From positions 1 to 64,000 of IMG/VR virus record IMGVR_UViG_3300020391_000004: a DNA stretch of 64,000 nt. One strand, given 5' to 3'. This document shows positions 1-64,000 of the stretch, one piece after another. The notes below the pieces were generated by a model that had not been told where the DNA came from, made no database searches, and was given only the letters and a program-made list of their open reading frames with translations. Every line of letters begins with the position of its first letter. The first letter of the stretch is position 1. The position numbers and the translations under genes are program-made. The stretch comes from a virus.

Positions 1-1223
1 TTTGTTCTAATATTCTTTTCTACCATTTCATCAGCACAACTAACGTAATCACTGCCACGTGACCAATAATAGATACCAACAGTGGCATTGTTCGAGATAG
101 GTTTCTTTTCAGCCACTTCAGTGACCCACCCGTTGTCGTCTGTACGAGCATAACTCCATTTTGGATGCGAACTTTCAAATGTAAGTATACCACCTCCCAC
201 GCCTTCCGTTGAAAATGCATAAAGGACTTCGTTAGAATTCCATTCGACGAATTGGTCCGAGTTTGCAATGACGAGCGGTTCTTCATTATCTATGTACTCC
301 CTTGCTAGTAAAGTAGTACAGGCTGCACCTTCTGTCACACCCTCTACCTGTACAATAGTACAATTAGGCTTTACTAAATTTAGAACAGTTTCTAAATTAT
401 ACTTTTCATAATGTTCCTTTTGTACTATGAAAATATAGTTTGCTTCTATATTTAAGTTATCTGCTACAACTTGTATCATTGGCTTGTTGCCAACTTCTAT
501 TAATGGTTTAGGAAATGTATATCCTTGTTCTGCAAATCTACTTCCTGCACCTGCCATAGGTATTAATACGTTCATTGTTTTACTCTTCCATGGAATATTT
601 TGTTGTGGGTTTTGATGTTCCTCTATAGCATCTAATATTTTAGATAACCAAATATCTTTTGTGTCTTCTACTGCAAGTAAATGAGCACCGCTATCTATAA
701 CTGCTTGTCTGCCTATATGACTGTCTTCTATAATTAATGTTTCGCTAGGCTTACAATTTGCTTTAAGCATACACTTAAAATACATCTCAAAGTGTGGCTT
801 AGGATTATGTACATCTTCGTTACTATACCAAAAATCAAAATATTCAATTATACCTAATTGTAGTAAACTCATTTTTACTGTGTCGCGAACTGCATTACTA
901 GCACAGGCTATTATATAACCTCTGTCTTTCAACTCGCGACACATATCCGTAAAATCGTCCCGAGGTACAACAGTCTCTTTCAGTATATCAACTGTTGCCT
1001 TTTGTTTGGCCCTGGCGATTAACGCATGACGATCTGTAGGTAAGCCTTTACGTTCTGATATCATATTTAACTTTGACCTTGTAGGCAATCCATCATAATT
1101 TGCCAAATGTTCTTCTATACTAATTGCATACTCTTCACCTAAAGCACGATTAAGTGCTTCATAATGAGTTTGCTTACTGTCTATCAGGACACCATCTAAA
1201 TCAAATATTATTAGTTTTATCAC
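1..1223 (-). CDS. HAD phosphatase fused to sugar-nucleotidyltransferase (partial, runs off left edge; missing from ORF track)
   Basis: Manual translation from GTG at 1223: VIKLIIFDLDGVLIDS (HAD DxD motif), KPHFEMY, IIEDSHIG, then MNVLIPMAGAGSRFAEQGYTFPKPLIEV (NTP-transferase signature); frame open to the window edge. Confidence 0.9.
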   Translation of the reverse strand, partial: MIKLIIFDLDGVLIDSKQTHYEALNRALGEEYAISIEEHLANYDGLPTRSKLNMISERKGLPTDRHALIARAKQKATVDILKETVVPRDDFTDMCRELKDRGYIIACASNAVRDTVKMSLLQLGIIEYFDFWYSNEDVHNPKPHFEMYFKCMLKANCKPSETLIIEDSHIGRQAVIDSGAHLLAVEDTKDIWLSKILDAIEEHQNPQQNIPWKSKTMNVLIPMAGAGSRFAEQGYTFPKPLIEVGNKPMIQVVADNLNIEANYIFIVQKEHYEKYNLETVLNLVKPNCTIVQVEGVTEGAACTTLLAREYIDNEEPLVIANSDQFVEWNSNEVLYAFSTEGVGGGILTFESSHPKWSYARTDDNGWVTEVAEKKPISNNATVGIYYWSRGSDYVSCADEMVEKNIRT

Positions 1224-1368
1224 GTTTGATTCTTCCTAATATTTCTTGACGTTGTTCTCGTGTCATTGCAGTCCAACTTGCTATTTCTTTAAGTGTTCTT
1301 CCACAACCAATACATAGGCCATCTTTTACTTTACAAATACTAATACAAGGACTATTATATTCTATCAT
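1201..1368 (-). CDS. DUF1289-like small Cys-rich protein (55 aa, not in track)
   Basis: Manual translation MIEYNSPCISICKVKDGLCIGCGRTLKEIASW matches the SPC-x3-C...CxGCxRT..EI..W pattern. Confidence 0.8.
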   Translation of the reverse strand: MIEYNSPCISICKVKDGLCIGCGRTLKEIASWTAMTREQRQEILGRIKRDKTNNI

Positions 1369-1789
1369 AATTTACTATGTAATCACTACATACTCCAGCA
1401 TACTCACTTACGTCTAATTGTAGTGAAGGCATTACTGCAATGCATGTTTGTCCAGCACTAGGTTTATTAGGATATGCCCAAGTCCATCCATTACTTGTTA
1501 TTGTATAATCATCATCCTGATGCCAGAACCAATGTATACCCCAATCATGTATATTATCTATTGCAATTTTGTTTTTACAATGACATAGTATCATTGGATT
1601 AGCTAAAAATATTCTATCAGTTTTATACATAGGACTATCATGTCCTAACCATATCTCGCCATTAAGTTTTCCCCATATATCTACTTCGCAGTAGTAACCA
1701 TGATCAATTGCATTTAAAATATAGTCAGGACTGTTTTCTAGCTCAGGTTGTTTACCTTTTAAATTTCCTCTATGACTGATTAAGTGCAT
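1355..1789 (-). CDS. Glycerophosphodiester phosphodiesterase-like protein
   Basis: ISHRGN...ENS, EVDIW, LGHD motifs of the GDPD/PLC-like fold. Confidence 0.7.
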   Translation of the reverse strand: MHLISHRGNLKGKQPELENSPDYILNAIDHGYYCEVDIWGKLNGEIWLGHDSPMYKTDRIFLANPMILCHCKNKIAIDNIHDWGIHWFWHQDDDYTITSNGWTWAYPNKPSAGQTCIAVMPSLQLDVSEYAGVCSDYIVNYDRI

Positions 1790-2393
1790 TTATTAGCTCT
1801 CCTAGTTCTTGAAATTGTAAGTTTGGAAATACTTCTGTATCCCAACCGATAGGTTTCTGCCAACTATTAATATTAGGTTGACATAAAACAAATTGTGTAC
1901 TTGAAAATAATCTAAAAAACATAACAAACTGTTTAATCCAAAAACTAGGGTCGACTGCAGGCGCAATTGTATCTGCATAGTTCTCTGTTCCTTTGTATAG
2001 GTTATTATGTTTTGCTCCTTTAGCCCAAAAGTCGTGTCCTATTAGGACTATTATATTTTGTTTTTCTTGTAATGCTAGATTTACACTGTGTAGACCACTT
2101 CCCATATGGAAACTTTGAGTATGTTTGTCAGTTTCATCCCACGGAAGTTCTGGAAGTTGCTTAAAATTATCATAAGGAAAAAAACTATACCAATCTTTTC
2201 GAGTATACACAGTGCCTTTATATTTTTTACTTACAGTCTCCATTGCCATACGTCTATCACAGCAAACTAAATGATCAACATCAATGTCTCTAAAAATTGC
2301 ATTACTTCCGTATAGTGTTCCAAAAGTTTTTAATTTTTGCAAATTAAAACCTGCACGACTTTCTCCATTACCAATACAAAAAGCAATTTTCAT
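1770..2393 (-). CDS. DUF115/Maf-like (sialyltransferase-like fold) protein
   Basis: IGNGESR, YGSNA, LVCCD, SG..V.LA, LIGHDF pattern resembles Maf/GT42-type proteins. Confidence 0.45.
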   Translation of the reverse strand: MKIAFCIGNGESRAGFNLQKLKTFGTLYGSNAIFRDIDVDHLVCCDRRMAMETVSKKYKGTVYTRKDWYSFFPYDNFKQLPELPWDETDKHTQSFHMGSGLHSVNLALQEKQNIIVLIGHDFWAKGAKHNNLYKGTENYADTIAPAVDPSFWIKQFVMFFRLFSSTQFVLCQPNINSWQKPIGWDTEVFPNLQFQELGELINALNQS

Positions 2394-3520
2394 TAATCAA
2401 TTCTTCCAAATCCAGCCCATTTAATTCCATCTAAACATACCCAACCTATATGTTTTCCTACAACAGGTCTATTATTTAAAACTATATCACCTGTTTTACT
2501 CGCATGACCTGGAATTGTTTCTGAGCTAGATATTATTCTTCCTTGTAATTCTAATTTATCTAATATTACAGTGCCTTCGCTATTGATTTTAATTCCTACT
2601 TTGTTATTTGCACCTAAGTTTAAACTTTGACGTCTACGTGTGCCTATATATCCTTCTTGTATTTTATGTTTGCCAATTACTATTTCTGTTTCTTGATCCC
2701 ATACTGTAAGTGCATCGCTAGGTTCTAATGTATTAATACCTACTCGTTGGTTACCTGGCGTAGTATATAATACGTCACTAAGTAATGCTTCACCGCTAAC
2801 CTCAAGTTCTTGTAAATTTTTACTTCGTTCTTCATTTACTTTAATACGTGCTTCCATCTCTGCAACTTTAAAACTTAAATCTTTAGGTGCTTTAGGTTTA
2901 GGAATACTTGCTATTATATCTTTTTTAAATTCCTCTTTTAGTGACGATACCCATGGTTGGTCCATTGCTATATCTCTTGCAATAAGGGTATCTGCAATCA
3001 TAGTATTTGCTTTTACTTGATCAGTAATCACTGCATTTTCTACAACAACAGAATCATTTAACACTGTTAGTTGCACGTTATCAGCCATGTCTTCTATTCC
3101 TGCAGTATTTCCAAAATCAGAAATATTTGCAGTAGTAATTTGTAATCGGCTTACATCGATTAATTTAGGATCAATGCTTTGTTCAGGAAATTTTAAATCC
3201 CTAAGTTTTTGATCCACTACATCAGCCATTAGAGAATCAATACGATCCTGGGCTAAATTTATTACTCGCGGCATTTGTTGTTGTAAGACTAATTGACCTT
3301 TTTCCTCCAACCGAGAAATCGCCGTGTCTGAAATTGAGATATTATTTACATGTTGTTTAATAGTATCATTTACATACTGCTGAAAAGCACCATTGTCAAG
3401 TCTTTCCGTAACAGTATTAGAAACTAATTCTGATATATCTATGCGTTCTAGTGCTTCGTCTATTAGACGTTTGACTTGTGTATTGAACTCTTGTTCAAAC
3501 ACCTGTTGCAACTTTTCCAT
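2393..3520 (-). CDS. Putative virion/fibre-associated protein
   Basis: C-terminal GDIVLNNRP...GWVC...W.GFG resembles fibre/spike termini; TAAATA and AGGAG upstream. Confidence 0.45.
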   Translation of the reverse strand: MEKLQQVFEQEFNTQVKRLIDEALERIDISELVSNTVTERLDNGAFQQYVNDTIKQHVNNISISDTAISRLEEKGQLVLQQQMPRVINLAQDRIDSLMADVVDQKLRDLKFPEQSIDPKLIDVSRLQITTANISDFGNTAGIEDMADNVQLTVLNDSVVVENAVITDQVKANTMIADTLIARDIAMDQPWVSSLKEEFKKDIIASIPKPKAPKDLSFKVAEMEARIKVNEERSKNLQELEVSGEALLSDVLYTTPGNQRVGINTLEPSDALTVWDQETEIVIGKHKIQEGYIGTRRRQSLNLGANNKVGIKINSEGTVILDKLELQGRIISSSETIPGHASKTGDIVLNNRPVVGKHIGWVCLDGIKWAGFGRID

Positions 3521-3556
3521 TGTTGCTCCTTGAATTATATGCTATTATATTTATTG

Positions 3557-4288
3557 TTAGAATTTAATGGTAACTACATATTCGAATGTTTTACTAAATG
3601 CAGGTTTATACATATTTCTTTTATCAACACTGAAGTTTTTACTACCTAAGTCACTACTAAATTTTGCTAATTGTTTAAAGTACATTGTACGTCTATTGTA
3701 ACGTTTGCAAATATAAAGTTCCTCATTATGTATAATATAGTTTTCCTGTATCCATGCTTGTCTATCTACTTGATCCCATTCCCGTTTACGCAGGACAATT
3801 GCATCTCCATTGTCAGTACGTAGTACAAAAGGCTCTTCAAAGTATCTTTGATTAGCATACATATTTTTATAATCTTTTATTGTAGTAATAAAAGCAACTT
3901 TAGCAATTTTACTAATCATACTTAAAAGTTGCTTTTGTTCAGTTTCATTATTTGCATAAGTCAAAAACTCATCAGGTGCTATAACATAATCAAATGTTAT
4001 TCCTTGTGCAACAAAATCTGCTAGTTCACCTTCATAATGTTTACATTCACATTTAGCATTTCCGTAATCTTTTATACCATTGTACACAGTAACATCAGCA
4101 TTCATTTTGTATAGACCCCAGGGCACTATACTTGGACCAATTACTAAGAATGTAGAATTTGGAATATCTATGTCCTCAAAATTGTTTAGCATACTTTTTG
4201 TCTTTACTTCTGCGATAGTATCAAAGTTTCTTCCTACTTCAGTAATGCTGGCTAAGTAAGAATTACAGTATTCAATTTGTTTAGACAT
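3557..4288 (-). CDS. Hypothetical protein, possible SAM-methyltransferase fold
   Basis: Full ORF with upstream RBS; only weak fold resemblance (VIGP..., FDYVIAPDE). Confidence 0.4.
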   Translation of the reverse strand: MSKQIEYCNSYLASITEVGRNFDTIAEVKTKSMLNNFEDIDIPNSTFLVIGPSIVPWGLYKMNADVTVYNGIKDYGNAKCECKHYEGELADFVAQGITFDYVIAPDEFLTYANNETEQKQLLSMISKIAKVAFITTIKDYKNMYANQRYFEEPFVLRTDNGDAIVLRKREWDQVDRQAWIQENYIIHNEELYICKRYNRRTMYFKQLAKFSSDLGSKNFSVDKRNMYKPAFSKTFEYVVTIKF

Positions 4289-4342
4289 TTCTCTCCTTCT
4301 TGGGGCTTTGTATTTATTTTTTAAATAGTAAAGTTATACATA

Positions 4343-4350
4343 TATAAATA
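4343..4350 (+). promoter_or_regulatory. T4-type late promoter TATAAATA
   Basis: Exact TATAAATA about 10 nt before the ATG at 4361. Confidence 0.6.
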
Positions 4351-4360
4351 TACGTATATA

Positions 4361-5506
4361 ATGAAACCTTACGATATTATTAACAATATAACAGAAGATA
4401 TGCTTTGCAATAATCTTAAAGACAATTATTGCCTTGTGCATTTTCCTGACAACATTAGATATGATGCCACTTTAGCTAAACGTACTTTTGTTTTTACAAC
4501 TGATAAACACCATATGGCAGGATTACCTCATAGTCCCCGTCCTGCCAAAGATAGAAACTATTTCTTTCATAATGGAGATTGGATATATGGATTTACTACA
4601 CCGTATACTCTACGTAAACATGTAAAGTATAATATATTTCAGCATAGTTGGGAACCTATAAATTTAGAACTAGATAAATTCTTTTGGGATTTTGTAAAAG
4701 TTCCACAAGACACATATGGTCTATGGGGTGATACAAAACATAAAGATTATACTGCAGTTGTCCTACATAGTGAAAAAAACAGTAAAGACATAGATTTGTT
4801 AGAAAAAGACAGTGTAAAACATGTACATTGGTTTTCTCATGCCTATCTTTGTAGTGAATTTTATTTTAAACATTATCAAAAATTAAATATTGTAAAAAAT
4901 TACAAAACAAGACCAATAAAACATAAATGGTTATGTGCGAATAGATTACTAAGACAACACCGTGTTAATTTGCTAGAGCAGATAGATATCACAAAAGGCT
5001 GTTACAGTTTACTAAATCCAGACCCTAATGGTTTGCAGTATAATGGTCCTATACCTAAACGCAGTTTTGACGATCATAGCAATCATAGTGCTGAAATATG
5101 TATCAATAAACTTACTCCATGGAACACAAGTTTTCTACATATAGTCAGTGAAACAGTATGGCAAGAAAAAATACATTTTACGGAGAAAATTTTTAAGCCT
5201 ATTGTTTTACATCAACCTTTTGTAGTAGCACAAGCACCAGGTAGTTTGGAATATTTACGAAGTTATGGTTTCAAAACATTTGATAATTGGTGGGACGAAG
5301 ATTACGATAAAATAGATGATCCTTCAAAACGTTTATCTGCAGTAGCAAAAATTATAAACGATATTGGTCGTAAAGATATTAGTGAATTAGAAACACTACG
5401 TATGGAAATGGCGAGTGTCCTCGAACACAACTTTCGTCATTTTTATGAGAACATACCCGCCATTGTATTACAAGAATTAGATACTAATCTTAGGCTTTTG
5501 AATTAA
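4361..5506 (+). CDS. TEK-motif protein (GT10/GT-B glycosyltransferase-like), paralog 1
   Basis: SFLHIVSET...FTEKIFKP...PFVV...GFKTF..WWDE.YD motif shared with three other ORFs in the window. Confidence 0.55.
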   Translation: MKPYDIINNITEDMLCNNLKDNYCLVHFPDNIRYDATLAKRTFVFTTDKHHMAGLPHSPRPAKDRNYFFHNGDWIYGFTTPYTLRKHVKYNIFQHSWEPINLELDKFFWDFVKVPQDTYGLWGDTKHKDYTAVVLHSEKNSKDIDLLEKDSVKHVHWFSHAYLCSEFYFKHYQKLNIVKNYKTRPIKHKWLCANRLLRQHRVNLLEQIDITKGCYSLLNPDPNGLQYNGPIPKRSFDDHSNHSAEICINKLTPWNTSFLHIVSETVWQEKIHFTEKIFKPIVLHQPFVVAQAPGSLEYLRSYGFKTFDNWWDEDYDKIDDPSKRLSAVAKIINDIGRKDISELETLRMEMASVLEHNFRHFYENIPAIVLQELDTNLRLLN

Positions 5507-5741
5507 GTCTTTCTGCTCTTTCTTTTGCCCATTTTGCTTCTCTTTCTTCACTTTCAACCTGACTTACACTCATTGTCCAAGTGAACCAAAGGAAACCTAA
5601 TCCCAGTATTGCAATTAAGCCATAAGTTGGATTCCCTAAGTAAGTTCCTGCTAATTTCATTATACCAAGAAACAGCACACCACCTATTGCCATACCTATT
5701 AGATAACTTAGAAATCTCTTTAAAACTGCCATATTTTTCAT
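5490..5741 (-). CDS. Small two-TM membrane protein (start revised to 5741)
   Basis: AAGGA RBS before the ATG at 5741; two hydrophobic stretches. Confidence 0.65.
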   Translation of the reverse strand: MKNMAVLKRFLSYLIGMAIGGVLFLGIMKLAGTYLGNPTYGLIAILGLGFLWFTWTMSVSQVESEEREAKWAKERAERLNSKA

Positions 5742-5793
5742 TTTTTTGATCCTTATACTATATGTTGTGTTATTTAACTTAATTATATAATGC

Positions 5794-5822
5794 ATAATAC
5801 TATATCTTGTGCCTATTGTCAA
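5794..5822 (-). promoter_or_regulatory. sigma70-type promoter TTGACA-17-TATTAT
   Basis: Read directly on the minus strand. Confidence 0.75.
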
Positions 5823-5839
5823 CCGTTTTGAAAAATTAA

Positions 5840-6178
5840 TTATATGCTAGTCTTGTGCCTTAGTACGTCCTCAAACGTGTATTGACACTGCATTGAAGCG
5901 CCGTATTTTGTAGGCTTCATATTCTCTATCATATCAGGAGTCATACCATAAAACTCCGTCCAATCAGTAATACTGATTTGATCACCTTTTGCAAGTTTCA
6001 GCATCATAACTTGCTTAGGAGTTAAACACATTACATCATTTAAACTCATATCATTAAAGACTACACAGTAACAACGTCTACCTTTTGGATCTAGTTTAGC
6101 ATTAGCAAAGTGAACATACTTATTACCATCATCATGCTCTTTGAGAGTCACACTATAATTTGCTGAAGACATATACAC
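5840..6178 (-). CDS. Hypothetical protein
   Basis: ORF in operon context; true start may be a GTG slightly downstream. Confidence 0.55.
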   Translation of the reverse strand: MYMSSANYSVTLKEHDDGNKYVHFANAKLDPKGRRCYCVVFNDMSLNDVMCLTPKQVMMLKLAKGDQISITDWTEFYGMTPDMIENMKPTKYGASMQCQYTFEDVLRHKTSI

Positions 6179-7280
6179 CCTCCCATTTTTCTCTTCCTTG
6201 TTTTCGATCGTTGCCTACACCCGGTCTAGTTGTAAGCATCATTTTAATTGTTTGTGTATGTTTGAAGCCTACTCTTTCAGCATATGATATCCATTCTTTG
6301 ACGACTTCGTATGGCTCTTTCCTATCGTACGATTTATAGTCGGCGATATTCGTGGCGAAGATTCCTTCTCTATTGAGCCCTCTGTAAATATTTTCCATAG
6401 TCGGAGTAACATAACCTTCAAACCATTCATCCAAAGTTTTATACCTAACCATACATTGAGTTGATTCATTGCTATACTTCTCCAAGTTAAAATAAGGAGG
6501 ACTTGAAAACGCTAAATCAATATCCTCTGGTTTGTATTCTTCACTTACACTTTGTACTATCTTACCTTTTACACCAGTTGCTTCTGTAATTATTTCGTTT
6601 AAATAATTTAAGTAATTGACAGTCTCTGTATTAGGCTCTACACCTATATAATCGTATTTAAAGTTACTAGATCCAATGCCTAATAATCTTCCACCATAAC
6701 CACAACTATAATCATATACTCTACCCCATAATACAGGACATAAATGTTCTACTATTGCTTTTGCATTCTGAGCCTTAAAGTTAGTAACGTTTTCTCCTGT
6801 AACTAATTCTAATGCAGTCCTTAATTGTGTTGGTCTTAGTAGTTTATCACCCGTTCTAAATTCAAAACAAATTCTAATTGCACGTTTTAGTTTAGCGTCA
6901 TTCCAAAATCTATCTTTTAAACTATTACTACCTCTGCCTTTAGGCTCAGCAGTCATCATATTAGGAAATAAAAATCTGTTTATAGTTTGTCCTCTATTAT
7001 TTCCTAAACCTATTACACTATTGTTTACACCATTGTAGGTTTGTTGTGAAAAGGTTTTTACTGCGTCTATTAATCCTTGTTCAGTATAGTAAACTATTGG
7101 TACTAATCCAATGCGCCTATATAAATTAAATACTTCATCTATTACTGCTTGAGGATCTTTATCGTATTGTTCTTTGGTATAACTATCTAGTTTTTCATAT
7201 ACACTTTCATAACCTGTAAATTGATCAGCTACTATATGCTCCGATCTAATTTTCCAAGTATTATGTAAATGATCTATCAA
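6153..7280 (-). CDS. DNA amino-methyltransferase (N6-A/N4-C type)
   Basis: YDYSCGYGG SAM-binding motif followed by the FSSPPY catalytic motif. Confidence 0.85.
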   Translation of the reverse strand: MIDHLHNTWKIRSEHIVADQFTGYESVYEKLDSYTKEQYDKDPQAVIDEVFNLYRRIGLVPIVYYTEQGLIDAVKTFSQQTYNGVNNSVIGLGNNRGQTINRFLFPNMMTAEPKGRGSNSLKDRFWNDAKLKRAIRICFEFRTGDKLLRPTQLRTALELVTGENVTNFKAQNAKAIVEHLCPVLWGRVYDYSCGYGGRLLGIGSSNFKYDYIGVEPNTETVNYLNYLNEIITEATGVKGKIVQSVSEEYKPEDIDLAFSSPPYFNLEKYSNESTQCMVRYKTLDEWFEGYVTPTMENIYRGLNREGIFATNIADYKSYDRKEPYEVVKEWISYAERVGFKHTQTIKMMLTTRPGVGNDRKQGREKWEGVYVFSKL

Positions 7281-7654
7281 CCTCTTCGCATCCTCGCAAT
7301 CTCTTTTGCATCATTACTATCCTTACGTATAGGAACTAAATTACTTTTATGTAGTAATCCGATACCTGCAATTTCATTGCCTGTGTACTGTTGCTCAGGC
7401 TTCTTAGCAGTGCTACCAACAATGTTATTACTGCACTGTGCAGTGCCTTGGTGTGCTTTATAATCAGGGATCTTATTACCTGCATCTGTGTTACCTGCAT
7501 TCCTCTGACTAGGATGGGCACCCATTTTCATAAGGAACTTGTCATGTTCTTTACGACTCTGTAATTCTCTTTCGCTAGGCATCTTTTTAAATTTACCTTT
7601 TTTACGACTATATTTTGTAGTGGTCATCCAAGGACCTAATAAATGCATTGTCAT
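7277..7654 (-). CDS. Conserved phage hypothetical protein
   Basis: YTG..I.GIG.LHKSN.VPI motif; RBS and sigma70 promoter upstream. Confidence 0.7.
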   Translation of the reverse strand: MTMHLLGPWMTTTKYSRKKGKFKKMPSERELQSRKEHDKFLMKMGAHPSQRNAGNTDAGNKIPDYKAHQGTAQCSNNIVGSTAKKPEQQYTGNEIAGIGLLHKSNLVPIRKDSNDAKEIARMRRG

Positions 7655-7678
7655 AACTACTCCTTCTAATATACAATC

Positions 7679-7706
7679 ATTATATACTAGTTTAGCACTA
7701 TGTCAA
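7679..7706 (-). promoter_or_regulatory. sigma70-type promoter TTGACA-16-TATAAT
   Basis: Read directly on the minus strand. Confidence 0.65.
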
Positions 7707-7890
7707 CCTCTATTTTATCTATGATATGTTCTGTGACCGTTTTTCCTGTAGTTTCTTCTACTGCTAAACCTGCCCCACCTGATATGATTCCAGCGGTGTT
7801 TCCTGTAACAAGACTATGCACAAGACTACCTACACCAAATAAAGGGCTACATCCACCTAGCATTAATAATACAACTAGCCTAAGGACCAT
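7687..7890 (-). CDS. Small lipoprotein
   Basis: Hydrophobic N-terminus with an LGGC lipobox. Confidence 0.6.
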   Translation of the reverse strand: MVLRLVVLLMLGGCSPLFGVGSLVHSLVTGNTAGIISGGAGLAVEETTGKTVTEHIIDKIEVDIVLN

Positions 7891-9034
7891 TATATCCCCT
7901 TATTTTTTCTGCAATAGTCTGTGCAGTATAAGCACTCAATGTCCATCCTAAATGTCCATGTCCTGTGTTATACCATACATTAGATTTATTTTTACTTTGG
8001 GCTACTATAGGCATCATACTAGGAGTCATAGGTCTCAGTCCAGCCCAAGGTTTTACATCTTCTGTGTTTATTCCTTCAAACATAGATTCAGCCCAACGTA
8101 CTAAAGGTTTAATTCTTGCTTGAATAATGTCTGTGTTGTATCCATTAAACTCAGCGGTACCTGCTACTCTTAATCTATTTTTTCCTAGTCTTGCAGTAAC
8201 TATCTTTGCTTCGTCATCTAATAAACTTACCCACGGAGCATTTCCTGGATTGTTAATTGTTATACTGTAACCTTTTACAGGATATATAGGCAAATTGTCT
8301 TTAATTGTACTTGCTAATTGTTTACTTCCTGTTCCGGCACAAACTACTATTGGTCCATCAAAGTCTAGTTTATCTACAGTATCAGTTTTAAATACAACTC
8401 CATATTTTTCTTCTAAAACTTTTTCAAGTTCTACGCAAAATTTATGTATATCTCCTGTAAAGTCACTAGTGTTATAAAAGCCTCCTATAATATTAGGATT
8501 GCTTAGTGCAGGTTCAATAGTTTTTATTTCTTCAGTACTAACTTCCCATCTATTTAATCCTGCCGTTCTATATAAATCGTTTGTGGCCCATGCCTGTTCT
8601 AACTCTTCTTCAGTAGTGTAGACATGAAGTATACCTTTTTCTACTTTATCAAACTCTATACCTTCTTCATCTGCAATTTGTTTATATAGTTTGTGTGCTT
8701 CTAAACTCATACGACAGGTTTCTATTGTGTTTACTTTTCTGTTTTTTATTTCTAAAATAAATTTTACAAACCAACTGTATTTGTCTAAACTAGGAGTAAG
8801 GTTTATTTTAAGTGGAGCATCAGGTTGTGTTAACCATTTGATACCTTTTTTAACATTACGCCAACTATTCCATGTTTCAGCATTGCTGGCACTTAGTTGT
8901 CCACCATTAGCATATGAAGTCGCCATTGCAGGATATTTTCTTTCGTCCTGTATAGTGACTTCGTATCCTGCTTTTGCAAGATAATATGCGGTTGTTACTC
9001 CCGTAATTCCTGCACCAATAACCAATGCTTTCAT
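7880..9034 (-). CDS. dadA: D-amino acid dehydrogenase (FAD)
   Basis: GAGITG FAD-binding motif, TSYANGGQLSASNAE, YPVKGYS, WAGLRPMTP, NTGHGHLGWTLS. Confidence 0.9.
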   Translation of the reverse strand: MKALVIGAGITGVTTAYYLAKAGYEVTIQDERKYPAMATSYANGGQLSASNAETWNSWRNVKKGIKWLTQPDAPLKINLTPSLDKYSWFVKFILEIKNRKVNTIETCRMSLEAHKLYKQIADEEGIEFDKVEKGILHVYTTEEELEQAWATNDLYRTAGLNRWEVSTEEIKTIEPALSNPNIIGGFYNTSDFTGDIHKFCVELEKVLEEKYGVVFKTDTVDKLDFDGPIVVCAGTGSKQLASTIKDNLPIYPVKGYSITINNPGNAPWVSLLDDEAKIVTARLGKNRLRVAGTAEFNGYNTDIIQARIKPLVRWAESMFEGINTEDVKPWAGLRPMTPSMMPIVAQSKNKSNVWYNTGHGHLGWTLSAYTAQTIAEKIRGYNGP

Positions 9035-9038
9035 TTTT

Positions 9039-10178
9039 TTATCCTAATAATTTACAAATATTACTTGCTAATTTTATAAAAAAGTCTTCCTTATGACCTT
9101 TTGTAGTTTCAGCAGCAGTTCCAATTCTTATGCCACTTGTTTCTACAAAGTTACGAGGATCATTTGGTACACCGTTTTTGTTTACTGTGATCCCATGTGC
9201 TTCTAGTAGGTCTGCTGCTTGCCTGCCACTATGTTTACTGTCACTTAAATCCATTAGTATAATATGACTATCAGTGCCACCAGTCTGTACAGGAAAATTA
9301 TTTGCTTGAAATACCTGACACATTGCTTTAGCATTTGAAACAATTTGTTTTGCATATATTTTATATTCATCTTCTAATGCTTCCATATAACATTGTGCTT
9401 TTGCGGCTATTATATTCATAAGAGGTCCACCTTGTGTACCAGGAAATATTGAACTGTTAATTCTTCTTGTGTAATCTGGATTATTCCAAAGTATCATACC
9501 GCCACGTGGGCCACGTAAAGTTTTATGTGTTGTACTAGTAACTACATCTGCATATGGTAAAGGTGATTCATATGCATGTCCTGCTACTAAGCCACTATAA
9601 TGTGCCATATCTACAACTAAAATTGCACCTATACTATCTGCAATATTTCTGAATGCACTCCAATCGATTTGTCTAGGATATGCACTTGCACCTGCTACTA
9701 TTACTTTAGGCATATTTAATTTAGCAGTGCCTTCAATAATATTATAATCTAAGTAGCCATTTTCATCAACACCATAAGTAACACTATTGTAAACTTTACC
9801 ACTTAGGGTTGGAGGTGCACCGTGTGAAAGATGTCCACCACTTGCTAAGTCCATACCCATTAGTATATCACCTGGTTTCATAAATGCTTGGTATACTGCG
9901 GTATTTGCATTTACACCACTATGTGGTTGAACGTTTGCAAAATCACATTGATATAATTCACAAACTCTATCTATTGCTAATTGTTCAACTTCATCCATAT
10001 TAACACAACCATTGTAATAACGTTTGCCTGGATATCCTTCTGCGTATTTGTTTGTAAAAATACTCCCACATAAATCCATTACTGCTTGGCTTGCATAGTT
10101 TTCACTTGCAATAAGTTCTATAGTTGAATCTTGTCTTTGTTGTTCTTTGTTTAGTATATTAGTAATTTCTTTATACAT
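9039..10178 (-). CDS. glyA: Serine hydroxymethyltransferase
   Basis: LIASEN, NKYAEGYPGKRYY, GGHLSHG, TTHKTLRGPRGG (PLP lysine). Confidence 0.97.
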   Translation of the reverse strand: MYKEITNILNKEQQRQDSTIELIASENYASQAVMDLCGSIFTNKYAEGYPGKRYYNGCVNMDEVEQLAIDRVCELYQCDFANVQPHSGVNANTAVYQAFMKPGDILMGMDLASGGHLSHGAPPTLSGKVYNSVTYGVDENGYLDYNIIEGTAKLNMPKVIVAGASAYPRQIDWSAFRNIADSIGAILVVDMAHYSGLVAGHAYESPLPYADVVTSTTHKTLRGPRGGMILWNNPDYTRRINSSIFPGTQGGPLMNIIAAKAQCYMEALEDEYKIYAKQIVSNAKAMCQVFQANNFPVQTGGTDSHIILMDLSDSKHSGRQAADLLEAHGITVNKNGVPNDPRNFVETSGIRIGTAAETTKGHKEDFFIKLASNICKLLG

Positions 10179-10407
10179 TTTGTATTATATCCAATCCATA
10201 TTTAAGTTTTAGCATAAACAAATCTTTTTCATTTCCAATTCTTACTCTAACACCACGTTGTAGTACATCTGAATTATCACTGCACCAAGGGCCAGTACAC
10301 ATTGTCTTTACATCATGAATTATTTCATCACGATAATTAAAGATATCTTCAGTGTTTTCCATCTCTGTATACATTAAATTATTTGGATAAGGTAATATCA
10401 CTACCAT
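10171..10407 (-). CDS. Hypothetical protein
   Basis: Overlapping-stop operon context. Confidence 0.55.
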   Translation of the reverse strand: MVVILPYPNNLMYTEMENTEDIFNYRDEIIHDVKTMCTGPWCSDNSDVLQRGVRVRIGNEKDLFMLKLKYGLDIIQNV

Positions 10408-11462
10408 GTAGCACTCTTTACACTAGTGGAAAAATTGTTAATAAGTTTTATTCGTTGATTAAAGTTATTTACTAAACTTTCTTGATTTTCAATACATAAC
10501 TTTATTAGTTTATCAACTGGTATATTAAATAATCTTTGTAGTTCTTCTAAAAACATTTCTTCTTTATTTTCACCCTGTTCAAACGAATAATCAAATAACC
10601 AGTCGCAAGGATCAAATCCTAAGTTTATTATTGTATTTCTTATATTACGTGCTTTACTATAAACCAATACAGGTTTAGCCTGAGCATAAAATTTATAAGT
10701 TTTTTCAGTAAGCACTGTATTAGTATAATCAACTCCTATAGTTTCAATACTTAAACCAAATATGTCATTTTTATAAAATGTGTTTTCTGTTTTGAAGGAC
10801 CCCCAGCCTGCTAATAAATCAAAATCAGTAAACTTAGAAATATCAGTTTGTGAAAATTTTAAGTTAGGGTTATAATATTCCATTGTTTCTTTATGTTCAT
10901 TTGCAATTATTGTAGTACACTTATTTTGATGTACGTTTAAAAAATCTAAAATAGGTTGTCTAATGCCATATCTATCATTACTGTAAACATAACTAGTATG
11001 ACAGGTGCAATTATAGTGTTTTACATCATTAAAGTTTGTTGGTGAATCATAATATGAAATTAAATCAAATATGCCTGGCAAATATATTATTGTTACAAAT
11101 TTACAAACCTCATTATGTATACTACGATTATTTGTAATAAAAAAACATTCGCTTGTCCAACTTTCGAGTGAGGCTATGTCCTTAAAAGGTTTAATACTAT
11201 TTTCTAAATTTATATAATTTTGTAAAAAATCTTCTTCAACAACTATAACACACTTAGGACCAGATTGTTTCGCAATAATGTTAACCATCTTTTTGTTTGG
11301 TGGAGTGTCTTGTATTTCACTACAAAAATCATCTCCACTATCTACAAAGTAAGTTTTATATGAAGGAAGTATGTTTTTAAACAGTAATTCACTTAGGACT
11401 AATCTATTATTACTTTCATTTGTAATTAATGAACAATAATTACTTAATTGCATTCTTTCCAC
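10401..11462 (-). CDS. TEK-motif protein, paralog 2 (divergent)
   Basis: FGLSIET...LTEKTYK...KPVL...GFD...FDYSFE. Confidence 0.5.
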   Translation of the reverse strand: MERMQLSNYCSLITNESNNRLVLSELLFKNILPSYKTYFVDSGDDFCSEIQDTPPNKKMVNIIAKQSGPKCVIVVEEDFLQNYINLENSIKPFKDIASLESWTSECFFITNNRSIHNEVCKFVTIIYLPGIFDLISYYDSPTNFNDVKHYNCTCHTSYVYSNDRYGIRQPILDFLNVHQNKCTTIIANEHKETMEYYNPNLKFSQTDISKFTDFDLLAGWGSFKTENTFYKNDIFGLSIETIGVDYTNTVLTEKTYKFYAQAKPVLVYSKARNIRNTIINLGFDPCDWLFDYSFEQGENKEEMFLEELQRLFNIPVDKLIKLCIENQESLVNNFNQRIKLINNFSTSVKSATW

Positions 11463-11643
11463 GTAATTCTTTTACAGTCTTTTTTCCAATCCTATATGCA
11501 ATTCTTGCCATACGTCTTAGCTCAGGTCTGTAGTGTGCCGTTGGTCTAGGCCCTTTATCTTCTGGTGCTCTATAATATCTTTCCATAAAGTCGGATATTT
11601 TATTAAATTGATTATTCCAAATATGTCCTTTTCCTTGATACAT
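11440..11643 (-). CDS. Hypothetical protein
   Basis: Operon context. Confidence 0.5.
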   Translation of the reverse strand: MYQGKGHIWNNQFNKISDFMERYYRAPEDKGPRPTAHYRPELRRMARIAYRIGKKTVKELRGKNAIK

Positions 11644-11994
11644 CTAAGCCTCTTTCGTTATTACGTAATCCCATGGATCACTTTTTGGTTGTTGCAATCT
11701 AGCAAATAATTCTGTATAGAAACTATCTACATTTCCGCCAAACTTTCCTTTTAAATGATCTAACATTTGTTCGACAAAGTTAAAGTCTCCTTTTTTGTAA
11801 TTTTTAATTAAGTTCTCATGTTGTACTTTAAAATGATCTAGTTCTGTCATTTCTGATAGAGGAATATCTCCAGCATCTATGACACACCAGCTTGGAACTA
11901 TATTTTCTTTTATACGGAAAGTATCTAGTTCTAACACTAAGTACCTATCCTTTACAGGTCTAATATCCTGCTCTGTTGCTAAAACTATTTTCAT
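11644..11994 (-). CDS. Conserved phage hypothetical protein
   Basis: Directly downstream of a sigma70 promoter. Confidence 0.65.
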   Translation of the reverse strand: MKIVLATEQDIRPVKDRYLVLELDTFRIKENIVPSWCVIDAGDIPLSEMTELDHFKVQHENLIKNYKKGDFNFVEQMLDHLKGKFGGNVDSFYTELFARLQQPKSDPWDYVITKEA

Positions 11995-12000
11995 ATTGCT

Positions 12001-12029
12001 ATACTATGTTATTTTGATTTATCTGTCAA
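12001..12029 (-). promoter_or_regulatory. sigma70-type promoter TTGACA-17-TAGTAT, ATG 6 nt downstream
   Basis: Read directly; no SD between the -10 element and the ATG. Confidence 0.75.
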
Positions 12030-12044
12030 TTTATTTATTGTAAT

Positions 12045-12070
12045 AAAAAAGAGGGCATAAGCCCTCTATT
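12045..12070 (-). terminator. Rho-independent terminator
   Basis: GAGGGC-TTAT-GCCCTC followed by a T-tract. Confidence 0.85.
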
Positions 12071-12088
12071 TCTATAAGTTTACTATAA

Positions 12089-12352
12089 TTATATAGCTAT
12101 CTTTGGTTCTGATCCATTGGTCATTTTGTCTGTTAAATTTTTGACAGCATCACTATCTACACAATAAAAATTACTTACAGGTCTCCCTTTATATTCCTGT
12201 TGTGCTTTTTGTGCTAGTCCATCTGCTTCGTAGTAAACAAATTCTTTACATTCTTCTACTGAGCTAAATGATGGTTCCGATATAATATATACATCTTGAT
12301 TGGGAAATTCTGGTGATGTCATCATCGACATAACAATTAAAATTGTTTCCAT
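12089..12352 (-). CDS. Small exported two-Cys protein
   Basis: Hydrophobic N-terminus, FSSVEEC...FYCV. Confidence 0.6.
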   Translation of the reverse strand: METILIVMSMMTSPEFPNQDVYIISEPSFSSVEECKEFVYYEADGLAQKAQQEYKGRPVSNFYCVDSDAVKNLTDKMTNGSEPKIAI

Positions 12353-12385
12353 TGGTTAATCTACTTTCTTTCCGTGTAAGAACAC

Positions 12386-12823
12386 TTACAGTGTACTCAA
12401 CATCTTTTTTAGTTTTTTCTTTGATTTACCAAAAACCTTTGTTTTAGCAACCAATTTTTTGTTATCGATGTTGTTTCCAACTACTACTAATCCAATCATT
12501 CCCATTGTCTTATGTGGGGTACATTGGTAAAGATAAATTCCAGGTTTTTCAAATGTATAAGTAAACTTCTTATTCATTTTACTTTTAACCTTTTTAATTC
12601 CATCTGGGGCAGCAATGAAATGTACGTTATGTCCTTTTGTTTTAGGTAACCATGTTATTGTATCACCTATCTCAACTTTTACAACGTCTTCAGAGTAGAC
12701 CATCTTTTGACCGTCTGCTCTTTTGTTAAGCATATCAAGTTGCATATCTTTACTGTATGCTAAACCTGAAAACACTACTAAAAATAAATTAACTGTAATA
12801 ACTAATATTAATAAATTTTTCAT
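12386..12823 (-). CDS. Pseudoazurin-type blue copper protein
   Basis: Signal peptide; GHNV and YQCTPHKTMGM supply the His-Cys-His-Met type 1 Cu ligands. Confidence 0.9.
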   Translation of the reverse strand: MKNLLILVITVNLFLVVFSGLAYSKDMQLDMLNKRADGQKMVYSEDVVKVEIGDTITWLPKTKGHNVHFIAAPDGIKKVKSKMNKKFTYTFEKPGIYLYQCTPHKTMGMIGLVVVGNNIDNKKLVAKTKVFGKSKKKLKKMLSTL

Positions 12824-12825
12824 TT

Positions 12826-13014
12826 TTATTTATTATCCTTTAGGCTGTCGGTTAAAGTTTTTGCTATGTCATAATGTCCATAACAGGCTAATACATGTGC
12901 TGCTCTTTGTTTTCCAATTCTTTCGAATGTTTTGTTAATTTTTCCTGTAGCCAGTGCCCAGCCTACTAAAAAACTTCTAGTCATTGTTTGAGTTCCTAAA
13001 ATTAAAGCGGTCAT
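12826..13014 (-). CDS. Small hypothetical protein (start revised to 13014)
   Basis: TAATG coupling with the upstream gene; IGKQRAA..LA..GHY.IAK pattern seen in small alphaproteobacterial proteins. Confidence 0.55.
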   Translation of the reverse strand: MTALILGTQTMTRSFLVGWALATGKINKTFERIGKQRAAHVLACYGHYDIAKTLTDSLKDNK

Positions 13015-13172
13015 TATATGCCAAACCTTCCGTGTGTTGTGTGTAATTTTTTCATTCTGTATTCTAAATCGCACAAGTCAGTTGACTGTGCAAGGTATTT
13101 CTCGTTAGCACTTCGCGAATCAAACATGTTTCGAAACATTGCCACAAGATTTTTTAATAGCGTCTTAGCCAT
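13014..13172 (-). CDS. DUF3563-like small protein (52 aa, start revised)
   Basis: AAGGAG RBS; EKYLAQSTDLCDLEYRMKKL motif. Confidence 0.6.
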   Translation of the reverse strand: MAKTLLKNLVAMFRNMFDSRSANEKYLAQSTDLCDLEYRMKKLHTTHGRFGI

Positions 13173-13200
13173 TTTTTTCTCCTTATTAATGTTATATGCT

Positions 13201-13275
13201 TGAGGGGAGCAATACCGCGGTCTGTTTCCCGCCGCCACTTGGTCTTTCCCAGGTGCCATGTAGTTTCTACTACAT
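13201..13275 (-). ncRNA. Candidate structured leader/small RNA (three hairpins)
   Basis: GC-rich island in AT-rich DNA; three consecutive stem-loops downstream of TATAAATA at 13279-13286. Confidence 0.45.
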
Positions 13276-13411
13276 TCTTATTTATAGTTATAATACCACA
13301 TTTCTAGGCAAAAATCAACATGCATTTTGTAAAGACGGTATTGCTTTTTTAGCAACAATAGGAGCAAAAATGGTCCTATTCTATATGATATAACAATAAT
13401 GTATTTTTAGT

Positions 13412-14377
13412 TTATAATCCGTTTGGAACTATTACATAGTGTATTGCTAGTACTATTCCTAAACTTGCACCTAAACCTATCATCATCTTCATAAAGTCTC
13501 TTCCTACAATAGGAAATACATTCTTTAGTCTGTATGATCCATTGCTCATTGTACTAATTGCTAGTTCTCTACCACATAGTAGTCCAACAAATACCCAAGT
13601 AGTTGACATCGGTATGTTGTTTAGTTCTTTAAAGACGAACAAGCATAAGAAGTATGCGCCATCAATTATACATGCACTTCGTACATATCTAGTGTGTTGC
13701 TTTTCTAATACAATCTTTTGTATCTTTCCTCCACCTTCACGGAACATAAATCCTAAGCCTAGTACAAATACTAAACTTACACCTATCATCATATCCCATG
13801 GCACTGCTCTTGGCAAAAATACTGCAATATTGGCTACATCATGACTTAACCATGTGAACCATAAGAAGCCTGTTGTAATCCATTGTCCTATACGCCAATA
13901 CTTTTTACGTTCTTCTTTTACTGGATCATTACGTTCATCTAGTCTTCTTGCTACAAGTATCCATAAACAGTAGGCAAACACACCTGCTACTGCATAACCC
14001 ATGATTGATTTCACAAGCATTTTCTCTAGTATAAACGTACTTGCAAAGGCACTTAAAACTAAAAAAGATGTACTAACAGGTACACCTATCCTTGTGAGCA
14101 ATAATAATACTAACGGTGCCATAGCATGATACCATTGTATTTCTTGGAATGGTATCTTAGTTAATCTGCCGTAACTAATATCTCCGCCGTTAGTATACCA
14201 ACCATACCATAAACACCAAAGTAATATTGTGCTACTTGCTCCCCATAATATAGTCCAATGAAATCTTTGATTGTTACTTGCGATCCATGTACCTAATGTT
14301 TGTACACTATCATTCGCAATAACACTATAGCCTGCGAATAAAAATCCCAGTGCCATCCATAATGTTAATTGATCCAT
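13412..14377 (-). CDS. PiT/PHO4-like inorganic phosphate transporter-like membrane protein
   Basis: Multi-TM; ANDSVQTLGT and SHDVANIA repeats echo the PiT GANDVAN signature; PVSTS and PMSTT repeats. Confidence 0.6.
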   Translation of the reverse strand: MDQLTLWMALGFLFAGYSVIANDSVQTLGTWIASNNQRFHWTILWGASSTILLWCLWYGWYTNGGDISYGRLTKIPFQEIQWYHAMAPLVLLLLTRIGVPVSTSFLVLSAFASTFILEKMLVKSIMGYAVAGVFAYCLWILVARRLDERNDPVKEERKKYWRIGQWITTGFLWFTWLSHDVANIAVFLPRAVPWDMMIGVSLVFVLGLGFMFREGGGKIQKIVLEKQHTRYVRSACIIDGAYFLCLFVFKELNNIPMSTTWVFVGLLCGRELAISTMSNGSYRLKNVFPIVGRDFMKMMIGLGASLGIVLAIHYVIVPNGL

Positions 14378-14411
14378 AATCTTCCTCTAGATATATCTTT
14401 AATTAATGTTA

Positions 14412-14440
14412 ATTCTACATTAATATTTAATATCTGTCAA
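14412..14440 (-). promoter_or_regulatory. sigma70-type promoter TTGACA-17-TAGAAT
   Basis: Read directly upstream of the transporter. Confidence 0.75.
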
Positions 14441-14524
14441 CTCGAAAAAGATTACAGTTTTGTTACAAATTTAATAAACTTTTGTTACAAGATGTCAATT
14501 GGTAAATATGTTTAGGAGAGTCAA

Positions 14525-14722
14525 ATGATAAAAAATTTAAAAGATTTAGTTATAGTCTTACTCGTAGGAGGAGTACTCACACTTCTAGGTGTAATAATCA
14601 TAGGTGATTACTATGTTGCATTACAAGAAAATAGACCTATAGACGAGGAAGTGATTACATTAATGAAAATGGCACTTACAGGTCTAATAGGTATAATTGC
14701 TGGTTACATGGGTTCAAAATAG
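14525..14722 (+). CDS. Small two-TM membrane protein
   Basis: TAAATA and AGGAG upstream; two hydrophobic helices. Confidence 0.7.
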   Translation: MIKNLKDLVIVLLVGGVLTLLGVIIIGDYYVALQENRPIDEEVITLMKMALTGLIGIIAGYMGSK

Positions 14723-14934
14723 AATACAGGTTGTAATACAAGTGAGTTCATACTCACACAACCCATTTCGGTAATATCTACTTTTCCATAAGCACGATTA
14801 GCCGAATCTATCATGTTTGTTTGATTTTTACTTACATATGCTTTGCATTCCATCATATTTGTAAATGGAATACTCTGATTAACTTTAATGTCAGATCCAG
14901 ACAATGATGCTATGACAATATAAATGAATATCAT
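14704..14934 (-). CDS. Small exported two-Cys protein (start revised to 14934)
   Basis: MIFIYIV hydrophobic start, FTNMMEC...MGCV; TAATG coupling. Confidence 0.55.
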   Translation of the reverse strand: MIFIYIVIASLSGSDIKVNQSIPFTNMMECKAYVSKNQTNMIDSANRAYGKVDITEMGCVSMNSLVLQPVFYFEPM

Positions 14935-15155
14935 TAGTACACCTTTGTTGTTTTTGTGTTTATTCTTCGTGGTTCGCATACTGCTATGTATGACCTTGTC
15001 TTAGGAACATCATCGCCTGCTGTCCTGTTGGGAACCGGTGGTTGATTAGTTAGCCTCTCTGCAAAATATTTGCAATCATCAACACTGTAAAAATACATGT
15101 TTTGGCTAATTGTTTTTTGTCCGAGATAAAGTATTAGTAAGAATACGTGAGTCAT
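14934..15155 (-). CDS. Small exported two-Cys protein
   Basis: Hydrophobic start, FYSVDDC...AVCEP. Confidence 0.55.
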   Translation of the reverse strand: MTHVFLLILYLGQKTISQNMYFYSVDDCKYFAERLTNQPPVPNRTAGDDVPKTRSYIAVCEPRRINTKTTKVY

Positions 15156-15161
15156 AATATA

Positions 15162-15653
15162 TCAACTAGTATATACTACTGCTCCAATTACTGCTCCTGC
15201 ACCAATTATTACAACACCTATTACTAAGAGAACTGTTTTTATATCTGCCCATAGTTCTGCATCTGCTTTACGTTTTTCTATACGTGCTTGTTTTTCAGCC
15301 TCTTTAGCTTCTTGGATACGTTTTGCACGTTCATCAACAATACCTTGCCAAGTTCCAGGACCAAAACGTAAATTTATAAGTGTAGAAATTTCCTGCAATT
15401 GCTCAGCGGCTAGTCGTGCATCTATTGTTTCTCTTGCAATATGTGATGCGTCAAATTGTTCCTTTACACCTAATCCTTTCTTATTGGATCTTCTGTTTAC
15501 TTCGTCTTTTCCGCGAAATAAAGCATCAATATGACTACCTAATTCACCTATGTCTTTACAAGTGTCTATATTTGATTTTATAAATTCTACACTAGATTTC
15601 ACTAGTGCAATACCCGCAAGTATTTCTGCTACTGGCATAAAATATCCTCTCAT
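15162..15653 (-). CDS. Coiled-coil protein with C-terminal TM
   Basis: Charged helical middle and hydrophobic C-terminus; late promoter upstream. Confidence 0.6.
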   Translation of the reverse strand: MRGYFMPVAEILAGIALVKSSVEFIKSNIDTCKDIGELGSHIDALFRGKDEVNRRSNKKGLGVKEQFDASHIARETIDARLAAEQLQEISTLINLRFGPGTWQGIVDERAKRIQEAKEAEKQARIEKRKADAELWADIKTVLLVIGVVIIGAGAVIGAVVYTS

Positions 15654-15682
15654 TATCTCTCAATAGTATTTATACTACTATA

Positions 15683-16894
15683 TTAAGACTTGAGTACTGA
15701 TACTCCTATGCTAATAGGTAAGGGTTTTGTCTTTTCGAATTTTGGAAGTAATGGTAACAATATCATAAAGTGTATAAAATAATATGCAGTTGCTATTCTA
15801 GAAAGCACAACATATATGCCTTCAGCTGGCATAGCACCTAAATATCCTAGTGCAATACAATCTACGAACAGGATCCAAAAGAATATTTTATACCAAGGCC
15901 TAAATGTACTGCTTCTCACAGGTGACCTATCAAGCCACGGTAAAACAAACAATACGACTATAGCACCAAACATTAATAGCACTCCACCTAGTTTGTCAGG
16001 CACTGCACGTAGTATTGCATAGAAAGGTAAAAAGTACCATTCAGGAACAATGTGGGCTGGAGTTACCATTGGGTTTGCAGGTATGTAATTATCTGGATGC
16101 CCCATAAAATTTGGAAAGAAAAATATTGCAGCAGCAAATAATGTTAAGAAAACTCCTAGTCCAAATAGATCTTTAATTGTGTAATATGGATGAAAAGGTA
16201 GTGTATCTTGTGTTCCTTTAATATCAATTCCAATAGGATTGTTAGAACCAAATCTATGTAATGCAACTAAATGTAATATTACTACTCCAACTATAACAAA
16301 TGGAAGTACAAAATGCAAACTAAAGAATCTGTTTAACAGTGCATTGTCTACACTAAAACCACCCCATAGCCATGTAACAAATTGTTCGCCTACTAATGGT
16401 ATTGCACTAAACAAGTTTGTAATAACCGTTGCACCCCAGAAGCTCATCTGTCCCCATGGTAATACATAACCCATAAAAGCAGTTGCCATCATTAGTAGTA
16501 GTATTAGTACACCTAGTATCCATAACAGTTCTCGAGGTGCTTTGTAACTGCCGTAATAGAGCCCTCGGAATATATGAATGTAAGTTACAATGAAAAAGAA
16601 ACTTGCTCCATTCATGTGTATGTAACGTATTAACCATCCGTGATTTACATCTCGCATAATACGTTCTACACTATCAAATGCATAATCAACGTGTGCAGTA
16701 TAATTCATACTTAGAACAATACCAGTGATTATCATTGTGACTAGTGCTATACCACTAAGACTTCCAAAGTTCCACATATAGTTTAGGTTCTTTGGAGTAG
16801 GGTACTCGTTAAGTTCGTGATTCATAAAAGTGAATATACCAAGTCTGTGGTCTATCCAATTTACAACGGAATTTTTAAATTTTTTATTTGCCAT
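15683..16894 (-). CDS. petB: Cytochrome b of the cytochrome bc1 complex
   Basis: [57 protein letters not shown]; all four heme-ligand His present; 403 aa. Confidence 0.98.
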
Positions 16895-17061
16895 ATTGAT
16901 ATTTATTATTTCGATTGGTTAAGTCTTTGATGGAGTTTCTTAACTCCATAATTTTGTTGTTTTATATACATAATTTGAGATGATCTTAAAACTTGAATTA
17001 TAGGACCATTTGGTGCAACAATTTTTTCTATTGACGGAATATGTTTGACGTACTTAGCCAC

Positions 17062-18090
17062 TTACACTTTAGCCATAGTCAACTTTAATTGCACAAATAC
17101 TTCTTTAGGACTAGCAGCACTTGGAATAATACTAATACCATGAGCACCAAATTGTCCAGCTTCTCTATACTTCGCAAAGTCTCCTCCGTTATTTACACAA
17201 ATATATTTGAGATTGGAAAAATTTATTGCTAGTACACTATCAAATCCGTGACTTGCTTTATAGCTATCAAAATTTGCTTTACCGTACATAATCTCTGCAC
17301 GTTTTGAATCATCTTGCATAAATGCTTCTACAAATGGTCCAGGATTTTTAAATATTGTATCATACCATTTACCTAGCATTTCTTGTCTTTGTTTCTTTTT
17401 CTCAGGATCATTTAATGGTAAATCTATACTAAGATATTTCATAAAATTATCTAATCCAAGAGTTGCTTGTTTGGATATATGATTTGCAATGCTAGGAAGT
17501 TGTGTCCAATATTCCTTAGCTACTGCAGCAGTAGGGCCTCCTTCACCTAAGCGACCTCCGCCTGTTTTCATTTCTGCTTTTACTTCAATACCGGCTCCGT
17601 CGACCGAAATATCCCCGCCGGTATCTTTAAGTGTTATCTTATTTGACAACATTGCTAGTGCATATTCTCCAGGACCTTTTTGTTTTTTTCCGGCTCCGAG
17701 AGTAGCAATAGATTGAAATATTCTTGTTGCAGTCTCATCACCATCAAAAAATGATCTTACTGTTCCAATACCAGGTGTCTTTACAACTGAGGTATTTACG
17801 ACGCTTCCTGTTTCTAGTTTATCTAAAAATTTTACTAAACTTTTATAGTCTACGCCTGAATGGTAAATCATCTGTGTTAGTATTTTCAAAAGGGGCTCTA
17901 GTTTAAATGTGTCATCTTGTGTTGGTGGAATAAAAGATTTTGCAATTTTAGTGCTAATATCTTCGCTACTTAATGTTCTATATATTCTATCCAACAACTC
18001 AGCATCTTGTTCGTTATCTGCTCGCAGTCCAGATACAGAAGCAATAATTGCCTTTTTCATTTCGTCGGAGTTAAGTTCATATAACAGCAT
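17062..18090 (-). CDS. Putative PD-(D/E)xK nuclease-like protein with N-terminal MLLYEL motif
   Basis: GPGEYAL...GGDISVDGAGIEVK (D...ExK). Confidence 0.45.
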   Translation of the reverse strand: MLLYELNSDEMKKAIIASVSGLRADNEQDAELLDRIYRTLSSEDISTKIAKSFIPPTQDDTFKLEPLLKILTQMIYHSGVDYKSLVKFLDKLETGSVVNTSVVKTPGIGTVRSFFDGDETATRIFQSIATLGAGKKQKGPGEYALAMLSNKITLKDTGGDISVDGAGIEVKAEMKTGGGRLGEGGPTAAVAKEYWTQLPSIANHISKQATLGLDNFMKYLSIDLPLNDPEKKKQRQEMLGKWYDTIFKNPGPFVEAFMQDDSKRAEIMYGKANFDSYKASHGFDSVLAINFSNLKYICVNNGGDFAKYREAGQFGAHGISIIPSAASPKEVFVQLKLTMAKV

Positions 18091-18205
18091 TAGTATTCCA
18101 CAATTCTCAACAATTATCCTGCATATCTAAAGTGATAAACAATGGACCTTGTTGCACAAATGGTGCCCTTTACAGGATTATTTGTTAGTAATATTTATCA
18201 TGCGA

Positions 18206-18877
18206 TTATTCTATACCAATTTTACCTTGATGTTGATAATAAAAGAAGTTATCGTCTGCACAACAGAAAAAGTTACCTATTAAATTAAACCATTTATTTT
18301 GTTTTATATGATATTCAAAGATATCTACAAGTGGATTATCATGTTTTATTATGAAAGAAACTGCTTTTTTATCTTGTGTTCTAAACCAGTGACTATACTG
18401 TATATTAGGACCAAATCGTGCCATTGTACTTCTTAAATATTCTACCCTAAGTGTAGTGTTACGTTTAGACACTTCAAAAGGTGTAGTTGTATTACATAGT
18501 TCTTTTATTTCATCTTTGACAGTATCAACAATATAGAATTCAGGTAACTTAGCAATCATTCCTATCTCTGTATGATGTACTGTGAGTATATCTTTTCTTT
18601 CGAGACATTTTTGTAAATCTTTTCTAAATTTGCTATGTCTAAATCCTTCATAAAATGTACCCATAAAAAGTTTACGTTTATAATATTTCCGTATGTTATC
18701 AGCACGTTTTAAATATCCGCGTGAATTAATTTCTTTTTTTACAATTGGATCGTTGTCTATTTCTTTTAGAGTAACAGTGCCATCGCCTTCATTTCTAATA
18801 AGTGCTACTGCAATAGGGTCTGAATTAAATTCATACCAGTTACAATTATCGATTTCTAATAAATCTAATTGTTTCAT
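18206..18877 (-). CDS. Hypothetical protein
   Basis: Long ORF in operon context. Confidence 0.6.
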   Translation of the reverse strand: MKQLDLLEIDNCNWYEFNSDPIAVALIRNEGDGTVTLKEIDNDPIVKKEINSRGYLKRADNIRKYYKRKLFMGTFYEGFRHSKFRKDLQKCLERKDILTVHHTEIGMIAKLPEFYIVDTVKDEIKELCNTTTPFEVSKRNTTLRVEYLRSTMARFGPNIQYSHWFRTQDKKAVSFIIKHDNPLVDIFEYHIKQNKWFNLIGNFFCCADDNFFYYQHQGKIGIE

Positions 18878-18881
18878 TGAC

Positions 18882-19187
18882 CTAATTTGATTCTAATTTT
18901 ATTTCTAGAGGATAGCCTTGATTCCTTGCACTAAGTAAAACTTCTACACCTTTTTGCTCTGCAACTTCAAAAGGTAATTGTGCAACCACTCCTGAACCTC
19001 GTTCATTAATCTCCATTGCTTTTTGATCTGCATCAGTAGATTCATATGAAAAAGTTCCCATTAAACTTTCTGTAACGAATTGAAATGTTGTTACATTATC
19101 ATTTAAATATATAATTTTGTAATCCTTAGGTGGTTCAAGTTCATTTAATATTGGTCTTATTTTTTGTTTAACTTCCGTGTCACTCAT
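18882..19187 (-). CDS. clpS: ATP-dependent Clp protease adaptor ClpS (atypical)
   Basis: EPPKDYKIIYLNDNVTTFQFV...EVAEQK...YPL pattern. Confidence 0.9.
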   Translation of the reverse strand: MSDTEVKQKIRPILNELEPPKDYKIIYLNDNVTTFQFVTESLMGTFSYESTDADQKAMEINERGSGVVAQLPFEVAEQKGVEVLLSARNQGYPLEIKLESN

Positions 19188-19205
19188 GTAAACTCCATGT
19201 TATAT

Positions 19206-19225
19206 GGGGAGTATTGCTACTCCCC
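19206..19225 (-). terminator. Stem-loop after Hsp20 (terminator or stabiliser)
   Basis: GGGGAGTA-GCAA-TACTCCCC perfect 8-bp stem; weak U-tract. Confidence 0.55.
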
Positions 19226-19242
19226 TTACTAGTATTTACTAT

Positions 19243-19725
19243 TTAAGTATTTTTAATTTCAATTTTGATTGGCTTTTTTTCTTCTGGAATTATTCTTTCC
19301 AAGTTAATGTAAAGCATACCATCCTTGAACTGAGCACCTTCAACTTTAATGTCATCTGCAAGTGTCCACTTTCTAGTAAAACCACGTTGTGCTATACCTC
19401 TATGTACAAATGTTCCAGCAAAATTATTCTCATCAAACTTTGGTGGATTATGTGTTATAGTAAGTACACCATCAGCAGTTTCAATATCTAAGTCTTCTTG
19501 CTTGACTCCTGCTAGTGCCATTTCGATTTGTATAAATTCATCATTCTCACCATGCTTTACAATATTGTAAGGCGGATATCCTGTACTTGATGATTGATGG
19601 TCAACATAACGAAACATGTCGTCAAAGACTCTATCGAATCCTACAGCATATGGTGTTAATTTATTAAAATCCTTTGATAGGACATCTTTAAATGAATTAA
19701 AATCAAGTGAAGAAATTCTAGTCAT
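19243..19725 (-). CDS. ibpA: Small heat shock protein (IbpA/Hsp20)
   Basis: VGFDR.F, YPPYNI, EMALAG, HRGIAQRGF.R.W.L, GML.I.LERIIPEEKKP. Confidence 0.95.
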   Translation of the reverse strand: MTRISSLDFNSFKDVLSKDFNKLTPYAVGFDRVFDDMFRYVDHQSSSTGYPPYNIVKHGENDEFIQIEMALAGVKQEDLDIETADGVLTITHNPPKFDENNFAGTFVHRGIAQRGFTRKWTLADDIKVEGAQFKDGMLYINLERIIPEEKKPIKIEIKNT

Positions 19726-19934
19726 TACTTTCCTCCCTCAAACTTTGTCTCTGCAGTATATGCATCAGTTAGTTTTTCAGTAGCACTTACCCAAGTCTTT
19801 GCAAATTCAGTATTTGCATCCGCAATTTTTCTAATTGGCTTAGTATACTGCTCGCTTGGATCAATTGTGTTTAAGAAAGTTTTTGTTTGTTGGTGGATAG
19901 AATCCACGATTGTATTTAAAAATAAGGCTTGCAT
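19725..19934 (-). CDS. Small helical protein, phasin-like
   Basis: Amphipathic helical pattern; strong RBS; TAATG-coupled to Hsp20. Confidence 0.5.
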   Translation of the reverse strand: MQALFLNTIVDSIHQQTKTFLNTIDPSEQYTKPIRKIADANTEFAKTWVSATEKLTDAYTAETKFEGGK

Positions 19935-20017
19935 AGTAATCTCCTTTAAAGCAAGATTTATGTTATGAGACCCTGTATAGGCATCTCGTTTGTTTTGTGG
20001 ACTTACCGCTGATCCAC
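19935..20017 (-). promoter_or_regulatory. ROSE-like RNA thermometer
   Basis: CUUGCU-UUAA-AGGAG hairpin with bulged G over the SD, preceded by two further hairpins. Confidence 0.7.
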
Positions 20018-20136
20018 ACGAGTTATTAAGTAACTAACTATTCTTGGCCCACGAAATATATTGACTATATACTTGACCCTAAGATTGTTTTAGGATGTTT
20101 TGTCAAAGTTCCTAACAATCTATTCATATTTATTTA

Positions 20137-20370
20137 TTAACGAAGTTCTAATTCACGTTGTTTTTTTAACCATCTAGCTCTACCAGCTGCTTTTGCTTTA
20201 GCACGTTTCTCACTAGGTTTAACATAGTATTTACGTTTTCTCATTTCTAAAATAATGCCTTCATCTTGCATTAATCTTTTTAGTTTGCGACATGCACGAG
20301 CAACATCGTTGTTTCTTACTTGGACATATAGTCCTTGTTTTTCTCTTGCTGGTCTTTGTTGTCTTGCCAT
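20137..20370 (-). CDS. rpsU: Ribosomal protein bS21
   Basis: VQVRNNDV..A.RKLKR...EG...EMRKRKYY.KPSEKR. Confidence 0.93.
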   Translation of the reverse strand: MARQQRPAREKQGLYVQVRNNDVARACRKLKRLMQDEGIILEMRKRKYYVKPSEKRAKAKAAGRARWLKKQRELELR

Positions 20371-20723
20371 TTAGTCATCCATTTTATTAAAGGATCTATA
20401 GGATCCTTGACTTCGTTTAAATTAAATTGTTTGTACAATTGCTTATTATTATAGTAGTAAACATTGGTTTTGTCAATAAAAAAACCTAAAAAAAGTTCAC
20501 TATATTCACAATTAATAATCGTCATTTCAGCCTGATAATAAGCCTGAGAAATCCAATCTAAGGTTGCATCTTGATTAGTAATATAAATTGTTATCGGATT
20601 TTTCAATCTTCTTGCACTATCTATTATAGTCTCAGCATATTCATCGCAACCTATACACAGTATAGCAGGATTATTTGCATAATATATATCTGGTGCAGTC
20701 ACTACTATAACATCAGATGACAT
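20316..20723 (-). CDS. Conserved phage hypothetical protein
   Basis: VTAPDIYY start; operon context. Confidence 0.6.
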   Translation of the reverse strand: MSSDVIVVTAPDIYYANNPAILCIGCDEYAETIIDSARRLKNPITIYITNQDATLDWISQAYYQAEMTIINCEYSELFLGFFIDKTNVYYYNNKQLYKQFNLNEVKDPIDPLIKWMTKWQDNKDQQEKNKDYMSK

Positions 20724-20772
20724 TGTTTACCTTAAAAATTGTTGTATAGTTTACTTATGATTAAATATGTGT

Positions 20773-21642
20773 ATGTCAAAAAAACTTGTTATGCCTTTTG
20801 TAGAAACTATGATAACTTATGCTTGTAATTTAAGTTGTACAGGTTGTTCAAATTATAGCGATTACAATATGAAGGGCAGCGTTCCATGGCGACAGGGTAA
20901 GGCATGGATAGAACAATGGCTAGCAAGATTAGATATATTAGACTTTGGTATAATGGGAGGCGAACCAACACTAAATCCAGAATGCGAACATTGGATATAT
21001 GGTATAAGATCTCTATTACCAAATAGTCAAATAAGATTTACTACTAATGGTGCAAATTTTATTAAACGTCCTGATGTATTAGACTGGTGTGTTGATGTTG
21101 GTAATAGTGTATTTAAATTTACTATACATGAAGATAAGCCTTATGCAAAAAAAGCAATAGATTATGTGTTTAGTAAGTATGAATGGAAACCTATTACTGA
21201 ACATGGAATAAATCGCTGGGTGGGCCCAAACAATACTCGCTTTCAGATTAATTCACCATTACAATTTTTTAAAACTTATAGAGGCAATTTTGGAGATATA
21301 CACCCACATCATAATAATCCTAAAGAAGCATTTGACATGTGTATTCAACAAACCTGTCCATTATTATATGAATCTAAAATATATAAGTGTAGTAGTATTG
21401 CATTGTTAAATAAAGTACTACATGATTGGCGACAACCTATTACAGAACATTGGAAACCTTATACTGACTATAAAGGTATATCACCTGAAAGTAGCACACA
21501 AGATATAAAAATGTTTATAAAAAACTTTGGAAAACCACATAAAATTTGTACAATGTGTCCTACAAAAAAAGATAAGGATAGTATTATAGATCATAGATCT
21601 AATGTCATATCTAAAAAACAATGGATAAAAATAAATGCTTAA
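20773..21642 (+). CDS. Radical SAM protein (start revised to 20773)
   Basis: CNLSCTGC, MGGEPTL, TTNG; C-terminal Cys cluster. Confidence 0.9.
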   Translation: MSKKLVMPFVETMITYACNLSCTGCSNYSDYNMKGSVPWRQGKAWIEQWLARLDILDFGIMGGEPTLNPECEHWIYGIRSLLPNSQIRFTTNGANFIKRPDVLDWCVDVGNSVFKFTIHEDKPYAKKAIDYVFSKYEWKPITEHGINRWVGPNNTRFQINSPLQFFKTYRGNFGDIHPHHNNPKEAFDMCIQQTCPLLYESKIYKCSSIALLNKVLHDWRQPITEHWKPYTDYKGISPESSTQDIKMFIKNFGKPHKICTMCPTKKDKDSIIDHRSNVISKKQWIKINA

Positions 21643-23533
21643 TCTATACCTAGTGCAAACTACAGACAAGTATGGACCTAATGCTTTCCTACCACTAGCA
21701 ATTAGTTATCAGTGGATGTATGCACAGGCTGATGACCAAGTTAAACAGAACTATCATGTTGAAGATGTTCTTATAGAAAAAACTCCCCCTAAAGAATATG
21801 TAAAGAATATGCCAGTTGAACCACACATAGTTGCAATGAGTAGTTATGTTTGGAATTGGGAATATAACAAAGCACTTGCAACCGAAATAAAACGTGTTTA
21901 TCCTGATTGTGAAATTGTAGTAGGGGGACCTAATGTTGATAAAAGAAATAAAAAGTTTTATACGGACTTTCCTATGTTTGATATTGCAGTCATGGGAGAG
22001 GGAGAGCAGGCATTCAGACAGATATTGAAACAAAGATTAGGAAATAGAAACTATAACGGAATTCCTAGTGTATTCCCAAAAGGTGGCGATATATGCAACT
22101 TACCAGAACGTTTTAGAGATTTAGAGGCTATACCTAGTCCTATACTAAACGGATTTTATGACTGGGTAATAGAAAAAGTAGAATCAAAACTAGGTCCACA
22201 GATGTGGCAAGTCACATATGAAACACTAAGAGGGTGTCCATATCAGTGTACATTTTGTGATATAGGTGATTTATATTGGAATAAAATTAGTAAGTTTGAT
22301 ATGCCACGTATTGAAGCAGAAATAGATTGGATGGCAGAACACAAAATTGAATATGTTGGTGTATGCGATAGTAATTGGGGAATGTTAAAACGTGATTTAG
22401 ATATAACTGCTTATGTAATAAAAAAGAAAAAAGAAACAGGATACCCAAAGTTCTGGGACGTAACATGGGCAAAAGCAAATAGCGAAAATATTTACAAAAT
22501 TGCTAAAATGGATAAAGAAGCAGGAACAAGGTTATTTAAAGGTGTGACGTTTGCTATGCAAAGTTTAAATTTATCTACCCAACAAGCGAGTAAACGTATA
22601 AATTTAAAAAGCAATGAAGCACTAGAATACATGACAAAGTATGAGGAAGAAAATATACCTACATACAGTGAACTAATATGGCCTATGCCAGAAGAAACAT
22701 ATGATACATTAAAAGAAGGCATACAAAAATTAGTGGACTTAGGACAAAAGAGTTTTCTAATGGTACATCCTCTTGTATTAACTTTTAATGCTACTATGGG
22801 ACAAAAACATTATATTGAGGAATATGGGCTTAAATGGAAAGAAGTTCCATTAGATACATACTACCTTAGTGTTGAAGATTTAGAAAACTATATTGTGGAA
22901 AAAACTATGGGAGTATATGCCACTAACACTGCAGATGAAGTACTTACAATGAGGGGTAACTTATTTTCCTATCTTTTTATTACTATGTATTATTATGGTT
23001 GGGCTCATTACTTAATGGAATATATGTACAACAAACATAATATAAGACATATAGATTTTATTGAGAGTATGCTGAATTATTTTTTTACAAAAAATTGCCT
23101 AATAGGCAGTGAGATTAGACAAACAGAAAAACATATGCACGATGTATTTTATGGAGATAGTTTTTGGGGCAGGCAAGTATTAGAAAATGATATATATTGG
23201 GAATATAAAGGTGCCAGTAGTGTTGTATTTCATCAAAATAGAAATAAATTAAAATATGAACTTATAGATTTTGTATATAGTCATTATGAAATAGACGTAA
23301 GTGATGTAGTAGAATTTAATATACATGTGTGTAAAGATCCTAATACTAAATATCCTTTCAATATAAAAATTAACAAAGATACAAGCACATATTGTTTAAA
23401 CAGTGATGTTACAAATTTGAAAGTAGATCATTGGGATAAAGAAGAACTTGATGAAAGAAAATTTTATCACGTCAGCTATCATTGGCAACGTAAAAATCAT
23501 TATTGGAAGTGTACTACTAGTGCTTTAAATTAG
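21635..23533 (+). CDS. Cobalamin-binding radical SAM protein
   Basis: N-terminal B12-binding region (MSSYVWN, VVGGP, GEGE) followed by RGCPYQCTFC. Confidence 0.9.
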   Translation: MLNLYLVQTTDKYGPNAFLPLAISYQWMYAQADDQVKQNYHVEDVLIEKTPPKEYVKNMPVEPHIVAMSSYVWNWEYNKALATEIKRVYPDCEIVVGGPNVDKRNKKFYTDFPMFDIAVMGEGEQAFRQILKQRLGNRNYNGIPSVFPKGGDICNLPERFRDLEAIPSPILNGFYDWVIEKVESKLGPQMWQVTYETLRGCPYQCTFCDIGDLYWNKISKFDMPRIEAEIDWMAEHKIEYVGVCDSNWGMLKRDLDITAYVIKKKKETGYPKFWDVTWAKANSENIYKIAKMDKEAGTRLFKGVTFAMQSLNLSTQQASKRINLKSNEALEYMTKYEEENIPTYSELIWPMPEETYDTLKEGIQKLVDLGQKSFLMVHPLVLTFNATMGQKHYIEEYGLKWKEVPLDTYYLSVEDLENYIVEKTMGVYATNTADEVLTMRGNLFSYLFITMYYYGWAHYLMEYMYNKHNIRHIDFIESMLNYFFTKNCLIGSEIRQTEKHMHDVFYGDSFWGRQVLENDIYWEYKGASSVVFHQNRNKLKYELIDFVYSHYEIDVSDVVEFNIHVCKDPNTKYPFNIKINKDTSTYCLNSDVTNLKVDHWDKEELDERKFYHVSYHWQRKNHYWKCTTSALN

Positions 23534-24164
23534 TAAAAACTGTCATTCCTATTTTATGATCGTGTTCGTTACTAGCACAATGTAATTGTTTACGATCAAA
23601 TACTATAATATCACCTGGTGTCCATGGCACAACCTTATCAACCATTAGTCCATGTAAATTATCATAAGGAATATGAGTAAGATATAGACTGTATAAAACA
23701 GTATCAAATGGTCTGTTTGTATAACCTACGATATTACTGTAATTAGTGATACGTTGATCTTTTGTTGTAATTTGTTTTGTGTTATCTTTTACATGACTAT
23801 ACGGATCTTCACTACGTACAAATTTAGCCGCATCATAATCCCAATAGTTATTAAAAAATACAGTGCTACCATGTTCACACTTTAATGGTACAATTATACC
23901 TTTATTAACATATGGATTATTGTATCCGCTATCAACATGTATTTGAAAACTAATTGTGCTTTCATTGAATATTACTTCTTCAACTATACTATCATTATCT
24001 ATTAAAGGCTCAATTACTTCCTGAGGCCATTTATCGATATCCCACCTAGGGTGTTTACTACGCACTGTAGTTCTAGTATCAGTTCGTTCGTCATCTAAAT
24101 AATGATATTCTAATAATTTGTTAAGTTGTTTATCGTTTATTACATCCTTGTGTACTGTAATCAT
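23517..24164 (-). CDS. Putative Fe(II)/2OG oxygenase-like protein
   Basis: IHVDSG (HxD) and distal LHCA. Confidence 0.5.
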   Translation of the reverse strand: MITVHKDVINDKQLNKLLEYHYLDDERTDTRTTVRSKHPRWDIDKWPQEVIEPLIDNDSIVEEVIFNESTISFQIHVDSGYNNPYVNKGIIVPLKCEHGSTVFFNNYWDYDAAKFVRSEDPYSHVKDNTKQITTKDQRITNYSNIVGYTNRPFDTVLYSLYLTHIPYDNLHGLMVDKVVPWTPGDIIVFDRKQLHCASNEHDHKIGMTVFTNLKH

Positions 24165-24472
24165 AGTCTCGTTTTTACTTCTTCTTGTTCTTGTTCAGTT
24201 AGTTCCTCTAATTCCATATGACCTTGTCTTACTAACCAAGTCAAATGTTTTACGTAATCATCATTTAAGTAAGTATCAGTAGTCTCTTTATCTAACTGCA
24301 TCCAATTTGTACCTGTATAACGATAAAGTTTATTTGGTAGTGCATCAACTCTTACAAATAGATCACCTTTGTCAGGTTGCTTTGGAAATATAGTTCCAAA
24401 ATCTGCTTGGGCCGCCTTGTCTAAATCAAGATCCGCTACAACGGCTAGTTTTGGAGTAGGGATCGTTAATCT
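24161..24472 (-). CDS. Start-less -1 frame extension (103 aa) of the upstream membrane protein
   Basis: Open frame RLTIPTPK...DFGTIFPKQPDKGDLFVRVDALPNKLYRYTGTNW...KTRL; its stop overlaps the next ATG (ATGA); no start codon near its 5' end. Confidence 0.8.
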   Translation of the reverse strand, partial: RLTIPTPKLAVVADLDLDKAAQADFGTIFPKQPDKGDLFVRVDALPNKLYRYTGTNWMQLDKETTDTYLNDDYVKHLTWLVRQGHMELEELTEQEQEEVKTRL

Positions 24473-24478
24473 TTTTTT
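24411..24478 (-). promoter_or_regulatory. Candidate -1 ribosomal frameshift cassette
   Basis: A_AAA_AAA heptamer, 7-nt spacer, predicted H-type pseudoknot. Confidence 0.7.
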
Positions 24479-26232
24479 GGTTCTGTAGTAGATTCTTCAG
24501 GTGTTGCCTGTGCTATAAGATCATCTGCAAACTCATCTTTTTCGACTAATTGATATTTTTCAGCCATTTTAATAACGACTGCATCACGTCTTTCAATCTC
24601 TGCTTCTTGTTCTGCAATTTTTTTAAGCAATTCTTCTTCTCTTGTTTTGAGACTTTCAGCACCTAACTCTATTTCGTCAAGTGTTGCTTTATATGCATCA
24701 CGTTCTGCTTCAGTTTCTACAACCTTATCTACTAAACCATCACCTATGCCTTTAAGTTCCTTAATTTCTGCTTCTAATTGTTCTATTGTTTTTATAAGAG
24801 CATCACGTTCTGCTTCTAATGCTCGATACTTTTTAGGATCTATATTTGCAAGATTACCATCTAATAGTTTTTCTATCTCTGCTAATACATCATTATGTTT
24901 TTTTAGTTCCATTTCTAGTTCCTCTACTCTTGGATCACTGACCCTTACTATTTGTTCTTTTATTACAGGTTTATTCTTTTGCCTTTCCTCTCTCCACCAA
25001 CCAATTGTCATTGTACCTGCTAGTACTAGACACACTGCTAGTGGATCAAAAACTGCTACAATTATAATTATGACCCAACGCACTGCATCTTCTAATAAAC
25101 TACGGTCTGCGTCTCCATAAATTAATTCTGCAATATATTTTACAGGTCCTACTTCTGCTTCAAACTGTCTATACTTTTTTTCAAACTGAAACTTTGCATC
25201 TCTTAATTTATCTTTTTGAGGTTGTATAGTGGCAATTTTATTCTCAAGTTCAATTATTTTTTGTTCTACTTCTTTACTACCTGTGCCCGCGTCAGATGTA
25301 TGCTTTTGTATATTTTTATTTGCTAGGTCTATAGTAGGTTGTATACTTTTACGTATTTCACTTACACGATTTTCTACGTCTGCAATTTGTTTTGCTAACT
25401 TATTATTAATTTTTGTTATTTCACGTTGTACTCTACTAGCAACACCTATTTCATTCTTTTTTGCTTGTGCTATTTGATCATTTAGTTTCTTACGTTCTGT
25501 TGCTTGTTCTTTACGAAGCTCTTTACCTTTAGCTACATTATCTACATCAGCAGTAAATACTCCGCCTTTTGTAGTACCTTGTTTTAAGTATGCTTCTACG
25601 TCTTTGTCTAATACTGCTAGACGTTTATTTGCTTGTACTATATCTGCTTTTGTACGATTCTGTGCATCTTTTAAACGTTTTTCTTGTTGTGCAATTTCTT
25701 TATCGGCTTGTGCTTGATACATAGGTATCTTTGCATTTTGTGCTACAATTTGTGGTTCTATACTTTTACGTGCATTATCTATTCTATCTTGTTCCAGTTT
25801 TATAAGATTATCAACTCTGACGTTTTGACCACCTTTGTTTAATCGTTCTATATCTTCTGTCCAACGATTAATTTTACTATCTATGGTAACAAGTTTTTCA
25901 TCAATAACTTCCATTTGTGCAAGTTGTTCGCCACCTATTGCACTTTGTTCAATATGACTTTTACTTAGAAATCCAAATACACCCATGCTCGTAATAAACA
26001 TTAATACAATTACTGCACTAGTCAAATAATATTTTATAGCACTAGGTGCCCTTTTCCAATTTTGATGTAACCACACTGTGGCTAAGAGTTTACCTACTTC
26101 TAGCACACTACCCATTAATACAATAGGCAAAAAAGCCGCGGCAAATATTGCAGTAAGACCTACTATACTGTAATAGGCTGCAATTACACTTATACTTAAA
26201 GCCACAATTAATGTAAGGATTCCTAAAAACAT
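24466..26232 (-). CDS. Membrane-anchored long coiled-coil protein
   Basis: Three N-terminal TM segments, long coiled coil, internal TM (VRWVIIIIVAVFDPLA), second coiled coil. Confidence 0.8.
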   Translation of the reverse strand: MFLGILTLIVALSISVIAAYYSIVGLTAIFAAAFLPIVLMGSVLEVGKLLATVWLHQNWKRAPSAIKYYLTSAVIVLMFITSMGVFGFLSKSHIEQSAIGGEQLAQMEVIDEKLVTIDSKINRWTEDIERLNKGGQNVRVDNLIKLEQDRIDNARKSIEPQIVAQNAKIPMYQAQADKEIAQQEKRLKDAQNRTKADIVQANKRLAVLDKDVEAYLKQGTTKGGVFTADVDNVAKGKELRKEQATERKKLNDQIAQAKKNEIGVASRVQREITKINNKLAKQIADVENRVSEIRKSIQPTIDLANKNIQKHTSDAGTGSKEVEQKIIELENKIATIQPQKDKLRDAKFQFEKKYRQFEAEVGPVKYIAELIYGDADRSLLEDAVRWVIIIIVAVFDPLAVCLVLAGTMTIGWWREERQKNKPVIKEQIVRVSDPRVEELEMELKKHNDVLAEIEKLLDGNLANIDPKKYRALEAERDALIKTIEQLEAEIKELKGIGDGLVDKVVETEAERDAYKATLDEIELGAESLKTREEELLKKIAEQEAEIERRDAVVIKMAEKYQLVEKDEFADDLIAQATPEESTTEPKKD

Positions 26233-26238
26233 ATTGCT

Positions 26239-26268
26239 ATTGTACTACCTAATAAGTAAAAATGTCAA
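26239..26268 (-). promoter_or_regulatory. sigma70-type promoter TTGACA-18-TACAAT, ATG 6 nt downstream
   Basis: Read directly. Confidence 0.65.
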
Positions 26269-26271
26269 GTA

Positions 26272-26754
26272 CTAACTTGCACGGAAAGGACGACCGACTA
26301 TATGAGGATGAGCATCACCTAAGTGAGTGCCTGTATTATCAGTGTTGTTATTACCAACAAATCTTGCTTGTAGTCTTAGAGTAGTGCCTATATTACGAGT
26401 GCGATAGTAATTTGCATCAGTGTCTTCTGCTAAACCACCTTGCCTTTTAAATGAGGCAATTTCAATTGTGGCTTCCTGATATGCTTGTTTTGTAGACTGA
26501 CGTGCAGTAGCACAAGTTACCAAGTCACCTGCTACGACACCTGCGGCGGCTAAAGTAGTTGAAGCATTGGTTGTACTGTCAAATAATGTGCCATTTTTAT
26601 TAATACTTACACGACCATAAACACCTGAACTAATATTACCATCGTCATTTGATATTATTGCAGTGCGAAGTTGTGCAAAAGTCTGTCCATTGTCAATAGT
26701 CAGATTCTCATGTATTCCTGTCAATTGCTTATATTTTATTGCTATGTTTGCCAT
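26272..26754 (-). CDS. Putative virion protein (start revised to 26754)
   Basis: TATAAATA-CAGT-ATG start. Confidence 0.65.
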   Translation of the reverse strand: MANIAIKYKQLTGIHENLTIDNGQTFAQLRTAIISNDDGNISSGVYGRVSINKNGTLFDSTTNASTTLAAAGVVAGDLVTCATARQSTKQAYQEATIEIASFKRQGGLAEDTDANYYRTRNIGTTLRLQARFVGNNNTDNTGTHLGDAHPHIVGRPFRAS

Positions 26755-26758
26755 ACTG

Positions 26759-26772
26759 TATTTATATAAATA
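26759..26772. promoter_or_regulatory. Palindromic bidirectional late promoter TATTTATATAAATA
   Basis: Perfect 14-bp palindrome giving TATAAATA on each strand before divergent ATGs. Confidence 0.7.
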
Positions 26773-26777
26773 TTTAC

Positions 26778-27419
26778 ATGCTATTAAACGAAATAACAAA
26801 ATCTTCAAATGTAGATACTAGTAAAGTAAAACTTTCAGGTAACATGACATACAAACAAATAGCACAGTCAATTCAAAAAGCATTTCCAGAACTAAAAGTT
26901 GAAATCGAAACTACGCCAGACCTAGATGTTGGCGAGTTTAGTATGGGAGCAGAATTTGATGTTGATACTAAAAAAATTATATTATATCCTCAGTTTAGTA
27001 AAAAAACAAATAGTATTAATTGGACTGATAGTGGCGTCGACACTTTCAGGACTTTACTTAATGATGTTATTAAGCACGAACGATTACATTCGAAACAATT
27101 TGCAAGAAGAAATTATATCGACACCTCTGTGGGAATCGATAATCGTGACGCTAATTATGAATATATGAGCAGACCAGATGAGATCGAAGCTTATGCAATG
27201 AACATTGCCGATGAACTTATCCGTAAAGCAGGTAAAGATGGTGCAATAGATTTATTAAGAATGGCAAATAAAACTGCCCAATTCAAAGATGAAATGGGCA
27301 ATTTGTTAAGTCCTAATTTACTTGCTTATCTAGCTATGTGGAATTATGACAGCACTCATCCAGTTTTAAAACGCCTGTATAAAAAGACCTATCAATATAT
27401 TACTGAGCAGACATCCTAA
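26778..27419 (+). CDS. HExxH metallopeptidase-like protein with MLLNEI N-terminus (start revised)
   Basis: KHERLH followed by DEIEAYA. Confidence 0.6.
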   Translation: MLLNEITKSSNVDTSKVKLSGNMTYKQIAQSIQKAFPELKVEIETTPDLDVGEFSMGAEFDVDTKKIILYPQFSKKTNSINWTDSGVDTFRTLLNDVIKHERLHSKQFARRNYIDTSVGIDNRDANYEYMSRPDEIEAYAMNIADELIRKAGKDGAIDLLRMANKTAQFKDEMGNLLSPNLLAYLAMWNYDSTHPVLKRLYKKTYQYITEQTS

Positions 27420-27909
27420 TTACTACACTAATGTTGCCACCAACGCCAGGATTCCTTGTCCTTGTAGTAGTGCCAGTAAAACCTGCGGCTTTATAAGTAA
27501 TTTTGTATCCTGCCAAATACTCTTCTGTGCTTGTATCATATGATGTACTACATTTTTGTATTGTTCTGTAACCTGTTATTTGTTGGTTGTTCATTTTATT
27601 ACCGAATAATCCACCTATAATTGCACCAGCAGTGCCTCCATCAGGTAAATTTTTTGTAACATTTTGTCCTATAATTCCTCCTATTATGGCACCAGGAACA
27701 CTAAACTGATTATTTTGTGATTGACCATAAACAGGTACATCTTCGTTCCAACATTTTTGTATAGGTGTGTTAATTGTTTTTGTTTTGTATACAGGCTGAC
27801 TATCTATAATAGTTCCTGTCACTGTAAATGTTTCTGCTAATGCAAGTCCAATGTTTAAAAAGAAACATAATATAATTATGTTTACATACATTAAATTTTT
27901 TATTGTCAT
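27400..27909 (-). CDS. Glycine-zipper 2TM exported protein
   Basis: Signal peptide; GAIIGGIIG...GAIIGGLFG. Confidence 0.8.
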   Translation of the reverse strand: MTIKNLMYVNIIILCFFLNIGLALAETFTVTGTIIDSQPVYKTKTINTPIQKCWNEDVPVYGQSQNNQFSVPGAIIGGIIGQNVTKNLPDGGTAGAIIGGLFGNKMNNQQITGYRTIQKCSTSYDTSTEEYLAGYKITYKAAGFTGTTTRTRNPGVGGNISVVIRMSAQ

Positions 27910-27934
27910 ATTAGTCTCCTATAATAATTTACTT

Positions 27935-28033
27935 TTAGTCTGGTTTGACACTATGTTTTCCGAATAACCATATTATTGTACATAATACAATTGGATATAC
28001 TGCTAAAACTATTGTTCCAACTTCAAATGGCAT
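27935..28033 (-). CDS. 32-aa single-TM peptide (not in track)
   Basis: Manual translation MPFEVGTIVLAVYPIVLCTIIWLFGKHSVKPD; ATG directly follows the upstream stop. Confidence 0.5.
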   Translation of the reverse strand: MPFEVGTIVLAVYPIVLCTIIWLFGKHSVKPD

Positions 28034-28762
28034 TTAATTCTCCTTTGGGTAAAACCAACCTGCTAAACTATACCTAGGATGATCTGCAGTAATACAGACT
28101 GGACTTATAAAATGTTTGTTGATCCTAGCGCCACTGCTTTCACTGACGTCCATTATAACTAATCTATTGCCAAAAGGTTCTATGCTATCTTTAATTGTTT
28201 TTTCATCTTGCTCTAATATACAAAGTTGACCTCCCCATTGAGTTAACCATGTATTGTTAAAATAAAATATGTAAGCACAATACCTTTTTGGGTCATGATG
28301 AGCTGATAACCAAGAAGTGTTATCATAATAACTATATGTTGGTTGGTTAGTGAACATATTAGTAAATCCCGTCACTTCACTAACTAAGTCATTAAAATTA
28401 TATTCTAACTTTTTAATACTATAATCTTCATTTACTACACGATTAAATTCAGTCACATAAGCATTATCATGTATTAAATGATGTTCCTTTAAAAGCCAAT
28501 AGGCGTAATGAAAATAACTAAAGTTGCCTCTGCCTTTTTCTATATAATCAAACAACACATCATGAAACTGGTCACTTTCTTTAAATCCTGCAGGAAACTT
28601 TTCATGAGTACTTTTTACACATGCCCAAACTCCATATGGCAATTTAGGTACTGCTTTGTATAATGCATTTATATAGTTAAATTGTAAAACATTATCTATG
28701 ACTGCATATCTATTGTTAGCAAAGTCTTCTTTTGCTTTTGCTATATTATCTTGATTAAACAT
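28034..28762 (-). CDS. 2OG-Fe(II) oxygenase (prolyl-hydroxylase-like)
   Basis: HHD, YFN..W...WGGQL, P..NRLVI, H.ISPV, R.S..GW. Confidence 0.85.
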   Translation of the reverse strand: MFNQDNIAKAKEDFANNRYAVIDNVLQFNYINALYKAVPKLPYGVWACVKSTHEKFPAGFKESDQFHDVLFDYIEKGRGNFSYFHYAYWLLKEHHLIHDNAYVTEFNRVVNEDYSIKKLEYNFNDLVSEVTGFTNMFTNQPTYSYYDNTSWLSAHHDPKRYCAYIFYFNNTWLTQWGGQLCILEQDEKTIKDSIEPFGNRLVIMDVSESSGARINKHFISPVCITADHPRYSLAGWFYPKEN

Positions 28763-29578
28763 TTATCCTCTTTTGTAAAATATATGATCATCTATTTTTA
28801 CTATCTTTTTCATTGTTTTATTCCATTTTGGATTAACATAGTCTGCATGATAATGTGTTGCACCTTCTAATACATCTTTCCATTTATCAAATGCTAAAAT
28901 TTGATAAGCAATATTTTCAGCAGTGTTCCAAGCTCTATTTTTTTCTTTGTTAATTACTTCGTCTTTCTTACCATCACAATACCAACTAAACTGACATCTA
29001 TCTCTCTTTGGATAATATATACGTTTGTCATCAGGTAAATCTTTTATTTGGGCAGTTTTCCAACTTTCACGGACAGGACCTTCAAAAATAACACCACAGG
29101 TATCTGCCGGATAACGTCTATCTAAAACACGATTCATTACAACTCTGCCTACTGCAATTTGTCCTGCTATACTTTGATTGTTTGCTTCTCTATAAATGTT
29201 TAGTGCAAGACAATCTACTTCTTCTGGTTTAACTATATCCTTTATATTTTTTAGTTCAGCTTCTTTAATAGGCTTATATATAACTCTTGTAGTGTTTATA
29301 TGTTGTATCACTGGCTTTTCAATAATAGTAGGTACTTCTATTTCTTTAATAATTACTTTTTCAACTATTTGAGGAACTTTTATTTCCTTAACTACAGTTT
29401 TTGTTTCTACAATAGGAATCTTTATTTCTTTGACTACTACCCTTTCGACAGGTACTTCTACACGTTCCGTCTGTTTTTCAATTACTATTTTTTCAGGACC
29501 AAAAAAATGTAAACCTACTGCACCAATAATTAGACCAGATAAAAATTTAGCCAAATTAGACATCCATACTCTCCGCAT
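28763..29578 (-). CDS. Cell wall hydrolase, SleB family, with N-terminal anchor and stalk
   Basis: CLALNIYREA, AVG.VVMNRV, CQFSWYCDG, GATHYHADYVNPKW, IDDHIFY. Confidence 0.92.
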   Translation of the reverse strand: MRRVWMSNLAKFLSGLIIGAVGLHFFGPEKIVIEKQTERVEVPVERVVVKEIKIPIVETKTVVKEIKVPQIVEKVIIKEIEVPTIIEKPVIQHINTTRVIYKPIKEAELKNIKDIVKPEEVDCLALNIYREANNQSIAGQIAVGRVVMNRVLDRRYPADTCGVIFEGPVRESWKTAQIKDLPDDKRIYYPKRDRCQFSWYCDGKKDEVINKEKNRAWNTAENIAYQILAFDKWKDVLEGATHYHADYVNPKWNKTMKKIVKIDDHIFYKRG

Positions 29579-29626
29579 TACAATTATTACTCCTTGTATA
29601 ATAACATAGTATAGATTATTGTCAAC

Positions 29627-30064
29627 CTATAAAGTGACAACGCCTTCGGTAATTAAACGATCTCTGTTTGCTAAATGTAATTCTTTAATATCTTCTTTTG
29701 AACCACCGGTATATGGCACTGCATGTCCTTCAGCGATCATAACTTCAGTAACTGGTTTCCAAGAATCAATATTATAAACTTGAAAATCTCCTAGTATACG
29801 ACCGAACTTACCTTTCATATCTTCACCGTTTTTGTTTATTTGTGTTTTCAAAACGCTAGATTTGCCTAGCAGTTCTGTAAGTCTCTTTTTAGCGGCTAAT
29901 CCAAATTTCTTTTCTACTTTATCCCTTGTACGACTTTCAGGTGTATCAATTCCCATAATACGGACACGTTCATCGCTCAATATAATACCAAATCCTAAAT
30001 CTATATCTACATCTACTGTGTCACCGTCAATGACTTTTACTACTTTTGCCTTATACTCATACAT
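29627..30064 (-). CDS. Thermonuclease (SNase-like)
   Basis: VIDGDTV, RIMGIDTPES, GKFGRILG. Confidence 0.9.
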   Translation of the reverse strand: MYEYKAKVVKVIDGDTVDVDIDLGFGIILSDERVRIMGIDTPESRTRDKVEKKFGLAAKKRLTELLGKSSVLKTQINKNGEDMKGKFGRILGDFQVYNIDSWKPVTEVMIAEGHAVPYTGGSKEDIKELHLANRDRLITEGVVTL

Positions 30065-30082
30065 TGATTTTTCTCCTCAATG

Positions 30083-30094
30083 TATTTATAAATA
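30083..30094. promoter_or_regulatory. Palindromic bidirectional late promoter TATTTATAAATA
   Basis: Perfect 12-bp palindrome between divergent genes. Confidence 0.65.
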
Positions 30095-30098
30095 TTAT

Positions 30099-30431
30099 AT
30101 GCTAAGAAAACTAAGAAAATGGCGTGAAAAATGGACTGTAGATCATACAGTAGATGTTGTAGTAGATATTACTCTCCTACTAATAGATGTTATTGCTAGT
30201 CCTGTTTTAATCTGTGTAAGACTAATTCGTTACGTAATAGGTGATTGGTTGACAGATAAGATAAAACGTGGAATAAAATTTTTTATTCATTTATGGCAAC
30301 GTCAGCATCAAATTGTGAGAAGATTTATTGTTGTAGTCTTTTTAATAGCACTGCCATTTTTACTAATTATTTTATGGGCGTTTTCAGAATTTTGGACTAT
30401 GTATTGGGAAATAACATGGGGTGATAATTAG
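30099..30431 (+). CDS. Small membrane protein (start revised to 30099)
   Basis: TATAAATA-TTAT-ATG; two hydrophobic segments. Confidence 0.6.
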   Translation: MLRKLRKWREKWTVDHTVDVVVDITLLLIDVIASPVLICVRLIRYVIGDWLTDKIKRGIKFFIHLWQRQHQIVRRFIVVVFLIALPFLLIILWAFSEFWTMYWEITWGDN

Positions 30432-32183
30432 TTAACTGTCAAACTCAGAACGCCATCTAATATCGTAAATATTAGCGGCCTCTTTGTTTTCTAATTCTTT
30501 TACATAAGCTCTAAAATATTCGCCACCTATATCGCCATCTTTTATTGCTTGGTCAATCATTCCTGTTACAATAGCTTTCTTTTCATCCTGCAATATCGTA
30601 CCACGCAGACTTTGCACAAAATTTAAAGCATTATCACTAAAGTTTGTCCTTATACTGTAGTTCATGTCTATACGACTTTGAAAATCCTTCTCATCAAATA
30701 CTTTTTTAAATAAGGTATTCCAATTATCAATTAAAGTTTGAATATTATCATTTACATTTCGTCTGCTCATTAAGTTTGCACAATCTGTCTCAATTTGTCC
30801 TATTTTATTAGCTTGAAAACTAGGATAAGGATCTGCTACAGGTCCAATACTTGGACCGTCTGGGTCAGCGAGTGTTAGATTTCCAACACTACCAGAAGTA
30901 AAATTTCCGTTAAGTCCATTAGCAAGTTGTGTAATATGTGTTTGCAGTGTAGTCAATTCACCGGCAGTGTGTAAACTTTGCAGTGCAGTTCTGTATGCAG
31001 AGGCTGGAGTAGTCACTCCTACTGCACCTAAAGAACCTATCATATCAGTCATTGTAATAGAACCGTTTGGACCAGTACCACCTAAAAACTTTGCAATGAG
31101 GCTATCGACATATTCCCGTTTTGTAAAATTAGTAATATTATGTATGGTAGGTAAATCTACAGTAGTGACTCTTGTAATATAATCTGCAAGTTGTGTTAAG
31201 TTGTCTATGCGTCCTAACTCTATTGCTTGTAATCGTGCTTTGAACTCATCCATATTTTTAAAAGATATAACATCTTTACTGTTAACAAAAATTTTACTAA
31301 AATCAGTATAATCACCTAATTTTTCTAAGACAATATTTGAAGATAGTAGTGATTGTGCATTAGATATTAAGTTTGGTACAGTAATTATATCTAACACTTT
31401 TTGCATTAGAACATTGTATTGTGTATCTGCAAGATTAAATATAGCACTAGGATCAATTCCAAGTTTGCCCATTACTGTATCTATTCCTGTAACACTTATA
31501 CCATCTACATTATTAAGTGCTTGAATAACTTGTCCGGGGTTACCAAAGTTACCAATATCATTTAAGTTAAATGCTATTCCTAAATTATTAATATCTTGAG
31601 CAAGTAAATTAAAATTAACACTACTTGCTTCTTTAACAAGCGTACTTACTCCGTTAGTGACTACTGCCTGCATATTAGGATAGCCTTCACCTAGATAATT
31701 AGGAAATATTCCATTTGCAGGATAAGTTTTACTATCTAAATCTGGAAACTTTCCAAACTCCACACCATCGTTTAAATATTGCAAACTTGGTGCAATTCTT
31801 TTACTACTAGAAACTAAACTGTTACTAATAAAAAAAGTCTGTGCCATTTGTATTGGCCCAGTACCAAACATTAAATTTACATGGGCCGCTAGACGATCCA
31901 TACCTAATCCTGTGCCTACTGTGCTTGTATACGTACTTGGAACAACTCCTGTAAATGCACCAAAGCCACTTATGTCACGGTTACCTAATGTGTCTATTGC
32001 ATTACTGTCAGGTTGGTTAGTTGCATTTCTAGCACTAGAAGTAATACCTACATGACCATTAGCAGTTGCTTTAGTTAAGGCTACAAGTTCTTTGGTACCT
32101 GGAGTTAATCCAGTACCATCATTAAGTACACCTACTGCCATTGTACCTAAATAACTTAATTGACTGCTTGAACCGTATGCCAT
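30432..32183 (-). CDS. Putative tail/baseplate-associated protein
   Basis: 583 aa, Gly/Asn-rich, coupled to the PAAR gene. Confidence 0.5.
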   Translation of the reverse strand: MAYGSSSQLSYLGTMAVGVLNDGTGLTPGTKELVALTKATANGHVGITSSARNATNQPDSNAIDTLGNRDISGFGAFTGVVPSTYTSTVGTGLGMDRLAAHVNLMFGTGPIQMAQTFFISNSLVSSSKRIAPSLQYLNDGVEFGKFPDLDSKTYPANGIFPNYLGEGYPNMQAVVTNGVSTLVKEASSVNFNLLAQDINNLGIAFNLNDIGNFGNPGQVIQALNNVDGISVTGIDTVMGKLGIDPSAIFNLADTQYNVLMQKVLDIITVPNLISNAQSLLSSNIVLEKLGDYTDFSKIFVNSKDVISFKNMDEFKARLQAIELGRIDNLTQLADYITRVTTVDLPTIHNITNFTKREYVDSLIAKFLGGTGPNGSITMTDMIGSLGAVGVTTPASAYRTALQSLHTAGELTTLQTHITQLANGLNGNFTSGSVGNLTLADPDGPSIGPVADPYPSFQANKIGQIETDCANLMSRRNVNDNIQTLIDNWNTLFKKVFDEKDFQSRIDMNYSIRTNFSDNALNFVQSLRGTILQDEKKAIVTGMIDQAIKDGDIGGEYFRAYVKELENKEAANIYDIRWRSEFDS

Positions 32184-32530
32184 TATGTACTAAAACTTAC
32201 TGTGCCTAATCCTGTTTGATTTGCAGGTGCACTATCACGTGAGCTACCTCCAACTAGCACTTTAAAATCGCCTGTCGTCCTAGGATGACCACAAGTATCA
32301 ATATCCATAACTTTATGCACAGGTAGTCCTTCAGCAAATACTGTTGCACTTCCTCCAGTAACTACTGCTACACAATGAATACTACAACCCGGAACTCCAC
32401 AACACGGATGTGGTGTGACAGGACTTGCAAACGCGGCTATAGGTACCATACTGCTTAGTACTGTAGGTCTGGGTGCAGTTGCTATTCCACCCGCGGCGTT
32501 TATGTCGCCTATTCTTACTATTGGGAACAT
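32183..32530 (-). CDS. PAAR-type spike tip protein (T4 gp5.4-like)
   Basis: RIGD, TPHPCC, HC, GSATVFAEG.PV, DTCGH. Confidence 0.88.
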   Translation of the reverse strand: MFPIVRIGDINAAGGIATAPRPTVLSSMVPIAAFASPVTPHPCCGVPGCSIHCVAVVTGGSATVFAEGLPVHKVMDIDTCGHPRTTGDFKVLVGGSSRDSAPANQTGLGTVSFST

Positions 32531-32559
32531 AAAGTATTTACCTAAATCATTATATGCTA

Positions 32560-32850
32560 TTATAATTTACAGCTAATATCAAAATCAAAATTGTCTAAAT
32601 TAAAAGACTGTATTCTGTCATCTATTTTTTCTTTGGATAATGTAAGTAATCCGTTACAACCACCTTCGACGAGTAAGTTATTACGATAGTAAATTTGCGG
32701 GCAAGTTTTATGCCCTGCATTTTTAAGAAATTCTCTAGCTTCTGGATTATAATCAATATTAATCTCCTCGAATTCGAAATTGTTTTCTTTTAAATAGTTC
32801 ATTGCCATATGACAATAGCCACATAGGTTTTTTGTATATACTGTTATCAT
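32560..32850 (-). CDS. Glutaredoxin (start revised to 32850)
   Basis: YTKNLCGYC, TCPQIY, GG. Confidence 0.9.
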   Translation of the reverse strand: MITVYTKNLCGYCHMAMNYLKENNFEFEEINIDYNPEAREFLKNAGHKTCPQIYYRNNLLVEGGCNGLLTLSKEKIDDRIQSFNLDNFDFDISCKL

Positions 32851-33023
32851 CTTAAATAATCCTCTACACATGCATATGATACACCTGGAGGAGAAATACT
32901 TTTACGATTTAATCCTTCTAGCATACATTCTTCATAAGTTTTAAAATAGTCTAGTCCTTCTCCGTTGACTTCTCCGCTAACATCTATACTGACTACAACT
33001 AATATATATCCTAAAATTAACAT
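32847..33023 (-). CDS. Small exported two-Cys protein (58 aa, not in track)
   Basis: Manual translation MLILGYILVVVSIDVSGEVNGEGLDYFKTYEECMLEGLNRKSISPPGVSYACVEDYLR; ATGA overlap with the glutaredoxin start. Confidence 0.65.
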   Translation of the reverse strand: MLILGYILVVVSIDVSGEVNGEGLDYFKTYEECMLEGLNRKSISPPGVSYACVEDYLR

Positions 33024-33025
33024 TA

Positions 33026-34186
33026 CTACTCTCCGAAATAATCTTGTTGTACACCTTCTCTATTAAGATCTAGTGTAATACAATGTAATCCACCATCCCA
33101 AAAAAATCTATGTCTCCATGGCACATATACAGGTTCAACTTTATGCTTCTTCAAAAATGTATTTACTTGCTCATTATTTTCTTGACTTACGCAACAATGA
33201 TGTTCATCTAACATAATTACGTTTACATCAAAGACAGTTTCCTCGACATAACCAACCCAATCCTGTAACCAAGTTTCTACAAAACCTGTAAACTCATTAT
33301 TAGCTTCTTCTCCGGCAAGCCACCATTTTCCTTTATTTTTTAGTTTTAGTTTTACAAATGGACTTACTTTGTTCCAGCTCTGATTTGGTAGATAACAGAC
33401 ATCCCATCCAGGAAAAGTCTCAGAATATGTTTGTACATTGTGTAAACTTAATATTGCTCCAGGTTTAATTGGATGAAAGTTCCCATCAGAGTGGCCGTCC
33501 ATAGGTGAAAATTGTATGTCAAACTTACTAAATTCTGGAATAACTTTCATTTCATTTGGGTCAATATATGACATATAATTTTCGGGTAATTTTTTAGCAT
33601 CATATCCTACATATAATCTTTTTCCTATCATAAAAGTTCTTGCACTTGATACTCCTTCAAACCCATCTGAATATTCTAATAATTCCTGCCATACAAATGG
33701 CAAAAAATATTCCTTATTTGTCCTGTTTTCCTTAAATAATTCCCAACTAGGAAAATCTTTACCCTTAATTATATTATACTTGTCACTACTTTTAAAAAAA
33801 GGAAATTGTCTGTTAACTTTTTTTGTGAATACAGGACTATATTGCTCTAGACTATCTATTATTGACGGATGATCAAATCCTTTATGTGCAAAACAGGTGT
33901 TACCCAAAACTAATTGATAGTCTCTTACTTGTAATGGACCACGCGGATATCTACTAGGATTATCTATAAAACGTTCTGACCTATCCATTTCAGGCTGAAT
34001 TACTGTAACTCCAAAGTCTTGCAGTATATTTTTAAAACCTTGTAAATCTTCAAGGGTTTCTTCGCATATACGTTTTAATGGATCTCCAGCTTTGTCAGGT
34101 ATTCCATTGAAGAATTCAGGTGCATAGTTATTGCCCAACATACACACTTTAAGTGGATCCCACTTATTCCATATATTATATTTCAT
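33026..34186 (-). CDS. Amidinotransferase (glycine/inosamine amidinotransferase family)
   Basis: WDPLK.C.LG, QVRD, GHSDG, FDVN, DGGLHCIT (terminal catalytic Cys). Confidence 0.88.
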   Translation of the reverse strand: MKYNIWNKWDPLKVCMLGNNYAPEFFNGIPDKAGDPLKRICEETLEDLQGFKNILQDFGVTVIQPEMDRSERFIDNPSRYPRGPLQVRDYQLVLGNTCFAHKGFDHPSIIDSLEQYSPVFTKKVNRQFPFFKSSDKYNIIKGKDFPSWELFKENRTNKEYFLPFVWQELLEYSDGFEGVSSARTFMIGKRLYVGYDAKKLPENYMSYIDPNEMKVIPEFSKFDIQFSPMDGHSDGNFHPIKPGAILSLHNVQTYSETFPGWDVCYLPNQSWNKVSPFVKLKLKNKGKWWLAGEEANNEFTGFVETWLQDWVGYVEETVFDVNVIMLDEHHCCVSQENNEQVNTFLKKHKVEPVYVPWRHRFFWDGGLHCITLDLNREGVQQDYFGE

Positions 34187-34505
34187 CAGGGTAATCCCTA
34201 TATAGAAAATGATCTAAACTGTTTGCGTCAACAAGTTTACTAAAGCCTATATGTGTATTCATAGTATCTTTTTTATATAACACATGGTTCATTGCATCGT
34301 CTAAATCCTGCATAGTTTTAAACTCCATGTCAATGCGCCATTCACCTAAATTCTTACTCCTAAATCCTAGTTTCATTCTTGTAATTCTAAAATTTTGCAG
34401 TGTAGGAAGTGTAGCAAAATATTCTGTTATACGTTCTACAAACTCATTTGGCTTCACGCCTTGTGCTAGTTCTGCGTATATTGTGTAGATATTCATTTGT
34501 ACCAA
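34176..34505 (-). CDS. Small alpha/beta-barrel-like protein (DUF6614-like)
   Basis: RITRMKLGFRS..LGEWRIDMEF pattern. Confidence 0.5.
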   Translation of the reverse strand: MVQMNIYTIYAELAQGVKPNEFVERITEYFATLPTLQNFRITRMKLGFRSKNLGEWRIDMEFKTMQDLDDAMNHVLYKKDTMNTHIGFSKLVDANSLDHFLYRDYPDEI

Positions 34506-35233
34506 AATCCTAGTCTTGGATCATCTATATAACTAAATCCATGATCATAATCTTCTTTATATTTCCAGCCGTCTTTTTTACGTTGTTCAGCTTCTAATCT
34601 ATACTTGCTCTCCCAGGCGGGAATAAGGGTTGTAGCATTGTCTGTACCTGACCAGTCACCAAACAAATTTCCTAGACGCAAGTGTATCTCTACTATTTTA
34701 CTATCTATAAACTCTATATTCAATATATTATTATCTTTTAAATCATCTAGAAAGTCTGGTAATTGAACTGTAGGCGGATCTACTTTATGCCAACTTTCAA
34801 ACTTTAATAAGTTATCATCGTTGTTAACACCTATCGCCGCATGAATTGGTCTCCATTTATCTTTCCAAATATAGTCTACACTATAGTGATCGCCTGTCCA
34901 CCATTCAGTCCAGAATTCACTAGGATGTAAATCGAATAAAACATCTTTATCTTCTATATCAATATACATTTTACGTGCATACAACCCTAATCCTGTTAGA
35001 TTATATATAGGTCTTATACAATAATAACCACTTGTTTTTGGTAGTAAAGGAACTGGACCTACGTTATATCCTAATTTATAACTTAATTCTAATTTATTAA
35101 AAGTCCATCTATACTCAGGCTTAATATTCCACATTTCATGATTATGTTGATCAAACTGTATTTGTTGATCCAAGATTTTCTTTTCCAAAGATTTTAAATC
35201 CATCGATACTTCTCTTATAATTATGTGACTCAC
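34493..35233 (-). CDS. ATP-grasp-like protein
   Basis: IRPIYNL.GLG, W.GDHYSVDY, NIEF...IVEIHLR (E-x-H/N-x-R). Confidence 0.55.
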   Translation of the reverse strand: MSHIIIREVSMDLKSLEKKILDQQIQFDQHNHEMWNIKPEYRWTFNKLELSYKLGYNVGPVPLLPKTSGYYCIRPIYNLTGLGLYARKMYIDIEDKDVLFDLHPSEFWTEWWTGDHYSVDYIWKDKWRPIHAAIGVNNDDNLLKFESWHKVDPPTVQLPDFLDDLKDNNILNIEFIDSKIVEIHLRLGNLFGDWSGTDNATTLIPAWESKYRLEAEQRKKDGWKYKEDYDHGFSYIDDPRLGFWYK

Positions 35234-35612
35234 CTAATATAATAATTTTATAACCTAATTCTTTATATATTGCACACTCTGTTTTCATGCTTTCAATACC
35301 TAATCTTAGTTTAGGATTCTCATAGTCCCAGGCAAATTGTTCACATTCTACTGCATGTTTGCTTACACAGTAAATTAAACTCCAAGCCACTAATCTATTT
35401 TTATCATAATACCCGATAAGATTATTATGTTTTGCAGTAAACTCTTCTGGATATATAGGCCACACGCTTTCCCATTTATGATGTTTTGTATATGCATCAT
35501 AAATATCCATTAACCTGTCAATCGGAGGTTTTTCATGTTTAGCAAAAACTTTGTGATCTGTAAGTGATGCTTTATAATTTGTATCCTGTAAATCAATATA
35601 ACAATAGCTCAT
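35151..35612 (-). CDS. GNAT-fold protein resembling the C-terminal domain of Arg/Leu aminoacyl-tRNA-protein transferases
   Basis: GYY...LVAWS, WDY..PKLRLG, G.K..ILG. Confidence 0.45.
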   Translation of the reverse strand: MSYCYIDLQDTNYKASLTDHKVFAKHEKPPIDRLMDIYDAYTKHHKWESVWPIYPEEFTAKHNNLIGYYDKNRLVAWSLIYCVSKHAVECEQFAWDYENPKLRLGIESMKTECAIYKELGYKIIILGESHNYKRSIDGFKIFGKENLGSTNTV

Positions 35613-36091
35613 CTTGATTGCACTGCCTCTTTATATTCTTTAGTCCAATTTTTATAGTATTTTTTTGAATCAAGATATTCTCTTGCTTCTTCTAATTTAC
35701 TTCTAGATTGTATTAATAATAGACAACACTTTCCAAAGTTTAGTTTAAATCCGTCTACTTCTTCTAAATCATCTGGATGATCTTCTAATACCACTATATC
35801 ATCTTTCCCCCAAGTAGACAATGCTTTATCAAGCATACTAGATAACTGATAAGGTGTTATATTATCAGACGGAAATGCAAATATAATAACATCATTTTTA
35901 ATTAAGTCAAACTCTTCTGTCAATAATGCACCATATGCATCTACCCAACTTTTAAATTCTTTTACTTTTACTTTGTCATCCATCCATGCTTTTTTTGCAT
36001 AAGGACAAGCAGGTAAGTTGTTAAAAGTTGAACTAGGAATACTTAAAGTTTTTTGTACCCAAACTGTTAAATTGTAATAAAGATCATTCAT
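35609..36091 (-). CDS. DUF1415-like protein
   Basis: WV...NNLPACPYAK, LEDHPD. Confidence 0.55.
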   Translation of the reverse strand: MNDLYYNLTVWVQKTLSIPSSTFNNLPACPYAKKAWMDDKVKVKEFKSWVDAYGALLTEEFDLIKNDVIIFAFPSDNITPYQLSSMLDKALSTWGKDDIVVLEDHPDDLEEVDGFKLNFGKCCLLLIQSRSKLEEAREYLDSKKYYKNWTKEYKEAVQSR

Positions 36092-37280
36092 GTAAATTAT
36101 TTACCATGCCCCAATAAGGTTCTAAAAGTTTATATGTGTTTGGAAATGCTTTACTGTAATCTTGATTACGAAATATATCTTGTCGCTTTGTCCAAACTAT
36201 CATACGTTCTAAATCTTTCAAATTAGCAGTCTCAATCATTAGATAATTTTTAATGTCCTCATCTTCTATTGTATGGACTATTTTATCTTTTAAAAAATCA
36301 GGCAAGTTTGTCATTCTGTAATGATTAGGATGATCTACTATGTTAAAATGGACAGTTTTCAACTTACTACGTAACCAATTAGAAGTTTTTTGATAGTCCG
36401 CTATGTTAATTAGGCTAACACATTGACTACCTTGAAAGAACCAGTCTACTTTCGGATAACGATTTGGTAAATCTAAGAACCAATCTATATTTTTTACAGT
36501 TTTATTCCAATCTCCTGGCCAACGTAAATATGTAAACTGTTCCTCAATTCCGTCAATGCTAAAAAAAAGTTCTATACGTTTAAATTGACTCCATAACTTT
36601 TCATAGTGCTTTGCAATCTGTTGTCCATTAGTGCTGTAAAATAATGTTGTATGCTTTGCTCTATCAGCTTCTATAAGTTTTTTTAAAAGCACTGCATGAG
36701 TTTTATCCAGTAATGGTTCTCCACCAAAAAAACTTATTTTTTCCACATTGACTAAATCTTCGAGTTGGTAACTACTACTGTTATGATATGTTTTATCCCT
36801 ACGTTGTATAAAGTCATTATCTTTTGCACCATATACTTCTTCATAGTGTTTACCTTCGGGCCAATATAAACTTGTATCCCACCCTCCGCATGTCCTACAT
36901 GCAAGGTTACATACATTAGTGGTTTTAATTACAAGTTCTCTAGGACCCTTTTCCCAACCAATATTATTAGTACCATATTGATCATTAGTTCTAAGACGTA
37001 AACTATGTATACCAGCATCCTCTTCATCCCAACAACGTTTACATTCGCTAGGACGTTCTCCTTTTAAAAATTTATATCTTAAAGAATTAAGTGCAGGATG
37101 ATTCCATCTATCCTTTTGTGATGTATCGTGATTTACTTGAACTTCAATAGGACCAAAAGCACATGGACTAATCTTATCCCAGGCGGTCTGTCTTGTTGAT
37201 ACAAACGGACTACTGCAAAAATTTTTAGAGGGTGAATCCACTAAATGTGTCTTTTTCAACATCCTGTTTTGTACCACCAA
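36084..37280 (-). CDS. Radical SAM protein with N-terminal Twitch/SPASM-like Cys domain
   Basis: CSSPF, C..CW, CNLACRTC, FFGGEP, STNG, SIDG. Confidence 0.88.
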   Translation of the reverse strand: MVVQNRMLKKTHLVDSPSKNFCSSPFVSTRQTAWDKISPCAFGPIEVQVNHDTSQKDRWNHPALNSLRYKFLKGERPSECKRCWDEEDAGIHSLRLRTNDQYGTNNIGWEKGPRELVIKTTNVCNLACRTCGGWDTSLYWPEGKHYEEVYGAKDNDFIQRRDKTYHNSSSYQLEDLVNVEKISFFGGEPLLDKTHAVLLKKLIEADRAKHTTLFYSTNGQQIAKHYEKLWSQFKRIELFFSIDGIEEQFTYLRWPGDWNKTVKNIDWFLDLPNRYPKVDWFFQGSQCVSLINIADYQKTSNWLRSKLKTVHFNIVDHPNHYRMTNLPDFLKDKIVHTIEDEDIKNYLMIETANLKDLERMIVWTKRQDIFRNQDYSKAFPNTYKLLEPYWGMVNNLHE

Positions 37281-38346
37281 TTATGTAACTTGAGATTTCT
37301 GTTTCTTGTGGTGCAACCTGTACTTCACCACCTGCAATCCATTTACTAGTCCAAGGTAAAGGATTTGCTTGTGGAACACTATATGGACTTTTTAATCCTA
37401 CTGCATTCATACGTTTGTTTGCAATCCATTCAATATATTGATCTAATAATTGTTTGTTTAATCCTATCATTGAACCATCTTTAAACAAATAGTCCGCCCA
37501 TTGTTTTTCTTGGTCTACTGCATCAACAAACATCTGTATACAATCTTCTCTTGTTTCTTCTGCAATCTTTGCAAAATCTTTATCATCCTTAGGAAGTATT
37601 TTTAATAATTGTTGTGTCGAACCTAAGTGTACATTCTCATCACGAGCAATAAATTTAATAATTTTAGCATTGCCTTCCATCTTTTTAAGTTCTGCGAATG
37701 CCCAACTACATGCAAATGATACATAAAAACGTACACCTTCTAAAATGTTTACACTCATAAGTGTTTTATATAATAATGTTTTCAATTCATACAAATCAAT
37801 TACAATCTTCTTACCATTTACTGTATGTGTGCCTGCTCCTAATAAATTATAATATGCAGACTTTTCAATTAGTTCATCATAGCATAATGTAATACTATCT
37901 GCACAGTCTACAATCTCCTGTACGTCCATCATTTCATCAAATATTTTACTTGGATCACTGTACACGTTACGGATTATATGTGTGTAACTACGGCTATGAA
38001 TTGTTTCACTAAATGTCCATGTTGTAATCCAGTTCTCAAGTTCTGGTAAACTAGTAATAGGATTAAATGCTTCCGCAGGTGCACGACCTTGAACACTATC
38101 TAATAATATTTGTCTTTTTAAATTACTTGTAAACACATGACGTTCATTGTCAGTAAGTTCTTTAAAGTCTTTACTGTCTTTCAATATATCTACTTCCTCA
38201 GGTCTCCAAAAGAATCCTAATTGCTTGTCTGTAAGTTTATCAAAGGCACGATACTTTAGTGTATCATATCTTTGCATTCCTAGTTCTCCATCAAAGAAAC
38301 ACATTTTCTCTGTGTGGTCATGTTTACTTGTGTTTAATACGCTCAT
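37225..38346 (-). CDS. nrdB: Ribonucleotide reductase class Ia beta subunit (start revised)
   Basis: FFWRPEE, LDSVQG, ETIHSRSY, EGVRFY, DENVH, VAPQETE. Confidence 0.98.
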   Translation of the reverse strand: MSVLNTSKHDHTEKMCFFDGELGMQRYDTLKYRAFDKLTDKQLGFFWRPEEVDILKDSKDFKELTDNERHVFTSNLKRQILLDSVQGRAPAEAFNPITSLPELENWITTWTFSETIHSRSYTHIIRNVYSDPSKIFDEMMDVQEIVDCADSITLCYDELIEKSAYYNLLGAGTHTVNGKKIVIDLYELKTLLYKTLMSVNILEGVRFYVSFACSWAFAELKKMEGNAKIIKFIARDENVHLGSTQQLLKILPKDDKDFAKIAEETREDCIQMFVDAVDQEKQWADYLFKDGSMIGLNKQLLDQYIEWIANKRMNAVGLKSPYSVPQANPLPWTSKWIAGGEVQVAPQETEISSYIIGGTKQDVEKDTFSGFTL

Positions 38347-38356
38347 GGTTAGTCCT

Positions 38357-39061
38357 TTACTTTTGCGTTTTATCAAATACTAAACGAATATTTCCGTTTA
38401 GAAATGCATTGTATACTGAAAAATCTATATCTATACAAACAAAGTTTAGTTTAGAATTATATAGCTCTGCTCTAATGTAACTGTCAATAATTTGTAGATA
38501 TTTAGTATCAGGACTAAATTTTTTAAAATCATAAATTCCAAGGAAATCTAAATGTTCTGTTCTTTCCATCATCCTTGCTAAATTAAAAGTTACAAATGCT
38601 CTGCCTTTGTCTGACAAAACAAGATTTATTTGATACAATCTTTCATTTATTTGAGTGATTGGAATAAAGTGTATTGCATTAATAGAAATCAATGATTGTA
38701 TAGCATTCTCATATTTGTTAATAAAATTGTAATTAAAAGTATCACATAAATCAGCCTTATCATTTTCTGGATCAATACCAATTATTTCAGGATAGTATTT
38801 TTTTAATAAATTACTTCCGCAACCAATATCGTAAATAGTGCCTGTATTTTTTTCAGTTAATAAATTTGTATAATAAAAAGATGCAATTGAAAAACAACTA
38901 GTCATGCAATCTTCACGTGGTGATGAAAACGCTTGACTTACTTCATTATCTATAATTAGATCGTAATCGTTTTTGATTTGCTTTCCAATATCTGTAAGTA
39001 AAAAACTTTCTTTAAATCCAGATGGCATTTGATTTATATTTTCCATTTTTATATCGTACAT
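38357..39061 (-). CDS. SAM-methyltransferase-like protein between nrdA and nrdB
   Basis: IYDIGCG, IGID, NAIHF. Confidence 0.55.
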   Translation of the reverse strand: MYDIKMENINQMPSGFKESFLLTDIGKQIKNDYDLIIDNEVSQAFSSPREDCMTSCFSIASFYYTNLLTEKNTGTIYDIGCGSNLLKKYYPEIIGIDPENDKADLCDTFNYNFINKYENAIQSLISINAIHFIPITQINERLYQINLVLSDKGRAFVTFNLARMMERTEHLDFLGIYDFKKFSPDTKYLQIIDSYIRAELYNSKLNFVCIDIDFSVYNAFLNGNIRLVFDKTQK

Positions 39062-41349
39062 GCCTCACAGTCTTCCTCAATTATTTCGTCCTCTGGAATT
39101 TGCAAGTTTACAGTATCAACAAGTTCACTCATATTGTCTCCACTGCCGTCAAATGTGTTAAAATAATATAATTGTTTAGTACCATATTTATATGCCATTA
39201 ATAAATGTTGCAACATAGTACTCATTGGTATTTTTTCTTCTTCGAAGTGTTGCGGATTATAACTAGTGTTTACACTTATTCCTTGGTCAATATATTTTTG
39301 TAATACTGCCATTATTTTTATATAACCTTCAGGACTTTTTTGATCCCATAATAATTCATACTTATTTTTATATCTATAAAATCCAGGAACAACTTGTTTC
39401 AGAACACCATCTTTACTTTGTTTTACACTTACAAATGCTCTAGGTGGTTCAATACCGTTTGTAGCATTTGATATTTGTGCAGATGTTTCGCTAGGCATTA
39501 GTGCCATTAATGTGCTATTACGTATTCCTGTTTCACTTAATTGTTTACGTAAGCCTGTCCAATCCATACGTTCCTTATGTACTATAAGATCATCAACATC
39601 TTTTTTATATGTTTGATTAGGCGTTATGCCATCACTATACTTCGTTTCATTGTTTCCAGGACAAGCACCTTCCTCGGTTGCTAGATCTGCACTTGCTTTT
39701 ATTAAGTAATAACTCCATGCTTCTGCATATTCATCTACTAAATCTAAATTAGGATTACTATAGTTTGTATCATTTTTTGCTAAAAAATATGCAAGATTAA
39801 TTATACCAATGCCTAAAGGTCTGCGTTTTATTGTGCTTGCCTGTGCAGCCTTTACAGGATAGTCTTGATATGTAAGTAGTGCATCAAGTCCACGCACTGC
39901 AAGTTCGCATGGCTTTTTAAAATCTTCTGGTTTACGAATATTACCCCAATTTACTGCACTTAAAGTACAAAGTGCAATTTCTCCTTCTTCATCATTAAAG
40001 TCGTTTAATGGTTTAGTAGGCAAATCAATTTCACAACATAAATTACTTTGTCTTATAGGAGCGACTTCTGTTTTAAAACTACTATGTTCATTTGCATGGT
40101 CAACATTCTGTAAATATATTCTTCCTGTGTTTTTACGTTCTTCCATAAAACTTGCAAATAAAGCACTAGCAGGAATAGATTTTTTACGTATACTAGTTTT
40201 ACGTTCTGCTTGTTCGTATAATTTTTTAAATTTATCTTGGTCTGCAAAAAAGGATTCATATAATCCAGGCACATCATGCGGAGAGAACAATGTAATGTTT
40301 CCACCAGATATCAAACGTTCATAGAATAATTTACTAAACTGTACGCCATAATCCATATGTCTTACTCTATTATCCTCTGTTCCTTTATTGTTCTTTAGCA
40401 CTAACAATTCTTCAATTTCATAATGCCAAATAGGATAGTAAAGTGTTGCAGCACCATTACGAACTCCACCTTGACTACAACTTCTAGTAGCACTTTGAAA
40501 CATTTTATAAAATGGTATTACACCTGTGTGGTAAGCGTCTCCGTTTCTAATTGGTGAACCCAATGCACGAATACTTCCTGCTCCAATCCCAATGCCTGCT
40601 TTCTGGGATACGTACTTAACGATACTGCTAGTAGTAGCATTAATACTGTCCAAGCTATCTGCAGTTTCAATGAGTACACAGGACGAAAACTGCCTTTGCG
40701 GCGTTCGTACGCCAGCCATAACAGGAGTAGGCAAACTAATATCAAAGGTAGATATTGCATCATAATAATCCTTTACATATTGCATACGTATGTTTTTTGG
40801 ATAATGTGCAAACAAAGTTGCCGCAATCAATACATATGCCATTTGTGGTGTTTCATATATTGTATTTGTTACACGATTTTTGACAAGGTATTTACCCCTA
40901 AACTGTTCCATAGCCGCATAGGTTAGTTCTTCATCTCTATCATGTTTAATAAAGTTATTAATTACACTCCATTCATCTTCATCGTAACTTGTTATTAATT
41001 CTTTATCATAAAATCCAATGTCAACATTACGTTGTACTAGTTTCTTAATATGCCATGGTTCGAATTGTCCATATACCATTTTACGTAAATGATAATTAAT
41101 TAATCTTCCTCCAACATATTGATAACCTGGTGTTTCTTCGCTTATCAAATCTGCCGCACTTTTTATTAGTGTTTCCTGAATATCTACGCTAGGTATACCA
41201 TCATAAAATTGTACATTGCTACGTAATTCAACTTCGCTTTCACTTACACCTGTAACACCTTCACAGGCATAAAAAACGACCTTGTGGAGTTTTTCCAAGT
41301 CAAGGTCTTCTGTAGTTCCATCTCTTTTTTTAACTTGTATATTGTTCAT
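39049..41349 (-). CDS. nrdA: Ribonucleotide reductase class Ia alpha subunit with ATP cone
   Basis: VKKRDG, PTPVMAG, SSCVL, SNLCCEI, C-terminal CEAC. Confidence 0.99.
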   Translation of the reverse strand: MNNIQVKKRDGTTEDLDLEKLHKVVFYACEGVTGVSESEVELRSNVQFYDGIPSVDIQETLIKSAADLISEETPGYQYVGGRLINYHLRKMVYGQFEPWHIKKLVQRNVDIGFYDKELITSYDEDEWSVINNFIKHDRDEELTYAAMEQFRGKYLVKNRVTNTIYETPQMAYVLIAATLFAHYPKNIRMQYVKDYYDAISTFDISLPTPVMAGVRTPQRQFSSCVLIETADSLDSINATTSSIVKYVSQKAGIGIGAGSIRALGSPIRNGDAYHTGVIPFYKMFQSATRSCSQGGVRNGAATLYYPIWHYEIEELLVLKNNKGTEDNRVRHMDYGVQFSKLFYERLISGGNITLFSPHDVPGLYESFFADQDKFKKLYEQAERKTSIRKKSIPASALFASFMEERKNTGRIYLQNVDHANEHSSFKTEVAPIRQSNLCCEIDLPTKPLNDFNDEEGEIALCTLSAVNWGNIRKPEDFKKPCELAVRGLDALLTYQDYPVKAAQASTIKRRPLGIGIINLAYFLAKNDTNYSNPNLDLVDEYAEAWSYYLIKASADLATEEGACPGNNETKYSDGITPNQTYKKDVDDLIVHKERMDWTGLRKQLSETGIRNSTLMALMPSETSAQISNATNGIEPPRAFVSVKQSKDGVLKQVVPGFYRYKNKYELLWDQKSPEGYIKIMAVLQKYIDQGISVNTSYNPQHFEEEKIPMSTMLQHLLMAYKYGTKQLYYFNTFDGSGDNMSELVDTVNLQIPEDEIIEEDCEACTI

Positions 41350-41439
41350 CTTGAACCCTCTTGATTTGCCTTTTTGTTATTTACAGACAACGAGCTTCCA
41401 TAAACAACATCTTATAATCGAAGTGCCGATTAGACTAAA

Positions 41440-43014
41440 TTATTTTATTATTCTTATAGAGTATTTAAAACTAGCACTGCTACCTGTACTTGTAGTAACA
41501 TAATTAAGTGTAGTTATATTTGAGCTATTTGTCAAGGAAAAAGTAACACCGACGCTACCATTATTTTCTTGAAAGTTATCATTTATCACTTGCCCATTTG
41601 CATCATGTGTAATAGATAACACACCTTGACGCTTTGCAGTGCCTCTTGTAAGTAGATACTCAATCTCAACTGCATTTTCTAAACTATTGTTGTCACTAAA
41701 TGTAATACCACTTGACTTTGAACTGTTATCGTCTAAAGTAATAGTAGCACCATACTGTCTTGCATAGTGTCCAATTTCCACTTGTGTAGTATCAATAGCA
41801 GTGCCTTTGTGATTAACTCTTTTCTTTGTTGTTGTAACATCAGTTAGTGGACGTTCAAAGTCATCACTTATACTGTTATTTCCTGTTGTAGCAAAATTTA
41901 TAACATGAGTATTAGCATTTCCAATGCCTAAGTTATTATTTGCACAGTCTTTAAATGTATTGAATGCACTTGTAAAGCCAGGGCCTGCAAATACATGTAT
42001 TGCATGGTTGTATATGTCATCAAATAAACTATTTGTAACTTTTATCCCACGTGGTCCATCTACACTAGGAGCACTTCCTGTTATGTTTTCACCAATTTTA
42101 AATCCTTTAAATGCTGTATTAAATTCGCATCCACTAAATGTTATACTACTCATATCATGGTCTGCATTTACTAGTAAATTGGACTTTGTAAAAGTACAAC
42201 CAACAAAGTGAACATGTTCAGTTTCTCTCGAATTAGAACTTTCTAATTTTAAAGTAGTTGCACTGTTTCCAATTGCAGTAGGCACAGTAGTTTGAAATCC
42301 TTGAAAACGACAATGACTAAATGTAACATTTTGTCCTTGATTAACAACAAAACTATCTACTGTATCAACACTTGCAAAAAAAGTTAATCCAGCAATGTTT
42401 ACTTCTCCAGGTAGGCTTGCACTACTTGCTCCAACACTTCCGTCAATTTGTTGTAATGCATCTGCAGTCATTGCTATACAATCTGGTGTTGTACTTGTTG
42501 CTTTAATTATACTACTATCATGTCCTTCACCTATTAATGTTGCATAGGTAGGTATTTTTAGTATATCAGTCACTATATATGTTCCTGCAGGAAAAAATAA
42601 TGCTCTACGTATTTCTGTGTTTAAAGCTCTACTATATAACTGAAATAAAGCACGGTTAATTGCTACAGTATCATCTGTTGTTCCGTCACCTTTAGCACCA
42701 AAATCTTTTACACTTGCATGATCATCAAACTTTTGTAGCATAGTACGTGTAATAGGATTGTTTGCAGTAGTGCCAGTAGTAGCATTATATCCACTTGCGG
42801 CTCCTTTATATGTGTATGTATCTGCACTATCTAACAAATCACTATTAGCAGTAAGTAATTCTATATTTTCTATTTTAGGAGCGTCAGTACCACCATTTCC
42901 TATATAAAGTCTTCTTGTATCGACTGCAAGTCCTAACTCGCCTACTGCAAGTTGTGGTAAATTATCTGCAACACCTCTTCTATGTTGAATGCGTGAAATT
43001 TGTACTATAGCCAC
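41440..43014 (-). CDS. Tail/baseplate protein with pectate-lyase-like beta-helix
   Basis: MAIVQISRIQHRRG, ELG..DTRRL.IG, SVKDFGAKGDG.TDDT.AI..A, LFFPAGTY. Confidence 0.8.
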   Translation of the reverse strand: MAIVQISRIQHRRGVADNLPQLAVGELGLAVDTRRLYIGNGGTDAPKIENIELLTANSDLLDSADTYTYKGAASGYNATTGTTANNPITRTMLQKFDDHASVKDFGAKGDGTTDDTVAINRALFQLYSRALNTEIRRALFFPAGTYIVTDILKIPTYATLIGEGHDSSIIKATSTTPDCIAMTADALQQIDGSVGASSASLPGEVNIAGLTFFASVDTVDSFVVNQGQNVTFSHCRFQGFQTTVPTAIGNSATTLKLESSNSRETEHVHFVGCTFTKSNLLVNADHDMSSITFSGCEFNTAFKGFKIGENITGSAPSVDGPRGIKVTNSLFDDIYNHAIHVFAGPGFTSAFNTFKDCANNNLGIGNANTHVINFATTGNNSISDDFERPLTDVTTTKKRVNHKGTAIDTTQVEIGHYARQYGATITLDDNSSKSSGITFSDNNSLENAVEIEYLLTRGTAKRQGVLSITHDANGQVINDNFQENNGSVGVTFSLTNSSNITTLNYVTTSTGSSASFKYSIRIIK

Positions 43015-43042
43015 GTTCTATACTCCTAATTGTATAGTGTAT

Positions 43043-43720
43043 TTATCCGTAATAGAGAGCAACTCTGTCAAACCAAATATCGCTATAATAATTAAATGCT
43101 TTATCTTCTAGTATCCATTCCTGATACTGATAGTCTTTACTACACATTAATATTACACCTTTGCTAATATTAGTGTCAAACATATTATTATGTGCATGAG
43201 CATATGCACAGAGTTGTAAAAAATAATCTTCAACCCATTCTGTTTTCTTAGGTTTATTCGTTTGTTTAAAATCCATTATACTAGGAATGCCTTTATGTAA
43301 ACCAACTAAGTCTGTTGTGCCTGCATAAAGTCCGCTATGATATAAAGGTACTTCAGTACCCCACAGTTCGTCAGCATGTGAAAGTCCATGTTCTAGTATA
43401 ATACTTGCCATTCTATGACTTTGCTGACTATATGGATTACTACCAGGCTCCCCAATTACTCCAGTTTCTACGTAGTCTTCTAACCATTTATGCATACGTG
43501 TACCTCTGCCGGCGGCTTCAGTAACAATCTGTTGTGCTTTTACTTGACCTACACGTTTCTTCCAATTTCTTAGTGCTTGACGTTTCTCTTCCGATTTTGT
43601 TTTGTCTAGTATAGTAGTCACACTAGGAACCGCTGAACCATCTGGAGTAAGATAATGTCTCTTTCCATCAACCGTTTTTCTTTTGATAGGAGAATAATTA
43701 TATTTGTTTGTAATCATCAT
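43043..43720 (-). CDS. PD-(D/E)xK exonuclease (Cas4/RecB-like)
   Basis: PSVTTIL, RGTRMH, YAGTTD, MDFKQT, QL.AYA. Confidence 0.9.
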   Translation of the reverse strand: MMITNKYNYSPIKRKTVDGKRHYLTPDGSAVPSVTTILDKTKSEEKRQALRNWKKRVGQVKAQQIVTEAAGRGTRMHKWLEDYVETGVIGEPGSNPYSQQSHRMASIILEHGLSHADELWGTEVPLYHSGLYAGTTDLVGLHKGIPSIMDFKQTNKPKKTEWVEDYFLQLCAYAHAHNNMFDTNISKGVILMCSKDYQYQEWILEDKAFNYYSDIWFDRVALYYG

Positions 43721-43722
43721 TT

Positions 43723-43751
43723 ATTATAACATTTTATATTTCTGTTGTCAA
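43723..43751 (-). promoter_or_regulatory. Consensus sigma70 promoter TTGACA-17-TATAAT
   Basis: Read directly; ATG ATG begins 2 nt after the -10 element. Confidence 0.8.
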
Positions 43752-44786
43752 AGGATCAATTAATGCTCGTGCATTCCTAGTAAGCCACAGTTTGTCTCTC
43801 ATACGGTTTTGATTATAGTCCAAAACCTCTTTTAGTTCTTGCCTTACTATAATAGGATCTAGTTTTTGTAATTGCATAAAACTCTCAAATGCACTTTTTG
43901 TTCTTTGAGTTGTATCATCAATGTTATCGTAACTTTCATCTATCACAGGATGAAATGTTTTAAATCCTATGTGTTTTAACATCTTTAAGTAATGTTTCCC
44001 ACTTAAAACAATAAATGGTTTATTACATAACATAGGTTTTCCTACTTTTTCGGTTGGGAAAAATATACGATCAGTACTTAATGTTTCTGCAACTAGACTG
44101 ATCCATGTAGCGTCCTCTATGTGCTTACTAATATAGTGACTTGTAAATGTAGGAACTCCATCCAAATCATTTATAGCAGTGTTTGTATATTCAGTATGTG
44201 TAATATTTGTAAAAAAATTATCTATTTTAGAATCACCTTCGTCTATAAAAGGACTTTTATAAACCTTAAATAAATTTACAAGATTATTATCTAGTTGATT
44301 ATTATCCTTTAACAAGTCAAAAAAACAGCTTCGCATCGGCTTTCCGTTACCTAATAACACATTAGCAAAGTAAGGTCTTGTTGTATTGTGTTCTAGCACT
44401 ACGTCTTTATTACTCATACTAGTGTTAACTAAATGCCAACTACTAAAGGCATACTTACAGGGCCAGTTATGATCTTTATATGTGATACTGCTTGTGATTA
44501 AATAATCTTTTTCCGTACAGGGTGGTGTACCTGTTGCTTCCCATATAAATTGTTCTCCGGGTATAACATATTCAAGATCTTCAAATACAATAGTTCGATT
44601 TGATTTTTCTCTTTTCTGCCATTTGTTATGATCAAAACTTCGAAGTTTACTAAATGCTACTTGTTTGGGATTAAAATATGGATGCGGTATATCATTATCG
44701 TAAATTGAATTAAGCACTCCATATGGATCCTCGTTCATAAACGCATATTTCATTCTACGATTAAATTCAGAAGTCTGCAAATCCAC
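43734..44786 (-). CDS. TEK-motif protein, paralog 3
   Basis: WISLVAET...PTEKVGKP...KPFIV...GFKTFHP.IDESYD. Confidence 0.55.
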   Translation of the reverse strand: MDLQTSEFNRRMKYAFMNEDPYGVLNSIYDNDIPHPYFNPKQVAFSKLRSFDHNKWQKREKSNRTIVFEDLEYVIPGEQFIWEATGTPPCTEKDYLITSSITYKDHNWPCKYAFSSWHLVNTSMSNKDVVLEHNTTRPYFANVLLGNGKPMRSCFFDLLKDNNQLDNNLVNLFKVYKSPFIDEGDSKIDNFFTNITHTEYTNTAINDLDGVPTFTSHYISKHIEDATWISLVAETLSTDRIFFPTEKVGKPMLCNKPFIVLSGKHYLKMLKHIGFKTFHPVIDESYDNIDDTTQRTKSAFESFMQLQKLDPIIVRQELKEVLDYNQNRMRDKLWLTRNARALIDPLTTEI

Positions 44787-45303
44787 TCACCTGTAGTGTA
44801 TACTTGTCTTTCATTCCTGCATTAGCACTTAAATGTAAATGATTACTATCCCATATCCAGCCTTCGCCAGCAGTCCAATGAGTGCTATTGTGCCATACGT
44901 TATCTTTTTCATACTGTAAGTATTCGCCAACATGCCAATCTTCTAAGTACATGTTTGCTCTTACTTTAAGTCTAGTATCATTAGGGTGTGCTTTCTTAAT
45001 TTGAAAGAATGTATCTCTGTGTACAGGGATCATATTTCCAGGTGGTTGTAATATACTACTTACTGTAACAACTTGTATACCTAGTTGCGAACCTAGTTTA
45101 TCAAAGTCTACTTGTTCCCTAGTCCACCATAGTTGGCGTATAAGTGTATTACCCATGTCGTAGCTATCCGGGAAGCCTCCGAACTTTTCATGTATATCTT
45201 TTAGTTCGTGTACTTGGTGACTAATACAACTTCCGCTATGCACAGAATAGTCTGCATCCACAAACTGTTTTAAATTATAATCTAATTTTGCTTTTTTTAA
45301 CAT
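44767..45303 (-). CDS. Fe(II)/2OG hydroxylase-like (cupin) protein
   Basis: PVHRD, HLSANAG, R..LQVSG. Confidence 0.65.
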   Translation of the reverse strand: MLKKAKLDYNLKQFVDADYSVHSGSCISHQVHELKDIHEKFGGFPDSYDMGNTLIRQLWWTREQVDFDKLGSQLGIQVVTVSSILQPPGNMIPVHRDTFFQIKKAHPNDTRLKVRANMYLEDWHVGEYLQYEKDNVWHNSTHWTAGEGWIWDSNHLHLSANAGMKDKYTLQVSGFADF

Positions 45304-45308
45304 TTTTT

Positions 45309-46145
45309 TTACTCTATATATTGCATTAAATATTCAGCCCAAGCAACATGTCCATTTTCTAATGGATGTCTTGTTCCTTGGTCACTTTGCATAGGATTAT
45401 TTCTCATCCATATTTCTGCTAACTGTGAAGAAGCCATTTGTTCCATCATTGTATACTTTAATTTATTATACACACCTTTATTCTTTAATGTTGCAATTAT
45501 AGGAGTGTATGACATATCAGTTAGGACTCTTAAATCTTTTGGATATTTATTTTCTTGTGGTAGAATTTCCTCTAGTAAATCCATCCACGTCTTATCAACA
45601 TGGTCTTTCTGTATATTTTCATTATATGTATATGTAAAGTTACGGCTTACCACAAACTTAACAATAGGATATACGTCGATCAGTTCACTTTTAAAGGATT
45701 CAAACATTTTGTTCTCATAGTCTTTTAAAAAATTATCAACATCTATGTAATGATCAAATTTATTAGGCACCCAAATATTATCTTTAATCATTTCTCTACC
45801 GATTTCTGTCATACATATAATTACATATATTTTACTATATTTGTCTATTAGATATGGCATTGCATAAATTAGATTATCTTGTATGCTTATATTTGATCCT
45901 GCAGGTTTCGATATATTTAAAAAATCACTATTTAATTTGTTAGCAATAATAGAACCATATACATGATTCATTCTATAATCTCTGTCTTCACCTAATGAAG
46001 GACCCAAACTATCACCCCATGTCCAACTATCTCCTGCAGTGACTACAATAGATTCCTTGCCTTTACTAATTTCATCAAACCATCTTTTACGTGGATTAGG
46101 TTCTAAAGAAATTGGAAGAATGTCCATTAGTTGGTTATCTTCCAT
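45309..46145 (-). CDS. SGNH/GDSL hydrolase-like protein
   Basis: AGDSWTWG, N.SKPAGSN, HP...GH..WA. Confidence 0.75.
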   Translation of the reverse strand: MEDNQLMDILPISLEPNPRKRWFDEISKGKESIVVTAGDSWTWGDSLGPSLGEDRDYRMNHVYGSIIANKLNSDFLNISKPAGSNISIQDNLIYAMPYLIDKYSKIYVIICMTEIGREMIKDNIWVPNKFDHYIDVDNFLKDYENKMFESFKSELIDVYPIVKFVVSRNFTYTYNENIQKDHVDKTWMDLLEEILPQENKYPKDLRVLTDMSYTPIIATLKNKGVYNKLKYTMMEQMASSQLAEIWMRNNPMQSDQGTRHPLENGHVAWAEYLMQYIE

Positions 46146-46153
46146 AATTTATG

Positions 46154-46513
46154 CTACCAATTAATTTCCCAATAGAAATATGTTCCAGATGTACTTTTTC
46201 TTGCAATAGTATATCCTTTGTTTTGAAAATGTGCTATAACCTCATTCATCTGCTCTGTTTTCACAGTGTCTGTGATTGTTCCTTGATATGCCTTGTAATA
46301 ATTTTGACCGTCTGTATCATTGTCAGTCATTGGTGAACCTGTGATAGTTGCACCTTGTATTGTTACTGTGCTTGTATTTGAGATTGACGTAGTAAATGCT
46401 CCAGCAGTAATTGCATTTAATACAGCTACTTCCATTATAGCAATCTGTTGTACAAGTGTATTGTTACCTTGTGCCCTTTCTCTGGCTTGAGAGCCTGTTG
46501 GAAACACTGCCAT
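46154..46513 (-). CDS. Putative virion protein
   Basis: End of the head-protein block; TAATG coupling. Confidence 0.55.
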   Translation of the reverse strand: MAVFPTGSQARERAQGNNTLVQQIAIMEVAVLNAITAGAFTTSISNTSTVTIQGATITGSPMTDNDTDGQNYYKAYQGTITDTVKTEQMNEVIAHFQNKGYTIARKSTSGTYFYWEINW

Positions 46514-48024
46514 TACTTTTTGCCTTTTAAGAAGTTTCTAAATTTAGATTGCATTGATTCCGTCTTAACATCTTTAGGCTTAGGACCCTTACCAGATATC
46601 ATTCTTCCAAAGTCTATATTTTTTGTTTTAGTTTCAGTTTTTTTCTTTTTACCTGTTGGCTTATAACCACTTGCGAATGCTGCCTTGCGTTGTGCATCAC
46701 TTGCAAATCCTTCGTCTGTGTTTGCAGCTCTTGTACGATCTCTTTGTTCTTCATCTGGGCCGTCTGAGTCTGCTGGGTTTCGGCGATTAGCATCTTTTTC
46801 TGCCTGGTAGTAATACTTGGTACTAATTTTATCTCTTAACTTTTGTGCTTCTGGACCAATACTTCCTTCATTAGAATGCATTGCATTTATACCATTTATA
46901 ATCATTAATTCTGGACCTGTACCATACAATTGTGTCACCATCTTAGCAACTTTGCCATGCTGATTTTCATCTTCAAGTTCTTTTACTTTAGCAAAAAACT
47001 TTTTTATATCATATCCAAATTCACTTGTTGGTATTGCTTCTGAGATTCCTTCATATACAGGAACAATTTTTTGTGCTCTAGAAGCTACTGCATATAAACC
47101 TTGAATATGCTTATACATTGTTGCTAATTGGTCTGTTAAGTCACCGTTGTCCATGTCGCTTATTTCATTAATTTTTTCATTGAGGGTGGCAATATCTCTT
47201 ATAAACATACGTAACTGATTTTGCATCTGTCTTGCTTTTACTTTTTCGTAATCAGCAGGTTCTTGTTCATTTATATCAGCAGTCACTTTTTTCTTTTTAT
47301 TGTATTTGTCTTTTATTTTGCCAATCTCTTCAGCACTTGCACCACTACCAGCTGCACTTTGTATCTTGGTCATGCCTTCTTTACCATATTTTCTTACACC
47401 ACCTTTGTATAAGACACCACTTTCACCTACTGCTTTATCTTCCATCTTTACTTGGCCCATTGCAAAGTTTTGAACTTTCATCATACCTGCTTTTGTTTGC
47501 AACATGCGTTCTAGTTTGGCTTTGTTTGCATCATTTACTGCATCATAAACTTTTGTAATAGCACTAGCAGTAAACAAATCTACTTTCATAGTTCCATCTT
47601 GAAACTTTACTGGCATATTTTGTTTGTTTGTTACAATTTTTTTAAGTGTATCTATTGCGCCTTCGTTGATTTCTATATGTTCTCTTGTTCTCACTGCACT
47701 TCTCGCCATTTGTGTTATACGTTCATCCGGAGATGGTTGGTTACTTGGTTTTGTGTTATCTACTGCTTTGTTATCACCATCTGCACTCATAAACGTTACA
47801 GTATCTTTATCAAATTTTGCAATAACATTTGCTAGTTGTGGATTTGTATCATAAACTGTTTTAAATCCTTCATAGTCCATAACTACGCCTGCGTTCTTTA
47901 GCATTTGTAAAAAGCCGTTCATGCTAAGTTGGCCTTGCTGGTTTCTAGAACCTGCTTTGGTCTGAGCCAGCATGGCTGCACTCATTATGGCATCAACTGC
48001 ACTATCTACTTCAAAGAATCGCAT
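46513..48024 (-). CDS. Putative internal head protein, modular (MRFFEV N-terminus)
   Basis: Short modules separated by INE/ISE/TDE-type sites. Confidence 0.55.
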   Translation of the reverse strand: MRFFEVDSAVDAIMSAAMLAQTKAGSRNQQGQLSMNGFLQMLKNAGVVMDYEGFKTVYDTNPQLANVIAKFDKDTVTFMSADGDNKAVDNTKPSNQPSPDERITQMARSAVRTREHIEINEGAIDTLKKIVTNKQNMPVKFQDGTMKVDLFTASAITKVYDAVNDANKAKLERMLQTKAGMMKVQNFAMGQVKMEDKAVGESGVLYKGGVRKYGKEGMTKIQSAAGSGASAEEIGKIKDKYNKKKKVTADINEQEPADYEKVKARQMQNQLRMFIRDIATLNEKINEISDMDNGDLTDQLATMYKHIQGLYAVASRAQKIVPVYEGISEAIPTSEFGYDIKKFFAKVKELEDENQHGKVAKMVTQLYGTGPELMIINGINAMHSNEGSIGPEAQKLRDKISTKYYYQAEKDANRRNPADSDGPDEEQRDRTRAANTDEGFASDAQRKAAFASGYKPTGKKKKTETKTKNIDFGRMISGKGPKPKDVKTESMQSKFRNFLKGKK

Positions 48025-48722
48025 TAATTACTTAATCCCATTACTCCACTACGACCTAGCATTCCTTTTAATTCATCTAATTCAGCATCGCCTTCTTGTG
48101 CTACTTTTTCTGTAGCGCCTGCAGACTCACCTATATCATACATAAACAATTTGTCATATACTTCTGGATGATCTTGTTTAATTGCGGCTTTCATATCACG
48201 CATAAGTTCTTCTCTTGGCACTGTATCACCGACACCAAATTCTGCAGTCGATACAATGTCATTACCATCAGCATCACCTTGTTTCATAAGTCTTTCAATT
48301 GCTTCAATCTTATCTTCTAGATCATCAATATTTACATAACTTACAATATCATCATCCATATCATAAATCTTCATTTGTATTGCATTTGGATCTGTCATAC
48401 CTTGTTGTTTTAAACCTTTTTCAAGGTTATTATATCTGTCATGCCATTCATCAGCATCCTTTTCATATTCGGCTAAAAGTTTTTCAATTGCTGGCTTAAC
48501 ATCATCTAATTTGACATTGTCTCTATCTAATCTTCCGGCTCGTGTTGCTTCATCTTCTTCACGACCACTATTAGTAACTTCTTCTGGGGAGGCTTCTTCT
48601 ACTTCTTGTTCTTCAACAGGTAGTTCCAATTCAGTAATCTCATCTGAGTCAACAACTTCGGTCTTGTTAGTTATTTCGTCTATCCTATCTTGTAATTTTC
48701 TTAGATCTAATGGTGTATACAT
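48024..48722 (-). CDS. Acidic putative head protein
   Basis: Very acidic; L.GMLG end. Confidence 0.5.
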   Translation of the reverse strand: MYTPLDLRKLQDRIDEITNKTEVVDSDEITELELPVEEQEVEEASPEEVTNSGREEDEATRAGRLDRDNVKLDDVKPAIEKLLAEYEKDADEWHDRYNNLEKGLKQQGMTDPNAIQMKIYDMDDDIVSYVNIDDLEDKIEAIERLMKQGDADGNDIVSTAEFGVGDTVPREELMRDMKAAIKQDHPEVYDKLFMYDIGESAGATEKVAQEGDAELDELKGMLGRSGVMGLSN

Positions 48723-48724
48723 TA

Positions 48725-49561
48725 TTAGTCCCTCTTTTCTCTGCCGACTTCAGCTTCTGGTCCGCCCATTGCCGCATCTGCCGCAGCAAAGTCATCGTCA
48801 GCATCTTGGTCTACTGTTGGTTCCATATCTGGTTCGTCAGCTATAATAGGATCATCGCCCATTGGTTCTGCAGGTTGATCACCTACTAACACTCTAGTTG
48901 CAGTTTCTGCAGTCGCTCTATCAGCTTTCATAACTGCTAGTGTGCTTTCTAATGCTTGTGTCATCTGTTGTGTAAAATTATCTGCTACGTCACTACCCAT
49001 TTCGTCACGTACTTTATCTGCTACAGGTGCTAAGTCTTCGTTAGCCATTTCACTAAGGTCTTTAATCATTTGGTCGTACTTGTCAACCATGCTTTTAGCA
49101 GCCATTACTAATTCACTAGTTTCAACTGCACCTTCGTTTACTTGTATATCTTCTGACTCACCAAATCTTTTCTTTGCACGTTCTTCATCATCCTTACCTT
49201 TATCAGTAATAGGATAAGTTTTTCCGTTAAAACTAAAACTATTTTTACCATCTGCTATTGCTTTTTCTCTAGCAGTATTGAATGCATTCTCTTCTACTTC
49301 CTCTTCGTCAACCATACGTTCGTTAATATGTTTTGATAGTGCTTCTAGTGCTAGTTTAATTTCGTAATATTTTGTACGCTTTTGTGCTTCACTACCAAGT
49401 TGACTTTCATATAAAATCATCTGTGATTGTAAATTACTATGTAATTTTTTTGCTTTAGTTTCTGAAATATTTTCTAAGTCTAATGAATATCCAAACACAC
49501 GCTTTGCTATTTTGTTTACTTTTTGTGCATTAGGCGCTGGAACAAGTTCGTCTAGGTTCAT
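48725..49561 (-). CDS. Putative head scaffolding/internal protein
   Basis: Acidic, helical; VNE site; acidic C-terminal tail. Confidence 0.55.
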   Translation of the reverse strand: MNLDELVPAPNAQKVNKIAKRVFGYSLDLENISETKAKKLHSNLQSQMILYESQLGSEAQKRTKYYEIKLALEALSKHINERMVDEEEVEENAFNTAREKAIADGKNSFSFNGKTYPITDKGKDDEERAKKRFGESEDIQVNEGAVETSELVMAAKSMVDKYDQMIKDLSEMANEDLAPVADKVRDEMGSDVADNFTQQMTQALESTLAVMKADRATAETATRVLVGDQPAEPMGDDPIIADEPDMEPTVDQDADDDFAAADAAMGGPEAEVGREKRD

Positions 49562-49597
49562 GGGTCTATCCTTGTAAATTCTATTATAGTGTATTTA

Positions 49598-50026
49598 TTA
49601 AACTGAAATAGTTTTAAGAAGTTGTGTGAGTTGTGCATCAGCATGATATAGTCTAGGCATATCACTACTAATTCTATTACTCATAGTAATTTGTCTACCG
49701 TTTTTTGCTTTACGCATATGATAATAATACACATCAATGTCTGTTTTCATTTTTAGAAGATGTTGATCTAACTCTTTTATTTTACGTGCTTTACTTCTGT
49801 CTTCACGTAATAAGCAAAGTGCATATCCTACCGCACTTTTACGTCTATAGAATTTACATCCGCTACAGTTCCATTCCCCATGTATATTTTTTATATGGTA
49901 ATTGTTAACTTGTACGGAACCATTATCAAGTTTTCGTATCTTTACTTCAGGTACGAAGTCTAGTACACGACTAATTCTATTGTGGAGTTCCTGTTTGTTT
50001 TGATATTTTGTAGTAGATTTTTTCAT
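49598..50026 (-). CDS. Hypothetical protein
   Basis: Operon context. Confidence 0.6.
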   Translation of the reverse strand: MKKSTTKYQNKQELHNRISRVLDFVPEVKIRKLDNGSVQVNNYHIKNIHGEWNCSGCKFYRRKSAVGYALCLLREDRSKARKIKELDQHLLKMKTDIDVYYYHMRKAKNGRQITMSNRISSDMPRLYHADAQLTQLLKTISV

Positions 50027-50201
50027 CAGTCCTTTGCCTAATTAAGATAGATTTATTTGCAAGATTACTTGCAACTTTTTGTTCTCTCTCACTCAATTCT
50101 TTTTTAAGCACTTGACCTTTTTCCTTAATGGCTTCAATCAAGTCTTGCTCTTCTCCTGATACAAAGGTACTAAAACCTTTTGTAAATTCTACATATCTCA
50201 T
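49977..50201 (-). CDS. Hypothetical protein (MRYVEF N-terminus)
   Basis: ATGA coupling; shared N-terminal motif. Confidence 0.6.
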   Translation of the reverse strand: MRYVEFTKGFSTFVSGEEQDLIEAIKEKGQVLKKELSEREQKVASNLANKSILIRQRTDEKIYYKISKQTGTPQ

Positions 50202-50482
50202 CTAATACTACTAACATTTATATCTATCATTTGACCTGTTGCCTGCCTTATTAAGTTTGCTCTTTCTGCAGGAGTCAGTTCATCTGTAATAGTAATCATA
50301 TTGTTAGGGCCTGTTAGGTCTATTTTTTTATCTGCTAATGGCATTGTAAATTGTATACGTTGATCATTTGGATCAGCGAATGTTGCCGTGAAACCTTGTG
50401 TCTTAACAAGTATATACTGTGCTTCATTTATCTGCACAGTTTTTCCTGCTATCATTCCATATTGTGCTTCTAATAATTTCAT
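50198..50482 (-). CDS. Hypothetical protein (MKLLEA N-terminus)
   Basis: ATGA coupling; shared N-terminal motif. Confidence 0.6.
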   Translation of the reverse strand: MKLLEAQYGMIAGKTVQINEAQYILVKTQGFTATFADPNDQRIQFTMPLADKKIDLTGPNNMITITDELTPAERANLIRQATGQMIDINVSSIR

Positions 50483-50748
50483 CTACTAGACCTATTTAAT
50501 GCCGCTACTCGTTTACTTGCAGGATTGACTCTTTTTGTTTTCTTAGCTTTACGTGCCATTTTTTTACCAAGTTTTAATTTGGTCATTTTTAATTTAATTC
50601 TTTTTTTAATATCTGGTGCGGCAAAACATTGTGCCGGTGAACTGACAATACGACTTTTCCTATTGCCACTTGTGCAACGAAACTTACGGACAACTTTGTT
50701 GCCACGTTTGGCCCAAGCCATACCTTCTGTAATCTCACTTAACAACAT
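50479..50748 (-). CDS. Basic Cys-containing protein (MLLSEITE N-terminus)
   Basis: Very Lys/Arg-rich, RCTSG...QC; TATAAATA-CAGT-ATG start. Confidence 0.65.
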   Translation of the reverse strand: MLLSEITEGMAWAKRGNKVVRKFRCTSGNRKSRIVSSPAQCFAAPDIKKRIKLKMTKLKLGKKMARKAKKTKRVNPASKRVAALNRSSR

Positions 50749-50771
50749 ACTGTATTTATACTATAGAATTA

Positions 50772-51026
50772 TTAGCTATTTAAAACCATAAACAGTAGAG
50801 CACCACAACTAGCAACTAATGCACTAATTATACCTATACCCCAACCAATCAATTGCTGATTGCGTTCTGTTTTTTGTTTTATAATCATGTCTCGCATTTC
50901 CATTAACATTTTTTCAAATTTATCCATGCGACTGCCCAAGTTCTTCAATTCTCTATGCAACCCATTATACCTTTCAGAACACAAATCTACATGTGCTTCT
51001 AAAGATTCTTTTTCTAAATCGGACAT
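50772..51026 (-). CDS. Coiled-coil plus C-terminal TM protein (XhlA/holin-like topology)
   Basis: 84 aa; heptad region followed by one TM. Confidence 0.5.
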   Translation of the reverse strand: MSDLEKESLEAHVDLCSERYNGLHRELKNLGSRMDKFEKMLMEMRDMIIKQKTERNQQLIGWGIGIISALVASCGALLFMVLNS

Positions 51027-51127
51027 TTTCTAATCACCTTCCTTGGGGTGATGTCTAGATATTTCTTTAATTTAGTTTGTGCCTGTTTTATTTTTATGTG
51101 TGCCTATTTTTCTAGCATCAGTTTTAT

Positions 51128-51625
51128 TTATGCTACAGTAACGGCTTCAAAAAACTGTATGTTAATATGTTCACTATCTTTTGTATGAAATACACTAGGT
51201 AAAAGATCAATTGTATTATTTAAATTTGGAACAACAGGGATCATATCAAAAACGTCATGCAATCTTTCAAGTTTTTTTCCAAAAACTCCTTGATGTTCGC
51301 TACCAATAGCAAATGTCCAAAAGTTTAGACTAGGCTTTAGCATTTCAAATTCAAATTTATATCTAGTCCCTAGTATCTTATATAGCACACTGCCTTTCAT
51401 AATATCCTTATTTGTAAATGTATCATGCAAAGGCGATTCTAATACAATAGGTTGTGTCAAAATACCTATAGTTTGCAATATTGTGTCCCAATTACGTTGT
51501 TGATTACGTTCAATACTGTCACCTCTTGTAACTCCAGTAGGTGTACAATCTACTAGTGTGATTCCCCATACTGCAGTTGGTACATCAAACATTATATGGA
51601 TCCTCATCTCTAAGCCACTGACCAA
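51128..51625 (-). CDS. Conserved phage hypothetical protein
   Basis: TLVDCT.TG...RNQQRNWDT.LQ.I motif. Confidence 0.65.
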   Translation of the reverse strand: MVSGLEMRIHIMFDVPTAVWGITLVDCTPTGVTRGDSIERNQQRNWDTILQTIGILTQPIVLESPLHDTFTNKDIMKGSVLYKILGTRYKFEFEMLKPSLNFWTFAIGSEHQGVFGKKLERLHDVFDMIPVVPNLNNTIDLLPSVFHTKDSEHINIQFFEAVTVA

Positions 51626-51992
51626 CTTTAATTAGTTCATTACTATCCTCAAAACAAATTGCATCCACACTAGTGTAACCCATAAACTTTATTGCTTGTA
51701 ATCTATTAGTACCCATTTTAAGTGCCCATATCATTCCATCATCACACACTATCGGAGGATTAATTTTATCCCACATATCTTTATACATTTTCCAACTAGC
51801 AAATTTTGTATTCCACCATTCAGGTGTAACTTTATAATATAGTAAAGGGTACCATAAACCGTTGTCAATAATTTTTGGTAAATCTCTCCATGCCCAACGA
51901 TTATCATCTTTCCATGTCATTGGACTAAAATTACTTACAGGTACACTATGAATATTTTGTAGGTCTCTATATTTGGCAGTACAGTGTTTCAT
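51585..51992 (-). CDS. Hypothetical protein, weakly ParB-like
   Basis: GL.YPL, GTNRLQA..F.GY. Confidence 0.4.
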   Translation of the reverse strand: MKHCTAKYRDLQNIHSVPVSNFSPMTWKDDNRWAWRDLPKIIDNGLWYPLLYYKVTPEWWNTKFASWKMYKDMWDKINPPIVCDDGMIWALKMGTNRLQAIKFMGYTSVDAICFEDSNELIKVGQWLRDEDPYNV

Positions 51993-52011
51993 TATAACTG
52001 TATTTAATCAT

Positions 52012-52041
52012 AAAAAAAGCGGTGCTAAAAAACACCGCTTT
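52012..52041 (-). terminator. Rho-independent terminator
   Basis: AAAGCGGTG...CACCGCTTT followed by a T-tract after the triplet of small genes. Confidence 0.85.
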
Positions 52042-52064
52042 AAATTTACGTATGTAATTACTAA

Positions 52065-52457
52065 TTAAGCAATAGCATCCTGCTTGTTCTCGGATGGTCC
52101 ACCACGTATTACTGTTGCTGAACTAAAGTTTAGTCCATCAACTGTACCTAATGCTCTTAGTGCTGTTTGCATTACTGTCATAGTAGCGAAGTCTGCAACA
52201 TCTTCATCGTCACCAACAATACCTTCAATACCAATTATTTGCTTTGTGTTACTGTCAAATAATGGTCCGAGGTAAATGATTGTTCCGAATCTACCTATTG
52301 TTTTAAAACATGCATCTAATGCTGACGCTGGACCAGTTTTTGCATTTACTGCTGCCAAGTAGTCAACTTCAATGTATGTTATTTCTTCTGCACTACCGCC
52401 CAATGACACCGGAAAAGTTGGTGTTGATACTGGGTGTATTCTTGTTAATTCTGCCAT
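52065..52457 (-). CDS. Small virion protein, paralog C
   Basis: MAELTR start; QTALRALG end motif shared with 52800. Confidence 0.65.
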   Translation of the reverse strand: MAELTRIHPVSTPTFPVSLGGSAEEITYIEVDYLAAVNAKTGPASALDACFKTIGRFGTIIYLGPLFDSNTKQIIGIEGIVGDDEDVADFATMTVMQTALRALGTVDGLNFSSATVIRGGPSENKQDAIA

Positions 52458-52474
52458 TTTTTTATTCCTTTATA

Positions 52475-52774
52475 TTATTCAAAATGTGCTACAACAGATG
52501 ATGTAATACCTGTCGCGCCTATACCAAAATTTGATCCTGCCGCTGGTGCAACGCCTTCAGAAAGTACGTGTACTGCATCAGATGCACCTGCGTTAAATCC
52601 ACCTGTCGTATCATCAGCTATTGCAACGACTGTAGCAGTCTGCTGAATAAATCTTATTGCGGCATCAAGTTCATCTTGTGTGATATTTGATTTGGCTAAC
52701 TTTGTTATGTGAAGTGCTTTACCATGTGAGTTAAACACTTTTACGTTTCCTGTGAAATCTGTATTTACAGCCAT
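52475..52774 (-). CDS. Small virion protein, paralog B
   Basis: AGGAGA RBS; same cluster. Confidence 0.55.
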   Translation of the reverse strand: MAVNTDFTGNVKVFNSHGKALHITKLAKSNITQDELDAAIRFIQQTATVVAIADDTTGGFNAGASDAVHVLSEGVAPAAGSNFGIGATGITSSVVAHFE

Positions 52775-52799
52775 TTGTTAGTCTCCTATATTATAACTA

Positions 52800-53207
52800 T
52801 TATACAAATTCTAAGCCGCTAGAGGATACACTTGATCCTGATACGTCTACACTGTTACCACCTACTGAAGTACCTAGAGCACGTATTGCTGCTTGTAATG
52901 TTGTTGTTGTCCATGCACCTTTAGGGTATACTGCAACTGATATCTGACCAGTTGTATCACCTTCTACTTGATACATTTCAATATTTGCTTTGGTTGTAAT
53001 TTCCTGAAACATTTTCTCTACTGACTCACCAGCATCTAATTCGTTACGAATATCGTTTACGTCACCAGATACATCTTGTTGGATGATTTTAAAGAAATCC
53101 AGGTCTGGACCTGTCAGTATGACTAATTCGTCACCACTAATAGCACCGGTGGTTCCACCGGATCCTTGTCCTTTTACGTTACCATTTGTACGGGTAATTT
53201 CCGCCAT
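52800..53207 (-). CDS. Small virion protein, paralog A
   Basis: MAEITRTNG start; LQAAIRALG end motif. Confidence 0.65.
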   Translation of the reverse strand: MAEITRTNGNVKGQGSGGTTGAISGDELVILTGPDLDFFKIIQQDVSGDVNDIRNELDAGESVEKMFQEITTKANIEMYQVEGDTTGQISVAVYPKGAWTTTTLQAAIRALGTSVGGNSVDVSGSSVSSSGLEFV

Positions 53208-53274
53208 TTAGTTTCTCCTAGTTGTTTTTGTAAGTATAACTTACATGCATATATTTATATAAAACTAAGAAAAT

Positions 53275-54000
53275 CTAATCTATCATTTTTCCTATGGCTA
53301 CACCTGTAGCAAACCCTGCGGCTGCTTTAGCCCATAACGGAAGTTTTTTATCTTGAGGAATAAGTTTTTTATTTTTAATCGTGCCCATGTATTGTCTACT
53401 AATATCACTGCGGAACTTTCCATCTACACGTTGACTATTAACCATTCTAGCACTTAATCCTGCACGTTCGCCTTGTCCTGTGCGTCCATAGTCAGCACTA
53501 ACACGCCTTGCTTGTTTTAGAAAACTACTGTTTATTCCTAAATCCTTTTGTGTTTTAATTAAAAATGATCTGTCCATTGCCATGTTATCTCTACCAGATG
53601 CAATATCTCTGAGATATCTTTTGAATTGTATTTCGTTAAAGTTTACACTGCCTGAACTAGTCACACCTTTATATTTGTTGGGATTATTAATTATACTTGC
53701 TAAGTTATGTAAATCTGTACCACCTGGCTTAATTCCTGAGAAGTTCATAAATTTTAGTGTATCTTTTGCATACTTTTTTGCAAACGCAGGATTTTCAAAA
53801 CGCATCTGTTGTAGCATTAATAGTTGTTCGAAATAACTTTCTGCTACATCAGTCATATCTCTCCCTAAAGCATCACTTCCTGTACGTATGTAGCGAGCTT
53901 CAGTAATTTCATCTCTAATAAAACTATATTTCTTTTTCTTCTCTACTGTATGACCACCATACATAGTAGCCCATTCATTTGCTGTATATTTTTCTGACAT
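53275..54000 (-). CDS. Putative head-associated protein
   Basis: ITE site; operon context. Confidence 0.55.
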   Translation of the reverse strand: MSEKYTANEWATMYGGHTVEKKKKYSFIRDEITEARYIRTGSDALGRDMTDVAESYFEQLLMLQQMRFENPAFAKKYAKDTLKFMNFSGIKPGGTDLHNLASIINNPNKYKGVTSSGSVNFNEIQFKRYLRDIASGRDNMAMDRSFLIKTQKDLGINSSFLKQARRVSADYGRTGQGERAGLSARMVNSQRVDGKFRSDISRQYMGTIKNKKLIPQDKKLPLWAKAAAGFATGVAIGKMID

Positions 54001-55368
54001 TTATTTTGCTCTCAATTTATCGAAGTATCCACTTCCAGGCCCACTCTTAATTGGTTTAAAATCTAAAACTTTATCAGGTGCTTTTCTGCCTTTGTAAATT
54101 ATATCTGTATCTTTTTTTGGATCATAAGGTCTGTATTTTGGACCAGGCACTACAGAAACTGGTGTAATCGGTCTTTGTCTTAGTGGTGTTGTGTTTTTTT
54201 GCACTCTATTTTTATTTTGTACTCTATTTTTTGGATCTACCTTAGGACTTAGTTTTGGATCTAATTTTGGATCTAACTTAGGATCAAGTTTAGGATCTAA
54301 CTTAGGACTTAGTTTAGGATCTAACTTAGGACTTAGTTTAGGATCTAGCTTAGGCAATGTTTTTATTTTTACTTTTGGTTGAACTTTAGGTTTAGTAATT
54401 ACTTTGTCAAAATCCGGATCAAAATCTTGTTTAATTTTTTTCTCTAGGTCTTTTTTAATTTTATTTTGTACTTTTGGTGTGACAATAGTTGTTGAACCGT
54501 CATTGTTATTAATTGTTGTTCCTATTTTTGGTAACTTCTTGACATCTACTTTAGGTGCTTTACTTTTATCTATAACAGGACCAGTAGGCTCTTTTACTTT
54601 AGGTTCACTACTACTTCCTCCGAAACCAAATAATCCTTTAATACCGTCAATTACTTTATCTACTATGTTTTTATCTTTATTTTTAATTACATTATCGATA
54701 CGTTTATTGACTTTATCAATTGTTTTCTTAGTATCACGGACATCTTTTCCGCCACCCTGAAATTTTTTAGGAGTTTTATCGCCACCCGACACATTACTTC
54801 CACCTGGTGGTTTATTGCTTCCGCCTCCGCCAAATTTATTTCCACTTCCGATACCGGAATCTTTTCTCTTTTTAGCAATGTCTTTTAATTTATCGCCAAC
54901 CTTTTTTGCAATCTCTTCTTTTTCTTTATTTGTAAGTTTACGTTTTAATCCTTGAGGTCTAAATCTACCTGGTATATCAAATTTTTGACCTTTTTTAGGT
55001 CCTGATGTATAAGTGCCCGTAATATTAGGTTCTTTCTTAGGTTTTAAACTAGGACCAAACAGATCCCTATCGCCTTTTTTTACATTGTTTGGTTTAAACT
55101 GATTAGGCTTAACTTTGTTACCTTTTTGTAGTTCTTTAGCTACCTTATTAACACTATTAGGATTATTTTTTAACCACTGTGATACTCTACCAGCATTTTT
55201 ACGTGTTAAATTAAGACCTAGTGAACGTAGTATTTGAAACAATGCACCACCTATTGCAATTGTTCCTGGATTAATTACAAATTCATTAAGATGATCCCTC
55301 TGTGAACAATATATACCTATTGAGTCTTCTCTTAGTGTTGTTTTATTTTCAAACTCACGTAATCTCAC
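54001..55368 (-). CDS. Lys/Pro-rich low-complexity protein (MRLREF N-terminus)
   Basis: Very basic; DPKL/SPKL tandem repeats. Confidence 0.65.
   Translation of the reverse strand: MRLREFENKTTLREDSIGIYCSQRDHLNEFVINPGTIAIGGALFQILRSLGLNLTRKNAGRVSQWLKNNPNSVNKVAKELQKGNKVKPNQFKPNNVKKGDRDLFGPSLKPKKEPNITGTYTSGPKKGQKFDIPGRFRPQGLKRKLTNKEKEEIAKKVGDKLKDIAKKRKDSGIGSGNKFGGGGSNKPPGGSNVSGGDKTPKKFQGGGKDVRDTKKTIDKVNKRIDNVIKNKDKNIVDKVIDGIKGLFGFGGSSSEPKVKEPTGPVIDKSKAPKVDVKKLPKIGTTINNNDGSTTIVTPKVQNKIKKDLEKKIKQDFDPDFDKVITKPKVQPKVKIKTLPKLDPKLSPKLDPKLSPKLDPKLDPKLDPKLDPKLSPKVDPKNRVQNKNRVQKNTTPLRQRPITPVSVVPGPKYRPYDPKKDTDIIYKGRKAPDKVLDFKPIKSGPGSGYFDKLRAK
54232..54358 (-). repeat. 12-nt tandem repeat encoding (D/S)PKL, about 10 units
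   Basis: LPKLDPKLSPKLDPKLSPKLDPKLDPKLDPKLDPKLSPKVDPK with synonymous variation. Confidence 0.9.
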
Positions 55369-56795
55369 TACTTGCTCCAGTTCTTGACTGCATTAAAGTT
55401 GTTCTTTGAAAACTCCATACGATCTACTAGTTTTACTGCACCATTTTCTGTGCCTATAGCTACAAACCCTTCAGGGTTAACTACTTGATAGCCTTTGTCT
55501 GTTCTTAACAATGTCTGTATAGTGTCTACTTTATTCAATTTATTTATTAGCATATTCTTAAGTGCAATTATGTCTTTGTAAACTGCTAGTGCGCCTGATA
55601 TTCCCTTCATGTTTTTAGTTACATATTCATTTTGGGCATTAATTTTATCTGTGCGTCTTTTTACTGCAGGACTGGCTGGATCTTGATTCTTAAGTTTTGA
55701 TATCTCTTTTTGCACTTTACCATTATACCAATTACTAAAATCTTGTACAAAAACATCTGGCTCAGTAGTCTGCGTATCACCCCTACGTATTCTTGCATTT
55801 ATATATTGCATGAATAATTCTTGATATTCTTTATTATTTACTGTTTCGAAGTTAGCAGTTTTCATTGCTTTAGCAGTATCGTTTACTCCAATTAGTATTT
55901 GTTTATTTTCTTCTGGAGTAAGACTTGCTTGTCCACTTAGGTCTTTATAAGTAGCATCATCAAACCATACGTCTTTAGTTTTATTATATCCACTTATGTC
56001 TACACCAAAACTTGCCTTCATATCTTCCATGTTATCGCCTGTATAGGTTGTGTGAAATATCATACCCATTTGACTTTGTGCTATACGTTTACCTAAATTA
56101 CTGTCCTTAGGTACTGCATAAGCAATTGTATTAGGCTGAAATATAAAACTTTCTTTTCCGTCTATTTCTCCGTCTTCTAAGTCTGCCTTAGTATACATCA
56201 TGTCACCTTGTACAACTCCTTGTATACCTAATTTTGAAAGTAATTGTAATGCTAGTGCAAGTTTTGCACGTAGGTTGCCTTCGTATCCATAGCGATCTAA
56301 GTCTTCCATACTTTTTACAAGTTTACCTGTTTGACTAAAAACACCTTTAGTTCCTACAAAAAACTTTCCGTCTGCAGGATCTATACCTGTAAATATTGCT
56401 GGTGCACCATCCCACTTTACTGTAAGACCTTTACCTACACTACCACCTTCTTCTAGCATATCTCTAACACTATTGATATACTGTAGTGCTTCCTTGGCAC
56501 CACTAGCACCTTTAAGAAATACTAAATCCTCAATATGTTCTAAGTGTAGATTCTTGCCTTCTTTATCTTCTAAAGTAATATCGTCTGTAATTTGTGCAAG
56601 TTTTTTACCCATGTCAACTGCTGATGTAGTATTTGAATTGTCACTACTACTACCACTAGACGCCAGAGTACCAGCCGCTGCTCCTATAGTCCTAATTGCG
56701 GCTGCACCTACTCTTGCCGCACCTGCGACAACGGCTGCTACTACAGGAGCAATTTCGTTTATTTGTTTCCTATTTTTAAATTCTCTTAGACGCAT
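55368..56795 (-). CDS. RNA-ligase-like covalent nucleotidyltransferase (MRLREF N-terminus)
   Basis: VKWDGAP (motif I KxDG), QGDMMY, EGFVA, VKLV. Confidence 0.6.
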   Translation of the reverse strand: MRLREFKNRKQINEIAPVVAAVVAGAARVGAAAIRTIGAAAGTLASSGSSSDNSNTTSAVDMGKKLAQITDDITLEDKEGKNLHLEHIEDLVFLKGASGAKEALQYINSVRDMLEEGGSVGKGLTVKWDGAPAIFTGIDPADGKFFVGTKGVFSQTGKLVKSMEDLDRYGYEGNLRAKLALALQLLSKLGIQGVVQGDMMYTKADLEDGEIDGKESFIFQPNTIAYAVPKDSNLGKRIAQSQMGMIFHTTYTGDNMEDMKASFGVDISGYNKTKDVWFDDATYKDLSGQASLTPEENKQILIGVNDTAKAMKTANFETVNNKEYQELFMQYINARIRRGDTQTTEPDVFVQDFSNWYNGKVQKEISKLKNQDPASPAVKRRTDKINAQNEYVTKNMKGISGALAVYKDIIALKNMLINKLNKVDTIQTLLRTDKGYQVVNPEGFVAIGTENGAVKLVDRMEFSKNNFNAVKNWSK

Positions 56796-57039
56796 TGCTT
56801 TCGTTTACTTTTCTAATTCCACGTACAAATCTTGTTTTATCTTGATGTTTAATACTATTCAATAATCTTCTTTCCAAGTCACCTGCGACTGTGCTGTCAT
56901 AGTGCTTGTGCATTTCGTTAATAAGATTGATGGCGCTCTCTATCACGTTAGTTGCTCGACTTTCTAAAACATGTTGCCTATCTTTTTCTACAATCATGCT
57001 GTTTAGTTCGTGTAAAATACTACGAGTCTTTTTACGCAT
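56776..57039 (-). CDS. Conserved phage hypothetical protein
   Basis: TRSILHEL...RLLNSIK motif; TAAATA upstream. Confidence 0.65.
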   Translation of the reverse strand: MRKKTRSILHELNSMIVEKDRQHVLESRATNVIESAINLINEMHKHYDSTVAGDLERRLLNSIKHQDKTRFVRGIRKVNESNASKRI

Positions 57040-57122
57040 TTTTATATCCTATTCATTTTATGTATTTATCGTATCAAATTAGTATAGCACACTACTAAAT
57101 ACATTGCAAGGAGAGAATTCAA

Positions 57123-57608
57123 ATGGGACAATTCAACAATAAAATTATGGCTGAGTTTAATCCACCTCGTAAGTGGACACTTGGTAGGGATTTATCTTAC
57201 ACAACAAAAGATCTTACTGTAGATGAAATTAAAGCACTAAAAGGTGTAGGTGTAAAAGTTGTTAGAGAAACTAATAAGACAGAAACAATTACAGTGCCAA
57301 CAGGATTTGTAACTGACTTAGCATCAGTTCCCAGAGCAATGTGGTGGTTAATAGCACCATTTGATGTTGCAAGAGCGGCCATTATACATGACTTGTTATA
57401 TAAATCAATAAGACAATACCGTTGGAAGAAAAAAGACAAACAAGATAGCGAACTTGTTAAGGCGGCAAAAATTGCATCAGATAAAGTTTTCTTATTAGGT
57501 ATGAGAGATGCTGATCCAAAGATTCCTAGATACAAGATTTACTTGTCTTGGAAAGCAGTAGATTTATTTGGTAATGGTTCTATAGTTCCAAACGAAAATA
57601 ATATATAA
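57123..57608 (+). CDS. DUF1353-family protein
   Basis: VPTGFVTDLASVPR, AAIIHDLLY. Confidence 0.85.
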   Translation: MGQFNNKIMAEFNPPRKWTLGRDLSYTTKDLTVDEIKALKGVGVKVVRETNKTETITVPTGFVTDLASVPRAMWWLIAPFDVARAAIIHDLLYKSIRQYRWKKKDKQDSELVKAAKIASDKVFLLGMRDADPKIPRYKIYLSWKAVDLFGNGSIVPNENNI

Positions 57609-58607
57609 TTACCACTTCCTAATATTATTAGGTAGCTTAAAATTTGTAATATTATCAAATTGAGATATAAATTTATCTAAATTATCTCTTACTAGTGATA
57701 AATTTTTTAAATGCCTATCCATAAAATCTAACTTTTTAACATTGCTATTTTCTAAAAGTTTGCGATTGTGTTCTAAAGCATTACAAACTCTTAGTGCCGG
57801 ATGTAGTTCATACTGATAACTATGATCTACAACGTCATTAAAAACATCAAATCCTATACTAGTAAGTTTTTCTGGCAGTTTGTATCCTCCACAGAATATA
57901 GGAAAACAACATCCATAAATTGACATCAAATATTTTTCTGTAATACTACATGCTTTTTCCCAAAATACTGGTTCAGTTATAATTGCAAAAGTACTAGAAC
58001 AAAACTTTTCTTTAAAAACATCATTCCACATTGAAGCATTTCCTAAGCCTATATTACGATAATATTTTTGTGCTTTTTGATTTTTATAAGGGATAAATTT
58101 TTTTGTCAAAAAGTCGTCAAAAGAATAATTTGTTAGCCGTGTATATTCTTGCACTTTACTAAAGTCATTATCTGTTATCTCCCATCCTTGAGTATAATCA
58201 AAATCTATATTCTTGTTTTGTTTAAACCATGCACTGACAAGAAGTCTATTTTCTCTAAGTTTATTCATCATTACAAAACAGTTTTGTTTATCTGAATATT
58301 CTGTTGTGTTAGAGTGCTCCAAGAAATCAAGACATTCGGCAAAAAATGCACGATGAGGTACACATGTATGAGGGTATGGAAAATCTGTGTATTCTAAGTA
58401 GTGATTCATATATACATGTTCTACATCTATATTGTTATCTTTAATAATCTGCTCTATACTATTGTAAGATTGATCATAGTAAATGCTACCTGTTTCTAAG
58501 TCTGCTTCTATTGAGTGAATGTGAGAAAGAGGCTGATGATCAATAACTAGAACAATACCTTTATTTTGTGGTAGACATGTTGTATAAGTTGGAGTTATTA
58601 CTAACAT
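57609..58607 (-). CDS. TEK-motif protein, paralog 4
   Basis: FAIITEP...ITEKYL...FPI...GFDVF.DVVDHSY. Confidence 0.55.
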   Translation of the reverse strand: MLVITPTYTTCLPQNKGIVLVIDHQPLSHIHSIEADLETGSIYYDQSYNSIEQIIKDNNIDVEHVYMNHYLEYTDFPYPHTCVPHRAFFAECLDFLEHSNTTEYSDKQNCFVMMNKLRENRLLVSAWFKQNKNIDFDYTQGWEITDNDFSKVQEYTRLTNYSFDDFLTKKFIPYKNQKAQKYYRNIGLGNASMWNDVFKEKFCSSTFAIITEPVFWEKACSITEKYLMSIYGCCFPIFCGGYKLPEKLTSIGFDVFNDVVDHSYQYELHPALRVCNALEHNRKLLENSNVKKLDFMDRHLKNLSLVRDNLDKFISQFDNITNFKLPNNIRKW

Positions 58608-58616
58608 TTTATTATC

Positions 58617-59333
58617 TTAATAATCATGTAAACTTCTCCAATGCTTCCATATTTCAATAGACTCTGACCAATCGTGCTTACCAATATTCATTTGTTTTTG
58701 TATCTTTTGTAATATTTTGAAAAAACTATCTTGATGTAGCATATCGCTTAAATTTACGCTAACACCTTGTAACGCATTATTGTTAAGATAATCTACAATT
58801 GAGTAGTCTATTATATTCTCTTTTATAAATCTATATAGATTATTAGTCTTAATCTTATATTGATTGTTAAAGTTTCCAACCGCATAACTTGGTCTATGTT
58901 GATGTTGTGTTATAATATAAGTGTTGTTATTTTTTTCTACGCTAAATTGTTTTTTCCAGCGACTCTTACGATACCATTTAAGACTATTTTTATCAACATT
59001 AATGTTCACACAAAAATAGTTTTGCATAAAGCGAGCAGTGTAAGTTTTCTGCCACAATGTGGGTATCCATAAGTTAGGAAAATTAATATCTAGTTGGTCT
59101 ATATCGTCTCCTCGAGGATACATAGCACTTACATATTTTTGGAAGTTCCATGGATTTGTTGGCTCTGCATCTAACCAGTTATCAAAGTTTCCTGTATATC
59201 TTGACTTTGCATAATCTAATTCGCTAAAATTAGTTGTATTCCAACTTGCTATTTCTGAATGGGTGCCTAAACATGTTACAAGCATCTTTCCTGCCGCACC
59301 AGGAGGAAATTTTATTAACAAGAATCTATTCAT
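58617..59333 (-). CDS. Hypothetical protein with P-loop/sulfotransferase-like start
   Basis: FPPGAAGKML. Confidence 0.4.
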   Translation of the reverse strand: MNRFLLIKFPPGAAGKMLVTCLGTHSEIASWNTTNFSELDYAKSRYTGNFDNWLDAEPTNPWNFQKYVSAMYPRGDDIDQLDINFPNLWIPTLWQKTYTARFMQNYFCVNINVDKNSLKWYRKSRWKKQFSVEKNNNTYIITQHQHRPSYAVGNFNNQYKIKTNNLYRFIKENIIDYSIVDYLNNNALQGVSVNLSDMLHQDSFFKILQKIQKQMNIGKHDWSESIEIWKHWRSLHDY

Positions 59334-59339
59334 TACATT

Positions 59340-59368
59340 ATTATATATTCACTTTTTTTCTAAATCAA
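59340..59368 (-). promoter_or_regulatory. sigma70-type promoter TTGATT-17-TATAAT, ATG 6 nt downstream
   Basis: Read directly. Confidence 0.6.
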
Positions 59369-59379
59369 TCTTTAACTGG

Positions 59380-59445
59380 TATAAATAAAACGTTGCAACT
59401 TGCAACACTAGGCACATAAAGAATTTAGACAAACTAGAGGCACAA
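59380..59445 (+). promoter_or_regulatory. Late promoter and leader with a palindrome and two AGGCACA boxes
   Basis: TATAAATA 59380-59387; GTTGCAA-C-TTGCAAC 59392-59406; AGGCACA at 59410 and 59438. Confidence 0.55.
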
Positions 59446-61143
59446 ATGAAGATACCCAAAGATGCGAAGGCTCAATTAGAACGATTACTCGGCAGATTCA
59501 TAAGGCATATTCCGAACAATACTGAATATCATAACAGGCTTATCGAAGAACTAGAGATCATACTCAGACTTCGTTTCGTCGATTACTTCCTAACAATTTG
59601 CGATGTACTGGCGCTAACCAAAGACATAACACATATGACTCGTGGTTCAGCAGGGTCTAGTCTCGTCTGCTACCTACTTGGTATAACAGACGTGGATCCC
59701 ATAAGATGGCAAATACCGGTAGCACGTTTCCTAAATCCTTTAAGGGATGACTTACCAGATGTAGATATAGACTTTCCACACTGGCAACAGGATGCCGTTA
59801 TGCAAAAAATATTTGCTAAATGGCCCGGAAAAAGTGCTCGTATCAGCAACTATGTAACTTATAAAGAAAAGAGTGCAAGGCGTGAAGCCGCACGACGTCT
59901 AGGTGCATCTGGTAAACTTCCCCGTGGCTTTAAATACGAAGATTTAGATATAGACAAGGAAGAAGCAATGAGAATCGAACGAAAATTATTAGGCAAAAAA
60001 AGAGCAATATCAAAACACTGTGGAGGAGTTCTTATATTCAAACACAACATGCCAAAAAGCCTAATAAATGCAGACAATCAAATATTATTAGACAAACGTG
60101 AAGTAGAAGACTTGGAGCATCTTAAAATAGATATCCTTGCTAACCGAGGACTTAGTCAACTGTTAGAAATAGATGCAGACACACCTCTAGAAGCATACCC
60201 AGAAGAAGATTACGAAACAAGTAAATTATTGTGTAGCGGAAATGTAATAGGAGTAACACAAGCAGAATCTCCTGCTATGAGAAGATTATTCCAAGCAATA
60301 CAACCAAAAGGAAAAAGCGACTGTGTATTTGCTACGGCACTAATAAGACCAGTAGCAACTACAGGTAGACAGAAAGCCAGTTTCTTTCAAGACTGGACAG
60401 AACAAAAATTAGAAGATACTATTGTATACGAAGATGATGCAATTAAAAAAATATCAAAACTTATAGGTTGCGACATGTACGAAGCAGACATGTACCGTCG
60501 TGCTTTTGCAAGTCGTGACGAAGAGAAAGTTATGCAGTTCATGGAGAAGATGGGCGACAGTGAAAACAAAGAAGAGATTATAAAAGAACTTTATGGACTA
60601 GGAAACTTTGGACTATGCAGAGCTCATGCAGTAAATTTAGGCAGACTAATTTGGGCATTAGCATATCAGAAAGCACACAATCCAAAACAGTTTTGGAAGG
60701 CGGCACTTAAACATTGTCAAGGAAGTTATAGACGTTGGGTACATAAAACAGAAGCAAAGAATGTAGGATGGGATTTACGTGAACTAGGATATCCAAATGG
60801 TATCACAGAGTCACCACAACAACAATATAAACGTTATGGTTATTGGACACAACCAGAGTTTATGCCAAATATGTTTATACAAGAAACCTGGGGAGATAGA
60901 GTAAACTTTGCAGGACTTGTTGCTAACGGAAGAGTATTCAAAGGCGAACAAGGGAGATACGTTACATTCTTAACATTAGGTATTGCTAACGGTGAATACG
61001 TTGACGTAACTGTTAAGAAACCTTTTGGACATAGAGACCACGATGTTGTAGTAGGCAGTGGGAAGGTGCGTTATAGTAACGGTGCTCGTTATATAGATTG
61101 TTATGATGCTAAAGGTCATAGGCTACATCAGTATCTAAATTAG
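59446..61143 (+). CDS. dnaE: DNA polymerase III alpha-like (family C) catalytic fragment lacking the PHP domain
   Basis: RGSAGSSLVCYLLGITDVDP, PDVDIDF, KHCGG, KIDILA, RAHA..LG. Confidence 0.9.
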   Translation: MKIPKDAKAQLERLLGRFIRHIPNNTEYHNRLIEELEIILRLRFVDYFLTICDVLALTKDITHMTRGSAGSSLVCYLLGITDVDPIRWQIPVARFLNPLRDDLPDVDIDFPHWQQDAVMQKIFAKWPGKSARISNYVTYKEKSARREAARRLGASGKLPRGFKYEDLDIDKEEAMRIERKLLGKKRAISKHCGGVLIFKHNMPKSLINADNQILLDKREVEDLEHLKIDILANRGLSQLLEIDADTPLEAYPEEDYETSKLLCSGNVIGVTQAESPAMRRLFQAIQPKGKSDCVFATALIRPVATTGRQKASFFQDWTEQKLEDTIVYEDDAIKKISKLIGCDMYEADMYRRAFASRDEEKVMQFMEKMGDSENKEEIIKELYGLGNFGLCRAHAVNLGRLIWALAYQKAHNPKQFWKAALKHCQGSYRRWVHKTEAKNVGWDLRELGYPNGITESPQQQYKRYGYWTQPEFMPNMFIQETWGDRVNFAGLVANGRVFKGEQGRYVTFLTLGIANGEYVDVTVKKPFGHRDHDVVVGSGKVRYSNGARYIDCYDAKGHRLHQYLN

Positions 61144-62541
61144 TTATTCGCTTTTTAATCCTGCTAACATATCTTTTAATTTACTACTTTGTACACTTGC
61201 AGTAATTTTTTGTGTTTCACCTTGTGGTGCTTCAACAACTCCAGTATTAGTTTTATTTTTTAGTTGATCATAGATACTACTAGTTTGTTTCTTAAACTGT
61301 TGATATTCTTGATCTTCGCCCAAGTCACGGATACGTAAACTTTCTACATCAAACTCTAAGTCTATCTTTTGTCCGACTCCACTACTACTTCTAGTCTTCA
61401 TAAGTTGTAACTGATACCTGCCACGTTCTCTCATTGCACGACTTGTAAATATACCAAACACATTGTCTGCAGTATTAATCTTACTAAGTCCTCCGCTGAT
61501 ATGCGAATGATCAAACTCTATCTCATCTACTGCACCTCTATTCAACTGCGATGCAGTAACAAATACACAGTTTAATTCTTTTGCTAGGTTACGTAATTCT
61601 TCCGATACATACTTGTCCTTAACAAATAAATCACTTGGCGATACTTTTGCACTAACTGGCATAAGCAGATCTAAATAATCTATAAGCAGGAAGTCTATAG
61701 TCCAACCATTCTTTATTTGTAACTCTTTCAAATATGCTCTAATATCATTTACGTTACTTTGTGCAGGCATATATTTTATTTGTAAGTTGCCTGCCTTTTT
61801 ACCAGCCATCTTAACTTTCATTTCTACTGTATCTAAGTCTTTGAATACTTCTTTAGTAGATACATTTGTAAGCATACTATCTATTCTCATAGCACTTAGT
61901 CCTTCACTAAGTTCTAGTGTCAAGTACACTCCGTTTAATCCGTTTGTTACCCAATTCACTGCTAAGTTCTGCATAAACAAACTTTTACCACTGCCGGATC
62001 CACCAGCAAATATATTCAGTTCACCTTTATTCATACCACCAAACAGTTTACGATCCATTGCGGGCCAACCTGTAGTAATTTGTCCATTATTATCTTTCAA
62101 TGCCATAAGTCTGCCTTTAGGATCTAAGAAATAATCTGTTCCCATATCTTTTGTTAGACTAATTTGTACTGCATCTTTTATAAGTTTCTCAACCGGATCA
62201 TATGTTCCTTTTTCTAATAAGTCTGCCGCCTTAAGTATTGCACGTTCTAGTTCTTGTCGCTTTGTAAATCCCTCAAACTCTGCTAGGAACCAATCATTAT
62301 GACTTTCATGTATATCTGGTACAGGCTTTAGTTCTACACCTGTCACTGCCTTTACTTGTTCATACGTAGGCAATGCACCATGTTCGTCACTATGTGTCTT
62401 TATAAACTCTGCAGTATCATACAAACTCCTATCAAAGTTATCAATGTTGTAAATGTTCTGCACACGAACATAATTCTGTGCATCATTCATCATCATTTCT
62501 AAAAATAGTTTTTGTAAATCTTTTGTATATTCTTTAGCCAT
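61144..62541 (-). CDS. Replicative helicase (T4 gp41/DnaB-like; start revised)
   Basis: AGGSGSGKS Walker A, LELSE, IDYLDL, TASQLNR, KTRSS. Confidence 0.95.
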   Translation of the reverse strand: MAKEYTKDLQKLFLEMMMNDAQNYVRVQNIYNIDNFDRSLYDTAEFIKTHSDEHGALPTYEQVKAVTGVELKPVPDIHESHNDWFLAEFEGFTKRQELERAILKAADLLEKGTYDPVEKLIKDAVQISLTKDMGTDYFLDPKGRLMALKDNNGQITTGWPAMDRKLFGGMNKGELNIFAGGSGSGKSLFMQNLAVNWVTNGLNGVYLTLELSEGLSAMRIDSMLTNVSTKEVFKDLDTVEMKVKMAGKKAGNLQIKYMPAQSNVNDIRAYLKELQIKNGWTIDFLLIDYLDLLMPVSAKVSPSDLFVKDKYVSEELRNLAKELNCVFVTASQLNRGAVDEIEFDHSHISGGLSKINTADNVFGIFTSRAMRERGRYQLQLMKTRSSSGVGQKIDLEFDVESLRIRDLGEDQEYQQFKKQTSSIYDQLKNKTNTGVVEAPQGETQKITASVQSSKLKDMLAGLKSE

Positions 62542-63422
62542 TAACACTTCCCACAATTAAACACACAATAGTCTGGCTTACTATCTTGTATTGTAGCATA
62601 AAAATTATGAAAACGCCTAATACAATCTGTAAGACTGTTGTCCTTTATTGTTAATTTATTCTTCCACCATTCACTTTTATACCAAAAAGAATAATTTTTA
62701 GTATAACAACAAGGTGCATAAAATCCATCTGCACTAATGTAATGACTTTTGCCATCAGCACATTCTGGATCTATTTCAAAGTTTTTAATATTACTTGTCA
62801 TATATTTTTGTTGTACTTCGTCTCTAGGACCTATATAATTTTCTTTTGGTCGTAGATAGTCGTCTATCTCATATCTGTCACTCGGATCTAATTTAAAATT
62901 ATCAATACCTAACTTTTTACTTAAACTTTTCGCTTCTTCTATGTCATTCTCATTAAAGGAAAAAGGAATATATTTCCATGTTGTTTCAACTTTACTTTTC
63001 ACACAAATATCTATACCTGTTTTAATACTGTCCCAATCGCCATTTATTCTATACTTTGTAAAATTATCAGGTGTACCATCAATACTAAAGTCTATTTTAT
63101 CATTATCATCTAATATAGAAACAAGTTTTTCCCACCATATTTTATTTTTTCTACTTGCATTTGTAGTAATAGTCACTGATTTGCATAATCCTTTAGATAC
63201 CTCTACTAATGCTAAAAAGTTTTTATGATATATTGGATCTCCTAAGTTTCCACAGAAGTTTATATGATCGACTTTATCATCAATAAAATTTTTAAAATCG
63301 TTTATGTTTAAATCATTAATTGAAAAATTATTTTTTCCAAACTTATCTATAAAAGTTGTTCGTTCGCATCTTGGACATGCCAGTGTGCATCTACTAGTAG
63401 CCTCAACATGTAAGCCTACCAT
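62541..63422 (-). CDS. Radical SAM protein with C-terminal SPASM/Twitch
   Basis: CTLACPRC, GNLGDP, TTNAS, SIDG, PCC. Confidence 0.88.
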   Translation of the reverse strand: MVGLHVEATSRCTLACPRCERTTFIDKFGKNNFSINDLNINDFKNFIDDKVDHINFCGNLGDPIYHKNFLALVEVSKGLCKSVTITTNASRKNKIWWEKLVSILDDNDKIDFSIDGTPDNFTKYRINGDWDSIKTGIDICVKSKVETTWKYIPFSFNENDIEEAKSLSKKLGIDNFKLDPSDRYEIDDYLRPKENYIGPRDEVQQKYMTSNIKNFEIDPECADGKSHYISADGFYAPCCYTKNYSFWYKSEWWKNKLTIKDNSLTDCIRRFHNFYATIQDSKPDYCVFNCGKC

Positions 63423-64000
63423 CTTTTTCTCTGCAAATTTATTTTAAGACTCATAGTCTGTTTTGCATCTAAAATACTTTTAAGTGTGAACAGTTTACCA
63501 TATCTTACTACTGCATCATTTACATCTTTAACATCTGGCTCCCACTCAGGAAAACTTACACTCCAACCAAACTCTAATGCATCATCAATAAGTCTTTGTC
63601 CAGCCTTATCTTTATCTGGAACTAGTATCACTTCTCTACCTAGTGTATCTATAATCTGTGCTTGTGTCTCACTACAACGGTTGTTCATTATTCCTATGCC
63701 ACCTATACATATAGCATCTAATAATCCTTCAGTTACAATTATAAACCTACTGTTAGGCAACTGATTATCAATGCCATAAACGAAACCACTATCATGACTA
63801 GTAAAATATTTGGGTTTGGTGTCATTATCTACACTCCTTGCACTAAATCCTATTGTACGTCTACCCCACTTGAATGGAATAATTATTCTTTTATGCATGC
63901 CAGCTGCTTTACTATCACTGTACATAATTTTTTCTAATGGCAATGCCCTACTTTCTGCATATAGTCTTATATGTTCAGGCAATTCGTTTGTACTATTATC
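63416..64000 (-). CDS. DNA primase, Toprim domain (partial, 5' end outside window)
   Basis: RIIIPF, G..AR, KY, VTEG.LDA, VPDKDKAG, KDVND; frame open to the edge. Confidence 0.9.
   Translation of the reverse strand, partial: DNSTNELPEHIRLYAESRALPLEKIMYSDSKAAGMHKRIIIPFKWGRRTIGFSARSVDNDTKPKYFTSHDSGFVYGIDNQLPNSRFIIVTEGLLDAICIGGIGIMNNRCSETQAQIIDTLGREVILVPDKDKAGQRLIDDALEFGWSVSFPEWEPDVKDVNDAVVRYGKLFTLKSILDAKQTMSLKINLQRKRW

Follow-up and report, generated by a model that had tools for sequence, protein, structure and literature searches.

The 9-kb stretch that holds genes for a cytochrome b, a pseudoazurin and a DadA-like enzyme is best read, with a probability of about 0.6, as a flexible island in the genome of a large marine myovirus, where three separate accessory cassettes would serve two different jobs: cytochrome b and pseudoazurin would be respiratory, and the DadA-like gene would belong with serine hydroxymethyltransferase (SHMT). 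This reading is built on the observed identities, intactness, distribution, synteny, purifying selection and phylogeny of the genes. The stretch is part of a window of 64 kb (positions 1 to 64,000 of the 131.6-kb record IMGVR_UViG_3300020391_000004). An initial annotation had recognized the three genes and had joined them into one possible electron-transfer segment leading from DadA through quinone and cytochrome b to pseudoazurin. Profile and motif evidence bore out the genes themselves, intact and on the minus strand, at their coordinates within 9 kb. They are, however, separately acquired accessory genes. The genes of the island to which the text refers are the following:

7880..9034, minus strand: DadA-like FAD-dependent D-amino-acid dehydrogenase, compact phage form, 384 aa (PF01266 (DAO), E 1e-58)
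9039..10178, minus strand: SHMT, 379 aa (PF00464, E 3e-145; NF000586, 545 bits)
10171..12029, minus strand: upstream part of the SHMT-DadA gene string (g_11644, g_11440, g_10401, g_10171), with start/stop overlaps or abutting
12386..12823, minus strand: predicted exported pseudoazurin, 145 aa (TIGR02375, above cut-off)
13412..14377, minus strand: PiT-like membrane protein, 321 aa (PF01384, 22.7 bits, weak, below cut-off)
15683..16894, minus strand: solo bc1-type cytochrome b, 403 aa, SAR116-like (PF00033 and PF00032)

The record carries genes for tail sheath, large terminase, a virion structural protein, UvsX, SSB, RNR, DNA polymerase and helicases, and is a genuine myovirus, an uncultured giant ocean phage. 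That auxiliary genes of respiratory type are borne by a phage, as had been claimed, is upheld. The host is probably to be found among SAR116 bacteria of a low-GC subclade. The GC content of the window is 29-37% (in 2-kb windows), and PMC8547437 describes a low-GC subclade of SAR116 that has about 30.5% GC. SAR116 SAG genomes contain petABC as well as pseudoazurins (53-57% identity), and a DadA-like gene (50%) is present in the SAG G033.

The closest collinear relative, G014, corresponds to positions 20-35233 of the window (~35 kb), with 47 shared ORFs at a median amino acid identity of 72%. It retains SHMT, DadA and the flanking genes and lacks cytochrome b and pseudoazurin precisely at both sites: the equivalents of the genes that flank cytochrome b are only 26 nt apart, and the syntenic pseudoazurin site contains only an ORF for a 31-aa membrane peptide. 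The cargo of its island consists instead of PstS and a GMP-reductase-like gene. The PiT-like gene, which is situated in the window between pseudoazurin and cytochrome b and is preceded by a sigma70-like promoter motif at 14440-14412, is 92% identical in G014, where it is trailed by a PstS-like PBP gene. It lies outside the respiratory chain and is likely a phosphate-uptake accessory. The nearness of the three genes within 9 kb is accounted for by the island being a flexible site for accessory genes.

The cytochrome b is full-length and encoded as a single unsplit polypeptide, with Cytochrome_B and Cytochrom_B_C above their gathering scores (256.8 and 154 bits). Both H-x13-H pairs of ligands for hemes bL/bH (H93, H107, H194 and H208) are present, as is the PEWY motif of the Qo site at 284. 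Its identity to the petB product of SAR116 SAG AH-287-L13 (L078, petABC operon) is 87%, and it shares with this alphaproteobacterial petABC (fbcFBC) protein the family, the length class and all catalytic residues. It differs in the absence of a 14-aa C-terminal tail and in its surroundings. The bacterial gene lies between those for Rieske and c1 (both nearby in 75/80 loci), whereas Rieske or c1 was nearby at 0/76 viral cytochrome b loci. Rieske and cytochrome c1 genes elsewhere in the genome, for which the initial annotation had proposed to look, did not turn up: a profile search found neither these nor a PF00034 cytochrome c anywhere in the 131.6-kb record. Both the record and the 76 viral loci are devoid of Rieske and c1, and the partners would have to be supplied by the host.

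The solo occurrence of cytochrome b is a genuine trait of phages, seen in two viral clades that each match a host group, SAR116 or SAR11. The SAR116-like clade A is recovered as monophyletic (SH-aLRT 97) within SAR116, and the SAR11-like clade B groups with Ca. Fonsibacter (SAR11 group) with a support of 100. The median dN/dS of the viral genes is 0.04 (dS ~1.6). Clade A keeps 137 of the 140 positions that are conserved in bacteria (at least 95% conservation across 80 bacterial cytochrome b sequences), all heme ligands and PEWY included; its clade-specific changes at otherwise conserved sites are P19G, T186L and L196V. The phage cytochrome b is a long-maintained and strongly constrained gene. 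In a literature search, no published description of a solo phage cytochrome b was found.

The 87% identity to the SAR116 protein, together with the fact that the sole GenBank 'phage' hits for cytochrome b and DadA resemble a prophage edge and bacterial contigs, could be taken as a sign of host DNA that was mis-assembled into, or binned with, the viral contig. Such an artefact is extremely improbable, because each insert is flanked by phage genes conserved in G014 with gene-exact junctions, solo cytochrome b without petA/petC occurs on 76 independent viral contigs, the viral copies form clades of their own with saturated synonymous divergence, and the GC3 of the window gene (0.26) equals that of the other viral copies. 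Another way to explain a cytochrome b without partner genes is that the phage subverts respiration with a variant subunit that alters the output of bc1 (ROS, proton-motive force), for example so as to take over the host or exclude other phages. The three clade-specific substitutions and the missing tail of the window copy are in keeping with this idea. It is nevertheless given little credence, as the conserved positions are retained almost throughout, heme ligands and PEWY among them, and dN/dS is like that of a working enzyme. Moreover, the correspondence between the two viral clades and two host lineages is what one would expect of a subunit that has to fit partners from the host, and in some phages the gene adjoins that of an electron acceptor.

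This acceptor is pseudoazurin, which in Paracoccus takes electrons from bc1. The window protein scores 118.6 bits with the equivalog model TIGR02375 (cut-off 109.85), versus 53 bits with the amicyanin and 44 bits with the plastocyanin model. Its best solved relative, Sinorhizobium 3TU6 (E 4e-27), matches residues 26-142, i.e. the whole mature protein including the C-terminal part. The His/Cys/His/Met ligands of a type-1 copper site are present (motifs KGHN and C-x2-H-x4-M), an N-terminal hydrophobic signal peptide precedes them, and the identity to the pseudoazurin of SAR116 SAG G033 is 55%. The usual partner of a phage pseudoazurin is not cytochrome b but a DoxX-like gene, located downstream in 52/81 loci, and a 69-aa peptide with a weak COX4_pro_2 match (21.6 bits vs the 22-bit cut-off) is encoded upstream in 46/81. 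The window pseudoazurin is of the same family as that of this pseudoazurin/CoxIV-like peptide/DoxX cassette but has neither of these partners in the window; the DoxX-like gene of this genome is found at 88293-88715, 76 kb away. In three other phage contigs (L021, L028 and L029) pseudoazurin is placed immediately 5' of cytochrome b, with a spacer of 1 nt in L028 and L029, the two that were read, and in this lineage cytochrome b replaces DoxX as the downstream partner. Both genes are missing from the nearest relative G014. Taken with a common upstream 10-mer, this adjacency and joint absence give independent genomic backing to the step from bc1 to pseudoazurin in the proposed chain. Among the three genes, cytochrome b and pseudoazurin are the only ones with signs of joint working.

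The 10-mer and the hairpin downstream of the pseudoazurin unit are located as follows:

12050..12067, minus strand: terminator-like hairpin, 7-bp stem with 5 GC pairs, then a T run
12827..12836, minus strand: ATAATAAATA, late-promoter-like TAAATA box, 3 nt upstream of the pseudoazurin ATG
16900..16909, minus strand: ATAATAAATA, the same 10-mer, 5 nt upstream of the cytochrome b ATG

These are the only two copies of ATAATAAATA in the 64-kb window, where 1.8 are expected by chance, so that their placement alone is striking. Of the three genes, only cytochrome b and pseudoazurin have this box, which is absent at the pseudoazurin-cytochrome b pair of L028 and L029. The arrangement TAAATA-N3-6-ATG is seen at 9/193 genes, one of which is a virion structural gene. 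Another TAAATA box is situated beyond the stop codon of cytochrome b; with one box on either side of the gene, the motif brackets the cassette. The hairpin would end the pseudoazurin/g_12089 unit and part it from the SHMT-DadA unit, and the string of genes to which the latter belongs is headed by a putative sigma70-like promoter (12029-12001, TTGACA-17-TAGTAT, a motif only). The promoter classes are short AT-rich motif matches only; together with gene spacing and the predicted terminator they place the DadA-like, pseudoazurin and cytochrome b genes in separate transcription units, in agreement with the earlier statement that the genes are not one operon.

The DadA-like gene appears from these motifs to form a transcription unit of its own with SHMT, which is encoded 4 nt upstream. 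The SHMT-DadA neighbourhood is kept in G014 and G015, there with a 74-aa ORF in between. Relatives of the DadA-like gene were found at 43 viral loci; as in the window, SHMT is within 4 kb in 4/43 other DadA loci, and glutaredoxin, NrdA and NrdB are located upstream in 14-21 of the 43. The protein has an N-terminal FAD-binding motif and exceeds the cut-off of NF009074 'D-amino acid dehydrogenase' (517 vs 494 bits). With E. coli DadA it has the DAO-superfamily fold class and the NCBIfam name in common. However, its score with the E. coli-type model NF001933 does not reach the cut-off (304 vs 383 bits), it is ~30-50 aa shorter than DadA-type proteins of bacteria, and in phage genomes it stands beside SHMT or RNR genes. 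In comparison with the 410-aa SAR116 homologue from SAG G033 (50% identity) it is 26 aa shorter, owing to deletions of 21 aa and 5 aa. No close relative has a solved structure, the nearest being glycine oxidases (E 3e-12).

Outside this genome cytochrome b and DadA were not seen together in any of 32 long records or in the 76 + 43 loci. DadA was absent from the 76 other viral cytochrome b loci and from 13 other long cytochrome b records, and cytochrome b was absent from 14 long DadA records, three complete genomes included. When the 32 long records were searched over their whole length, cytochrome b was present in 13 and DadA in 14 with an overlap of 0, and pseudoazurin overlapped each of them once. 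All three genes together occur in this genome only, among the records compared; most of these are fragments (8-50% complete) in which absence is weak, and the firm negatives are G014 and the complete genomes G016 (357 kb), G023 and G025, which have DadA without cytochrome b or pseudoazurin. One of these three was checked as kin and shares 55/193 ORFs. The co-occurrence check across related phages thus revealed the independent, patchy distribution that the initial annotation had itself named as a refutation of its proposal. As DadA is found without cytochrome b in G014, in the complete genomes and at all loci, the three genes do not find support as one module.

This bears on whether the genes were co-selected as a single segment that sustains proton-motive force, with DadA reducing quinone, cytochrome b in bc1 oxidizing quinol and pseudoazurin carrying the electrons on. 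Three intact genes within 9 kb, each with an equivalent in SAR116, the probable host, speak for it, and so do the known routes from DadA to the respiratory chain in E. coli and from bc1 to pseudoazurin in Paracoccus. Co-selection is nonetheless improbable given the separation of DadA and cytochrome b in all other loci and long records compared, the collinear G014 with DadA but without the other two, the different transcription units and promoter motifs, and the presence of DadA elsewhere amid nucleotide-metabolism genes. A looser version would accept the independent acquisition of the genes, which was established here, and still have all three boost the energy supply of the host during infection, DadA acting as an additional quinone reductase: a functional chain and no genetic module. 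The DoxX-like gene, the usual partner of phage pseudoazurin, is also in the genome and suggests an accumulation of envelope redox genes. In E. coli, DadA feeds electrons into the quinone pool and the respiratory chain, and therefore a respiratory contribution of the DadA-like enzyme is possible. This version is rather unlikely, as nothing ties the DadA clade to quinone: the protein is below the E. coli-type cut-off, lacks two segments that the host enzyme has and keeps the genomic company of SHMT, RNR and glutaredoxin.

In the preferred reading of an accessory island with two jobs, cytochrome b and pseudoazurin would be respiration-supporting genes. The phage cytochrome b, as a host-matched core subunit of complex III, would most likely assemble with host Rieske and c1, on the model of cyanophage D1 (psbA), which enters host photosystem II. 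From cytochrome b alone new complexes are impossible unless host Rieske and c1 are available, and we know of no fast turnover of cytochrome b like that of D1. The exported pseudoazurin would most likely add carrier capacity downstream of bc1. Their common box of late type suggests the timing of expression of both, and the DadA-like flavoenzyme and SHMT, in their separate operon, would probably be early. This enzyme would most likely serve amino-acid and one-carbon metabolism, for instance in the removal of glycine or D-amino acids, and the ammonium and oxo-acids released could, for example, feed nucleotide synthesis. Any electrons passed to quinone would then be a side effect and not the start of a chain that was selected for. 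The genes may be of benefit to the phage.

Photosynthetic electron-transport auxiliary genes are a textbook feature of cyanophages, which carry psbA/psbD, petE plastocyanin, petF and PTOX. To our knowledge, counterparts for the respiratory chain of the dominant ocean heterotrophs have barely been described. The present genes resemble those of cyanophages in that a host-like membrane core subunit and a soluble blue-copper carrier belong to the main energy-conserving chain, and also in their scatter over flexible islands, purifying selection and phylogenetic closeness to the host. They differ in that the complex is respiratory complex III of SAR116/SAR11 heterotrophs, the carrier is pseudoazurin instead of plastocyanin and both expression and benefit are putative. 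Tentatively, and with somewhat less than an even chance, solo host-matched cytochrome b may be the respiratory counterpart of cyanophage psbA. Large SAR116/SAR11 phages would supply a core subunit of complex III, in some lineages with an adjacent pseudoazurin, and so maintain or readjust the respiration of the host in the late phase of infection, and the spread of the gene among unrelated phages would be aided by an adjacent SegE-type homing endonuclease. The picture of an encoded three-step chain is dismissed; in its place comes the testable one of a constrained phage core subunit of complex III that is sometimes accompanied by the adjoining gene of a copper carrier. If true, this would offer a natural system for studies of bc1 subunit exchange, and the respiration and carbon use of abundant marine bacteria would be under the direct influence of viral infection.

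The window covers the first 64 kb of an IMG/VR record of 131,614 bp. This record represents a large and genuine myovirus, with genes for a tail sheath, a large terminase, a virion structural protein, UvsX, SSB, helicases, DNA polymerase and a class I RNR. Its completeness was estimated by CheckV at 38%. The GC content of the window is 29-37% (2-kb windows) and nearly all of its genes lie on the minus strand. The three genes named in the initial annotation were found to be real and intact, as judged from family profiles and catalytic or ligand motifs:

7880-9034, minus strand: flavoenzyme of the DAO family (DadA-like), 517 bits against a cut-off of 494 with model NF009074 'D-amino acid dehydrogenase'
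12386-12823, minus strand: pseudoazurin, passing the equivalog model TIGR02375, with 4/4 copper ligands and a signal peptide
15683-16894, minus strand: cytochrome b of the bc1 type, full-length and unsplit, in which PEWY and both pairs of heme ligands are present

With the E. coli-type model NF001933 the DadA-like protein stayed under the cut-off (304 vs 383 bits). Solved pseudoazurins aligned end to end with the phage pseudoazurin, 3TU6 being the best. Genes for a Rieske protein, cytochrome c1 or a class-I cytochrome c were not found across the whole 131,614-bp record. The flanking ORFs (163, 51 and 342 aa) were considered as a hidden Rieske protein or c1 and rejected, as they showed no family match and no CxxCH or Rieske motif.

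The initial annotation had proposed a chain running from DadA via quinone and cytochrome b to pseudoazurin, and had named a patchy, independent distribution of the genes among relatives as the outcome speaking against it. Such a distribution was found in the closest collinear relative, in 32 long records and in 76 cytochrome b and 43 DadA loci. The relative, G014 (75 kb), is collinear with window positions 20-35233 and has 47 ORFs in common with it (median identity 72%), the order of SHMT (serine hydroxymethyltransferase), the DadA-like gene, a PiT-like membrane gene and small flanking genes being kept. The genes that flank cytochrome b in the window lie 26 nt apart in G014 with no cytochrome b between them, and at the pseudoazurin site only a 31-aa membrane-peptide ORF is present, which starts in the same sequence context; the stretch has instead a PstS-like binding protein gene and an IMPDH/GMP-reductase-type gene. 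These swaps and gaps indicate that the region is a flexible island of accessory cassettes. The 31-aa single-helix ORF (G014 52100-52200, syntenic to window 12386-12823) has its first five codons similar to those of pseudoazurin and may be what a deletion has left of the pseudoazurin signal peptide.

Within flanks of up to 10 kb, DadA was present in 0/76 and pseudoazurin in 3/76 of the other viral cytochrome b loci, and cytochrome b in none of the 43 DadA loci. The compared records were mostly fragments; whole-record searches took in 32 long ones (42-524 kb), of which 13 have cytochrome b, 14 have DadA and none has both; pseudoazurin co-occurred once with each. Neither cytochrome b nor pseudoazurin was found in the three complete DadA-bearing genomes, one of which (G016, 357 kb) has 55/193 ORFs in common with this phage. 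None of the three genes appeared in five terminase-selected relatives, fragmentary records of 42-180 kb that are too incomplete to inform, although they agree with the patchy distribution.

The DadA-like gene follows SHMT at a spacing of 4 nt, and the pair forms the end of a string of overlapping genes. Two elements, of which the promoter, like all promoters here, was assigned from its sequence motif, delimit this unit:

12029-12001, minus strand: sigma70-like promoter heading the SHMT-DadA gene string
12067-12050, minus strand: terminator-like hairpin between the SHMT-DadA unit and the pseudoazurin unit

In other phages glutaredoxin, nrdA and nrdB lie upstream of the DadA gene (14-21/43 loci), and, as in the window, SHMT is found within 4 kb of it in 4/43 other loci, where the arrangement varies. 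Judged by these neighbours, the genomic company of the DadA-like gene is that of nucleotide and one-carbon metabolism, not respiration; it is an accessory gene in its own right, linked to SHMT. Considering distribution, synteny and separate transcription units together, the three-step chain is no genetic or co-selected module. In 24/43 loci (e.g. L162:9822-10001) the phage DadA-like gene is immediately preceded by a gene for an Hc1 histone-H1-like protein of 59 aa (PF07432, E 1e-10). The 342-aa protein upstream of cytochrome b (17062-18090, minus strand), which is without family match and absent from G014, has in contigs L158 and L159 a homologue (54-63%) whose immediate downstream neighbour is a DadA gene of 92-93% identity, further evidence of cassette shuffling.

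Cytochrome b without its partners was found to be a phage trait: Rieske or c1 was near it in 0/76 viral loci, whereas both were near it in 75/80 bacterial loci. Two clades were distinguished. Clade A, 33 contigs and the window, is monophyletic (SH-aLRT 97) and nested in SAR116 beside the single-cell genome AH-287-L13. Clade B, 32 contigs, groups (support 100) with Ca. Fonsibacter, which belongs to the SAR11 group; its cytochrome b is about 75% identical to that of this freshwater SAR11 and the clade is deeply separate. Many clade B contigs derive from phages with replication genes common to this phage; the contigs (L035-L077; P0305, P0309) reach about 170 kb and have RNR, polymerase and helicase genes in common with it.

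The high identity of the phage cytochrome b to its bacterial counterpart, 87% with AH-287-L13, might be ascribed to recent capture from the host. This was rejected since synonymous sites are saturated (clade A medians: dN 0.066, dS 1.6, dN/dS 0.04), and the protein identity therefore reflects long-term constraint; 137/140 bacterially conserved positions are kept, the changed ones being P19G, T186L and L196V. Records G001 and G002 carry a cytochrome b 89-91% identical to that of this phage, while only 9-12/193 ORFs are in common with it, at about 43% identity. In 27 loci a gene for a SegE-type GIY-YIG homing endonuclease lies 54 nt downstream of cytochrome b; none is next to it in the window. 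Closely similar copies in such little-related phages and the adjacent SegE genes point to movement of cytochrome b between phages, the endonuclease being the likely vehicle during co-infection. The SegE-type gene of one of these 27 loci (L005:3258-3659) matches PF19835 with E 1e-34; on its upstream side cytochrome b is accompanied in these loci by a class II RNR-like gene.

Pseudoazurin is located directly upstream of cytochrome b in three other phage contigs, L021, L028 and L029 (record G002). In the two sequences read, L028 and L029, its stop codon is separated from the ATG of cytochrome b by 1 nt, a spacing that suggests joint expression of both genes. In the window the 10-mer ATAATAAATA has only two copies, which precede the start codons of pseudoazurin and cytochrome b by 3 nt and 5 nt, respectively; as 1.8 are expected by chance, it is only where they lie that stands out. 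Of 193 genes, 9 (roughly 0.6 expected), among them a virion structural gene, have a TAAATA box 3-6 nt ahead of the ATG, suggesting T4-like late expression. Two such boxes flank cytochrome b, one on each side, which would be the expected layout if cassettes recombine at promoter motifs. Among 81 viral pseudoazurin loci DoxX lies downstream in 52, and a peptide weakly matching COX4_pro_2 upstream in 46. This genome has its DoxX elsewhere:

genome 88293-88715, minus strand, outside the window: DoxX-like membrane protein (PF07681, 25.8 bits)

It is 59% identical to the DoxX usually following phage pseudoazurin and is unlinked to it, at a distance of 76 kb. The gene overlaps one for a 110-aa four-helix membrane protein (genome 88293-89044 = L325:4293-5044, minus strand).

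Between pseudoazurin and cytochrome b lies a further candidate accessory gene:

13412-14377, minus strand: PiT-like membrane protein of 321 aa with two 'ANDxxQT / SHDVAN' repeats and a weak PF01384 match

A sigma70-like promoter motif precedes it, in G014 (52885-55180) it is followed by a gene for a PstS-like phosphate-binding protein, and in 6 other viral loci relatives are located close to pseudoazurin. Possibly this is a new phage gene for phosphate uptake. At 18882-19725 (minus strand) a ClpS-like adaptor (101 aa) adjoins an Hsp20/alpha-crystallin-like protein (160 aa), both called by eye; homologues of the Hsp20-like gene recur close to pseudoazurin in many viral loci (36, tblastn).

The cytochrome b of AH-287-L13, the closest bacterial one, sits within an ordinary Rieske-b-c1 operon, and its third-codon GC is 0.25 vs 0.26 in the phage. 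This genome has a DadA-like protein 50% identical to that of the phage, and SAR116 pseudoazurins are 53-57% identical to the phage protein. In two SAR11 genomes pseudoazurin found no match, and DadA matched at 27-28% only. We infer that the phage probably infects the low-GC (about 30.5%) subclade of SAR116, an uncultured group described previously (PMC8547437).

None of the three genes was found in GenBank phages: pseudoazurin had no match, and the other matches were a Helicobacter prophage edge and bacterial-looking Acinetobacter 'phage' records. An ordinary dadA is present in 'Acinetobacter phage MD-2021a' records, and the end of 'Helicobacter phage Pt11470_1' falls within a cytochrome b gene (CAKLQH020000012.1, CAKLQF020000006.1, PQ159902.1); such entries have the appearance of bacterial DNA, or of a prophage boundary drawn too far, within the phage collection. 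The literature search yielded no relevant account in which cytochrome b, bc1, pseudoazurin or DadA figures as an auxiliary gene of phages, apart from one preprint that lists a whole bc1 operon for a temperate Nitrosospira phage, a situation that differs from the solo phage cytochrome b.

In the mechanism that we propose, the phage cytochrome b would insert into the host bc1 complex alongside the host Rieske protein and c1, a fit for which its match to the host lineage would be needed, and pseudoazurin would provide extra periplasmic carrier capacity. The DadA-like enzyme, with SHMT, might convert glycine or D-amino acids and thereby supply one-carbon units, nitrogen or oxo-acids; it could pass electrons to quinone, yet this is apparently not what selection couples to cytochrome b and pseudoazurin. 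A respiratory pairing of these latter two is plausible, and it would be new in kind relative to the photosynthesis genes of cyanophages.

Follow-up and report, generated by a model that had tools for sequence, protein, structure and literature searches.

An intact bc1-type cytochrome b gene resides in the genome of an uncultured marine phage. It is phage-borne and host-derived, it has long been kept under strong purifying selection, and genes of this kind have been acquired by phages recurrently. The gene lies in the window, i.e., the whole 64-kb stretch of DNA analyzed here, which is the first part of a 131,614-base IMG/VR virus record. We consider it probable that the gene is an auxiliary metabolic gene, the product of which would supply the core subunit of complex III to the Rieske protein and cytochrome c1 of the host.

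Cytochrome b and its genomic context

The record represents a contractile-tailed jumbo phage. Its CheckV completeness is 38%, which corresponds to a genome of roughly 350 kb. It encodes a 1075-aa tail sheath protein, a large terminase (TerL), and a virion structural protein, and also a UvsX-like recombinase, a single-stranded DNA-binding protein (SSB), helicases, a DnaB helicase, and a class I ribonucleotide reductase (RNR). The best GenBank match of its DnaE-type polymerase is in a 484-kb uncultured phage, and 163 of the 181 ORFs are on one strand. The features of the window referred to here are as follows.

7880 to 9034, minus strand: DAO-family FAD oxidoreductase, 384 aa (PF01266, E value 1e-58)
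12386 to 12823, minus strand: exported cupredoxin of the plastocyanin/azurin family, 145 aa, with an N-terminal signal-like segment (PF00127, E value 1.4e-17)
15162 to 15653, minus strand: downstream neighbor of cytochrome b, 163 aa, hydrophobic near the C-terminus; phage-only, with neither a Pfam nor a PHROG match
15666 to 15673: motif ATAAATAC of the downstream neighbor, 20 nt before its start
15683 to 16894, minus strand: cytochrome b (petB/fbcB type), 403 aa, with an ATG start and a TAA stop; N- and C-terminal domains fused
16899 to 16906, minus strand: promoter-like motif ATAAATAT, 12 nt upstream of the cytochrome b start
16906 to 17061: ORF of 51 aa between the 342-aa gene and cytochrome b
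17062 to 18090, minus strand: upstream neighbor, 342 aa; no Pfam or PHROG family, phage-only

An earlier note, made from the letters of the window, had described an intact, stand-alone cytochrome b gene flanked by phage-type genes. Both parts of this description hold: the 403-aa ORF is complete, with two full-length Pfam domains, and the nearest ESM Atlas protein clusters of both direct neighbors are 100% viral, in a record that also has the sheath, terminase, and structural protein genes. The gene is located where the note had placed it (positions 15683 to 16905), but the coding sequence extends only to 16894, the higher figure having included the 11-nt leader. Farther downstream of cytochrome b, the ORFs at 12089 to 12352, 14934 to 15155, and 7277 to 7654 and the cupredoxin gene have homologues in other viral contigs bearing cytochrome b.

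The N-terminal domain PF00033 (E value, 1.6e-76; 256.8 bits against a cut-off of 27.2) and the C-terminal domain PF00032 (E value, 1.6e-45; 154 bits against a cut-off of 20.7) are both matched over their full lengths (3 to 189 of 189 and 1 to 102 of 102, respectively). Their presence in a single 403-aa chain identifies the architecture of the bc1 complex (complex III), as opposed to the split b6/subunit IV arrangement. All of the functional residues listed in the earlier note were located in the ORF (P0001 numbering). The four heme ligands form the pairs H93/H194 and H107/H208; H93 and H107 share one helix and H194 and H208 another, with a 14-residue spacing within each helix. The Qo-site motifs WGATVIT and PEWY are at residues 153 to 159 and 284 to 287, respectively, and the Qi-site residues are H213 and K241-D242.

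The closest solved structures are cytochromes b of complex III, the plant mitochondrial structure 8bel being at the top (E value, 4e-149). The cytochromes b of Paracoccus denitrificans (2yiu and 9fks) and Rhodobacter capsulatus (1zrt) have the family and architecture in common with the phage protein (E values, 1e-142 to 1e-144), and Rhodobacter structure 2qjp is also among its nearest solved relatives. The alignment to solved cytochrome b is gap-poor over residues 20 to 385. A crude Kyte-Doolittle window detected seven hydrophobic segments, the family being defined by eight transmembrane helices. The phage protein shares PEWY, WGATVIT, the histidine ligands, and the Qi residues with the alphaproteobacterial bc1 cytochrome b. 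However, the alphaproteobacterial protein is encoded in the petABC operon, whereas the phage copy lies outside petABC and within a phage genome.

Distribution, origin, and selection

A scan of IMG/VR identified 76 loci with relatives of the window cytochrome b, which fall into two types: V1 (87 to 92% identical; 32 full-length rows, including the window) and V2 (56 to 66% identical; 31 rows). The heme ligands and their placement on the two helices are kept across all aligned V1 and V2 copies. The C-terminal tail of the window protein is 14 aa shorter than those of most V1 copies, and the length of this tail is variable in viral and cellular copies alike. V1 viral contigs were obtained from at least 26 metagenome datasets. 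Many of them are T4-like myoviruses with genes for a gp32-type SSB, baseplate hub, tail tube, primase, RNase H, and class II RNR. Two unrelated phage architectures, T4-like and jumbo, therefore have this gene type in common. P0002, among the 95%-identical proteins, is encoded on a 215-kb contig. The V2 copies adjoin homologues of the RNR subunits, the tail-spike-like gene, DnaB, or the DnaE polymerase of the window phage, and the contigs that encode V2-like proteins reach 283 to 306 kb. No comparable gene was found in GenBank phage records; the sole match there (39%) is right at the terminus of the record of Helicobacter phage Pt11470_1 and is probably host flank.

In T4-like contigs, cytochrome b is directly followed by a gene for a SegE-type GIY-YIG homing endonuclease (PF19835; E value, 5e-36), which is a plausible vehicle for the transfer of cytochrome b between coinfecting phages. 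Cytochrome b seems to pass from one phage type to another, even if the two are unrelated.

In a 145-row tree, V1 was monophyletic (support, 98) and was placed inside SAR116 sequences, with the SAR116 single-cell genome AH-287-L13 as its sister (support, 98 and 99) and other SAR116 sequences as the next relatives. The AH-287-L13 cytochrome b (locus L078) is 87% identical to the phage protein, is encoded in a canonical petA-petB-petC operon, and has the same low GC content; a cytochrome b in a cellular petABC on metagenome contig L163 is 88% identical. Judged by this phylogeny, the window gene is derived from a low-GC SAR116-type alphaproteobacterial lineage, instead of the Rhodobacter- or Paracoccus-like donor that the earlier note had implied. 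SAR11 was also considered as the donor of the window copy and was rejected, its proteins being only 65 to 67% identical and distant in the tree. The same low-GC SAR116 lineage is the probable host of the phage, on the basis of the gene phylogeny and of the cupredoxin and DAO-family genes, which also match SAR116 genomes, AH-287-L13 among them. A terminase query retrieved no phage contig from SAR116 or SAR11 single-cell genomes.

V2 makes up a clade of its own on a long stem (support, 100), and this clade also holds Fonsibacter/Pelagibacterales (SAR11) proteins. A single viral clade was rejected by the AU test (delta lnL, 389; p, 1e-32), which was performed under LG+G4 on 31 rows with a group named after the tree was seen; phages have therefore gained cytochrome b on two or more occasions. 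Viral copies surround the Fonsibacter sequences in the V2 clade, and the V2-type gene may thus have moved from viruses back into cells. The window phage has its backbone in common with V2-bearing phages, yet it carries V1, and at a different site; no cytochrome b gene is present beside its RNR genes. This looks like the replacement of one acquired cytochrome b type by another. The V1 subclade of jumbo phages (the window, P0002, P0008, and P0010) was nested among the T4-like V1 copies in one tree and was their sister in the other.

The median NG86 dN/dS ratio was 0.045 for 182 V1 pairs with dS values between 0.05 and 1.5, indicating strongly purifying selection; the relaxed selection that the earlier note had raised was looked for and not seen. 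Between the window and the other V1 copies, dN is 0.07 to 0.10 and dS is saturated, and the reading frame is intact in every full-length viral copy. Of the 122 positions that are invariant in the cellular proteins (at least 97% across 80 alphaproteobacterial sequences), V1 has kept 118 and V2 109. Two of the changes are specific to the viral proteins. Pro19, one of the cellular invariant residues, is glycine in 32 of 32 V1 copies. Thr186, which immediately precedes helix D, is invariant in 80 of 80 cellular proteins and is replaced by leucine in 31 of 32 V1 copies and by phenylalanine in 16 of 31 V2 copies, so the same site is altered in both viral clades. These two changes could mean that the function is modified rather than identical.

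Upstream motif and the cupredoxin gene

The leader described in the earlier note, TAAATA-TCAAT-ATG, is present and reads ATAAATA-TCAAT-ATG. The motif within it resembles the T4 late promoter, TATAAATA; the form found before cytochrome b, AATAAATAT, matches this promoter at 7 of 8 positions. Although the total number of ATAAATA[CT] copies within the window is not above chance, their positions are biased: among the 31 copies in the 131-kb record, 23 of which are on the coding-rich strand, 19 lie 6 to 60 nt upstream of a same-strand start, compared with an expected 3.8% (binomial p, 9e-20). The genes preceded by the motif include the virion structural gene, at the same 12-nt distance as in cytochrome b, the tail-spike-like gene, and genes adjacent to the tail sheath gene. 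The presence of this start-proximal motif before both cytochrome b and virion genes makes late transcription of cytochrome b in the window phage plausible. A late promoter conserved before cytochrome b in the relatives was considered and rejected, as the motif is absent there, and in most of them cytochrome b overlaps or adjoins the gene before it, an ORF in an RNR cluster or an nrd gene, to which its translation is coupled. Late expression, as proposed in the earlier note, may thus apply to the window phage, but it is not a general property of these genes.

The cupredoxin gene is located 2.9 kb from cytochrome b in the window, and its product also matches phrog_515 (PetE plastocyanine). In three viral loci (L021, L028, and L029), a cupredoxin homologue (62 to 67% identity) immediately precedes cytochrome b, and only 2 nt separate the two genes. 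The SAR116 genomes G001 and G002 contain homologues with 53 to 57% identity, and none was found in the one SAR11 genome examined. The coupling in the three loci and the short distance in the window fit the idea that the cupredoxin is a candidate functional partner of cytochrome b in the same segment of the respiratory chain. The DAO-family oxidoreductase, for which the best of three tested genomes was that of the SAR116 single cell G001 (47 to 61% identity), is a possible quinone-reducing input, which we mention only as a lead.

Proposed function of cytochrome b in infected cells

No match to the Rieske (PF00355) or cytochrome c1 (PF02167) domain was obtained at an E value of ≤1 across the whole 131,614-base record, and BLASTP searches with 52 PetA and 50 PetC cellular queries gave zero matches in the 76 other viral loci. 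Only one ORF of the record, which is glutaredoxin-like, has a CXXCH motif. A c-type cytochrome or Rieske protein hidden among the neighboring genes was therefore rejected, and the lack of petABC partners, which had been noted for the surroundings of the gene, extends to the 131-kb record and the 76 loci.

The Qo, Qi, and heme sites are nearly all retained under strong constraint, which suggests that the protein still does the job of a cytochrome b. Because the bc1 mechanism needs the Rieske protein and cytochrome c1, neither of which was found in the phages, assembly with the host subunits is the simplest model. The phage-made cytochrome b would enter the inner membrane of the host during infection, bind two b hemes, and assemble with the Rieske iron-sulfur protein and cytochrome c1 made by the host. 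Quinol oxidation would thereby be kept up or raised, providing proton motive force and ATP for the production of a large phage genome, and the benefit would fall in the time after host gene expression declines, in a long infection of a slow-growing host. In phages that have the cupredoxin, the gene of which is coupled in an operon with that of cytochrome b in some relatives, this protein would probably pass electrons onward in the periplasm. However, cytochrome b is the seed of bc1 assembly and not an exchangeable peripheral subunit, and we know of no fast turnover of this protein; both points count against cytochrome b alone being limiting. New complexes containing the phage protein would depend on a surplus of Rieske protein and cytochrome c1 in the host.

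The absence of partner subunits from every viral locus, the operon coupling of the cupredoxin in L021, L028, and L029, and the viral-specific changes at two cellular invariant positions, with the same threonine changed in both clades, might also be read as signs of a di-heme membrane protein that works independently of the bc1 partners, moving electrons across the membrane or from quinol to the phage cupredoxin and so rewiring the chain. We regard this as unlikely, since quinol oxidation at the Qo site needs the Rieske cluster as its first acceptor and the motifs at which the Rieske protein docks (WGATVIT and PEWY) have been kept, as have 118 of the 122 invariant sites, under a low dN/dS ratio, which is difficult to account for in a protein that makes no use of these partners.

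It is quite improbable that the phage subunit serves to displace that of the host, with altered formation of reactive oxygen species (ROS) or inhibitor sensitivity as the result, or with evasion of a defense that stops respiration. The fixed P19G change and T186L (31 of 32 V1 copies) are compatible with such a takeover, and the independent gain and long retention of the gene in unrelated phage types argue for a strong benefit of some kind. However, the phage protein and its cellular counterpart in the donor lineage are 87 to 88% identical, all catalytic motifs of the phage version are intact, and it has no feature of an inactive or poisoning form; no known defense system targeting cytochrome b was identified in this analysis.

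Phages do pick up host DNA, and the position of cytochrome b varies between related phages, as might be expected of a recent neutral passenger that is bound to decay. This explanation is contradicted by the data and is very improbable: synonymous sites are saturated while dN is low, the viral V1 copies form a monophyletic clade found in many metagenomes and two phage architectures, and none of the full-length copies has lost its frame.

The earlier note had also considered a chimeric assembly at the flanks. In an independent assembly, contig L218 (MDTC01125771.1) is collinear with positions 20,487 to 16,077 of the window at 80 to 89% nucleotide identity and has the same gene order: Hsp20, ClpS, the 223-aa and 342-aa genes (the latter 73% identical and holding the same place before cytochrome b), the 51-aa ORF, and cytochrome b (98.5% amino acid identity). 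The upstream junction is thus repeated, but no replicate of the downstream junction (cytochrome b to the gene at 15162 to 15653) was found among the other contigs examined. The GC content and GC3 of cytochrome b match those of the phage. Although IMG/VR includes misfiled DNA, such as the mitochondrial fragment L076, which was left out of the analysis, a bacterial petB joined to a phage contig by misassembly or cellular contamination is hardly credible, given the phage-only genes on both sides, the occurrence of the phage's start-proximal motif 12 nt ahead of the ATG, the recurrence of the upstream junction, the absence of petA or petC remnants, and the grouping of the window protein with viral copies and with no cellular one.

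Comparison with other phage genes and implications

Returning to assembly with host subunits, the cyanophage genes psbA and psbD, which encode the photosystem II proteins D1 and D2, are host-derived core subunits under purifying selection and are thought to assemble with the subunits of the host. Like these proteins, the phage cytochrome b came from the host, is encoded without its partners, and belongs to the membrane core of an energy-converting complex, but the complex in question is respiratory complex III of heterotrophic alphaproteobacteria instead of a photosystem. This likeness suggests that the phage cytochrome b may be the respiratory counterpart of the cyanophage photosynthesis genes. 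D1 turns over fast, which explains phage psbA, whereas no such turnover is known to us for cytochrome b. Cyanophages also carry the electron transport genes petE (plastocyanin), petF, and PTOX. These are phage-borne carriers of the host chain, as is the plastocyanin/azurin-family cupredoxin here; however, their products work in phototrophic hosts, as soluble carriers or as a bypass oxidase, whereas cytochrome b is the core of a proton-translocating complex.

Other single subunits of membrane complexes have been described in pmoC of large freshwater phages of methanotrophs (PMC7674155) and in viral or phage amoC (bioRxiv 10.1101/053090; 10.64898/2026.06.18.733297). Like cytochrome b, these genes encode one integral membrane subunit without its partners, were taken from the host lineage, and are often found in large or jumbo phages. 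They differ in that pmoC and amoC encode subunits of copper monooxygenases, which feed in electrons derived from the substrate, whereas cytochrome b is the quinol-oxidizing core of the chain itself.

The earlier note knew of no description of cytochrome b as a phage auxiliary gene. In agreement with this, no published description of a bc1-type cytochrome b in a phage was found, the coverage of the literature being incomplete; a targeted reading of a study on marine jumbo phages (PMC9123017) and of a jumbo phage survey (PMC13037316) brought up no report of a phage cytochrome b. All matches for viral cytochrome b in the literature referred to giant viruses and their cytochrome b5.

It is well established that phages carry auxiliary metabolic genes for photosynthesis, sulfur, nitrogen, and methane oxidation. 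The literature that we searched has no description of phages that encode a core subunit of the aerobic respiratory chain of dominant ocean heterotrophs (SAR116 and, for V2, SAR11). A wider reading, that phages of marine heterotrophs carry a respiratory module in which cytochrome b and the cupredoxin would rebuild the host chain at complex III or rewire it there, is a tentative one that we consider doubtful; if it were true, the labile or limiting part of complex III in bacteria of the oligotrophic ocean would be cytochrome b. The repeated independent capture of the gene by different phage types argues for a large benefit. If the phage protein does assemble with the host subunits, phages would directly maintain oxidative phosphorylation in the cells that they infect, suspicion would fall on cytochrome b as the weak link of complex III, and the viral variants would constitute a natural test set for that idea.

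Non-viral and doubtful matches

Some cytochrome b matches in IMG/VR are non-viral, as in IMGVR_UViG_GVMAG-S-1091232-121 (L076, positions 6601 to 9649), which is filed as a "giant virus MAG" contig and is a mitochondrial fragment. Its cytochrome b, which precedes cytochrome oxidase subunit II, is interrupted by an insert of ~970 bases with a 214-amino-acid ORF, possibly an intron-borne endonuclease. Among GenBank phage records, only that of Helicobacter phage Pt11470_1 (PQ159902.1; 35,702 to 36,760; 39% identity) matched cytochrome b. Because this match occupies the very end of the record and carries a "hypothetical" annotation, it probably represents the host flank of a prophage.

Residues and relationships of the viral cytochromes b

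In the alignment, position 19 of the window's cytochrome b, P0001 (window ~16838 to 16840, minus strand), is glycine in all 32 copies of V1, the viral clade to which P0001 belongs; the corresponding proline is invariant both in the 80 cellular (alphaproteobacterial) proteins and in V2, the separately acquired second viral type. Threonine at position 186 (window ~16337 to 16339, minus strand), likewise invariant across the cellular set, is replaced by leucine in 31 of 32 V1 copies and by phenylalanine in 16 of 31 V2 copies, and thus one site is altered in both viral clades.

In the cytochrome b tree, chromosomal sequences of Fonsibacter/Pelagibacterales (P0174, P0177, P0217, and P0235) nested within V2 among the viral copies and were separate from those of marine Pelagibacteraceae.

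Genes neighboring cytochrome b

Features near cytochrome b in the window and in T4-like V1 contigs
Window 7880-10178, minus: DAO-family FAD oxidoreductase adjoining a 379-amino-acid phrog_9968 "methyltransferase" (E value, 1.4e-160)
Window 13412-14377, minus: 321-amino-acid protein with five hydrophobic segments; weak, sub-threshold match to PHO4 phosphate transporters (E value, 5.6e-5)
Window 18882-19725, minus: adjacent genes for ClpS protease adaptor (PF02617) and Hsp20 (phrog_432), 2 kb upstream of cytochrome b
L055:9263-9664 and L013:9263-9664: SegE-type GIY-YIG homing endonuclease (PF19835; E value, 5e-36), directly after cytochrome b

The 321-amino-acid protein belongs to a series of small membrane proteins encoded between the cupredoxin and cytochrome b genes. 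Among three genomes compared, the DAO-family oxidoreductase was closest to the SAR116 genome that is also nearest for cytochrome b. The ClpS/Hsp20 pair recurs in an independent metagenome contig (L218), where an additional gene for a 364-amino-acid protein follows ClpS. In the T4-like contigs L055 and L013, a DUF1289 ORF and a class II RNR gene are located upstream, and the SegE-type homing endonuclease could explain the spread of cytochrome b among phages.

What the first reader, a model, noticed from the sequence alone, without database searches (positions are those of the whole stretch)
24161..24480. Candidate programmed -1 frameshift with an H-type pseudoknot
The 588-aa gene ends CCA AAA AAA GAT TAA. 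The -1 frame from there is open for 103 codons, has no start codon near its 5' end (first ATG about 57 codons in), is closed by a TGA just upstream, and its stop overlaps the next gene's ATG. Seven nt after the A_AAA_AAA heptamer lie stem 1 GAUCCCUAC/GUAG(C)GGAUC (9 bp, one bulge), loop UCCAAAACUA, stem 2 GCCGUU/GGCGGC, and a 13-nt loop. This predicts a 588-aa and a 690-aa isoform of a membrane coiled-coil protein, not the usual tail-chaperone context for phage frameshifts.
Basis: partly seen in the sequence, partly recalled or inferred. Interest (0 to 1): 0.9.

Follow-up and report, generated by a model that had tools for sequence, protein, structure and literature searches.

The report
Conserved -1 frameshift in phage membrane protein
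A gene for a membrane coiled-coil protein in an abundant group of marine phages almost certainly uses a programmed -1 ribosomal frameshift to make a short and a long version of the protein, a case of a well-known mechanism in a gene family where I found no published report of it.

Summary
On the minus strand, a 588-aa ORF (26232..24466) ends CCA AAA AAA GAT TAA. The -1 frame then runs 103 codons with no start codon and encodes a folded domain.

I compared 175 related loci. In 68 of them (41 distinct contexts) the same domain sits in the -1 frame. All 41 contexts carry an in-frame X_XXY_YYZ heptamer (A_AAA_AAA/G/C/T, once C_CCA_AAG) inside a two-frame overlap as short as 10-16 nt; chance predicts about 3%. 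A hairpin follows, 5-7 nt downstream in most contexts. Its arms differ between lineages but stay complementary. The -1 ORF is under purifying selection (dN/dS 0.06-0.22), and fused relatives lack the heptamer.

The proposed pseudoknot stem 2 is supported only in the window's own lineage, mainly by rare Ala codons fixed at the paired positions. Other lineages use longer plain hairpins.

Function is unknown. The gene is linked to a SleB-type cell-wall hydrolase. The extension weakly resembles phage fibre modules.

This is a new member of a known kind (canonical bacterial -1 frameshifting). No experiment or RNA data were available.

The parts
24466..26232 (-). Zero-frame ORF, 588 aa. About 3 N-terminal TM helices, a long coiled-coil hairpin, a fourth TM segment and a C-terminal coiled coil. 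Stop TAA at 24468-24466.
   Evidence: architecture from the AlphaFold model of the naturally fused homologue L008
24472..24478 (-). Slippery heptamer A_AAA_AAA, in X_XXY_YYZ register (CCA AAA AAA).
   Evidence: Same position and register in all 41 distinct related contexts. Base rate 0.32% per codon.
24497..24499 (-). TGA that closes the -1 frame upstream. Together with the zero-frame TAA it limits the possible shift zone to about 28 nt in the window.
24465..24471 (-). 7-nt spacer GAUUAAC, which contains most of the zero-frame stop codon.
   Evidence: Spacers are 5-7 nt in 34 of the 39 contexts with a hairpin.
24456..24464 (-). Stem 1, 5' arm GAUCCCUAC.
   Evidence: Covariation.
24430..24439 (-). 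Stem 1, 3' arm GUAG(C)GGAUC, with bulged C at 24435.
   Evidence: 99.4% of cells paired; columns 22-54 GC 10 / AU 9 / GU 1
24440..24445 (-). Proposed pseudoknot stem 2, 5' arm GCCGUU, inside the loop of stem 1.
   Evidence: The rare Ala codon GCC is fixed here in 16 of 18 type-I sequences.
24411..24416 (-). Proposed pseudoknot stem 2, 3' arm GGCGGC, 13 nt after stem 1.
   Evidence: The rare Ala codon GCG is fixed in 18 of 18, while the next Ala codon varies freely.
24161..24472 (-). -1 frame extension: 103 codons plus TGA, with no start codon in its first ~57 codons. Encodes a short linker and a folded domain of 4 beta-strands and 2 helices.
   Evidence: 683 representative homologues; pLDDT 80; dN/dS 0.06-0.22
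23517..24164 (-). Next gene (215 aa, no family match). Its ATG overlaps the -1 ORF stop as ATGA.
   Evidence: The same kind of overlap occurs in 21 of 38 related contexts.

Best explanation
This is a programmed -1 ribosomal frameshift.

Mechanism. Ribosomes translating the 588-aa membrane coiled-coil gene reach A_AAA_AAA, with the two Lys-tRNAs in the P and A sites. An RNA structure that begins 7 nt downstream holds them there. In this lineage the structure is a 9-bp hairpin, probably closed into an H-type pseudoknot by a 6-bp second stem. A fraction of ribosomes slip back one base. Those that do not slip terminate two codons later and make the 588-aa form. Those that slip read 103 more codons and make a 690-aa form with an extra C-terminal linker and a small beta/alpha domain.

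What is shown by comparison: the signal is conserved, the structure covaries, and the -1 ORF is translated.

What is inferred:
- The frameshift sets a fixed ratio of two isoforms that share the membrane and coiled-coil parts, so they can co-assemble with only some subunits carrying the terminal domain.
- The protein belongs to a cell-envelope or lysis module.
- The shift efficiency is unknown.
For: (1) Conserved split. Of 96 loci where both parts are found, 68 (41 distinct contexts, from many independent metagenomes) have the domain in the -1 frame after the zero-frame stop. The top 120 database relatives, down to 64% identity, are all shorter than the ~690 aa of a fused form (nearly all 578-602 aa).

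(2) Slippery heptamer. All 41 contexts have an in-frame X_XXY_YYZ heptamer in the two-frame overlap, which is only 10-16 nt long in several lineages: A_AAA_AAA 16, AAG 16, AAC 5, AAT 3, C_CCA_AAG 1. The base rate in the same genes is 0.32% per codon, so about 3% per zone is expected.

(3) Downstream hairpin. Its spacer is 5-7 nt in 34 of the 39 contexts that have one. Mean MFE is -13.7 against -5.9 kcal/mol for other windows of the same genes. Arm sequences differ between lineages and encode different amino acids, yet stay complementary. In the type-I alignment stem 1 is 99.4% paired, with three pairs changed on both sides, and slid controls fall to 30-52%. RNAalifold on 22 lineage representatives recovers the outer 5 bp, all with compensatory changes.

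(4) Translation of the -1 ORF. It has no start codon for 19-90 codons but is under purifying selection, with dN/dS 0.06-0.22. It encodes a confidently folded domain that sits at the C-terminus of hundreds of other proteins, including naturally fused full-length homologues.

(5) Controls. Fused homologues have no heptamer at the junction. In the model of a fused homologue, the site maps to a disordered linker.

(6) Sequence accuracy. A7 is reproduced in independent assemblies.

(7) Stem 2. Ala codons in these genes are GCA 74%, GCC 4.5%, GCG 3.8%. The paired positions carry GCC in 16/18 and GCG in 18/18, while the adjacent unpaired Ala codon follows normal usage. L002 shows the compensatory GCU/GCA change.
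Against: - There is no direct evidence. No RNA run holds the stretch, and there are no proteomic or reporter data.
- The window's hairpin alone is not exceptional (z = -1.3).
- Stem 2 has almost no independent double changes (each rests on one sequence), and protein conservation of the ...AV...KAA... motif confounds it.
- No upstream Shine-Dalgarno-like stimulator of the dnaX kind is present (6 of 40 sites against a 7.6% background).
- An A7 run could allow some polymerase stuttering in parallel.
- The host and its Lys-tRNA set are unknown, and the window has no tRNA gene.
- A few relatives (A9/A10 runs without structure, one A6 variant) do not fit a pure ribosomal model.
Confidence: 0.85

Rival explanations
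1. Transcriptional slippage. RNA polymerase stutters on the A run and adds one A to a fraction of transcripts. Those transcripts then encode the fused 690-aa protein in a single frame.
For: The window has A7. Three contexts have A9 (L131 and L132 with essentially no downstream structure; also L083). L137 and L149 have A10 with the domain in the +1 (= -2) frame, which suits stuttering better than ribosomal slippage.
Against: - 16 contexts have only A6, and L021 has C_CCA_AAG, which has no usable homopolymer.
- The run is always in the X_XXY_YYZ codon register, which polymerase slippage does not require.
- A conserved, covarying hairpin 5-7 nt downstream is the hallmark of ribosomal, not transcriptional, slippage (the mechanistic point is from my own knowledge of the recoding literature).
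Confidence: 0.07
2. The -1 ORF is translated on its own, by initiation at a non-canonical start or by re-initiation after termination at the zero-frame stop. That would give a separate ~100-aa protein and no fusion.
For: The zero-frame stop lies within 0-12 nt of the start of -1 coding. In other clades the C-terminal half is a separate gene with its own ATG (L060; L010/L011/L051).
Against: - No ATG/GTG/TTG occurs in the first 19-90 codons in any lineage, and no conserved near-cognate start is seen.
- Amino-acid conservation in the -1 frame begins directly after the heptamer.
- The natural splits occur elsewhere (after TM4) and carry a proper ATG.
- This model does not explain why a slippery heptamer is always present and in register.
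- In every other homologue the domain is attached to a larger protein.
Confidence: 0.04
3. Artefact or decay. A homopolymer sequencing or assembly error splits a single 690-aa gene, or the gene is a pseudogene that is losing its C-terminal domain.
For: Homopolymer runs are error-prone. One relative (L109) has one base fewer than its sister L106 and is probably such an error.
Against: - A7 is reproduced in assemblies from three studies.
- The same -1 relation is seen in 68 loci with five different heptamers, against 3 loci with another relation at the site.
- Strong purifying selection on the -1 ORF, with dS at or near saturation between lineages, excludes decay.
Confidence: 0.02

Closest known systems
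E. coli dnaX -1 frameshift (tau/gamma subunits)
   Same: An A_AAA_AAG-type heptamer read by Lys-tRNAs. A stimulatory hairpin a few nucleotides downstream. Two isoforms made from one gene at a set ratio. (Own knowledge of the established system.)
   Different: In dnaX the shift gives the SHORTER product, and it uses an upstream Shine-Dalgarno-like stimulator. Here the shift gives the longer product, and no conserved upstream SD-like motif is present. There is no Rfam match to any frameshift element.
IS3-family insertion sequences (e.g. IS911, IS150, IS3) OrfA-OrfB transframe transposase
   Same: A_AAA_AAG or A_AAA_AAA heptamers. A downstream hairpin or H-type pseudoknot. The -1 ORF has no start of its own. 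A fusion protein adds a C-terminal functional domain. (Own knowledge.)
   Different: The gene is unrelated (a transposase, against a phage membrane coiled-coil protein). Here the overlap is only 10-46 nt, and the zero-frame product is nearly full length.
C-terminal extension frameshifts of phage capsid proteins (T7 gene 10A/10B; Lactobacillus phage A2 major head protein)
   Same: A -1 shift a few codons before the normal stop adds a C-terminal extension to a minority of subunits of an oligomeric phage protein. A2 is cited as ref. 41 in PMC10885494; T7 is from my own knowledge.
   Different: Those are capsid proteins. This one is a polytopic membrane protein, not known to be in virions, and its extension is a separately folded domain behind a disordered linker.
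Tail assembly chaperone gpG/gpGT frameshift of tailed phages
   Same: A conserved phage -1 frameshift that fixes the ratio of a short and a long form sharing an N-terminal part (Xu et al. 2004, cited in PMC8163748 and PMC10885494).
   Different: The gene family, genomic position (not between the tail tube and tape-measure genes) and protein type all differ.

Membership tests
Bacterial-type -1 programmed ribosomal frameshift site | In-frame X_XXY_YYZ slippery heptamer inside the zone where both frames are open | tested here: met
   A_AAA_AAA at 24478-24472. Present in 41 of 41 distinct related contexts, against about 3% expected by chance.
Bacterial-type -1 programmed ribosomal frameshift site | Stimulatory RNA structure about 5-9 nt downstream, supported by covariation | tested here: met
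   Spacer 5-7 nt in 34 of 39 contexts with a hairpin. Stem 1 is 99.4% paired with compensatory changes. RNAalifold recovers 5 of 5 outer pairs with double changes. MFE is well below the gene background.
Bacterial-type -1 programmed ribosomal frameshift site | The -1 ORF lacks its own start and is under protein-coding selection | tested here: met
   No start for 19-90 codons. dN/dS 0.06-0.22. Folded domain with 683 representative homologues.
Bacterial-type -1 programmed ribosomal frameshift site | The transframe protein is actually produced, and depends on the heptamer and the structure | not testable with these tools
   Needs a reporter assay or mass spectrometry. No RNA holder was listed for the stretch.
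H-type pseudoknot stimulator | A second stem between the hairpin loop and downstream sequence, supported by covariation | tested here: inconclusive
   Stem 2 is 91.7% paired, but its two double changes each rest on a single sequence. There is strong synonymous-site constraint (GCC 16/18, GCG 18/18, against 4-5% usage). It is absent in the lineages with long hairpins.
dnaX-type frameshift signal | Upstream Shine-Dalgarno-like stimulator about 10 nt before the heptamer | tested here: not met
   An SD-like 4-mer occurs in 6 of 40 sites, against 7.6% of background windows, and it is not conserved.
Rfam frameshift elements (any curated RNA family) | Covariance-model match | tested here: not met
   Only one chance-level hit (E = 6.7, a miRNA model) in 24300-24560.
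Pfam DUF4407 (membrane coiled-coil proteins) | Score above the Pfam gathering threshold | tested here: not met
   No hit for the window protein. Fused homologues P0026 and P0064 score 16-17 bits against a cut-off of 31.3. This is a resemblance only.
DUF2793 / phage tail-fibre module, and phrog_11591 'virion structural protein' | Profile match of the extension domain | tested here: inconclusive
   No Pfam hit for the extension. Partial PHROG hit at E = 1.3e-6 over 50 residues. DUF2793 is matched only by the repeat-bearing relative P0003. Fold searches give only weak matches, to tail, fibre or trimerisation units (BFVD weak rows; PDB Z <= 4.2).

The most novel reading that the evidence does not exclude
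The frameshift sets the stoichiometry of an envelope-spanning, lysis-module-linked membrane complex in abundant marine myophages: a periplasmic coiled-coil hairpin of about 20 nm, with a cytoplasmic tail that only sometimes carries a fibre-like docking domain.

The gene family is also a natural experiment in which the same junction has been solved in turn in five ways: heptamer plus pseudoknot; weaker heptamers (AAC/AAU) plus hairpins about twice as stable; A9-A10 runs that work by polymerase stuttering; outright fusion; and gene fission. In many lineages, frameshifting ribosomes are also delivered directly onto the start codon of the next gene.
Probability: 0.3. Interest if true: 0.75.

Novelty: new member of a known kind. 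Interest (0 to 1): 0.6.

Why it matters
Programmed frameshifts in phages are annotated almost only in tail-chaperone genes. This one sits in a large phage-specific family: more than 7,600 database proteins at E <= 1e-10. The family is common in marine metagenomes and is related to a gene of a cultured Pelagibacter myophage.

Gene callers systematically truncate the protein and miss a whole domain. Some even call a spurious short ORF from an internal ATG.

Recognising the frameshift has three uses:
- It corrects the annotation of these loci. All 120 closest database relatives are called without the domain.
- It gives a set of more than 40 natural variants of heptamer, spacer and stimulator for studying how frameshift efficiency is tuned.
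- It marks a membrane protein linked to cell-wall hydrolases as one whose two isoforms are worth testing in phage lysis or envelope biology.

Tried and rejected
- tblastn of the extension against 50,697 cultured-phage records found no match, so no cultured phage with this exact module was identified.
- The homologue in Pelagibacter phage Mosig is only the 326-aa N-terminal part and offers no frameshift test system.
- The sequencing-run search listed no RNA holder, and only assembled contigs could be laid, not raw reads. Transcript-level slippage could therefore not be measured.
- Rfam: nothing.
- Foldseek against the PDB: no match at E <= 0.001. VIA-align wide search: best Z 4.2, below any meaningful level.
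- The ESM Atlas returned only 'hypothetical protein' clusters.
- NCBIfam gave only generic SMC-like coiled-coil similarity far below cut-off.
- Pfam and PHROG gave nothing for the 588-aa protein beyond coiled-coil noise.
- The search for an upstream Shine-Dalgarno-like stimulator was negative.
- Loop-to-downstream pairing in the non-type-I lineages was no better than shuffles, so I dropped the idea that the pseudoknot is universal.
- A possible third pairing in the window (loop UCCAAAA with downstream UUUUGGA, over the conserved Phe-Gly codons) is not conserved in L001 and was not pursued.
- Earlier notes of this scan held nothing on this feature or on look-alike sequence.
- My first notebook entry gave the A-run as 24474-24480. 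The correct coordinates are 24472-24478.
Full report
**1. The observation**

The feature lies on the minus strand. The 588-aa ORF runs 26232..24466 and ends CCA AAA AAA GAT TAA. The A7 run is 24478-24472. The -1 frame is closed by TGA at 24499-24497 and is then open to TGA at 24163-24161. After a -1 slip on the heptamer it reads 103 codons, giving the junction EPKK|RLTIPTPK and a 690-aa product. The first ATG/GTG/TTG in that frame is about 57 codons after the slip. Its stop overlaps the ATG of the next gene as ATGA.

Logan contigs from four runs in three studies cover 24100-24700 without any insertion or deletion. Two of those runs may be the window's own source, and two are independent. Folded alone, the window's hairpin is not exceptional (z = -1.3). 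The single sequence therefore proves little by itself.

**2. Relatives**

The window is part of a 131.6-kb IMG/VR virus record. Its only DNA-level relative among cultured phages is Pelagibacter myophage Mosig. The protein family is very large: more than 7,600 proteins at E <= 1e-10. All 120 closest relatives, down to 64% identity, are shorter than the ~690 aa of a fused form, and nearly all are 578-602 aa.

I fetched 175 related loci from IMG/VR and from metagenomes and classified them by tblastn:
- 68 loci (41 distinct sequence contexts) have the C-terminal domain in the -1 frame after the zero-frame stop.
- 23 are fused in frame.
- 5 appear as '+1'.
- The rest end before the site or belong to clades without the domain.

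**3. The signal is conserved**

Every one of the 41 distinct -1 contexts has an X_XXY_YYZ heptamer in the correct codon register inside the two-frame overlap: A_AAA_AAA 16, A_AAA_AAG 16, A_AAA_AAC 5, A_AAA_AAT 3, C_CCA_AAG 1. In several lineages the overlap is only 10-16 nt long, which pins the shift to the heptamer. In the bodies of the same genes such heptamers occur at 0.32% of codon positions, so about 3% of zones would hold one by chance. A-run lengths are 6 (16 contexts), 7 (20), 8 (1) and 9 (3), and one site has no run at all.

**4. The hairpin is conserved as structure, not as sequence**

A hairpin follows the heptamer, with a spacer of 5-7 nt in 34 of the 39 contexts that have one. 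The 50 nt after the site fold to a mean of -13.7 kcal/mol, against -5.9 for other windows of the same genes, and 70% of sites lie below the background 5th percentile.

The arms differ between lineages. Examples are GAUCCCUAC/GUAGcGGAUC, CAGGCUUCUAC/GUAGGAGCCUG, GGGUACCUAA/UUAGGUGCCC and GGUUCCUGCU/AGCGGGAACC. They encode different amino acids yet remain complementary.
- On the alignment of 20 sequences alignable with the window, stem 1 is paired in 99.4% of cells, and three pairs change on both sides. One pair alone shows GC 10, AU 9, GU 1. Sliding the partner columns drops pairing to 30-52%.
- RNAalifold, run blind on 22 lineage representatives, recovers the outer five pairs, all with compensatory changes.

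**5. The pseudoknot**

Stem 2 is paired in 91.7% of cells, but each of its two double changes rests on a single sequence. The better evidence is codon choice. In these genes Ala is GCA 74%, GCT 17%, GCC 4.5% and GCG 3.8%. At the two third positions that pair in stem 2, however, the codons are GCC in 16 of 18 and GCG in 18 of 18 sequences. The very next Ala codon lies just outside the helix and follows ordinary usage. Synonymous divergence between these sequences is near or beyond saturation, so this is constraint and not shared ancestry. L002 carries the compensatory GCU/GCA pair with the same 13-nt loop.

Lineages with 11-14-bp hairpins show no loop-to-downstream pairing above shuffles. I therefore rate the pseudoknot as likely (about 0.6) in the window's lineage and absent elsewhere.

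Hairpins after A_AAA_AAC and A_AAA_AAU are about twice as stable as those after AAA and AAG (about -19 against -11 kcal/mol). This would fit compensation for a less slippery A-site codon. That reading is an inference, and the lineages behind it are few.

**6. The -1 ORF is translated**

It has no start codon for 19-90 codons in any lineage, yet dN/dS over the folded part is 0.06-0.22 for informative pairs. It encodes a domain that AlphaFold models with confidence (pLDDT 80): four strands followed by two helices. An exhaustive search finds 683 representative homologues. The domain lies almost always at the extreme C-terminus of proteins of 100-750 aa, including naturally fused full-length homologues of this gene.

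Fused relatives such as L008, L035 and L052 have no heptamer at the junction. In the model of the fused L008 protein, the junction falls in a disordered linker (residues 553-589, pLDDT 30-44) between the last coiled-coil helix and the domain. Weak protein constraint there leaves room for an RNA signal.

In 21 of 38 contexts the start of the next gene overlaps the stop of the -1 ORF. This is the usual layout for a translated ORF within an operon.

**7. Evolution**

In a tree of the N-terminal 430 residues, a clade of 50 rows (SH-aLRT 100) holds 38 frameshift forms. Two fused groups and one A10 form are nested inside it. The frameshift is therefore old in this clade and has probably been lost by fusion more than once. 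In other clades the C-terminal half is a separate gene with its own ATG.

**8. Rival explanations**

- Polymerase stuttering cannot be the general mechanism. Sixteen contexts have only A6 and one has CCCAAAG, the run is always in codon register, and the conserved stimulator lies downstream. It may operate in the A9/A10 lineages, which lack structure.
- Independent initiation is excluded by the absence of starts and by the heptamer rule.
- Error or decay is excluded by reproducibility, by the consistent -1 direction (68 loci against 3) and by purifying selection.

**9. What the protein is**

Hydrophobicity and the positive-inside rule give about four TM segments. On that reading the central coiled coil is periplasmic, and the C-terminal coiled coil plus extension is cytoplasmic (inferred). 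The L008 model shows an antiparallel coiled-coil hairpin about 150 residues long.

No curated family fits. There are only sub-threshold DUF4407 and SMC-like coiled-coil hits. The extension has a partial match to phrog_11591, 'virion structural protein'. It has weak structural neighbours among tail, fibre and trimerisation modules. Its beta part also occurs as 10-13 tandem copies in large proteins that carry DUF2793 or prophage-tail domains. DUF2793 marks tail-fibre-type proteins (PMC5026251).

The gene is linked to a SleB-type cell-wall hydrolase. In the window the hydrolase lies 2.5 kb upstream on the same strand. In 20 loci of both major clades it lies upstream, sometimes directly adjacent. 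In Mosig the homologue directly follows a putative glucosaminidase. My working reading is an envelope- or lysis-module protein whose two isoforms co-assemble. This is the least secure part of the report.

**10. Known or new**

Full-text searches found no report of a frameshift in pelagiphage-type genomes or in this family. The PRFect survey lists tail chaperones, capsid proteins, lysins, polymerases, transposases and a few others. The mechanism is canonical, closest to dnaX and IS3-family signals and, in its outcome, to the T7 and A2 capsid extensions. I therefore class this as a new member of a known kind. It is well supported computationally and untested experimentally.

Noticed in passing
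L137:3200-3260 and L149:1395-1455 (A10 run); L131 and L132 (A9 run): Some relatives replace the heptamer-plus-hairpin with a long A run and essentially no downstream structure. In L137 and L149 (two independent contigs) the domain is in the +1 (= -2) frame after A10. In L131 and L132 it is in -1 after A9, with MFE about 0. These lineages may use polymerase stuttering, or the run lengths may be mis-assembled.
   Followed up: partly
L109:3223-3330: L109 has one base fewer in the A/G run than its close relative L106 (A6 against A7). This puts the domain in the +1 frame. It is most likely a single-base assembly error or a defective variant.
   Followed up: partly
L142, L143, L145 (site near L142:2997-3081): By their N-terminal 430 residues these three sit in a distant clade (46-47% identity to the window). 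Their frameshift cassette and extension, however, are almost identical to the type-I cassette of L108 and L114. This suggests recombination that moved the 3' end of the gene between lineages.
   Followed up: no
L060:2878-3517; L011:4350-4380; L051:3000-3260: In other clades the C-terminal coiled coil plus domain is a separate gene with its own ATG, overlapping the upstream stop (e.g. ATGGCTAA). L051 additionally has an A9 run that breaks the upstream gene.
   Followed up: partly
window 28763-29578 (-), 28034-28762 (-), 27400-27909 (-), 26272-26808 (-): Upstream on the same strand lie a SleB-type cell-wall hydrolase (Hydrolase_2; PHROG endolysin), a 2OG-Fe(II) oxygenase, a glycine-zipper membrane protein and a 178-aa unknown. 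The hydrolase, glycine-zipper and 178-aa genes are syntenic with the frameshift gene in 20-31 related loci.
   Followed up: partly
proteins P0003, P0004, P0005, P0007, P0030, P0087: The beta-hairpin part of the extension (residues ~23-64) occurs as 8-13 tandem copies in proteins of 900-2,700 aa. One of them also matches DUF2793 and a prophage tail endopeptidase domain. It is an uncharacterised phage repeat module.
   Followed up: partly
proteins P0010 (72 aa), P0134 (64 aa), P0150 (81 aa): Public gene calls include very short 'proteins' that start partway into the extension domain. They look like calls made from the first internal ATG of the -1 ORF, which would mean annotation pipelines miss the frameshift.
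   Followed up: no
window 24465-24473 with 24423-24429; 24449-24455 with about 24391-24397: In the window and in L098, stem 1 can be extended by AGAUUAA/UUGAUUU pairing that includes the spacer. Loop UCCAAAA is complementary to UUUUGGA over the conserved Phe-Gly codons further downstream. Neither pairing is conserved in L001.
   Followed up: partly
window 20767-21642 (+) and 21635-23533 (+): Two radical SAM genes, the second with a B12-binding domain, converge on the frameshift operon. The end of the second overlaps the end of the 215-aa gene (23517-23533).
   Followed up: no
window 1-64000: ARAGORN finds no tRNA gene in the window, so the phage does not supply its own Lys-tRNA from this part of the genome.
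   Followed up: yes
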